From Pseudomonas aeruginosa (GTDB lineage Bacteria > Pseudomonadota > Gammaproteobacteria > Pseudomonadales > Pseudomonadaceae), in NCBI RefSeq assembly GCF_001457615.1, contig NZ_LN831024.1, positions 60,001-92,000 of the forward strand: DNA of 32,000 nt. Direction: 5' to 3'. Shown here piece by piece: positions 1-32,000 of the stretch. The notes under the pieces are model-generated. The model worked only from the letters and a program-made list of their open reading frames with translations. It had not been told where the DNA came from and ran no database searches. The translations under genes and the position numbers were made by a program. Each line of letters opens with the position of its first letter. Positions within the stretch are counted from its first letter, which is position 1.

Positions 1-75
1 ACCGGGACGGATCGTTCAGGCAAGCCCCAGGAACAGGACCTGCGCCTGAGAATGCGCGGCCTCGACCTGGCCTGA
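1..75 (+). CDS. 3' end (24 codons plus TGA) of an upstream gene; by remembered synteny, possibly the type III effector ExoT
   Basis: Frame 1 reads ..TGTDRSGKPQEQDLRLRMRGLDLA* with TGA at 73-75, followed directly by a strong rho-independent terminator. The exoT assignment rests only on remembered PAO1 gene order (PA0044 precedes the CsgG-like PA0045), not on recognising the sequence. Confidence 0.45.
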   Translation, partial: TGTDRSGKPQEQDLRLRMRGLDLA

Positions 76-91
76 CCGGTCGACGGCAGAG

Positions 92-123
92 ACGGACACT
101 CCCAAGGGGTGTCCGTTTTCATT
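92..123 (+). terminator. Rho-independent terminator
   Basis: ACGGACAC (92-99) pairs with GTGTCCGT (109-116). The stem can extend through C/G pairs and is followed by TTTTCATTT. It lies 17 nt after the TGA at 73-75. Confidence 0.75.
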
Positions 124-570
124 TGCGCCGTACAGCGTCGGGCGCAATGGGCGGCAAGGAGGCCTGCCTGGCTGCCACCGGTTGGTGGCGGACACCGGTG
201 CCCGGCGTCCCACCTCGATCCTGCGAACGAGACGCAGTCAGAATTCTCCGAGTATGCTTCCTGCATAACGAAACGATCGGAATAACTGTGGTAACTTTGC
301 CGCCCACCGAGATGGCCTATTGATGGCTCATACGGTTCGTGCATCGCTTCCCGCACGATTCTTTCGGATTTCCAAGGCCGGCCGGGAGCGCCGGTTGATC
401 GACGCATTCGTATTTCAAGGAAAGAAATCGTGGCCACCCCATTTCGCCCCTCGCCTTGGCGCGCCGCCGTGCCGCCTGGCCTTCCTCGATTTTCACTACG
501 CCCTCTTTTCCGCACACGGGGCGGCTAGAAGCCGCTCCGCGTCGATAGCGTTTTTTTCCAGGAGAACCCC

Positions 571-1257
571 ATGAGTCACAGCGCCAAGAAAGCACTACTG
601 CCGCTCCTCGCCGTCGCCACCCTGGCCGGCCTGGCGGGCTGCGCCACCGAGACCTCCACCGCGTTGCCGGTACAGCAGGTCGAGAGCGTCAACCGACCCT
701 ACAGCGGCGTGCGTTCGCCGATTGCGGTAGGCAAGTTCGACAACCGCTCCAGCTACATGCGCGGGATCTTTTCCGATGGCGTCGACCGCCTCGGCGGCCA
801 GGCCAAGACCATTCTCATCACCCACCTGCAGCAGACCAATCGCTTCAACGTGCTGGACCGCGACAACATGAGCGAGATCCAGCAGGAAGCGGCGATCAAG
901 GGCCAGGCCCAGCGCCTGAAGGGTGCCGACTACGTGGTGACCGGCGATGTCACCGAGTTCGGCCGCAAGGAAGTCGGCGACCGCCAGCTGTTCGGCATCC
1001 TTGGCCGCGGCAAGTCGCAGATCGCCTACGCCAAGGTGGCGCTGAACATCGTCAACATCTCTACCTCGGAGGTCGTCTATTCGACCCAGGGCGCTGGCGA
1101 GTACGCCCTGTCCAACCGCGAGGTGATCGGCTTCGGCGGCACCGCCAGCTACGACTCGACCCTCAACGGCAAGGTTCTCGACCTGGCCATGCGCGAGGCG
1201 GTGAACAAGTTGGTCAACGCGGTCGATAGCGGGGCCTGGAAGCCACAGAACCAATAA
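571..1257 (+). CDS. CsgG-family outer-membrane lipoprotein (curli-secretion-channel-like)
   Basis: GGAG at 561-564 is 6 nt before the ATG. Signal peptide has lipobox LAGLAG|C. Similarity to E. coli CsgG runs along the length, e.g. AKVALNIVNISTSEVV versus CsgG IAVNLRVVNVSTGEIL, and ADYVVTGDVTEF versus ANIMVEGSIIGY. Confidence 0.85.
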   Translation: MSHSAKKALLPLLAVATLAGLAGCATETSTALPVQQVESVNRPYSGVRSPIAVGKFDNRSSYMRGIFSDGVDRLGGQAKTILITHLQQTNRFNVLDRDNMSEIQQEAAIKGQAQRLKGADYVVTGDVTEFGRKEVGDRQLFGILGRGKSQIAYAKVALNIVNISTSEVVYSTQGAGEYALSNREVIGFGGTASYDSTLNGKVLDLAMREAVNKLVNAVDSGAWKPQNQ

Positions 1258-1287
1258 TCCACCAGAAACCAGGGAATCACGGCACAC

Positions 1288-1641
1288 ATGAGCAAGACGA
1301 TCACATGGACGGCGGCGCTGCTGGGGAGCATGGCGCTGGCCGGGTGCAGCGGACCGAAGACGCTGTACCAGTGGGAGGGCTACCAGGCCCAGGTCCACGA
1401 ATACTTCAAGGGTGAATCCAAGGAGGCCCAGGCGCAGGCGCTGGAAGCCGACCTCGAGAAGATCCGGGCGAAGAACGGCGCGGTGCCGCCGGGCTACCAC
1501 GCCCAGCTGGGGCTGCTCTATTCCAGCATCGGCAAGGACGACCAGATGGTCCGCGAGTTCGAGACCGAGAAGGCGCTGTTTCCCGAGTCGGCGACCTACA
1601 TGGACTTCCTCCTGAACAACGCCCGTGGAGGTGCCCGTTGA
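1288..1641 (+). CDS. Small lipoprotein, DUF4810-like (second gene of the CsgG-like triad)
   Basis: Signal peptide with lipobox MALAG|CSG. 117 aa, helical and TPR-like composition. Position matches the conserved triad as I remember it. The stop overlaps the next gene's start. Confidence 0.7.
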   Translation: MSKTITWTAALLGSMALAGCSGPKTLYQWEGYQAQVHEYFKGESKEAQAQALEADLEKIRAKNGAVPPGYHAQLGLLYSSIGKDDQMVREFETEKALFPESATYMDFLLNNARGGAR

Positions 1642-2303
1642 AACTCGCCCGACTGTCCGGCCTGGTGGCCGGTTTCACCCTGCTGGCCCTGCTCGGCGGC
1701 TGCGCGCCGACCAAGAGCGTCGATTACTCGGCGTTCAAGCAGGCCAAGCCGCGCTCGATCCTGGTCCTGCCGCCGCTGAACGAGTCGCCCGACGTGAAGG
1801 CGACCTACAGCATGCTCTCGCAGGTCACCTTCCCGCTGGCCGAGGCCGGCTACTACGTGGTGCCGGTGGCGCTGGCCGACGAGACCTTCCGCCAGAACGG
1901 CCTGACCAGCGCCGGCGACGTGCACCAGGTGTCCCCGGCCAAGCTGCGCGAGATCTATGGCGCCGACGCGGCGCTGTACGTCACGGTGAGCGACTACGGC
2001 ACGCGCTACATGGTGATCAGCAGCGCGACCATCGTCACCGCCAGCGCCAAGCTGGTCGACCTGCGATCCGGCACCACCCTGTGGACCGGCTCGGCGACCG
2101 CCTCCAGCGAGGAAGGCAACGGCGGCAACAACGGCGGCCTGGTGGGCATGCTGATCACCGCGGCGGTCAAGCAGATCATCAACAGTTCGGTGGAGGACGC
2201 CGGTTATCCGATCGCCGGGATGACCAGCGCGCGCCTGCTCTCGGCCGGCCAGCCGGGCGGACTGTTGTACGGCCCGCGCTCGCCGAGGTACGGCAGCGAC
2301 TGA
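1638..2303 (+). CDS. Lipoprotein, DUF799/GNA1162-like (third gene of the triad)
   Basis: TTG start at 1638 overlaps the upstream TGA (TTGA), with GGAGG at 1627-1631. Lipobox LLGG|CAP. The motif SILVLPPLNES..ATY is typical of the GNA1162 family as I recall it. Confidence 0.8.
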   Translation: MKLARLSGLVAGFTLLALLGGCAPTKSVDYSAFKQAKPRSILVLPPLNESPDVKATYSMLSQVTFPLAEAGYYVVPVALADETFRQNGLTSAGDVHQVSPAKLREIYGADAALYVTVSDYGTRYMVISSATIVTASAKLVDLRSGTTLWTGSATASSEEGNGGNNGGLVGMLITAAVKQIINSSVEDAGYPIAGMTSARLLSAGQPGGLLYGPRSPRYGSD

Positions 2304-2317
2304 GCCGTGCGCCGGGG

Positions 2318-2701
2318 CTACGGGGACGTCTCCGTGGCCTCGGCGCAAGCCGCCGGGAGGGGCTTGGCCGCTGCGTTGCGCTTGGCCATGTACTGGCGGA
2401 TCAGGTCGTCGAGCAACGCCCGGATGGCGCGCCGCTCGTCCAGCCGCAGGCGGCCGATGGCCTCGAACTGCAGGCGCAGGTCTTCCGGTAGCGCCTGCCG
2501 CTCGCTGCGCTCGCAGACCAGCCAGTCGAGGGGCACCGCGAAACGTCCGGCGATGGTTTGCAGCACCACCAGCGACGGGTGCCCGCCCTTGGTTTCGAAG
2601 TGCCGCAACTGGCTCACGGTGACGCCCAATCGCTCGGCCATCTGCCGTTGGGTCAGGGCGTTCTGCTGGCGTAGGCGTAGGAGATTCTGCGCGAAGCTCA
2701 T
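2318..2701 (-). CDS. XRE-family helix-turn-helix transcriptional regulator
   Basis: N-terminal LRLRQQNALTQRQMAERLGVTVSQLRHFETKGGHPSL is a classic Cro/C1 HTH. GGAGAG lies 7 nt upstream of the ATG. Convergent with the lipoprotein operon, with a 14-nt gap. Confidence 0.85.
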   Translation of the reverse strand: MSFAQNLLRLRQQNALTQRQMAERLGVTVSQLRHFETKGGHPSLVVLQTIAGRFAVPLDWLVCERSERQALPEDLRLQFEAIGRLRLDERRAIRALLDDLIRQYMAKRNAAAKPLPAACAEATETSP

Positions 2702-2982
2702 GGAAAACTCTCCAAGTCAGGGGAAATCCTTGCCACCGCCCCGGTGATGCGGGCGATGGCGGTTGTCTCCATCATCGGCGTTCGCACTCTTCGACTCTGC
2801 CCTACCGTTCCGGCGCGGGCCTGGGAAAGCTCCGGGTGGTGAGTCCGAGGTTTCCCCGCGTGCCGCCTTTGTCGATTCAGTAGAGGCGGAAGCGACGGGC
2901 TACCGTCCCGTTGGCCTGCGTCGGCGGCAGTTCGGCTCCGCGGCGAAGCGATAGATCGCGAGGGCCTTACGCCTGGCGAGGA

Positions 2983-4644
2983 CTAGTCCGCTTGCGCCCC
3001 CTGCGCCAGGGCGTTGCCGACGCCCACCAGCAGCGCCCGGGTCTGCGCCACGATGGCGCTGCGGTAGGCCTCGTAGCGGGCGTCGCTGATGGCGTTGTCG
3101 TTGCGCGCGCCGCCGCCGCTCGCCGGTACGCCGGTGTAGTAGTTGTTCATCACCGGGACATGGATGTGCCCGGCGGGAATCTCCAGGCGGAACGCGTCGC
3201 GCAGCACCGTGTTGCGGTAGGCGCTCTCGTTGGACAGGTAGTCGCCGCCACCGCCGTTGCGCGCGCAGATCCGTCGGTTCGGCGGGAGCACCAGGGAGGG
3301 ATCGGGCATGGCGTTCATCACCCCGTTGGTCGGCACGTTTTCGGTGCGCGGGTTGGCGCAATCGGGGAAGAAGTCGTAGTTGGTGTGCCAGGTGACGTCG
3401 AAGCCTTCCGCGGCCTGGCTGGTAGCGCCCGGCGGCCGCTCGATGCCGCGCCAGGTATCGGCGGCGAGCAACTGGCGGACCGGCAGCGAGGCCTTGGAGA
3501 ACTGTGCCGGCAGGTTCTGCCGCCAGCGGCTGGCGCTGTCGTAGCCGAGCCAGCGGCGCGGCGGGTTGATATTGCAGCCGGAGCCCCGCAGGGAAATCGG
3601 CGCGGTGCCGGGATTGGTCACGCTGCCCAGGGGAAGCACGTAGTTGGGCAAAGCGCTGTCGGCGGGGCAGTAGACGATGCCGTCGTTGCCGGCGGAGGAG
3701 CCGTGGAAGCGGCCGTTCCAGGCCTCCAGCCAGAACTGGTTGGCGCCGCCCTGGCTGATGGTGATGGAGGCGTCGACCCGGCGCGGGCCTGGGCGGAACC
3801 AGGGGCCCAGGGTGTCTTCCTGCATGCCGCGGTTGAACGGGTCGTAGCTGACCGGCAACAGGTAGGCCTCGATACGCAGCAGGCTGCCGTCGGCCAGCCT
3901 GAACTCGCGGCCGTCCAGCGCAAGGGCGGTGGCGCCCGAGGGGTTGCCGTTGCGCAGGCCGGTGTTCGCCGTCCCGGGAGTGCCCAGGGTGAAGACGTCG
4001 AAGCCGCTGATGATCATCCGCCGGTAGCGCGAGCCGTCGGCGGCGTAGCGGCGCGGCAGGTCGATGTCCAGCTGTCCGCGCGAGGCGCGTTCGAAGCGCC
4101 ATTGCAGCGCCTGGGCCTGGGCCTTGCCGAGGTGGAAGGATGGCGCCCACTGGCGCAGGGTGCGGGTCATGTAGAGGCGCGTCCAGTAGAGCATACGGTC
4201 ATCGCTGGCCGGCAGCGCGCCGGCGGGAATGGCGCGGCGCCCCTGGGCCCGGTCGACGGCGGCGCGCCACAGCGCGCGGCCCTCTTCGGTGACCAGCTTC
4301 AGTGCCTTGGCGTAGCTGGTGACCGGGGTGCGGCCGTCGGCGGCGCACAGGCGCTTGGCGAAGGCCGGTTCGAAGCCGTCGAAGCCGGCGCCCTTGACGA
4401 TGCGCTCGGCCAGCGGCGTCTGGTCGTGGGTGACGACGTTGGCGCCGCTGAACGGCAGCGGCGTGTCGAGCCGGCGCTCCTCGTAGGACAACGCTGCCTC
4501 GCGGTCCCAGGAACAGGCGACGCTGGGCGGCGTGCGGGCGCCGGCGAGGTCGCCGTTGGCGGCCCAGCCGGCGCCGGGCAGCAGGGCCGCCGAGACGGCC
4601 AGGGCGAAGAGGGAGTATCGGCTTGCGTGACGGGCGTAGCGCAT
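2983..4644 (-). CDS. Secreted 553-aa protein with a divergent pyroglutamyl-peptidase (C15)-like core; otherwise uncharacterised
   Basis: I place the start at the ATG at 4644 (MRYARHASRYSLFALAVSAALLPGAGWA|ANG, a Sec signal), preceded by AGGAG 8 nt upstream. The track ORF runs up to 4947 through a Pro-rich stretch that I consider non-coding; an alternative ATG is at 4674. C15-like motifs: IISGFDVF..NPSG, ISQGGANQFWLEAW, GDYLSNESAY, GHIHVP. Confidence 0.8.
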   Translation of the reverse strand: MRYARHASRYSLFALAVSAALLPGAGWAANGDLAGARTPPSVACSWDREAALSYEERRLDTPLPFSGANVVTHDQTPLAERIVKGAGFDGFEPAFAKRLCAADGRTPVTSYAKALKLVTEEGRALWRAAVDRAQGRRAIPAGALPASDDRMLYWTRLYMTRTLRQWAPSFHLGKAQAQALQWRFERASRGQLDIDLPRRYAADGSRYRRMIISGFDVFTLGTPGTANTGLRNGNPSGATALALDGREFRLADGSLLRIEAYLLPVSYDPFNRGMQEDTLGPWFRPGPRRVDASITISQGGANQFWLEAWNGRFHGSSAGNDGIVYCPADSALPNYVLPLGSVTNPGTAPISLRGSGCNINPPRRWLGYDSASRWRQNLPAQFSKASLPVRQLLAADTWRGIERPPGATSQAAEGFDVTWHTNYDFFPDCANPRTENVPTNGVMNAMPDPSLVLPPNRRICARNGGGGDYLSNESAYRNTVLRDAFRLEIPAGHIHVPVMNNYYTGVPASGGGARNDNAISDARYEAYRSAIVAQTRALLVGVGNALAQGAQAD

Positions 4645-5255
4645 CGGGTGGACTCCTGTTCTTGTTCGGTTCATGGGTCGATCGGTGCGGCGGGCGGAGC
4701 GCGGGCGAGCGGCGCCCGCCGGCGGCGCGGGGGCCGGGGCCGACGCAAGGTGCGTCGCGGGTTGCTGCGGTGGCGGACGGGAGGGCGGTGCTAGGGGGCG
4801 CGTGTCGCCGGTAGACGGAGGCGCGCGGAGGGAGGGTTGCGGGACGACGCGGAGGCGTCTGGGAAAGTCAGGTCCTTTGCCATGGATGCACCGATCGTTG
4901 TTCTTGCTGTTGTGGGGCGTCGGTGGGTGCACGGCCGGACTTCGCACCCGTGCGGCATTCTTGGAGGCGCCGGCGCGGGGCGTCCAACGAATTTATGTGG
5001 CCGCCGGGGATAGGAAAAGTTGATGGCGAACCGGTGCCGAAGCCCCCTGCCCCGGTACTTTCGCTGGCGCTGCGGCAATCCACCGCACTGGCGCGTTCGC
5101 TCGGGCCGGTCTTTGCTCTCCGGGGTCCGGCGGCTCGCCGGCGAGTCTTGCGGTGCGCCGCGAGCGGACGGGCGTTCGGTCCTTCTGCAGGCAAATGCCC
5201 TTGTTTTCGGAGAAGGACACGGATCGTTGATCGCTGTTTCGACCAAGGAGGTCAG

Positions 5256-5396
5256 ATGAAAAGGAAGATGCTGGCGGCTTCGCTGCTGCTGTGGATGTTC
5301 TCGCTGACGGCGCAGGCGGACTGCGCGGTGCTCGGGCCGGGGGAAGATCCCTGCGCGGGCCCGGTGCTGGGACCGACCGTCTGCGAGTGCCCGTGA
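5256..5396 (+). CDS. Small secreted 4-Cys peptide, 46-aa precursor (paralogue A)
   Basis: AAGGAGG at 5245-5251, then ATG at 5256. Sequence: MKRKMLAASLLLWMFSLTAQA|DCAVLGPGEDPCAGPVLGPTVCECP*. High GC3. Has a paralogue 61 nt downstream. In the track it is visible only as the tail of the longer ORF 4923..5396. Confidence 0.7.
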   Translation: MKRKMLAASLLLWMFSLTAQADCAVLGPGEDPCAGPVLGPTVCECP

Positions 5397-5457
5397 TGAC
5401 CGACTGTACCCTCGACCAGGGACAGGGAGCGTTCGATTACCAACCAGGAGGTTGCAA

Positions 5458-5595
5458 ATGAAGAAAGTACTGTTGGCTGTGTTCCTGCTCTGTGGCTTCT
5501 CTCTTACCGCCCAGGCCGCGTGCCCGGTTTTCGGCCCGTCCGAGGACCCGTGCAGCGGGCCGGTGTTCGGTCCGTCGACCTGCGAATGCCCTTGA
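5458..5595 (+). CDS. Small secreted 4-Cys peptide, 45-aa precursor (paralogue B); not in the supplied ORF track
   Basis: Own translation: AGGAGG at 5446-5451, 6-nt spacer, ATG at 5458. Sequence: MKKVLLAVFLLCGFSLTAQA|ACPVFGPSEDPCSGPVFGPSTCECP*, with TGA at 5593-5595. Same signal-peptide end and same Cys spacing as paralogue A. Confidence 0.65.
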   Translation: MKKVLLAVFLLCGFSLTAQAACPVFGPSEDPCSGPVFGPSTCECP

Positions 5596-5608
5596 GGTAG
5601 GTCGTCTG

Positions 5609-5636
5609 GCGGGCCCGGTGCAGCGGGCCCGCTTCC
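5609..5636 (+). terminator. GC-rich hairpin after the peptide pair (possible terminator)
   Basis: GCGGGCCCG (5609-5617) pairs perfectly with CGGGCCCGC (5624-5632) across a 6-nt loop. Only a weak T tract (TTCC) follows. Confidence 0.5.
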
Positions 5637-5744
5637 GGATGGATCGCTCGAAGTTGCCTGCTTTAATTCTCCATTCCCCGCGCCGCCCTACTTTTCCCGC
5701 TCGTCCATCGTCGCGTCGAACGTTGCCACGAAATCAGCGTCGGT

Positions 5745-6035
5745 GGACAACTCTTATATTCAATAGTTGTACGATCTGAGTTTGTTGTAGTCATTTGCTT
5801 AGTTGGCTATCCATATGATTGCCGTAAAGCAATTATAAGTTTAATTGGATTAGCTTTCTAAGTCTTTGGAAAGAGCCGTGAACGACCCTGTAATATCTGG
5901 TTGTAGAGCCGCGTAATGATGTTTCAGGATGTTTCATTAATTTTGTAGATTATTGTTTTTCCTTTGTTTTTTTAAAAACAGCTACCAGATTTAGATAGAT
6001 ATTAATTAACTCGGCCACGTTTTTTCCTGTTCTAT
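5745..6035. other. Sharply AT-rich non-coding block upstream of phzH
   Basis: By eye roughly one third GC, against about two thirds in the flanks. Contains A/T runs and short palindromes (TGTTTTTTTAAAAACA, TTAATTAA) and the 6-bp inverted repeat ACAACT/AGTTGT at 5747-5770. No credible ORF. Confidence 0.7.
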
Positions 6036-6217
6036 CATTGGCCTTCCTTGGGCGCAGGCCTGCCGAAACTGCTTATCTTCAGGTCCTCGAAAAGTTCATA
6101 CATCGACCGCCTTGGGCGAAGCATTCGTACGCCGGCAATCTGGCCGGCCGCACGGATGTTTTCAGCATGTTCTCTGGATGAATTTCCCGATAAAACATCA
6201 ATTAGAGGAGTTTCCCT

Positions 6218-8050
6218 ATGTGCGGTCTCGCGGGTTGGGTGGATTACACGCGCAAGCTCGACGACGAATTTCCGGCGATCTTCGCCATGACCGATACGCT
6301 CGCCTTGCGTGGGCCGGATGCCGAGGGCATCTGGAAGCACCGCAACGCCCTGCTGGGTCACCGGCGGCTGGCGGTCATCGACCTCAGCGGCGGCGTGCAG
6401 CCGATGTCCTATCGCTTTCCCACCGGCCAGGAGGTCACCCTCGTCTACACCGGCGAGGTGTACAACCACGATGCCCTGCGCGAGCGGTTGCGCCGGGCCG
6501 GACACGAGTTCCGCACCCGCAGCGATACCGAGGTGGTCCTGCACGCCTATCTGCAATGGGGCGAGCGTTGTTGCGAGTACCTGACCGGGATGTTCGCCTT
6601 CGCCGTCTTCGATGGCCGCGACGGCCACCTGCTGCTGGTGCGCGACCGCTTGGGCATCAAGCCGCTGTATTACGCGCGGCACCGCGAGGGACTGCTGTTC
6701 GGCTCGGAGATCAAGTCCATCCTGGCGCATCCGGAATTCGCCGCCAGGCTCGACGCGGTCGGCCTGGCCGACCTCCTGACGCTGTCCCGGGGCACTTCGC
6801 AGACGCCGTTCCGCGAGGTCCAGGAACTGCTGCCCGGCCACCTGCTGTCCTGGCGTCCCAATTCCCAGGCGAAGTTGCGCCGCTACTGGGAGGTGCGCCG
6901 CCAGGAGCATGCCGACGACCTGCAGAGCACCGTGCAGCGCACCCGCGAACTGGTCACCCGCGCCCTGGGGTCGCAATTGCACGCCGACGTTCCGGTGTGT
7001 TCGCTGCTATCGGGTGGGCTCGATTCGACCGCCCTGACCGGCATCGCCCAGCGCATCGCGAAGGCGGAGCACGGCGGCGACATCAATTCATTCTCGGTGG
7101 ACTTCGTCGGTCAGGCCGAGCAGTTCCGCAGCGACGACCTGCGTCCCGACCAGGACCAGCCGTTCGCCCTGCTGGCCGCGCAGTACATCGGCAGCCGTCA
7201 TCGCACCGTGCTCATCGACAATGCCGAACTGGTCTGCGAACGAGCGCGCGAAGAGGTATTCCGGGCCAAGGACGTACCTTTCACCTTCGGCGACATGGAT
7301 ACCTCGCTGCACCTGATGTTCGGCGAGATCCGCCGGCATTCCACGGTGGCCATCTCCGGCGAAGGCGCCGACGAGCTGTTCGGTGGCTACGGCTGGTTCC
7401 GCGATCCGCAGGCGGTGGCTGCGGCGCGCTTCCCCTGGGCCTCCAGGGTGCGCTTGCCGGCCGGCTTCATCGACGCCGGTTTCAACCGCCGCTGCGATCT
7501 CCTCCAGTACCAGCAGGCCAGCTACGACGAAGGGCTGCGCCAGGTCGAACACCTGGCCGGCGACAGCCCGGAGGAGCGGCGGATGCGCGAGTTCAGCCAC
7601 CTGCACCTGAAGCGCTGGATGGTGCTGCTGCTCGAACGCAAGGATCGCCTGAGCATGTGCAACGGCCTGGAGGTGCGGGTGCCCTACACCGACCATGAGC
7701 TGGTGGAGTACGTCTACAACGTGCCCTGGTCGATCAAGAGCCGGGACGGCGAGGAGAAGTGGCTGCTCAAGCGGGCCTGCGCCGACTATGTCCCGGAAGC
7801 CGTGCTCAAGCGCCGCAAGAGCCCTTATCCGACTTCTGCCAACCTCGGCTACGAGCGTTTCCTGCGCGGGAGCGTGCGGCGCTTGCTGGAGGACGCGGCG
7901 AACCCGGTGTTCGGCATCGTTTCGCGGGAGTTCCTGGCCGCCGAACTGGAGCATCCGGAGGGGTACTTCAACACCCAGGTGAGCCGCCACAACCTGGAGA
8001 CCGCGCTGGCGCTGGAAGGCTGGCTCAGGTTGTACGGGCTCTCCGCCTGA
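6218..8050 (+). CDS. phzH: Glutamine-dependent asparagine-synthetase-family amidotransferase; matches phenazine-modifying PhzH (phenazine-1-carboxamide formation)
   Basis: GAGGAG lies upstream of the ATG. N-terminal MCGLAGW supplies the Ntn Cys2 nucleophile. PP-loop SLLSGGLDST is present. Length of 610 aa and the position after the PA0049/50-like genes match my memory of PAO1 phzH. Confidence 0.88.
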   Translation: MCGLAGWVDYTRKLDDEFPAIFAMTDTLALRGPDAEGIWKHRNALLGHRRLAVIDLSGGVQPMSYRFPTGQEVTLVYTGEVYNHDALRERLRRAGHEFRTRSDTEVVLHAYLQWGERCCEYLTGMFAFAVFDGRDGHLLLVRDRLGIKPLYYARHREGLLFGSEIKSILAHPEFAARLDAVGLADLLTLSRGTSQTPFREVQELLPGHLLSWRPNSQAKLRRYWEVRRQEHADDLQSTVQRTRELVTRALGSQLHADVPVCSLLSGGLDSTALTGIAQRIAKAEHGGDINSFSVDFVGQAEQFRSDDLRPDQDQPFALLAAQYIGSRHRTVLIDNAELVCERAREEVFRAKDVPFTFGDMDTSLHLMFGEIRRHSTVAISGEGADELFGGYGWFRDPQAVAAARFPWASRVRLPAGFIDAGFNRRCDLLQYQQASYDEGLRQVEHLAGDSPEERRMREFSHLHLKRWMVLLLERKDRLSMCNGLEVRVPYTDHELVEYVYNVPWSIKSRDGEEKWLLKRACADYVPEAVLKRRKSPYPTSANLGYERFLRGSVRRLLEDAANPVFGIVSREFLAAELEHPEGYFNTQVSRHNLETALALEGWLRLYGLSA

Positions 8051-8101
8051 GCGTGATGCGGGGCGTGGCGGCCCGGGCTGCTGTCCGGCCCGCCGGCGTC
8101 T

Positions 8102-8530
8102 TCAGGCGTCGGGCATCTCGCCGCGTTCGCCGAGCCCCACCGGCATGCCTTCCACGCCGGCATGGAACAGCAGGGCTTCCACCGGTTCGGCCCCGGCTAT
8201 CAGGCGATGGATGATGTTCATCAGGCAGCCCGCCGCCTCGCCTTCCAGCACCCGCGTGCTCTGAGCACCGTCGCGGGTCTCCAGGCGCAGTTCGCCCTTG
8301 AGCACATAGAGCGCGCTGGGCATCGGATGGACCTGCCAGTCCAGGCGTTCGTGGGCGGCCAGGCTCAGGCGCTGCACGGTGAGCTGTGGCTGGCCGAGGG
8401 GATAGCCGAGGTAGAGCGAGCCGTTCCAGGCGCAGCCGCTGCGCAGCAGGGTTTCGCGGTGCGGACTGGTTGCGGCCGGGAGGTCGCGGCTGGGTGGGAA
8501 CACATGCACGTGGCTGGGGCGAAGGTCCAT
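8102..8530 (-). CDS. Cupin-fold hypothetical protein
   Basis: 142-aa ORF with high GC3. The beta-rich segment LDWQVHPMPSALYVLKGELRLETRDG..VLEGEA resembles cupin_2 barrels. Function unknown. Confidence 0.6.
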   Translation of the reverse strand: MDLRPSHVHVFPPSRDLPAATSPHRETLLRSGCAWNGSLYLGYPLGQPQLTVQRLSLAAHERLDWQVHPMPSALYVLKGELRLETRDGAQSTRVLEGEAAGCLMNIIHRLIAGAEPVEALLFHAGVEGMPVGLGERGEMPDA

Positions 8531-8749
8531 CGGGCGTCCTGCGCTTGTCGGTATTTTTCCTCAGTCAAGCCGGCTTTCACCGCCTGCTCCACTGCCGCTT
8601 CTGCTAGGCGGCAGCGGGCCATCAACGTTCGAGGCTCGTCTGCAGGCTGCTAGGCCATGTTGCGGTGCGCCTTGCCAGTGCTTCCGGTTTCGAGAGGACA
8701 TCTGTTCCCTGCCTGCACTGGTATATGCTTGAACACTGAATATTCGTCC

Positions 8750-8764
8750 CCTGCCCGGGGCAGG
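8750..8764. promoter_or_regulatory. Palindrome CCTGCCC-G-GGGCAGG upstream of the antitoxin gene (candidate autoregulatory operator)
   Basis: Perfect 7-bp inverted repeat about 35 nt upstream of the antitoxin start. CCTGCC recurs at 8708-8713. The function is inferred only from the fact that type II TA operons are usually autoregulated. Confidence 0.3.
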
Positions 8765-8796
8765 CAGGTCCGGGAAGTGGATCCTTGGAGGTACAT

Positions 8797-8967
8797 ATGT
8801 CGCGATCGCTGCGCAAATCGAAGAAACTCGTCATTCCTCCCCGTCCTCGCGATGAGGTCGTGCGCGCGCGCCCGGCCTTGGGAGAACATCAGAAGCAGGT
8901 CGAGAACGCCTTTGCCCTGGCCTTCGAACGCTACGAAAAAACCTTCGAAGAGCTGGCCAAGGTTTAA
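8797..8967 (+). CDS. Putative small antitoxin (56 aa) paired with the Doc toxin
   Basis: GGAGG at 8787-8791, then ATG at 8797. The track ORF starts at the TTG at 8785. The stop is 2 nt before the Doc ATG. Small and charged, with C-terminal ..YEKTFEELAKV. Family not recognised. Confidence 0.6.
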   Translation: MSRSLRKSKKLVIPPRPRDEVVRARPALGEHQKQVENAFALAFERYEKTFEELAKV

Positions 8968-8969
8968 GC

Positions 8970-9440
8970 ATGTCGCAAGACCAGCAAGGGATACGCTATC
9001 TCTCCGTTGCAGATCTCGTTCGCCTCAATGAGTTGCTCATCCTGGCCCAGACTCCGGACGAGCCGATAGGCGTCCTCAAACCGAACGAGTTGGAGTCCGC
9101 ACAGCAACGGCCAGCCAACCATCGTTACTATGCTCGAACCGACGATATCATCACGCTGGCTGCGGTCTTTGCGGAAAGCTTGGCAATGAACCACTGCTTT
9201 GCCAATGGCAACAAACGCACGGCGGCGGCGGCCGCTACGGTTTTCCTCCTGCTCAATGGCATAGAGCTGACGGGGCCCGCTCAGGACTTCGTCGACATCA
9301 TGGTCGCCCTCGTGACTCGTGAAGCGAGCGTTCAGGACCTGGAAGACTGGATGTTCTACTGGCACAGACCATTCGACGCTTACAACCTGCCGGACAGCGA
9401 CGCTTTCGAGCGAATGGTCGCCCGCTTGGGCATTGGTTAG
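8970..9440 (+). CDS. Doc (death-on-curing) / Fic-family toxin
   Basis: HCFANGNKRTAAA matches the Doc signature H-x-F-x-[DN]-[AG]-N-K-R-T-A (P1 Doc: HIFNDANKRTA). GC content and GC3 are lower than in neighbouring genes. Confidence 0.85.
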   Translation: MSQDQQGIRYLSVADLVRLNELLILAQTPDEPIGVLKPNELESAQQRPANHRYYARTDDIITLAAVFAESLAMNHCFANGNKRTAAAAATVFLLLNGIELTGPAQDFVDIMVALVTREASVQDLEDWMFYWHRPFDAYNLPDSDAFERMVARLGIG

Positions 9441-9456
9441 TCCGTAGAACGCCTTC

Positions 9457-10005
9457 TCAAGCCTCGCGGATGAACCGCACGGGTACCCGCTCGGTCAGCC
9501 AGACGCCGTTCTCCGCCTGGTGGAATAGGTGCCCGGCCAGGTGCATGTCGCGCGCGTCGATTTCCAGCAGAACCGGGCTGCCGTAGCGGCGGCCGACTTC
9601 CAGGGCGGTGGCGCGGCGGGCGGAGAGATGGACGTGGTGGCGGCTGCCGGGAACCAGGCCGCGCTCGCGGATGGAGTCGAGGAAGCGGCTGGCGGTGCCG
9701 TGGTAGAGCACTGCGGGCGGGACCGCGGGGGCGTAGGCGATGGCCACCGCGGCATGCGAGTGGCCTTGCACGGCGCGGATGCGCTGGCCATCGGCGGAGA
9801 GGGCGAAGCGCTTCTTGTCGTTGTTCTCGACCACCGCGCCGAGCAGCATGCGGTCGAGGGCGCGGCCGTCCCGCGCCGCGCCGGCGATCAGGGCGTCGAT
9901 GTCGGCCCAGCCTTCGCCGTCCAGCGTCAGGCCGATGGCCTCGGGCTGGTGGCGAAGGACATAGCTGAGGAACTTGCTGGTGTCGTCGAGGGTTTTCCGA
10001 TCCAT
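9457..10005 (-). CDS. kptA: RNA 2'-phosphotransferase (Tpt1/KptA family)
   Basis: Near-colinear with E. coli KptA: [58 protein letters not shown]. Confidence 0.9.
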
Positions 10006-10043
10006 TCCATGGTCCTTGTGCGTGCCATCCCGGCGCGGGAACC

Positions 10044-10550
10044 TCAGGCGCCGCCGAGGAAGTCCATCTTGCCCAGTTCGACGCCGTTGTGGCGGAGGAT
10101 GGCGTAGGCGGTGGTGACGTGGAAGAAGAAGTTGGGCAGGGCGAAGCCGAAGAGGAAGTCGCGGCCGTTGAAGCTGATCTCCTGGCCGCGCACCTTGAGG
10201 GTCACGTTGCGCTCTTCGGCGCCGTCCAGTTGTTCCTCGCGGATGCCCTCGAGGAACTCGACGGTGCGGGCGATGCGTGCCTGGAGTTCGTCGAAGGTGG
10301 TTTCCGTATCCGCGTAGCTCGGCACTTCCAGCCCGGCCAGCCGCGCGCCGGCGCCCTTGGCGGCGTCGCTGGCGATCTGCACCTGGCGCGCCAGGGGGAA
10401 CATGTCCGGCGCCAGCCGGGCGTCGATGAAGATGCGCGGATCGATGTTCTTCGCTTCGGCGTGGGCGGCGGCTTTCTTCAGGATCGCCGAGAGGTTGCCG
10501 AGGGTGCGCAGGAAGGTCGGGATCGAAGCCTGGTAGATCGACAGGGACAT
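10044..10550 (-). CDS. DUF1993-family protein
   Basis: The N-terminus [24 protein letters not shown] and the 168-aa length fit my memory of the DUF1993 family. High GC3. Confidence 0.75.
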
Positions 10551-10615
10551 GGACGTGCTCCAGACAGGGGATAAAGGTGCGTCGAAGGCGGCGCGTCCAG
10601 CAGTCTACCCGGCTT

Positions 10616-11536
10616 TCACGCCAGCGCCAGGGGGCCCGCCTCGTCCCAGTGCGGATCGGCCGCCATCCGTTCGACCAGGAAGTCCAGCAGCGCCCGCAGC
10701 GCCGGCGGCATCTGCCGGCGCGAGGCGTACACCGCGTGGATGCCGAGCACCTGCGGCGACCACTCCGGCAGCAGCGCCACCAGGCGTCCGCTACGGATCA
10801 GCGGGGCTGCCGAGTACAGCGGCTGCTGGCTGATCCCGGCACCGGCGGCGGCGGCCTCCAGCAGCACGGTGGATTCGTTGGCGCTGAGACTGCCACCCAC
10901 CGGCACGCTGGTCGGCTCGCCGTCGCGCTCGAACTGCCAGAGACTGCGGCCGAAGTAGGAGTAGGTCAGGCAGTTGTGCAGCGCCAGGTCCTCCGGGCGC
11001 CGCGGGGTGCCGTGGCGGCGCAGGTAGTCCGGCGCGGCGCAGATCACCGAGCGGCATTCGCCGAGGCGGCGGGCGATCAGGTTGGGGTCGAGCTGGTTGG
11101 CGATGCGCAGGGCCAGGTCGATGCGCTCCTCCACCAGGTTGACCACCTGGCTGTTGACCTGCAGGTCGATGGCGGTGCCCGGGTAGCGCTCGACGAAGGC
11201 GGCGGCGGCACGGGTCAGCCAGGCCTGGGCGAAGGACAGGCTGCTGGTGATGCGCAGAGTGCCGCGCGGGCTGTCGCGGCGGGTCTGGCCGGTGGCCTGC
11301 ATGGCGTCGGCCACGGCGAGCATCTCGCGGCACTGTGGCAACAGCTCCGCGCCGGCGTCGGTCAGGCTCAGGCGGCGGGTGCTGCGGTGCAGCAGGCGTG
11401 CGCCGACCCACTCCTCCAACTCGGCGAGGTAGCGCGAGACCATCGCCCGGGACATGTCCAGACGCTCGGCGGCGGCGGTCTGGCTGCCGCTGTCGATGAC
11501 TTCGACGAAGACGCGAGTGGCGGTCAGGCGGTCCAT
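10616..11536 (-). CDS. LysR-type transcriptional regulator
   Basis: Start set at the ATG at 11536 ([43 protein letters not shown], an LTTR winged HTH). The track ORF extends 30 codons further. Divergent from the MBL-fold gene. Confidence 0.9.
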
Positions 11537-11643
11537 GATTCGCTCGATCCATGCAACAAAGCTGTGATTATTGCGGGGCTTTTTGCGCGCTTTCAAGCAA
11601 CTAACATGGCAAGCCTCTGATCCCACTGCCTGGAGAACCGCTC

Positions 11644-12531
11644 ATGTCGCGCCATGGATTGCTTCGTTCCCTGTTCGCCGCCGCCGCCCTGCTGGGGGCC
11701 GCCGGCGTCTTCGCCGCCAGCGCCGAACCGCTGCGGCTGGAGGTCTACAACCCCGGCGAGAAGGCGATCTTCGCCGTGTCCTCGGAACTGCTGGTGGGCC
11801 AGCGCGAGGCGATGCTGATCGACGCGCAGTTCTCCCGCGCCGACGCCGAGCAACTGGTCAAGCGTATCCAGGCCAGCGGCAAGACCCTCAGCACTATCTA
11901 CATCAGCCACGGCGACCCGGACTTCTACTTCGGCCTCGACGTGCTGAAGGCCGCCTTCCCCGAGGCGAAGATCCTCGCGACGGCGCAGACCGTCGCACAC
12001 ATCCAGGCGACCAAGGACGCCAAGCTGGCCTACTGGGGGCCGATCCTCAAGGACAACGCGCCGACGTCGCTGGTGGTGCCGGAGCCGCTGAAGGGCGACC
12101 AGTTGAAGCTGGAAGGCCATGCCCTGAAGGTGGTCGACCTGAAGGGGCCGAGCCCGGACCGCACGGTGCTGTGGATTCCGTCGCTGAAGACGGTGGTTGG
12201 TGGCGTGCTGGTGGAATCCGGTTCGCACGTCTGGACCGCCGATACCCAGACCCAGGCCTCGCGCCAGGCCTGGGTGGCGATGCTCGACCGGATCGAGGCG
12301 CTGCAACCGCGGCGCGTGGTGCCCGGCCATTTCACCGGCGAGGAGCCGAAGGGCCTGGACGGCGTGCGCTTCACCCGTGACTACCTGAAGGCCCTGGAAG
12401 CCGAACTGCCCAAGGCCAGGGATTCCGCCGCGCTGGTCGAGGCGATGAAGCGCCGCTACCCGAACCTGCCGGGCGAGGAAGGCCTGGAGCTGAGCGCCAA
12501 GGTGCTCAAGGGCGAGATGCAGTGGCCCTGA
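11644..12531 (+). CDS. Exported MBL-fold (metallo-beta-lactamase superfamily) protein
   Basis: Signal peptide ..AAGVFA|ASAEP. GGAG lies 9 nt before the ATG. The region EAMLIDAQ..TIYISHGDPDFYFG aligns with MBL motif 2, but reads SHGDPD rather than the canonical HxHxDH. Confidence 0.7.
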   Translation: MSRHGLLRSLFAAAALLGAAGVFAASAEPLRLEVYNPGEKAIFAVSSELLVGQREAMLIDAQFSRADAEQLVKRIQASGKTLSTIYISHGDPDFYFGLDVLKAAFPEAKILATAQTVAHIQATKDAKLAYWGPILKDNAPTSLVVPEPLKGDQLKLEGHALKVVDLKGPSPDRTVLWIPSLKTVVGGVLVESGSHVWTADTQTQASRQAWVAMLDRIEALQPRRVVPGHFTGEEPKGLDGVRFTRDYLKALEAELPKARDSAALVEAMKRRYPNLPGEEGLELSAKVLKGEMQWP

Positions 12532-12593
12532 GCCGCGCCCGCCGATAGCCGCTGATCGAGGCGTCCCCTGCGGGGCGTCTCGTGGAGACCGAG

Positions 12594-13298
12594 ATGAACG
12601 ACCTCACCCTGCATTACCTCTACGATCCGCTCTGCGGCTGGTGCTACGGCGCCTCGCCGCTGCTCGCCGCCGCCTGCGAGGTGACGGGTCTGGACGTACG
12701 CCTGCATGGCGGCGGCATGATGACCGATGCCAACCGCCAGCCGGTCGGCGCCGGTCTGCGCCACTACGTGATGCCCCATGACCTGCGGATCGCCCAACTG
12801 ACCGGCCAGCCGTTCGGCAAGGACTACTTCGACGGCCTGCTGCGCGACACCAGCGCGGTATTCGACTCGGCCCCGCCGACCGCCGCCGTGCTTGCCGCCG
12901 AAGCGCTCGACGGCCTCGGCGCGGCGATGCTGGCGCGGATCCAGCGTGCCCACTACGTCGAGGGCCGGCGTATCGCCGAGCGTCCGGTGCTGCTCGAGCT
13001 GGGTGCCGAACTGGGGCTTGGCGAGGGCTTCGCCGAGGCGTTCGACGCCTGCTCCGGCGAGCCGCTGCGCGCGCACTTCGCCGACAGTCGGCGGCTGATG
13101 AACCGTCTCGGCGCCGCTGGCTTCCCGACCTTCGCCCTGGAGCGCGACGGCCGCCTGCAGGTGCTCGACACCGGGCGCTACCTCGGCCAGCCGGACGACT
13201 GGCGGGCTTTCCTCGAAACGCAGCTGCGCCTTGCCGGCGGCAGCGGTGCCGTGGGCGGGGCCGCGGCGCCGCTCTGCCGCATCGACGGTTGCGCCTGA
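12594..13298 (+). CDS. dsbM: DsbA-like thioredoxin-fold oxidoreductase (CGWC active site)
   Basis: LHYLYDPLCGWCYG carries a CxxC motif at the usual N-terminal position. I prefer the ATG at 12594 (GGAG at 12584-12587) over the GTG at 12582. The symbol comes from remembered PAO1 naming of PA0058. Confidence 0.75.
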   Translation: MNDLTLHYLYDPLCGWCYGASPLLAAACEVTGLDVRLHGGGMMTDANRQPVGAGLRHYVMPHDLRIAQLTGQPFGKDYFDGLLRDTSAVFDSAPPTAAVLAAEALDGLGAAMLARIQRAHYVEGRRIAERPVLLELGAELGLGEGFAEAFDACSGEPLRAHFADSRRLMNRLGAAGFPTFALERDGRLQVLDTGRYLGQPDDWRAFLETQLRLAGGSGAVGGAAAPLCRIDGCA

Positions 13299-13411
13299 AT
13301 CCCGCCGCCGCGCAGGCGGACTGAACTTGTCCGGCTGCGTCGTCCTCCCATGTAGACATGCCCGCTCGCCGACGCGAGCGGATGTCCATCCACAGCTCCG
13401 GAGGAGTCGAC

Positions 13412-13837
13412 ATGAAGAAGACGGCATCGGCGGTCTGGCAAGGCGGCCTGAAAGACGGCAAGGGCACCCTTTCCACCGAAAGCGGCGCGCTCAAAGACAA
13501 CCCCTATGGCTTCAATACCCGCTTCGAGGGCGCACCGGGAACCAACCCGGAAGAGCTGATCGGCGCGGCCCACGCCGGCTGCTTCAGCATGGCCCTGTCG
13601 ATGATGCTCGGTGAGGCCGGCCTGACCGCCGAACGTATCGAGACCCGCGCCGAGGTCACCCTCGACAAGCAGTCCGACGGTTTCGCCATCACTGCCGTGC
13701 ACCTGGTGCTCAGGGCGCGCGTGCCGGGGGCGGACGCGCAGACCTTCGAGCAGATCGCCAACAAGGCCAAGGCCGGTTGCCCGGTATCCAAGGTGCTCAA
13801 CGCGAAGATCAGCCTGGACGCCAGCCTCGACGGCTGA
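13412..13837 (+). CDS. osmC: OsmC-family peroxiredoxin
   Basis: GGAGGAG at 13400-13406, then ATG at 13412. MKKTASAVWQGGLKDGKGTLSTESG.., with the two conserved Cys contexts AHAGCFSMAL and AGCPVS. 141 aa. Confidence 0.9.
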   Translation: MKKTASAVWQGGLKDGKGTLSTESGALKDNPYGFNTRFEGAPGTNPEELIGAAHAGCFSMALSMMLGEAGLTAERIETRAEVTLDKQSDGFAITAVHLVLRARVPGADAQTFEQIANKAKAGCPVSKVLNAKISLDASLDG

Positions 13838-13873
13838 GCGGAACGCTTCCCCAGCCCGGCGAACTGGCCCTGG

Positions 13874-13897
13874 CCTGCCGCAGTCGAATGCGGCAGG
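13874..13897 (+). terminator. Hairpin downstream of osmC (possible terminator, no U tract)
   Basis: CCTGCCGCA (13874-13882) pairs perfectly with TGCGGCAGG (13889-13897) across a 6-nt loop. No T run follows. Confidence 0.35.
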
Positions 13898-13947
13898 ATG
13901 CGCTGCGCAGCACTCGGCTGCCAGGCATCGACGAGGAGTGACGGGTC

Positions 13948-14181
13948 ATGAAAACCATCGGGCTGGGGATTGCCGCCTTGCTGTTCAGCGCCACGGCGCT
14001 GGCCGCGCCGAAGCCGTGCGAGGAACTCAAGGCGGAGATCGAGACCAAGATCCAGTCGGCCGGGGTGACCTCTTACACCCTGGAGATCGTGCGCAACGAC
14101 GAAGTCAGCGACCCGAACATGGTGGTCGGCAGTTGCGAGAACGGCACCAAGAAGATCATCTACCAGAAGAACGACGACTGA
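13948..14181 (+). CDS. Small periplasmic protein, DUF1161-like
   Basis: GAGGAG lies 8 nt upstream. Signal peptide ..ATALA|APKPCEELK, two Cys, 77 aa. Confidence 0.7.
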   Translation: MKTIGLGIAALLFSATALAAPKPCEELKAEIETKIQSAGVTSYTLEIVRNDEVSDPNMVVGSCENGTKKIIYQKNDD

Positions 14182-14192
14182 GCCGCTGCGTT

Positions 14193-14630
14193 TCAGTACG
14201 GCGGGCAGCGGCTGGTCTGGAAGTTCGAACGGGCGACCACCTCGCCACGCTCGTCGCTCAGTAGCGCCAGCGCCCTGCGCAATTGCGGGCGCACCTCCAG
14301 GCGATAGCGCCGGCCCGCCTCGAAGCCGTCATAGACCACCTGCTGGTAGCAGTTGATCTGCACCGGCTCGCCGAAGCCGCCGCCCCCGCCGCCGGAACCG
14401 CCATAGAGTTCGTACTGGAAGCGCACCTCCAGCACATGGCGTCCCGGAGTGACCTGGAAGTAGCGCCCGTCGCTCAACCGCTCGCCGTCCAGGCGCTCGG
14501 CCAGCAGGGTGTTGGCCGGCGCGCTGCGCAGCTCGACCCAGGCCATCTGCGGGTCCGGCTGCGGCAGCGGTCCGGCGCAGCCGGCGAGGAGCAGCAGCGC
14601 GAGCGGGACGAGACGGGTGAGTGGACGCAT
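14193..14630 (-). CDS. Lipoprotein, paralogue 1 of a tandem pair (unknown function)
   Basis: Lipobox LLLAG|CAG. GGAG lies 9 nt upstream. Homologous to the adjacent ORF 14687..15103. Carries a Gly run (GGSGGGGGGFG). Confidence 0.75.
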   Translation of the reverse strand: MRPLTRLVPLALLLLAGCAGPLPQPDPQMAWVELRSAPANTLLAERLDGERLSDGRYFQVTPGRHVLEVRFQYELYGGSGGGGGGFGEPVQINCYQQVVYDGFEAGRRYRLEVRPQLRRALALLSDERGEVVARSNFQTSRCPPY

Positions 14631-14686
14631 GGGGCGGGCTCCGGAGGGTGTTCAGCTCCTAGCATAGCGCCCTCGCCTTGCGCCGT

Positions 14687-15103
14687 TCAGACCTTCGCGC
14701 AGCGCCCCTCGCGGCCGCGCGCCAGTTCCCTGTTGTCCTGGTCGTAGAGCTTCGCCCAGGGACGGAAGCCGATGTGCCCGGCCTCCAGGCGGTAGCGCTG
14801 GCCGGCGCTGAAGTCCTTGAACTTGAGGTTGAGCTGGCAATCGCGCCAGAGCGGGCTGTCCACGGGGCCGATGTTGGTCGGGTCGACGGTGAACTGGTAG
14901 CGCACCGTGAGTTCGCGGGTGCCGGGATCGACCTCGAAGTAGCGCGTGCGGTCCCAGCTCTTGTCGTCGACTTCCACGGCGGCGAGATCGGCGTCGGGCT
15001 GGGTATCGAGGTCGACCCAGGCGCGGTTCGGGTCGGGGGTGGGCATCAGCAGTGAGCAGCCGCTCAGGACGAGCAGGCCACCGGCAAGCAGCAGCGTACG
15101 CAT
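14687..15103 (-). CDS. Lipoprotein, paralogue 2 of the tandem pair (unknown function)
   Basis: Lipobox LVLSG|CSL. Shares with the neighbouring ORF PDP..AWV.L, RYF.V.PG...L.VR.QF, a Cys, F.AG.RYRLE and a C-terminal RC. Confidence 0.75.
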   Translation of the reverse strand: MRTLLLAGGLLVLSGCSLLMPTPDPNRAWVDLDTQPDADLAAVEVDDKSWDRTRYFEVDPGTRELTVRYQFTVDPTNIGPVDSPLWRDCQLNLKFKDFSAGQRYRLEAGHIGFRPWAKLYDQDNRELARGREGRCAKV

Positions 15104-15242
15104 AGAAGACTCCGAAGCTCCTTTAACCCGGCCGCCATCCGTCGCGCCTTGGAAAAACGCCTTGCGTTCCTCCGCCTCGCCGGATCGCGGACCGGTGCTG
15201 GTAGGGCGGCGGGCGGTCCGCGTGCTGTGCTATGTTCCGCCC

Positions 15243-16322
15243 ATGCCACGCCGCCTTCGCCATCCGCTTGCTGACCTTCGACTGCCCCGTTGGGTTCCCT
15301 GCCTGGCGCTGTTGGCGCTGAGCGGTTGCTCGACCGTCTCCTACTACGGGCAACTGGCCAGCGGCCAGTTCGCCCTGCTGCGCGCCCGCGAGCCGGCCGC
15401 CGCGGTGATCGCCGACCCGCAGCGCGACGCGCGCTTGCGCGAACGCCTGGCGAAGGCGGAAAAGGCCCGGCAATTCGCCAGCGAACGCCTCGGCCTGCCG
15501 GACAACCGCAGCTATCGCCTGTACGCCGATATCGGCCGGCCCTACGTGGTATGGAACGTGTTCGCCACCCCGGAGCTGTCGCTGCAGCCGGTCACCCATT
15601 GCTTCCCCATCGCCGGCTGCGTGGCCTACCGCGGCTACTACAGCGAGGCCGCCGCGCGCGCCGAGGCGGCGCGCCAGCGGGCGCTCGGCGACGACGTCTA
15701 CGTCGGCGGGGTGCAGGCCTACTCGACCCTCGGCTGGTTCGACGATCCGATCCTCAGCAGCATGCTGCGCTGGGACGACGAACGGCTGGCGACCTTGATC
15801 TTCCACGAACTGGCGCACCAGAAGTTCTACCTGCGCGACGACACCGCCTTCAACGAATCCTTCGCCACCTTCGTCGAACAGGAAGGTACCCGCCAGTGGC
15901 GCGAGTATCGTGGACTGCCGCCGGCGGACGGCCGCGAGGAGAAGCGCCGCGAGCAGTTCACCGCGCTGGTCCTGGCCAGTCGTGCGCGCCTCGAAGCACT
16001 TTATGCCGGGCCGTTGGACGATGCCGCCAAGCGTGCCGGCAAGGCTGCCGAATTCCAGCGCCTGCGCCGCGAGTACGCGGCGCTGAGCCAGCGCGAATGG
16101 GGTGGCGAGTCGCCGTTCAAGGCCTGGATCGACGCGCCGTTCAACAATGCCAAGCTGCTTCCCTTCGGCCTCTACGACCAATGGGTGGCGGCGTTCGCCG
16201 TGCTGTTCCGCCAGGTCGGCGGCAACTGGCCGGCGTTCTATGCGCGGGTCCGTGCCCTTGGCCAGCTCCCCCTGGCGGAGCGCCAGGCGGCGTTGCAGCG
16301 GCTGGCCGCCGCAGCGCCCTGA
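15243..16322 (+). CDS. Putative zinc aminopeptidase lipoprotein (DUF2265 / predicted-aminopeptidase family)
   Basis: Start set at the ATG at 15243 (MPRRLRHPLADLRLPRWVPCLALLALSG|CST, lipobox). HExxH motif in IFHELAHQKF. The SD is weak, so the start is uncertain. The track ORF extends 99 codons further upstream. Confidence 0.75.
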   Translation: MPRRLRHPLADLRLPRWVPCLALLALSGCSTVSYYGQLASGQFALLRAREPAAAVIADPQRDARLRERLAKAEKARQFASERLGLPDNRSYRLYADIGRPYVVWNVFATPELSLQPVTHCFPIAGCVAYRGYYSEAAARAEAARQRALGDDVYVGGVQAYSTLGWFDDPILSSMLRWDDERLATLIFHELAHQKFYLRDDTAFNESFATFVEQEGTRQWREYRGLPPADGREEKRREQFTALVLASRARLEALYAGPLDDAAKRAGKAAEFQRLRREYAALSQREWGGESPFKAWIDAPFNNAKLLPFGLYDQWVAAFAVLFRQVGGNWPAFYARVRALGQLPLAERQAALQRLAAAAP

Positions 16323-16329
16323 CGCCTGC

Positions 16330-17313
16330 TCAGGCGGCGAGCTGGTCGGCGTAGCACCAGCGCGTGGCCAGCCGGCCGATCGGCCAGAGAAGCGCCAACA
16401 GGCCGACGCCGAGCAGCGCCACCAGCAGCGTATAGCCGATGCCAGCGGGCGCCAGGCCGAGGATCATCAGCAGCGCCAGCCCCCCGCCGACCGCCAGCAG
16501 CGCGACGCTCCAGAGCAGCATGGCGACCACCGCGAGCAGCAGCGCGCGGCCGGCGGCGAAGCGTTGCAGGCGCGCCGGCAGGCGCGTGCAGACGGCGCCG
16601 AAGAGCAGCGCCGCGGGCAGCGCCACGCCGCTCAGGTACAGGCCGTATAGCCAAGGCTCGTCGTAGCGCAGCAGGGCGTAGGGAAGGAACTGCATCAGCT
16701 TGAAACACAGCGTGGCGAAACACAGCGCGGCGCCCAGGGCGACCTGCCAGGCAGCGACGCGGGCTTCTTCCCCTTCGGCCAGGCGCGGCGAGTTCACCCG
16801 GCTGCCGAGCAGCACCAGCCCCAGCGGCAGCAGGCTGCCCAGGAGCAGGTAGACCCAGCTCATCGCTTCGTTGAACGCCATCAGCCAGACGCCGTAGCTG
16901 GATTGCGCCGTCACCCACTGGTAGAACGGCAGCGTCAGCGGTGCCAGGCCGATCCCGGCGAGCATGCCGCAGACCAGGTTGAGCAGACCGTAGCCGATCA
17001 GCAGCAGCGCCAGCGGGCGGAACTCGACGAGCCGCCGCTTCTCGCGGTAGGCATGCAGCACCAGCAGGTTGGCCGCCGCGTAGAACACCAGGCCGGTGAA
17101 CCAGTGCGGCGCCATCAGTTGCAGGTGCTCGGAGAAACGCTGGCGGATCTCGCCGATGTCGTTGTACCACTGGATGCCCAGGCTCACGGCGAAGGACAGG
17201 CAGGTGACCAGCGCCAGCACCGCGATGAACGCATAGGGCTGGGTGGTGGCGGGCACCTCTCTGGCCGGCGGCTGCACCGGGGCGGTGGGGGTGGCGAAGG
17301 GATTGTCGGTCAT
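16330..17313 (-). CDS. Polytopic inner-membrane protein, unknown function (327 aa)
   Basis: Start set at the ATG at 17313 (AAGGA 9 nt upstream; MTDNPFATPTAP..), followed by about 8 hydrophobic helices. The upstream part of the 503-aa track ORF is Arg/Pro-rich and overlaps the HAD gene in another frame. Confidence 0.7.
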   Translation of the reverse strand: MTDNPFATPTAPVQPPAREVPATTQPYAFIAVLALVTCLSFAVSLGIQWYNDIGEIRQRFSEHLQLMAPHWFTGLVFYAAANLLVLHAYREKRRLVEFRPLALLLIGYGLLNLVCGMLAGIGLAPLTLPFYQWVTAQSSYGVWLMAFNEAMSWVYLLLGSLLPLGLVLLGSRVNSPRLAEGEEARVAAWQVALGAALCFATLCFKLMQFLPYALLRYDEPWLYGLYLSGVALPAALLFGAVCTRLPARLQRFAAGRALLLAVVAMLLWSVALLAVGGGLALLMILGLAPAGIGYTLLVALLGVGLLALLWPIGRLATRWCYADQLAA

Positions 17314-17345
17314 GTCAGGCGTCCTTGTCTGAAACGGAGCATGGG

Positions 17346-18011
17346 TCAGTGGGATTCCAACACCTGCCGCAGGGCGGCGAGGTCGGCGCAGTAATGGGTC
17401 GGCTGGTGCGCGCGCAGTTCGTCTTCGCTGCCGAAGCCGTAGCCGACGCCGATGCAGGCGACACCGTTGCGGCTGGCGCCGAGCAGGTCGTGCATGCGGT
17501 CGCCGATCATCAGGCAATGCTCCGCTGCCAGGCCTTCGCTGTCGAGCAGATGGCGGATCAGTTCGTCCTTGTGCGTGCGCGTGCCGTCCAGCTCGCTGCC
17601 GTAGATCGCCTTGAAGTGACGGTCGAAGGCGAAGTGGCGGGCGATCTCGCGGGCGAACACGCCGGGCTTGCTGGTCGCGACGTAGAGCGTGTGGCCGCGT
17701 CCGACCAGGGCTTCGAGCAGCTCGGGAATGCCGTCGAACACGCGGTTCTCGTAGAGACCGGTGACCCTGAAGCGCTCGCGGTAGTGGTTCACCGCCTCCC
17801 AGGCGCGCGCTTCGTCGAAGCCGTAGGTCTGCATGAAGCACTGCAACAGCGGGGGGCCGATGAAGTGTTCCAGGCGCGCCAGGTCCGGCTCGTCGATGCC
17901 CAGGCGGGCGAGGGCGAACTGCACCGAGCGGGTGATGCCCTCGCGTGGGTCGGTGAGGGTGCCGTCGAGATCGAAGAGGATGTTCGGGTAGCGCAGCGTG
18001 GCGTCACGCAT
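17346..18011 (-). CDS. HAD-superfamily hydrolase (phosphoglycolate-phosphatase-like)
   Basis: Motif I ILFDLDGTLTD, motif II ATSK, motif IV MIGDRMHD. The start overlaps the upstream gene's end by 8 nt. Confidence 0.85.
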   Translation of the reverse strand: MRDATLRYPNILFDLDGTLTDPREGITRSVQFALARLGIDEPDLARLEHFIGPPLLQCFMQTYGFDEARAWEAVNHYRERFRVTGLYENRVFDGIPELLEALVGRGHTLYVATSKPGVFAREIARHFAFDRHFKAIYGSELDGTRTHKDELIRHLLDSEGLAAEHCLMIGDRMHDLLGASRNGVACIGVGYGFGSEDELRAHQPTHYCADLAALRQVLESH

Positions 18012-18546
18012 GGTAGTCCTCGGCGATGTGCAGGTCCTTGAGCTTCACGTAGTTGCCGGCGGTGTAGGTGAAGAAGCCGCGCTCCTTGTCGCTCAGCGGA
18101 CGGGCCTTCTTCGCCGGGCTGCCGACGTAGAGGAAGCCGCTCTCCAGCACCTTGCCCGGCGGCACCAGGCTGCCGGCGCCGAGGATCACTTGGTCCTCGA
18201 TCACCGCGCCGTCCATGACGATCGAGCCCATCCCCACCAGCACCCGGTTGCCGATGCTGCAACCGTGCAGCAGGACCTTGTGCCCGACGGTCACTTCGTC
18301 GCCGATGCTCAGCGGAAAACCGTCCGGGTTGAAGGGGCCGGCGTGGGTGATGTGCAGCACGCTGCCGTCCTGGATGCTGCTGCGCTGGCCGATGCGGATG
18401 CGGTGCATGTCGCCGCGGATCACCACCAGCGGCCAGACCGAGCTGTCGGCGCCGATCTCGATGTCGCCGACGAGCACGGCCGAGGGATCGACGAAGACCC
18501 GCTCGCCGAGCAGTGGCGTTTTGCCCTGGTAGGAACGAATGGTCAC
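18004..18546 (-). CDS. Gamma-carbonic-anhydrase-like / left-handed beta-helix (hexapeptide repeat) protein
   Basis: Hexapeptide repeats throughout, with YrdA/PaaY-like motifs VWPLVVIRGD, HITH and IGDEVTVGH. 180 aa. Confidence 0.85.
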   Translation of the reverse strand: MTIRSYQGKTPLLGERVFVDPSAVLVGDIEIGADSSVWPLVVIRGDMHRIRIGQRSSIQDGSVLHITHAGPFNPDGFPLSIGDEVTVGHKVLLHGCSIGNRVLVGMGSIVMDGAVIEDQVILGAGSLVPPGKVLESGFLYVGSPAKKARPLSDKERGFFTYTAGNYVKLKDLHIAEDYHA

Positions 18547-18623
18547 GATAGTTTTCCTCAGGCTGCGGATGCCGCCGATTGTATTTAAGATGGTCGGGTA
18601 TTTCCTTAGCCAAGGTTGCCAAC

Positions 18624-20669
18624 GTGAGCGCGAATCCCCTTCTGCAGGCCTACGACCTGCCGCCTTTCTCCTCCATTCGCCCGGAACACGTGAAGCCGGC
18701 CATCGAGCGGATCCTCGCCGATAACCGCGCCGCCATCGCCCGCCTGCTGGAAACCCAGCGCGAGCAGCCGACCTGGAAGGGCCTGGTGCTGGCGATGGAC
18801 GAACTCAACGACCGTCTGGGCGCCGCCTGGAGTCCGGTCAGCCACCTCAACGCGGTGTGCAACAGCGCCGAGCTGCGCGAGGCCTACGAGGCCTGTCTGC
18901 CGGAGCTGTCGGCCTACTCCACCGAGCTGGGGCAGAACCGCGCCCTGTTCGAGGCCTACGAGGCGCTGGCGAAGAGCCCCGAGGCGGCCGGCTTCGACGT
19001 GGCCCAGAAAACCATCCTCGAACACGCCCTGCGCGACTTCCGCCTGTCCGGCATCGACTTGCCGGCGGACAAGCAGAAGCGCTATGCCGAGGTGCAGTCG
19101 CGCCTGTCCGAGCTGGGTAGCCGTTTCTCCAACCAGCTGCTCGACGCCACCCAGGCCTGGACCAAGCATGTCACCGACGAAGCCGCGCTGGCCGGCCTGA
19201 CCGATTCGGCCAAGGCCCAGATGAAGCAGGCCGCCGAGGCCAAGGGCCTGGACGGCTGGCTGATCAGCCTGGAGTTCCCCAGCTACTACGCGGTGATGAC
19301 CTATGCCGATGACCGCGCCCTGCGCGAAGAGGTATACGCCGCCTACTGCACCCGCGCCTCCGACCAGGGCCCGAACGCCGGGCAGAACGACAACGGTCCG
19401 GTGATGGAAGAGATCCTCGATCTGCGCCAGGAGCTGGCCGGCCTGCTCGGCTTCGCCAACTACGCCGAGCTGTCGCTGGCGACCAAGATGGCCGAGTCCA
19501 GCGACCAGGTGCTCAGCTTCCTCCGCGACCTGGCGGTGCGCAGCAAGCCGTTCGCCGCCCGCGACCTGGAGCAGCTGCGCGCCTACGCCGCCGAGCAGGG
19601 CTGCACCGAATTGCAGAGCTGGGACGCCGGCTACTACGCCGAGAAACTCCGCGAGGCGCGCTACAGCGTGTCCCAGGAGGCGCTGCGTGCCTACTTCCCG
19701 GTGGACAAGGTGCTTTCCGGCCTGTTCGCCATCGTCGAGCGCCTCTACGGCATCCAGATCCGCGAACTGCACGATTTCGAACGCTGGCACGCCGACGTAC
19801 GCCTGTTCGAGATCCTCGAGAACGGCGAGCACGTCGGCCGCTTCTACTTCGACCTCTATGCCCGCGCCAACAAGCGCGGCGGTGCCTGGATGGACGGCGC
19901 CCGCGACCGCCGGCGTGACGCCCAGGGCCGGCTGATCGACCCGGTGGCCTACCTGGTGTGCAACTTCACCCCGGCGGTGAACGGCAAGCCGGCGCTGCTG
20001 ACCCACGACGAGGTCACTACCCTGTTCCACGAGTTCGGCCATGGCCTGCACCACCTGCTGACCCGCGTCGAGCATGCCGCCGCCTCCGGGATCAACGGGG
20101 TGGCCTGGGACGCCGTCGAGCTGCCCAGCCAGTTCATGGAGAACTGGTGCTGGGAACCGGAAGGCCTGGCGCTGATCTCCGCCCACTACGAGACCGGCGA
20201 GGCGCTGCCGCAGGACCTGCTGGAGAAGATGCTGGCGGCGAAGAACTTCCAGTCCGGGATGATGATGGTCCGCCAGCTGGAGTTCTCCCTCTTCGACTTC
20301 GAGCTGCACGCCACCCACGGCGACGGCCGCAGCGTGCTGCAGGTGCTCGAGGGCATCCGCGACGAAGTGGCGGTGATGCGTCCGCCGGCGTACAACCGCT
20401 TCGCCAACAGCTTCGCGCACATCTTCGCCGGCGGCTACGCGGCCGGTTACTACAGCTACAAGTGGGCCGAGGTGCTGTCCGCCGATGCCTTCTCGCGTTT
20501 CGAGGAAGAAGGCGTGTTCAACCCCGATACCGGGCGCGCCTTCCGCGAGGCGATCCTGGCCCGCGGCGGCTCCCGCGAGCCGATGCTGTTGTTCGTCGAT
20601 TTCCGCGGTCGCGAGCCGTCCATCGACGCCCTGCTGCGTCACTCCGGGCTGGTCGGGGAGGCCGCATGA
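18624..20669 (+). CDS. prlC: Oligopeptidase A (M3 zinc metallopeptidase)
   Basis: GTG start at 18624 gives (M)SANPLLQAYDLPPFSSIRPEHV, colinear with the E. coli PrlC N-terminus. Zinc site is LFHEFGHGLHH. 681 aa. The track ORF begins 15 codons earlier. Confidence 0.9.
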   Translation: MSANPLLQAYDLPPFSSIRPEHVKPAIERILADNRAAIARLLETQREQPTWKGLVLAMDELNDRLGAAWSPVSHLNAVCNSAELREAYEACLPELSAYSTELGQNRALFEAYEALAKSPEAAGFDVAQKTILEHALRDFRLSGIDLPADKQKRYAEVQSRLSELGSRFSNQLLDATQAWTKHVTDEAALAGLTDSAKAQMKQAAEAKGLDGWLISLEFPSYYAVMTYADDRALREEVYAAYCTRASDQGPNAGQNDNGPVMEEILDLRQELAGLLGFANYAELSLATKMAESSDQVLSFLRDLAVRSKPFAARDLEQLRAYAAEQGCTELQSWDAGYYAEKLREARYSVSQEALRAYFPVDKVLSGLFAIVERLYGIQIRELHDFERWHADVRLFEILENGEHVGRFYFDLYARANKRGGAWMDGARDRRRDAQGRLIDPVAYLVCNFTPAVNGKPALLTHDEVTTLFHEFGHGLHHLLTRVEHAAASGINGVAWDAVELPSQFMENWCWEPEGLALISAHYETGEALPQDLLEKMLAAKNFQSGMMMVRQLEFSLFDFELHATHGDGRSVLQVLEGIRDEVAVMRPPAYNRFANSFAHIFAGGYAAGYYSYKWAEVLSADAFSRFEEEGVFNPDTGRAFREAILARGGSREPMLLFVDFRGREPSIDALLRHSGLVGEAA

Positions 20670-20941
20670 GCCCGGCGATCACCAGGAAGCGCTTCATCGC
20701 CGGGGCGGTCTGCCCGGCGTGCAGCGAACAGGACAAGATCCAGATGTGGGAAGAGGACGGCGTGCCGCACCGCGAATGCGTGGCCTGCGGCTACGCCGAC
20801 ACGCTCAACGCCCAGGGCCAGTCGATCCCGAAGGAGCTGGGTACGCGGGTCAACCAGAACGCGCCGAAGCCGGCCAACCCGAAGGTGCAGTCGGTGCAGT
20901 TCTTCCCCAATCCCAAGCTGAAGAAGAAGCCCGACGCCTGA
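20666..20941 (+). CDS. YheV-like putative zinc-ribbon protein (91 aa)
   Basis: ATG at 20666 overlaps the prlC TGA (ATGA). Sequence: MSPAITRKRFIAGAVCPACSEQDKIQMWEEDGVPHRECVACGYAD, with CPxC..CxxC. It is hidden in the track inside the out-of-frame ORF 19958..20941. Confidence 0.75.
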   Translation: MSPAITRKRFIAGAVCPACSEQDKIQMWEEDGVPHRECVACGYADTLNAQGQSIPKELGTRVNQNAPKPANPKVQSVQFFPNPKLKKKPDA

Positions 20942-20990
20942 CCGCTCGCCGCCGACCGGCGGCGATGGCTGTGGGCCGGGGCCCGGTGCG

Positions 20991-21012
20991 ATACTGTATC
21001 CATATACAGTAT
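20991..21012. promoter_or_regulatory. LexA SOS box (CTGT-N8-ACAG) within a 9-bp perfect inverted repeat
   Basis: ATACTGTAT-CCAT-ATACAGTAT. The core CTGTATCCATATACAG at 20994-21009 fits the gamma-proteobacterial LexA consensus CTGTATATATATACAG. It ends 18 nt before the radical-SAM ATG. Confidence 0.8.
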
Positions 21013-21029
21013 TTCGCCGGGTTCCCCTC

Positions 21030-22088
21030 ATGAGCGCTCCCCTGCCCCCGCGCGGTCGCGGTACCGCTAGCAACCCCCTCAACCGCTTCGCCCCGACCCA
21101 CAGCGAGGCCTTCGACGATGGCTGGGAGCAGGACGTGCCGCCGATCCAGCTCACCGAGGTGCGCGAGGAGATCGCCCGCACGGTGATCTCCCGCAACCAG
21201 TCGCCGGACCTCCCTTTCGATCGTTCGATCAATCCCTACCGTGGTTGCGAGCATGGCTGCATCTACTGCTATGCGCGGCCCAGCCATGCCTATTGGGACC
21301 TCTCGCCGGGGATCGATTTCGAGACCCGGCTGATCGCCAAGAGCAACGTCGCCAGCGCGCTGGAGCAGGAACTGAGCAAGCCCGGCTATCGCTGCGCGCC
21401 GATCAACCTGGGCGCCAATACCGACCCCTACCAGCCGCTGGAGCGCGAACGCCGCCTGACCCGCCAGGTGCTGGAGGTGCTGCTGCGCTTCCGTCACCCG
21501 CTGACCATCGTCACCAAGGGCTCGCTGATCCTTCGCGACCTCGACCTGCTGCGCGAACTGGCGGAGCAGAACCTGGTGGCGGTGATGATCAGCCTGACCA
21601 CCCTCGACGACGAGCTGAAGCGCATTCTCGAACCGCGCGCGGCGGCGCCCTCGGCGCGACTGCGGGCGATCCGCACGCTCAGCGGCAACGGCATCCCGGT
21701 GGGCGTGCTCTGCTCGCCGATGATCCCGATGGTCAACGACATGGAGCTGGAGCGCCTGCTCCAGGCGGCGCGGGACGCCGGCGCGCGCAGCGCCGCGTAC
21801 ATGCTCCTGCGCCTGCCGCGCGAAGTCGGCCCGCTGTTCGAGGAATGGCTGGCGGCGCACTACCCGCAACGCGCCGAGCATGTGATGAGCCTGGTCCGCC
21901 AATGCCGTGGCGGCGAGGTCTACGACAGCCGCTTCGGCCACCGCTTTCGTGGCCAGGGACCGTTCGCCGACCTGCTGGCGCAGCGTTTCGCGGTGGCGAT
22001 GAAGCGCCTCGGGCTGGACCGCCGCGAGGGCTTCGGGCTGGATTGCAGCCGGTTCGCCGTGCCGGGGGCGCAGATGGCGTTGTTCTAG
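21030..22088 (+). CDS. Radical SAM protein, SplB/'DNA repair photolyase' (COG1533)-like
   Basis: CxxxCxxC cluster motif in NPYRGCEHGCIYCYARP. N-terminal PRGRGTASNPLNRF is typical of this family as I recall it. 352 aa. Confidence 0.85.
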   Translation: MSAPLPPRGRGTASNPLNRFAPTHSEAFDDGWEQDVPPIQLTEVREEIARTVISRNQSPDLPFDRSINPYRGCEHGCIYCYARPSHAYWDLSPGIDFETRLIAKSNVASALEQELSKPGYRCAPINLGANTDPYQPLERERRLTRQVLEVLLRFRHPLTIVTKGSLILRDLDLLRELAEQNLVAVMISLTTLDDELKRILEPRAAAPSARLRAIRTLSGNGIPVGVLCSPMIPMVNDMELERLLQAARDAGARSAAYMLLRLPREVGPLFEEWLAAHYPQRAEHVMSLVRQCRGGEVYDSRFGHRFRGQGPFADLLAQRFAVAMKRLGLDRREGFGLDCSRFAVPGAQMALF

Positions 22089-22261
22089 CGTTTTCCCCGC
22101 GGTGCAGCATTTCGTATAGGGCGGAGTAGCGGCGGAGCGTGCCGGTGGCGATATCCGCCCTGCGGGAAGAACCGCTGCCGCCGGGAAGCCGGAAACGTCG
22201 GAAGCAGCCGTCCCGGCGAACGCTCGACCTTCAGGCCGGTCGGGTCAGCGCGCCAGCCCCC

Positions 22262-22290
22262 TCAACGAAACGGCGACCCGAAGGTCGCCG
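22262..22290 (-). terminator. Rho-independent terminator of the tagQ operon
   Basis: On the minus strand: CGGCGACC-TTCG-GGTCGCCG, followed by TTTCGTTGAG. Stem at 22271-22278 / 22283-22290. It lies 28 nt after the tagQ stop. Confidence 0.6.
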
Positions 22291-22317
22291 TCGCGTTCGT
22301 GCCGGTAACGAGGCCGA

Positions 22318-23232
22318 TCAGGCCTTGGCGCAGCTCGGCGGCGCCCAGTCGCCCATGTCCGGGCTGTTGCAGACTTCCCGGATCATGCCCTGGCCCTGGG
22401 AGGCCACCTTGTTGCCTTCGCTTTGCGCGTCCTGGGCCTTGCGGATGGTCTGCTCGGTGGCGACCGCTTCCTTCGGCACCTTGGGATTGCTGCCGGTCTT
22501 GGGCTTGCTGCCGCCTTTCGTAGTGCTGGCGCGGTTCTCGGCCTCGGCGACCTTGGTCACCTCGGCGCGCGGTACGCCGACCTGCTGCAGGTCTTTCTCG
22601 TAGGCCTGGGTGTAGTTGCTGATGTTCTCGCCGGCACGGCCGTTGGCGGCGACCAGCAAGGCGTTGGTCTCCTGCAGGCCGCTGACGATCTCGGCCAGGC
22701 GCTTGCGCCCTTCGGCTTCGTTGATCGACTTGTTCTTGCGACCGTCGAGCAGAGCCTTGAACTGGCTCTGGTAGCAGCTTTGCGCCGACTTGGCGTAGGC
22801 CACGCTACGGTTGATCTCGACGGTGCTGCGGTCGACGTCGGTACCGTAGGAGCCGATGCGCGCGCGGTCATCGCTGATCTGCTTCTGCTTCTCCATGTAG
22901 TAGCCCGCCGCGCCGCCGGCCAGGGCGCCGCCTGCGGCAGCGAGGGCGGCATTGCGGCCGCGGTTCTCGTCGCTGGCCAGGCCGCCGGCCAGGCCGCCCA
23001 GGAGGCCGCCGGTAATGGCGCCGGTGATGGCCGAATTGCGCACTGCGTTATCGGTGCTGCGCAGGTGCGACACCGGCTCGTAGCAGGACGGGTAGTATTC
23101 CGCGCGGGTGGTCTGGGCGACCGAGCCGACGCCGCTGCTGGCGCAGCCGCTGAGCAGCACGCCGCTGGCGGTCAACAGGCAGAGCGCGTAGCGCGCCGAG
23201 GTGATCAAACGGTTTTCGCTGGGTTGGCTCAT
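22318..23232 (-). CDS. tagQ1: TagQ outer-membrane lipoprotein (H1-T6SS threonine-phosphorylation-pathway accessory)
   Basis: Lipobox VLLSG|CASS. Gly/Ala-rich segment. Last gene of the tagF-pppA-ppkA-tagTSRQ string. Assigned from remembered synteny. Confidence 0.8.
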   Translation of the reverse strand: MSQPSENRLITSARYALCLLTASGVLLSGCASSGVGSVAQTTRAEYYPSCYEPVSHLRSTDNAVRNSAITGAITGGLLGGLAGGLASDENRGRNAALAAAGGALAGGAAGYYMEKQKQISDDRARIGSYGTDVDRSTVEINRSVAYAKSAQSCYQSQFKALLDGRKNKSINEAEGRKRLAEIVSGLQETNALLVAANGRAGENISNYTQAYEKDLQQVGVPRAEVTKVAEAENRASTTKGGSKPKTGSNPKVPKEAVATEQTIRKAQDAQSEGNKVASQGQGMIREVCNSPDMGDWAPPSCAKA

Positions 23233-23293
23233 TGCATCTCACTCCTGGTTTGATGAACCGCCCGGCTGCCGAGAGGGGCCGGACGGAACTCCT

Positions 23294-25006
23294 TCAACGC
23301 CCGCTGGACGCGAGCAATTCCTTCAATACCGCCTCCGGCTCGGCCCGGTGCTGCTGGCGATAATCTCCGACGTGTTTGACGAACAGGGTCGCGCGCTTGA
23401 CCAGGCTCTTGCCCAGAACCGGGTTGCGATTGAGTTCTTCCTGGATGCGCTGGAACTGCGCCTGGATCACCGCGTCGGTGTAACGGGTGCCGGTGGCGAG
23501 GTTGTCGATGTAGATGGCCAATGCGCCATCGAGGGCGCTGCGCCCGTTGGCGATGGCGCCGGCATAGAGCTGGGCGGTCGCCTGATCCCTGGCTGCCACG
23601 GCTTTCTCCCTGTCCTTCTTGAGGTTGGTCAGGCGTATGTTGTAGTTGTTGATCGTCTCGGCGACCAGTGCCGCCGACTGTATCAGGTTTCCGGCGGCCT
23701 CTTCGCGCTGCCGGGCGATCAACGAAACGTTACGCTTGAGTTCCTCGTTTATCTGGGCCAACTGCGCCTGCATCTGCGGGTCGCGGGTGGCGGCAATGAT
23801 TCCGTCCAATTGCTTGGTGGGATCTTGAGCGTCATCGATGGCATCGGTCAATGCCGCTAGTCGGCCTTCCTTCTGCCACTGGGCGAACAGCTCGGGATAG
23901 CGCGAGCGCGGCGCGGACAGCGCGCCGATGGCGACACGGAAACCGGTGGTCTCGTTGCGCTGTTCGCTGCCGTCGGCGGCGAACAGCGGGTATTCGCGGC
24001 GCATCCCGGTGAATAGAGTCATCTCGCCTTCGAGATAGTTCCCGCCCTTCACCACGAAACCGCCATATGTGCCCTGCCGGCGACCGGCGTGGACCAGTTG
24101 GAAGGACTCCTGGACCATCTCCGCGGCATTGCCGATCACGTCGAACAGGCCCAGCGGGTTCGGCCGCTTCATCCCTACCGGCAACAGTCGCGCGGCCTGG
24201 CCGGTGCCGCCGGCGACCTGGTTGTACACCGCCCAGTCGCCCAGCGGGCCTTCCTGGTCGCTGCCCTCGACCTTGCGCGGGAACAGCCGGCCTTCCAGTT
24301 CCTGGCGGCTTACCGCCTGGCCGCCGCGCGCGGCGAACTCCCACTCGACCTCGGTGGGCAGGCGGACGAAGCCGATGCCGCCGTCCTCGGGATTCTTGCC
24401 GCGGCCGCTGACCGGCAGCAGTTCCGGGTGGTTCTTCAGCAGCCAGGCGCTGTACACCGCGCCGAAGCGTTCGGCGTCGAAGCGCGAGAGGTTGACCTTG
24501 GGCAGCCGCGCGGCCATCCCGTCCGGCACGTCGCAGGCCGGCGCCTCGCCCTGGCCGGAGAGCGCGGCCGCCTGGCTCATCACCGCGGCGTACTGGCGGG
24601 CGGTCACCTCGTACTTGCCGATGAAGTACAGCATCGGCTTCAGCGGGGTGCCGGCGGCAGGCTTCGGCAGGCTGGCGGAGAGCTTCTGCTGCCAGGCCGG
24701 TGCCAGGTCGGCGAGGCTGAACTGGCCGTTCACGTAGTCGCGCCGGTAGCCGGAGATGAACGACTGCTGGTAGCCCGCCTCGCCTTCGTTGAAGGCGTAG
24801 CCGAGGTTGACCTCGCGATCGTCGAGGGCGCCTTCGGCGAGTACGTAGACATGCCGGAAGACCATCTCGCCGCCACACGGCAGCGGCAGGGCGACGTCGT
24901 CGGCCAGCGGCTTGGGATTGTCCGGCGAGTCGCCTTCGGCCCAGGCCGGCGCGGCAAATGCCAGGCAGGCGCCGAGTGCGAGCGGAAGAATGGCTTTCTC
25001 AAACAT
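23294..25006 (-). CDS. tagR1: TagR periplasmic protein with an FGE/SUMF1-like (formylglycine-generating-enzyme fold) domain; activator of PpkA
   Basis: Signal peptide ..APAWA|EG. FGE-like motifs (GFVRLPTEVEWEFAARGG, NPLGLFDVIGNAAEM, GGNY, TGFRVA). The start overlaps the tagS end by 8 nt. Confidence 0.85.
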   Translation of the reverse strand: MFEKAILPLALGACLAFAAPAWAEGDSPDNPKPLADDVALPLPCGGEMVFRHVYVLAEGALDDREVNLGYAFNEGEAGYQQSFISGYRRDYVNGQFSLADLAPAWQQKLSASLPKPAAGTPLKPMLYFIGKYEVTARQYAAVMSQAAALSGQGEAPACDVPDGMAARLPKVNLSRFDAERFGAVYSAWLLKNHPELLPVSGRGKNPEDGGIGFVRLPTEVEWEFAARGGQAVSRQELEGRLFPRKVEGSDQEGPLGDWAVYNQVAGGTGQAARLLPVGMKRPNPLGLFDVIGNAAEMVQESFQLVHAGRRQGTYGGFVVKGGNYLEGEMTLFTGMRREYPLFAADGSEQRNETTGFRVAIGALSAPRSRYPELFAQWQKEGRLAALTDAIDDAQDPTKQLDGIIAATRDPQMQAQLAQINEELKRNVSLIARQREEAAGNLIQSAALVAETINNYNIRLTNLKKDREKAVAARDQATAQLYAGAIANGRSALDGALAIYIDNLATGTRYTDAVIQAQFQRIQEELNRNPVLGKSLVKRATLFVKHVGDYRQQHRAEPEAVLKELLASSGR

Positions 25007-26198
25007 CGCGTAATCCCTCTGCGGCTTCGATCCGCGCCGCGCGCCAGCCGCCGCTGGCGGCGGCCAGGACGCTGCACAGCAGCGTGGCGAGCAGCGCCGT
25101 CAGGTAGTGGCTGGGCAGCAGGCGGCAGACGAACTCGCCGCTCTGGTTGTCGAACAGGTGGTTCAGCGCGCCGGCCGTGGCGGCGTACAGCAGCCCGGCG
25201 AGGAACAGGCCGAAGACGGCGCTGAACAGCGCCAGGAGCATGACGAAGCCGACCAGCGCGGCGGTCGGGAAGCCCAGCAGACGCAGCACCGCCAGGGCGC
25301 GGCGCTTGCGTTCGACGGCGGCCAGGCTGCTGGCGGCGATGGCGGCGAAGGCACCGCCGATGGCCAGCGCGGCGACGATCCAGAACACCAGGCCGAGGTT
25401 GCGGCTGAGGCTGCGCACCTGGGCGATGGCCTCGGCCTGGGTGGCGACTTCCACGCCACTCGCGACGAAGTGCCGGCGCAGCCCTTCCACCGCATCGAGG
25501 TCGCGGGCGTACAGGCGGAAGCCCGGGTAGATGCGTGCGCGCGGGGTCTCGCCGGCCTTCCCCGGCCAGCCGTAGGCGGCCACCGCGCGACCGTCGCGAT
25601 AGTCCTCGGCGGCTTCCAGCAGGGCCAGCGGGGCGAACAGCGCGTCGCGGGCGAAACGCTCCTGCGGCAGCACCGCGAGCACATCCAGCTCCAGGCGCTG
25701 GCTCTGTGCCTGGCCATCCATGCGCCGGCCGATGCGCGCGACGATGCGCTCGCCAGGCTGGGCGCCGAGTTTTTCCGCGGCGCCGTGGCTGAGCACCACG
25801 CGGGTCGGCCGGTCGGGTTGCGGCAGGCCGGCCAGCAGCGGGTCGCCGGCGGCGCTGGGAATCATCTCGACGCTCAGGGCGGTCTCGCCGCCGCCGCTGA
25901 GGTCGGCGGTGGCGGCGATCTGCCGGGTGCGCGGCACGGCGAAGGCGACGTCCGCGCGTGCGGCCAGGGCGGCGATGTCCTCGGCACGGTAGCGGGCGCC
26001 GCCGACCGGAATGATCTCGCGCACAGAAGGCGCGCGCTCCAGCCGCTCGGTGAGGGTGCTGACCAGGCCGTACTTGAGGCCGAACAGCACCAGCAGCGGG
26101 GTGATCACCGCCGCCAGGGCGAAGATCGCGCAGAGCGACAGGCGCGCCTCGCCGCGGTAGTCGGCCCAGGCCAGCGAGAGCAGCAGGCCGGCGCGCAT
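24999..26198 (-). CDS. tagS1: TagS ABC-transporter permease (FtsX/LolC-E-like)
   Basis: N-terminal TM helix, large periplasmic loop and C-terminal 3-TM FtsX-type domain. Its ATG shares one nucleotide with the tagT TGA. Confidence 0.85.
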   Translation of the reverse strand: MRAGLLLSLAWADYRGEARLSLCAIFALAAVITPLLVLFGLKYGLVSTLTERLERAPSVREIIPVGGARYRAEDIAALAARADVAFAVPRTRQIAATADLSGGGETALSVEMIPSAAGDPLLAGLPQPDRPTRVVLSHGAAEKLGAQPGERIVARIGRRMDGQAQSQRLELDVLAVLPQERFARDALFAPLALLEAAEDYRDGRAVAAYGWPGKAGETPRARIYPGFRLYARDLDAVEGLRRHFVASGVEVATQAEAIAQVRSLSRNLGLVFWIVAALAIGGAFAAIAASSLAAVERKRRALAVLRLLGFPTAALVGFVMLLALFSAVFGLFLAGLLYAATAGALNHLFDNQSGEFVCRLLPSHYLTALLATLLCSVLAAASGGWRAARIEAAEGLRDV

Positions 26199-26917
26199 CA
26201 GCCAACTTCCTCGAGGCAGGCGCCGACGCTGTCGTCGGCCTCGCGTTGCCAGCGGATGGCCAGGACTTCCAGGCCGGCGGCGCGAGCCAGGCGTTCGTCG
26301 TGGGTGGCGACCACGGTGCAGGCGCCGCGCTCGCGGGCCTGCTCCACCAGCAGGCGCATCACCCGTTCGGCGTTCAGCGGGTCGAGCGCCGCGGTCGGCT
26401 CGTCGGCCAGCAACAGGCGCGGCGCATGCGCCAGGGCGCGAGCGATGGCGACCCGCTGGCGCTGGCCGACCGACAGCGCCGCCGGTTTCTTGTCCAGCTG
26501 GTCGCCGATTTCCAGCCGCTCGGCCAGCGCCTGTACGCGCTCGGCGGATGGGGCGCCGAGCAACGCGCAGGGCAGTCCGATGTTGCGCCGCACATCGAGG
26601 AACTCGAGCAACCCGCCGCTTTGCAGCACGTAGCCGCAGTGCTGCCGGCGCAGCGCCGCCAAGCGGTCCTGGCGGCCGTCGCGCCAGAGCGCGGCGATGT
26701 CCTGCGGGCGTTCCCCGGCGAGGAATTCGAAGCGCCCGCCCGGGTCCGGCGCCAGGGCCAGCGCCAGCAGGTCGAGCAGGGTGCTCTTGCCGCAGCCGCT
26801 GGGGCCGACGATGGCCAGCTGGCGACCCGCGCGCAATTCCAGCGCCGGCACCCGCAGGCGGTAGCGCTGGCGACCGGCGCCGTGGCTGCGGGCGACCTCG
26901 TGCAGGCGCAGGATCAT
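26198..26917 (-). CDS. tagT1: TagT ABC-transporter ATPase (LolD/MacB-like)
   Basis: Walker A GPSGCGKST, signature LSVGQRQR, Walker B LLLADEPT. ATGA overlap with the ppkA stop. Confidence 0.9.
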   Translation of the reverse strand: MILRLHEVARSHGAGRQRYRLRVPALELRAGRQLAIVGPSGCGKSTLLDLLALALAPDPGGRFEFLAGERPQDIAALWRDGRQDRLAALRRQHCGYVLQSGGLLEFLDVRRNIGLPCALLGAPSAERVQALAERLEIGDQLDKKPAALSVGQRQRVAIARALAHAPRLLLADEPTAALDPLNAERVMRLLVEQARERGACTVVATHDERLARAAGLEVLAIRWQREADDSVGACLEEVG

Positions 26918-29900
26918 GGCAGCGTCGACAGCGGCACGCGGTACAGCGCGTCGCCGGCGTCGGCGTCGCCGAACCGGACCCAGTTGGCGACGTCGTTGTG
27001 GAAGGTTTCGTAGAGGCGGATCTTCGACTCCAGTTCGTCGATGAAGTCCTGCTGTTCGGCGACGCTCAGCGACAGCCAGAGGTCCTGGGTCATGTTCAGC
27101 GACTTGCTGCGGTACGGCAGGCCTTCCAGGTATTCGCCGAGCACGCCGCTCTGCGCCAGGTTGCTGCCCTTCACCAGTTGCGCCGGGTCGCGGCTCATGT
27201 AGGCGCTGGCGCTGGCGATTTCCTGGAAGAAGTCCTTGGGCGAGGTCTGGGTGCGCTTGGCCGCGTCGACGATCAGTTTCAGCGACTGTTGCAGTTCGTT
27301 GAGTTGCAGCTTGCTCAGCAGCACGCAGACCTGGAACGCCGGCAGCGCCGGGTTGGTCAGGTCACGGTCGGCGGTCCAGGCGGTGACGACCTGCGGCGCG
27401 CGCACCGGGTCGCGGCGACCGAGGAATTCCATCTGCATGGCGTAGCCGATGGCCGCCGACTTGCTCGCCACGCTTGGCGCGGCGTCGAAGCGCGGCGCCT
27501 GCGGCTTGCGGTTGCCGGCGTCGTGGACCAGGTCGGCGAACACCGTGCCGATCTCCTTCACCGTGTTGCCGAAGGCGTTCACCTCGCCGCCGGCCACCGG
27601 GATGTAGAGGTCGGCGATCTTCGGGTTGGCGTCGGCGGTGAGGCTGCGGTACTGCTGCTCGGCGTAGCCGTGGTTGTTCTTCCCGGCCGGGGTGCGCAGG
27701 TGCAGGGCATAGATCTTCACGCCCTTGCGCAGCGCCGCCTGGCGGACCTCGGCCTCGTTCATCTGGGTGCGCCCGAGCGGGTCGTTCTTGCGCAGCGCGC
27801 CGGCGTCGGTGACCAGCAGCACCACGCGCCCGGCGTAGGGCGACCAGTCCATTTCGTCGACCGCCTGCATGATCCCGGCGAAGGCGTCTTCGTTGAACGA
27901 GTGGCTGGAGACGTCGGTGGCGCGCACCTGGCTGCTCAACTCGGCGAAGCGCTGCGCGTCGTTGCCCGGTTGCAGCGGCACCAGGGTCTTGCTGACGTAT
28001 TCCAGGCCGGGGGTCTTGTCGGTGTTGTTGCGGAAACCGACCAGGCCGAAGCTGACCTTGTCCAGGTCGCCGCGCTCGCCGATCTGCCGCTGCAGGCCGT
28101 CGATCACCTCGCGCACGCGGTCGATGTAGGGCTGCATCGACACCGAGGTGTCCACCACCAGGACGATGCCGGTGCGGAAGGTGTCGCTCGCCGCGCCGCT
28201 GGCGCCGCCCTGCCCGGCCTGGCCCGGCGCCTGGGGTGCCGCGGCGCTGCCGCCGGGGTCGATCGAGGCGACCTCCAGCAACTGCGCCGGCTGGCCGTCG
28301 GCGTCGAAGCTTTCCTTCGAGTCGAAGATCGGCAGCAGGTAGAACTGGTCCTGGGGGATCGCCCGGTCGTTGGGCTCGACCGCGACCACCTGCGGATCGC
28401 CCTTGTGATCCACCGCCTGGGTCAGGGTGTCGCGCGCTGCGCGGGTATCGCCGAGCAGGCGCTCGACCTGCTCGGCGCTGTTGAGGAACATCACCGGCGC
28501 GCGGCCGGAGCGTTCGGTGAACTTCAGCACCAGGCTCTGCTTCCAGTCGCTCACCGCGCTGGCCGGCAGCCAGCCGTCGCCCTCGCCGTTGCTGGAGGCG
28601 CCGACGCGCAGCCAGGGGCTGCCGCCGACCTGCTTGCGGGCGTACACGTAGAGCACCGAGAAGGCCGGCACCGCGCCGGCCCGGGGCGGGCCGCCAGCCT
28701 CGGCGGAGATGGCCGCGCCGGGTTTGGTCAGGACGCGCTGGAACAGGGTCTTCTTGCCTGGCATCAGCAGCGGACGCTCGCCGCCGTCCTGTTCGGCATC
28801 GGCCACCGGGGTCTGCTGCTGCGGCTTGTCCGCCGGCGTCTGTCCCAGCGGCGCTGGATCGGCAGCGCTCGGCGCGTCGCCCGAGCCCAGCAGCCACCAG
28901 GCGCCGCCGCCGATCGCCAGGAGCACGGCGGCCGCGGCGGCGGCGATCAGCGGCGTGCGGCTGCCGCCGGCACGCGGCTTCGCCGGTGGCAGCGGAGGCG
29001 GCGGGGGCGATGGCGGTTTCGCCGCTTGCGATGGCGGAGGCGGGGGCGGCGTGGCGCCGCCGGCGCTGGGCGTGACCGGCGGCAACTGGATCGATACCGG
29101 TTGCAGGCCGCCGAGGTCGGCGGGCGGCATGGGCGCGGGTTCGGCCGGCGGCGGGTTGCTCGCTCGAGGCGAGCCCTGCGGCGTCGCCAGCGGACGGATC
29201 TGGGTGGCTTCCAGGGCGCTCGGCGCCAGGCGGTCGAGGGCGGCGATCAGCGCGCCGGCGGTGGGGAAGCGCTCGGCCGGGTCCTTGGCCAGCAACTGGC
29301 GCAGGATGTCCTGGTAGCGGCCCTGTTCGATCGGCAGTTCCGGCAGCGGCTCGGTGAGGTGGGCCAGGGCGGTGGAGAGCGAATCCTTGCCGTTGTAGGG
29401 CAGCTTGCCGGTGAGGATCTCGTAGAGCACCACGCCCAGCGCGTAGAGGTCGGCGCGGCCGTCGATCTCCTGCCCGCGGGCCTGCTCCGGGCTCATGTAG
29501 CTGGGGGTGCCGACGGCGAAGCCGACCTGGGTGAACTGGGTATTGTCCTCGATCGACTTGGCGATGCCGAAGTCCGAGAGCACCGCGGTGCCGTCGGCGC
29601 GGAACAGGATATTGGCCGGCTTCACGTCTCGATGCACCAGGCCCTGGGAGTGCGCGTAGCCGAGCGCGGCGGCCACCTGCCGTACGTAGACCAGGCCCAG
29701 CTCGGGATCGAGGCCCTGCTGGATGCGCTCCTTGAGCGTGCCGTTGGGCAGGTATTCCATGGCCATGTAGTAGCAACTGCCGACGTTGCCGATGTCGTGG
29801 ATGGTCACCGTGTTCGGGTGCGACAGCCGCGCCAGGGTCCGACCTTCGCGCAGGAAGCGTTCGGCGAAGCTCGGGTCGGCGGCCAGCGCCGCGGCCATCA

Positions 29901-30012
29901 CCTTCAGCGCCACCTTGCGCTGCAGCGAGCGCTGGGTGGCCAGGTAGACCGTGGCCATGGCGCCTTCGCCCAGCTCGCGTTCGATGTCGAATCCCGGAAG
30001 TTCTATGTCCAT
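26914..30012 (-). CDS. ppkA: PpkA transmembrane Hanks-type Ser/Thr kinase with a periplasmic vWA domain
   Basis: Kinase motifs GEGAMATVY, VALK, HRDVKPAN, DFG, SPE. Pro-rich linker and TM helix (LIAAAAAAVLLAIGGGAWWLL). vWA MIDAS motif DTSVS is encoded at 28138-28152. 1032 aa. Confidence 0.95.
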   Translation of the reverse strand: MDIELPGFDIERELGEGAMATVYLATQRSLQRKVALKVMAAALAADPSFAERFLREGRTLARLSHPNTVTIHDIGNVGSCYYMAMEYLPNGTLKERIQQGLDPELGLVYVRQVAAALGYAHSQGLVHRDVKPANILFRADGTAVLSDFGIAKSIEDNTQFTQVGFAVGTPSYMSPEQARGQEIDGRADLYALGVVLYEILTGKLPYNGKDSLSTALAHLTEPLPELPIEQGRYQDILRQLLAKDPAERFPTAGALIAALDRLAPSALEATQIRPLATPQGSPRASNPPPAEPAPMPPADLGGLQPVSIQLPPVTPSAGGATPPPPPPSQAAKPPSPPPPPLPPAKPRAGGSRTPLIAAAAAAVLLAIGGGAWWLLGSGDAPSAADPAPLGQTPADKPQQQTPVADAEQDGGERPLLMPGKKTLFQRVLTKPGAAISAEAGGPPRAGAVPAFSVLYVYARKQVGGSPWLRVGASSNGEGDGWLPASAVSDWKQSLVLKFTERSGRAPVMFLNSAEQVERLLGDTRAARDTLTQAVDHKGDPQVVAVEPNDRAIPQDQFYLLPIFDSKESFDADGQPAQLLEVASIDPGGSAAAPQAPGQAGQGGASGAASDTFRTGIVLVVDTSVSMQPYIDRVREVIDGLQRQIGERGDLDKVSFGLVGFRNNTDKTPGLEYVSKTLVPLQPGNDAQRFAELSSQVRATDVSSHSFNEDAFAGIMQAVDEMDWSPYAGRVVLLVTDAGALRKNDPLGRTQMNEAEVRQAALRKGVKIYALHLRTPAGKNNHGYAEQQYRSLTADANPKIADLYIPVAGGEVNAFGNTVKEIGTVFADLVHDAGNRKPQAPRFDAAPSVASKSAAIGYAMQMEFLGRRDPVRAPQVVTAWTADRDLTNPALPAFQVCVLLSKLQLNELQQSLKLIVDAAKRTQTSPKDFFQEIASASAYMSRDPAQLVKGSNLAQSGVLGEYLEGLPYRSKSLNMTQDLWLSLSVAEQQDFIDELESKIRLYETFHNDVANWVRFGDADAGDALYRVPLSTLP

Positions 30013-30019
30013 GTCCGTC

Positions 30020-30748
30020 TCAGAAGGCCCTGACCACCAGGGCCGTGATGTTGTCCGGGGCGCCGCGGGTCAGGCCCAGGTGGACCAGGCTGCGGACCAC
30101 CGCATAGGGATCGCTGTGGCTGAGCACGTCGCGCAGTTCGCTGTCGTCGGCGGTCTTGTTGAGGCCGTCGCTGCAGAGCAGGAAGCTGTCGCCGGGCAGC
30201 ACGTGCAGCGCGGCTTCTGACAGTTCCAGTTGCTCGTGCACGCCGACCGCGCGGGTGACCACGTTGGCGCGCGGATGGTGGCGCGCCTCTTCCTCGCTGA
30301 TCAGTGCGTTGTCGAGCAGCTCCTGGACGTAGCTGTGGTCCCGCGAGATGGCTTCCAGCACGCCGCCGCGCAGGCGGTACAGGCGGCTGTCGCCGGCCCA
30401 CAGGCAGCTCGCCTGGTTGCCGCGCGCGGCGAGCAGTACCAGGGTGCTGCCCATCACGCTGACGCCACGCAGGCCGGCCTCCTGGCGAACCCGCTCGTTG
30501 ACCTGGGCGAGGCCGGTGCGCAACGCGCCGACATAGGCCGGTAGCGAGGAGGCCGCCGGGATGCGCCGCAGGGTATCGACGATCAGGCTGCTGACGAAGT
30601 CGCCGGCGGCGTGGCCGCCCATGCCGTCGGCGACCACCCAGAGTCCCGCCTCGGGGGCGTCGAGACTGGCGTCTTCGTTGACCTTGCGGACCATGCCGAC
30701 GTGGCTGTAGCTGGCCGACCTGTAGTAGCTGACTGAGTTGGGCACCAT
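30020..30748 (-). CDS. pppA: PpkA-antagonising PP2C-family Ser/Thr phosphatase
   Basis: PP2C motifs RKVNEDA, VADGMGGH, LLCSDGL. 242 aa, 7 nt upstream of ppkA. Confidence 0.95.
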   Translation of the reverse strand: MVPNSVSYYRSASYSHVGMVRKVNEDASLDAPEAGLWVVADGMGGHAAGDFVSSLIVDTLRRIPAASSLPAYVGALRTGLAQVNERVRQEAGLRGVSVMGSTLVLLAARGNQASCLWAGDSRLYRLRGGVLEAISRDHSYVQELLDNALISEEEARHHPRANVVTRAVGVHEQLELSEAALHVLPGDSFLLCSDGLNKTADDSELRDVLSHSDPYAVVRSLVHLGLTRGAPDNITALVVRAF

Positions 30749-30757
30749 CAGTTGTCC

Positions 30758-31438
30758 TTAACCGGGTATGCCGGGAAAGAGCGGGATCACCTCGCCCTCT
30801 CCGGTGAGGAATCGTCCGAACGCCGGCGCCGGCGGCAGGCCCTGGTAGCGCATCAGGCCGGCGGAGATCCGTGCCGAGCCGCGTCCCCACCAGTGGCTGG
30901 CGCCGTCGCAGGCGTGCTGGGCCAGCGCGGCGAGGCGCTGCGCCGGGGTCACCGCTTCGCTGCGCAGCAGGTTGCCGCTGATCAGCGATTGTTCGATGCG
31001 CGGTCCGCAGGGCGGTGCCGGGAGCTGCGCCACCGCCTGCTCGAAGGCCTCGACCTCGGCCTCCGGTTCGAGGGTGGAGAGCAGCAGGCTCTCGACCTGT
31101 TCGAACCAGCCGTCGTCGCCGCCGACCAGCCCGCCGAGGTCGGCGTTCGCCGGTAGCAGGCAGGCGACGGTCAGCGGGAAATAGCGACCGACCCGGTCGA
31201 TGCTCGGCATCACCACTCCGGTCACCGCTTCGCCGCCGAGCAGGCCGGGGGCGATGGCGAAGCGCCACAGCGGGCTGGTCAGGTAGGCGTCGAGCCAGGC
31301 CGCGCCGAGTTCGTCCTGGCTGGCGCGCATGCCGCTGGCCAGCCAGGCGTCCCAGGGTTCGACGAAGGTGTTCGGCAGGCCGCGGCTGACGAAATCGCCG
31401 CGGCCGGCCAGCTTGCCGTAGAAACCGACGCTGTTCAA
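30758..31438 (-). CDS. tagF1: TagF (type VI secretion-associated post-translational repressor)
   Basis: The family N-terminus (M)NSVGFYGKLAGRGDFVSRGLP begins at the TTG at 31438, preceded by GGAG and overlapping the tssM1 TGA (TTGA). The track ORF extends 89 codons upstream inside tssM1. Confidence 0.85.
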   Translation of the reverse strand: MNSVGFYGKLAGRGDFVSRGLPNTFVEPWDAWLASGMRASQDELGAAWLDAYLTSPLWRFAIAPGLLGGEAVTGVVMPSIDRVGRYFPLTVACLLPANADLGGLVGGDDGWFEQVESLLLSTLEPEAEVEAFEQAVAQLPAPPCGPRIEQSLISGNLLRSEAVTPAQRLAALAQHACDGASHWWGRGSARISAGLMRYQGLPPAPAFGRFLTGEGEVIPLFPGIPG

Positions 31439-32000
31439 AGGCGCTCCGGGAGGCTGAAGCCGGACACGACCCGGCTCTTGAAGGGGTTGAAGGCGCTGCT
31501 GGCGCGCAGCTCGCAGGCGATGCTGGAGCCGTCGATGCGCAGCCGCAGGGTGAAGCGGTCCGGCGAGTTGCCGCGTTCCAGGTCCGACTGGTCGAGCAGG
31601 CGGAACCAGGCCCAGGGGCCTTCCAGGGTCAGGCCGGAACGGCCGCTGCTGGGCGGCGGCGTCACGGTCAGGCGGACCACGCCGAGGCCGTTGGCGCTCG
31701 GCCACTGCATCGCCACCGGGCGGGCGGGGCCGTGGTCGTAGGTCAGCTGCTGGCCGTCGAGGTCGAGGATGAACTGGCTGATCGCCGCGTCCATGGTCAC
31801 CGGCTTGAGTTCGAAGCGCACCGCCGGCTGCATGCCGCCGGAGCGGAAGAAGGCGTCGCGGATCGCCGCTGCGCGCTGGAAGGTGTGCAGCACGCCGGGG
31901 TTGATGCCGAGCTTCTGCGCCGCGCCGGGCTGCCAGCGCCAGGTGCTGGCGGAGGTGTCGACGTAGGGTTGCAGGTACTGGCGGAAGTAGCTGTCCATCA
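31435..32000 (-). CDS. tssM1: TssM/IcmF C-terminal part (partial; continues beyond the window)
   Basis: Open frame to the window edge. The sequence ..FELKPVTMDAAISQFILDLDGQQLTYDHGP..WPS.. is typical of the IcmF C-terminal domain. Sits immediately upstream of tagF. Confidence 0.8.
   Translation of the reverse strand, partial: MDSYFRQYLQPYVDTSASTWRWQPGAAQKLGINPGVLHTFQRAAAIRDAFFRSGGMQPAVRFELKPVTMDAAISQFILDLDGQQLTYDHGPARPVAMQWPSANGLGVVRLTVTPPPSSGRSGLTLEGPWAWFRLLDQSDLERGNSPDRFTLRLRIDGSSIACELRASSAFNPFKSRVVSGFSLPERL

What the first reader, a model, noticed from the sequence alone, without database searches (positions are those of the whole stretch)
5256..5636. Tandem pair of tiny secreted 4-cysteine peptide genes, one invisible to the ORF track
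- Two ORFs of 46 and 45 codons sit 61 nt apart.
- Each has a near-consensus Shine-Dalgarno (AAGGAGG at 5245-5251; AGGAGG at 5446-5451).
- Each has a Sec-type signal peptide ending in the same ..FSLTAQA.
- The predicted mature 25-mers are clearly paralogous: DCAVLGPGEDPCAGPVLGPTVCECP and ACPVFGPSEDPCSGPVFGPSTCECP.
- Cys spacing is identical in both (C-x9-C-x9-C-x-C).
- Each mature peptide looks like an internal duplication: xV[LF]GPxxxxC occurs twice.
- Third-codon positions are GC-rich, as in real genes of this genome, and a perfect 9-bp hairpin follows the pair.

I do not recognise the family. Small, duplicated, disulfide-capable exported peptides may be signals, toxins or bacteriocin-like molecules, metal (CxC) binders, or RiPP-like precursors.
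Basis: seen in the sequence. Interest (0 to 1): 0.75.

Follow-up and report, generated by a model that had tools for sequence, protein, structure and literature searches.

The report
Rsm-controlled secreted cysteine mini-peptide pair (PA0050 family)
These are two real, strongly conserved Pseudomonas genes for tiny exported four-cysteine peptides: the first is the already annotated PA0050, the second is its paralogue, their translation is probably held off by the RsmA/RsmF RNA-binding proteins, and what the peptides do is still unknown.

Summary
ORF1 (5256-5396, 46 codons) and ORF2 (5458-5595, 45 codons) lie 61 nt apart. Each has a strong ribosome-binding site, a Sec-type signal ending in AQA, and a 25-residue product with cysteines spaced C-x9-C-x9-C-x-C.

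**Already catalogued.**
- Both score far above the cut-off of NCBIfam NF047882, "PA0050 family protein".
- ORF1 is identical to PA0050 of strain PAO1 (UniProt Q9I782).
- ORF2 is annotated in other strains.

**Real genes.**
- About 25 Pseudomonas species and two Burkholderia species carry the family.
- pN/pS over the mature part is 0.07-0.15.
- One species pair shows 16 synonymous and 0 non-synonymous changes.

**New here.**
- No neighbouring gene is conserved across species, so no modifying enzyme, transporter or immunity partner travels with the peptides. This argues against a RiPP or bacteriocin cluster.
- Both leaders carry a conserved ACA-N-GGA-NN-GTT motif. Each also has a ribosome-binding-site hairpin with GGA in its loop. 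This is the signature of a CsrA/RsmA target.
- Published prediction and RsmF pull-down data agree with that.
- A decayed third copy lies just upstream of ORF1.

**Most likely.** The pair is a self-contained two-gene unit. It yields disulfide-bonded periplasmic or secreted peptides only when Rsm repression is lifted. Function is unknown. Interest is moderate.

The parts
5060..5205 (+). Decayed third copy of the peptide gene (pseudogene remnant). Its 3' end supplies part of the leader of ORF1.
   Evidence: Direct repeat 5163-5203 vs 5554-5594 at 78% identity, and 5102-5118 vs 5556-5572. A three-way alignment of the units shows the stop TGA changed to TGT. In the frame of ORF1 the stretch reads ..STALARSLGPVFALRGP..ASGRAFGPSAGKCPCF. 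The boundaries are approximate.
5125..5255 (+). 5' leader of ORF1 (131 nt).
   Evidence: PMC11882435 Table 2 models the PA14_00630 leader from a sequence that starts at window 5125. That this start is a mapped transcription start site is my inference from the non-default length.
5217..5228 (+). Upstream Rsm-type motif of ORF1, ACACGGATCGTT (GGA at 5221-5223).
   Evidence: ACANGGANNGTT occurs only twice in 32 kb, once in each leader, against 0.08 expected. It is conserved at about -32 to -35 across species.
5241..5253 (+). Ribosome-binding-site hairpin of ORF1: GACC-AAGGA-GGTC, with GGA in the loop.
   Evidence: Present in the minimum-energy fold. Across AAGGA-loop leaders 9-12 of 12 sequences pair at each of 4 stem levels, including a C-G to U-A change.
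5256..5396 (+). ORF1, type A, identical to PA0050 (46 aa). The signal is residues 1-21. The mature peptide is DCAVLGPGEDPCAGPVLGPTVCECP.
   Evidence: 98.4 bits against a cut-off of 45; exact match to Q9I782_PSEAE, on at least 1000 contigs; pN/pS 0.07 over the mature part.
5404..5425 (+). Intergenic hairpin directly before the upstream GGA motif of ORF2.
   Evidence: Minimum-energy and centroid fold. The same GU(A/G)CCCU...AGGG(C/A)AC arrangement is seen in other species.
5422..5433 (+). Upstream Rsm-type motif of ORF2, ACAGGGAGCGTT (GGA at 5426-5428).
5441..5454 (+). Ribosome-binding-site hairpin of ORF2: CAACC-AGGA-GGTTG.
   Evidence: Across AGGA-loop leaders 12-14 of 14 sequences pair at each of 5 levels. 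The outer levels vary among G-C, A-U and G-U, and among C-G, U-G and U-A.
5458..5595 (+). ORF2, type B paralogue (45 aa). The signal is residues 1-20. The mature peptide is ACPVFGPSEDPCSGPVFGPSTCECP.
   Evidence: 94.0 bits; A0A0D6FC20_PSEAI, 'PA0050 family protein', on at least 1000 contigs; pN/pS 0.15 over the mature part.
5609..5632 (+). GC-rich hairpin that ends the unit; probable terminator.
   Evidence: A hairpin at the same position is found in nearly all species, with different stem sequences and in several with a U-run.

Best explanation
The locus is a self-contained two-gene unit (leader, ORF1/PA0050, ORF2, terminator hairpin) of the PA0050 family. It arose by tandem duplication, and a third copy upstream has decayed.

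Proposed steps, each marked as shown or inferred:
1. **Export (inferred from sequence).** Each product is exported by Sec and cut after AQA by signal peptidase I. This leaves an acidic 25-residue peptide of about 2.40 kDa (A) or 2.48 kDa (B).
2. **Folding (inferred).** In the oxidising periplasm the four invariant cysteines most likely form two disulfides. These would lock a proline- and glycine-rich mini-fold built on the two V-[LF]-G-P motifs.
3. **Control (supported by conserved motifs and published data; no direct RsmA binding assay).** RsmA/RsmF dimers bind an upstream ACA-N-GGA motif and a GGA in the loop of the ribosome-binding-site hairpin, and so block translation. The peptides would then be made when the Gac/Rsm switch releases repression, alongside type VI secretion and other products of the sessile, competitive state.
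4. **Action (guess).** The peptides probably work outside the cytoplasm by binding a conserved partner, as a ligand or an inhibitor. Two observations point that way: the mature sequence is nearly frozen across distant species, and no immunity, transport or modification gene travels with it.
For: **Coding and family.**
- NF047882 scores are 98.4 and 94.0 bits against a cut-off of 45.
- ORF1 is an exact match to PA0050/Q9I782.
- Homologues occur in about 25 Pseudomonas species in the GTDB scan and in Burkholderia ubonensis and B. stagnalis.
- A search of 1.84 billion representative proteins found only 18 hits, so the family is narrow.

**Selection.**
- pN/pS over the mature part is 0.07 (A) and 0.15 (B), against 0.17 and 0.34 over the signal.
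- The A peptide against P. danubii shows 16 synonymous and 0 non-synonymous differences in 25 codons.
- 36 clinical strains show no amino-acid change (PMC2864246).

**Export.**
- Both products have a charged start, a hydrophobic core and an AQA cleavage site.
- All four cysteines are kept in every intact full-length member.

**Stand-alone unit.**
- Neighbours differ between lineages.
- The downstream hairpin is conserved.

**Rsm control.**
- The upstream motif occurs only at the two leaders in the window.
- It is conserved in position across species.
- The hairpins appear in the folds and show covariation.
- PA0050 is a CSRA_TARGET-predicted RsmA target (PMC4066749 Table S2).
- A thermodynamic model gives -26.96 RT against a cut-off of -25.75 and predicts 'repression' (PMC11882435).
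- The mRNA is enriched in the RsmF pull-down, L2FC 3.08, padj 0.001.
- It is listed under the Brencic and Lory rsmA-mutant data.
- It rises together with H1 type VI secretion genes and PA0277 in biofilms (PMC9993114).

**Duplication history.**
- Decayed copy upstream of ORF1.
- A-type pseudogenes in three other species.
Against: - Nobody has detected the peptides, their export or their disulfides. I found no proteomic report.
- The AlphaFold2 model is of low confidence (pLDDT 64.8), so the fold is not established.
- The RsmA pull-down enrichment was not significant (L2FC 1.60, padj 0.13).
- I could not read the direction of change in the rsmA mutant, because that paper is not held.
- Four thiols with a C-terminal CxC could bind metal instead of forming disulfides.
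- The Burkholderia members are basic rather than acidic, which weakens the idea of one conserved partner surface.
- The 'ligand or inhibitor' step has no direct evidence.
Confidence: 0.55

Rival explanations
1. Periplasmic metal-binding peptides. The four thiols, including the C-terminal C-x-C-P, would bind Cu(I), Zn or Cd and buffer or pass on metal, rather than forming disulfides.
For: - The cysteines are the most conserved feature, and they persist even in the divergent Burkholderia members, where the net charge flips.
- Acidic residues flank the cysteines.
- Periplasmic copper proteins that use cysteine are known; this is from my own knowledge and was not tested here.
Against: - No metal-resistance or metal-regulated gene is a conserved neighbour.
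- The expression tables I could read that mention PA0050 concern meropenem-treated biofilms and a mexT knockout, and the Rsm compilations link it to RsmA/RsmF, not to metals.
- The non-cysteine residues (V-[LF]-G-P, D-P) are also nearly invariant. A simple thiolate site would not need that.
- Free thiols are hard to keep reduced in the periplasm (general knowledge).
Confidence: 0.12
2. Secreted antimicrobial or toxic peptides, bacteriocin-like or enterotoxin-like, used against competitors or hosts.
For: - They are small, exported and cysteine-rich.
- They are co-regulated with type VI secretion genes under Gac/Rsm-linked conditions.
- The Burkholderia variants are cationic.
- The distribution is patchy and there are signs of transfer between genera.
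Against: - No immunity gene, dedicated exporter or double-glycine leader is present.
- Neighbours are unrelated housekeeping genes.
- The mature sequence is under very strong purifying selection, not diversifying selection.
- The Pseudomonas peptides are strongly acidic.
- There is no match to any Pfam family, including toxin families, at E up to 10, and none on plasmids or phages.
Confidence: 0.08
3. Precursors of ribosomally made, enzymatically modified peptides (RiPPs), for example with thioamide or azoline formed on the cysteines by a YcaO enzyme.
For: In the P. putida group (L016, L022, L029, L032) a 732-aa OsmC-YcaO fusion lies directly upstream, on the same strand as the A-B pair.
Against: - The adjacency is confined to one lineage. 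In P. mosselii the gene is about 4 kb away. It is absent from the P. aeruginosa, P. protegens, P. cichorii, P. fuscovaginae and Burkholderia loci.
- The N-terminal extension is a standard Sec signal with an AQA site, not a recognition leader.
- That extension varies more than the core, the reverse of the usual RiPP pattern.
Confidence: 0.04
4. The protein products are irrelevant. The short ORFs would be regulatory upstream ORFs for phzH, or the GGA-rich transcript would act mainly as a sponge for RsmA/RsmF.
For: - The leaders carry 3-4 GGA motifs each.
- The transcript co-purifies with RsmF.
- phzH follows about 620 nt downstream.
Against: - Substitutions are overwhelmingly synonymous, so the amino-acid sequence is what is selected.
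- The hairpin and an AT-rich gap separate the pair from phzH.
- phzH is not the neighbour in any other species.
Confidence: 0.03

Closest known systems
NCBIfam NF047882 'PA0050 family protein' (function unknown)
   Same: Both ORFs match end to end and far above the cut-off. ORF1 is the founding member, PA0050.
   Different: Nothing differs; this is the family. The name carries no function.
CsrA/RsmA-repressed mRNAs, such as hcnA in P. protegens and tssA1, fha1 and magA in P. aeruginosa
   Same: Two or more A(N)GGA sites are present, one in the loop of a hairpin that covers the ribosome-binding site and one about 21-26 nt upstream. The gene is predicted as a target by two published models, and the mRNA is enriched with RsmF.
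   Different: No gel-shift or reporter test exists for PA0050. Enrichment with RsmA itself was not significant. The comparison with the hcnA and SELEX consensus rests on my own knowledge.
Heat-stable enterotoxins STa and STb of E. coli (small Sec-exported peptides whose disulfides form in the periplasm)
   Same: The general plan is shared: a Sec signal, a very small cysteine-rich mature peptide, and no dedicated exporter next to the gene.
   Different: There is no sequence similarity and no Pfam match. The pair has no pro-region, is chromosomal and not on plasmids, is acidic, has a different cysteine pattern, and has no known target. The resemblance is recalled from memory.
YcaO-dependent RiPP precursor peptides
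   Same: Short cysteine-bearing peptides lie next to a YcaO gene in the P. putida group.
   Different: They carry a Sec signal instead of a recognition leader. The adjacency is not conserved. The core is frozen while the leader varies.

Membership tests
PA0050 family (NCBIfam NF047882) | Full-length HMM score above the curated cut-off of 45 bits | tested here: met
   98.4 bits (ORF1) and 94.0 bits (ORF2), aligned over profile positions 1-45 of 45. ORF1 is identical to Q9I782, the PA0050 protein.
Sec / signal peptidase I secreted protein | Charged N-region, hydrophobic core, and small residues at -3 and -1 (A-x-A) before the cleavage site | tested here: met
   MKRK/MKK, then 13 hydrophobic residues, then TAQA. 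The pattern is conserved as [TSN]A[QYML]A across the family. This is a rule-based reading only; no SignalP run and no experiment.
Bacterial lipoprotein (signal peptidase II) | Lipobox [LVI][ASTVI][GAS]C, with Cys at +1 | tested here: not met
   Type A has D before the Cys. Type B has Q at -3, and some members have E at -1 (P0023, P0039).
CsrA/RsmA/RsmF-regulated mRNA | At least two A(N)GGA sites in the leader, one overlapping the ribosome-binding site and presented in a hairpin loop | tested here: met
   GGA lies at about -32 to -35 and at -9 to -11 in nearly all leaders. The hairpins appear in the folds and show covariation. The upstream motif occurs only at these two sites in the window.
CsrA/RsmA/RsmF-regulated mRNA | Physical binding and a regulatory effect | not testable with these tools
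   Literature only. RsmF pull-down: L2FC 3.08, padj 0.001. RsmA pull-down: L2FC 1.60, padj 0.13. Listed under the rsmA-mutant data. No gel-shift or reporter assay was found.
RiPP precursor (YcaO type) | Conserved co-location with the modifying enzyme | tested here: not met
   OsmC-YcaO is adjacent only in P. putida-group loci and absent from all other loci.
Bacteriocin or microcin cluster | Adjacent immunity gene and dedicated exporter; double-glycine type leader | tested here: not met
   Neighbours are unrelated: a PF27118 protein, phzH, a nucleoside hydrolase, a strictosidine-synthase-like protein, AMP nucleosidase and polA. The leader is a Sec signal.
Any described Pfam family, solved structure or defence system (this covers heat-stable enterotoxin families) | Detectable sequence similarity | tested here: not met
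   No Pfam hit at E up to 10. The PDB profile search gave only a signal-peptide-like match at E = 1.2. No PADLOC hit.
Disulfide-rich mini-protein | Even number of invariant cysteines that are oxidised in the mature form | tested here: inconclusive
   Four invariant cysteines, but the oxidation state cannot be tested here. The AlphaFold2 model has pLDDT 64.8.

The most novel reading that the evidence does not exclude
The A and B peptides are a new class of Gram-negative extracytoplasmic peptide effector. They would be disulfide-locked 25-mers released only in the Gac/Rsm 'on' state, acting as a hormone-like signal or as an inhibitor of a conserved periplasmic or surface protein, for example a sensor kinase domain or a protease. 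This would add a peptide layer to the switch between acute and chronic lifestyles in Pseudomonas.
Probability: 0.2. Interest if true: 0.75.

Novelty: already known. Interest (0 to 1): 0.4.

Why it matters
**What the pair is.** PA0050 and its paralogue belong to the core genome of a major pathogen. They have not varied in protein sequence in surveyed clinical strains. They are nearly frozen across distant Pseudomonas lineages. No function has been assigned to them.

**What this analysis adds.**
- It ties both genes to the Gac/Rsm switch, which governs biofilm formation, type VI secretion and chronic infection.
- It shows that they act without dedicated helper genes.
- It therefore turns an anonymous 'hypothetical protein' into a specific, cheap experiment: two synthetic 25-mers, two masses to look for, and four GGA sites to mutate.

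**If a partner is found.** A receptor or target would give a new type of small exported regulator or inhibitor in Gram-negative bacteria.

**As it stands.** The result is a well-characterised lead, not a surprise.

Tried and rejected
- **Related loci from a protein alignment.** I used a degenerate DNA pattern instead. That pattern misses divergent members, and the P. aeruginosa genome itself did not appear among the hits.
- **Link to the divergent neighbour PA0049.** Rejected.
  - It is absent from every other peptide locus.
  - It belongs to a widespread family, PF27118, found mostly in betaproteobacteria that were not found to carry the peptides.
- **Link to phzH.** Rejected: it is the neighbour only in P. 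aeruginosa.
- **YcaO link.** Kept only as a low-probability rival.
- **Structure.**
  - AlphaFold2 with 17 sequences gave pLDDT 64.8, with the mature part as coil, so no fold search was run.
  - PDB, Pfam and PADLOC gave nothing.
- **RNA families.** Rfam found nothing in 4000-6600.
- **Mobility.** No match on plasmids or phages.
- **Literature.**
  - 'PA14_00630' has no hit in main texts.
  - Neither the Brencic and Lory 2009 rsmA-regulon paper nor the Brencic et al. 2009 GacS/GacA paper is held.
  - Supplements of two iModulon papers do not mention PA0050.
  - The RsmA/N CLIP-seq preprint has no supplement held.
  - Part 4 of the compilation table did not contain PA0050, so two of its four occurrences remain unidentified.
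- **Promoter.** I looked by eye for a sigma-54 or AlgU promoter upstream of 5125 and found no convincing match. The sigma-70 scan found nothing on the + strand.
Full report
**1. Observation**

The two ORFs are exactly as described.
- ORF1 (5256-5396) encodes MKRKMLAASLLLWMFSLTAQA|DCAVLGPGEDPCAGPVLGPTVCECP.
- ORF2 (5458-5595) encodes MKKVLLAVFLLCGFSLTAQA|ACPVFGPSEDPCSGPVFGPSTCECP.
- They are 61 nt apart. AAGGAGG lies at 5245-5251 and AGGAGG at 5446-5451.
- GC at third codon positions is 0.87 and 0.76, as in the real genes of the window.
- A perfect 9-bp GC hairpin (5609-5617 with 5624-5632) follows ORF2.
- A degenerate DNA pattern for D-P-C-x-G-P-V-[LF]-G-P hits the window twice, against 0 expected.

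**2. Identity**

The window is the PA0045-PA0054 region of Pseudomonas aeruginosa. It holds:
- a CsgG-like lipoprotein at 571-1257;
- an RNA 2'-phosphotransferase at 9457-10005.

Both small ORFs match NCBIfam NF047882, 'PA0050 family protein', at E = 1.7e-28 and 4.2e-27, with 98.4 and 94.0 bits against a cut-off of 45.

The annotation status of each ORF is as follows.
- ORF1 is identical to UniProt Q9I782_PSEAE, so it is PA0050 itself.
- ORF2 is identical to A0A0D6FC20_PSEAI and is labelled 'PA0050 family protein' in many strains.
- Each exact sequence is seen on at least 1000 contigs.

The family is therefore already catalogued, but no function is attached. Pfam, PDB and PADLOC give nothing.

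**3. Are they real genes?**

Yes.

*Distribution.*
- Searches of 5.8 billion proteins returned 22 and 23 relatives. Named sources included P. aeruginosa, P. protegens, P. mosselii, P. vanderleydeniana, P. fuscovaginae and P. cichorii.
- A scan of one genome per GTDB species with the degenerate pattern found 36 stretches of DNA. Of these, 25 loci carry recognisable family genes. Twenty-four of the records are named Pseudomonas and one is named Pantoea sp. Cy-639; two species contributed two loci each.
- A profile search of 1.84 billion representative proteins gave only 18 hits. Two were divergent members, from Burkholderia ubonensis and B. stagnalis.

*Selection.*
- Codon analysis gives pN/pS of 0.07 (type A) and 0.15 (type B) over the 25 mature codons.
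- Over the signal codons it is 0.17 and 0.34.
- The A peptide of the window differs from that of P. danubii by 16 synonymous and 0 non-synonymous changes.
- A published survey found no amino-acid change in 36 clinical strains (PMC2864246).

**4. Anatomy of the family**

Two main types recur.
- Type A has the mature form D-C-A-V-L-G-P-x-x-D-P-C-A-G-P-V-L-G-P-T-x-C-x-C-P.
- Type B has the mature form [ASE]-C-P-V-F-G-P-x-x-D-P-C-[SA]-G-P-V-F-G-P-[ST]-x-C-x-C-P.
- The order is always A, then B.

Type B is the more widespread.
- It stands alone in the P. cichorii group and in a third subtype with the signal MKIKILLA...
- In L015, L021 and L033 the A gene upstream of B is visibly decayed.

Conservation has a clear pattern.
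- The four cysteines, the two V-[LF]-G-P motifs and D-P-C are invariant or nearly so.
- Variation sits at mature positions 8-9, 13, 20-21, 23 and the C-terminal tail.

One P. protegens strain has a B copy reduced to SCPVFGPSTCECP. That is a deletion between the two PVFGP repeats, and an intact A copy lies upstream.

In the window a third, decayed copy lies directly upstream of ORF1, at about 5060-5205.
- Positions 5163-5203 are 78% identical to the 3' end of ORF2.
- The stop codon has become TGT.

The locus therefore evolves by tandem duplication and decay.

**5. Context**

Nothing is conserved next to the genes.
- PA0049 (2983-4674, minus strand) is a secreted protein. It is absent from all other peptide loci. 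It belongs to PF27118, a family common in betaproteobacteria.
- Other neighbours include a nucleoside hydrolase and a strictosidine-synthase-like protein, a UvrA-like protein (my reading of the translated ORF), and, in Burkholderia, AMP nucleosidase and polA.
- The one suggestive neighbour is a 732-aa OsmC-YcaO fusion directly upstream in P. putida-group loci. It is confined to that lineage.
- No copy was found on plasmids or phages.
- A GC-rich hairpin follows the last gene in nearly every species, with different stem sequences and often a U-run.

The unit is therefore self-contained: leader, A, B, terminator.

**6. Regulation (the main new point)**

Both leaders share a conserved plan. A hairpin comes first, then ACA-N-GGA-NN-GTT at about -32 to -35. 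The ribosome-binding site follows, inside a short hairpin with GGA in its loop.
- For ORF1 the hairpin is GACC-AAGGA-GGTC (5241-5253).
- For ORF2 it is CAACC-AGGA-GGTTG (5441-5454).

Supporting tests:
- These hairpins appear in the minimum-energy folds.
- Across species 12-14 of 14 B-type leaders pair at each of five stem levels.
- The outer levels switch among G-C, A-U and G-U, and among C-G, U-G and U-A. The non-pairing combination A...C is absent from these B-type leaders; it occurs once among the AAGGA-loop leaders.
- ACANGGANNGTT occurs only twice in the 32-kb window, at the two leaders, against 0.08 expected.

From established knowledge, two GGA sites a few tens of nucleotides apart, one over the ribosome-binding site in a loop, is the binding plan of CsrA/RsmA dimers. 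PMC11882435 gives the consensus as A(N)GGA.

Published data agree:
- PA0050 is among the RsmA targets predicted by CSRA_TARGET (PMC4066749 Table S2).
- A thermodynamic model scores PA14_00630 at -26.96 RT against a cut-off of -25.75 and predicts repression.
- In RIP-seq the mRNA is enriched with RsmF (L2FC 3.08, padj 0.001). The RsmA enrichment is positive but not significant (1.60, padj 0.13).
- It is listed among genes from the Brencic and Lory rsmA-mutant study.
- It rises together with H1 type VI secretion genes and PA0277 in meropenem-treated biofilms.
- It rises 2.3-fold in a mexT knockout.

The same paper models the leader from a position equal to window 5125, which gives a 131-nt leader. 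That this position is a mapped start site is my inference.

**7. Mechanism proposed**

- *Shown:* real coding genes, family membership, strong constraint on the mature part, a stand-alone unit, and conserved Rsm-type leaders.
- *Inferred from sequence:* Sec export and cleavage after AQA. The lipobox test fails, so these are not lipoproteins.
- *Computed from that inferred cleavage:* mature peptides of 2395.7 and 2479.7 Da if oxidised, with pI about 4.
- *Inferred from general knowledge:* two disulfides form in the periplasm.
- *Guess:* the peptides bind a conserved partner outside the cytoplasm.

The guess rests on three points. The sequence is frozen, helper genes are absent, and the genes are co-regulated with the sessile, competitive programme.

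**8. Rivals**

- **Metal binding** (0.12). It fits the invariant cysteines and the CxC motif. It does not explain the invariance of the other residues, and no metal link appears in the genomic context or in the expression data I could read.
- **Toxin or bacteriocin** (0.08). It fits small exported cysteine-rich peptides. It conflicts with purifying selection, the acidity of the peptides and the absence of an immunity gene.
- **YcaO RiPP** (0.04). It rests on one lineage-specific adjacency and conflicts with the Sec signal.
- **RNA-only role** (0.03). The substitution pattern refutes it.

**9. Verdict**

The finding is real and correctly described, but it is an annotated family, and ORF1 is PA0050 itself. 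It is 'already known' as an object and unknown as a function. Interest is moderate (0.4). It is a clean, testable lead into Gac/Rsm-controlled exported peptides, not a surprising new system.

Noticed in passing
window 5060-5205: A decayed third copy of the peptide gene lies directly upstream of ORF1. It has lost its cysteines and its stop codon, and the leader of ORF1 (from 5125) starts inside it. Similar remnants of a preceding copy's 3' end appear upstream of A in other species (for example ..VPWVCIRP.. in P0046).
   Followed up: partly
window 2983-4674 (-): PA0049 is a 563-aa secreted protein with no hit in the local Pfam copy. Its homologues are precomputed as PF27118 and are common in betaproteobacteria (Comamonas, Bordetella, Rubrivivax). 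One UniRef entry calls a homologue 'pyrrolidone-carboxylate peptidase', and the stretch IISGFDVF..NGNPSG resembles that enzyme's N-terminal motif (from memory). It is also enriched in the RsmF pull-down (L2FC 2.98) and is on the RsmA ChIPPAR list. It is not co-conserved with the peptides.
   Followed up: partly
window 5700-6150: An AT-rich island (GC falls to 0.37 in a genome of about 0.67) lies between the terminator hairpin and phzH. The only two sigma-70-like promoter hits of the region are here, both on the minus strand (5860-5832 and 5976-5949).
   Followed up: no
L016 4043-6376, L022 1549-3945, L029 2748-5132, L032 3-1445: In P. putida-group genomes a 732-aa OsmC + YcaO + YcaO_C fusion protein sits directly upstream of the A-B pair on the same strand. 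A hairpin lies between it and the A leader. It is the only enzyme neighbour that could conceivably act on a peptide.
   Followed up: partly
L037 5930-6170; L041 5000-5290; compare L002 and L017: The Burkholderia ubonensis and B. stagnalis genes share a recognisably similar leader (..CGACGCCCGCACCAAGGACCGACGAAC..ATTGAGAGTGGA..) and the MKIKILLA signal with one Pseudomonas subtype (L002, L017, L018). Their mature peptides are divergent and basic. This suggests transfer between genera.
   Followed up: partly
L021 and L033 (P. fuscovaginae group), L015: The A-type gene upstream of B is a pseudogene. The leader is fused to the second half (..GGDPCVGPLPGAIVCECP*) with no signal peptide, or the copy has decayed further. 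B is intact.
   Followed up: yes
L042 4799-5102 (P. protegens CP087182): One strain has a B copy shortened to a 13-residue mature peptide (SCPVFGPSTCECP, three cysteines) by a deletion between the two PVFGP repeats. The A copy upstream is intact.
   Followed up: partly
P0014, P0018-P0022, P0035, P0037, P0042 (P. aeruginosa assemblies): Rare frameshifted or truncated versions of both peptides occur in a few assemblies (clusters of 1-5 member sequences, against at least 1000 contigs for the intact forms). I could not tell real mutations from assembly errors.
   Followed up: no
window 8550-9450: A segment of lower GC (0.57-0.59) holds a Doc-family toxin gene (8970-9440; TIGR01550, E = 4.7e-24). 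An overlapping upstream ORF (8657-9031) could be its antitoxin.
   Followed up: no
window 571-2303 and 2318-2701 (-); L018 3626-5286: A CsgG-like lipoprotein gene is followed by two small genes (PA0045-PA0047), with an RstR-like HTH repressor on the opposite strand. Homologues of PA0045-PA0047 also lie about 3.5 kb from the peptide gene in L018. This is the only partial synteny seen outside P. aeruginosa.
   Followed up: no
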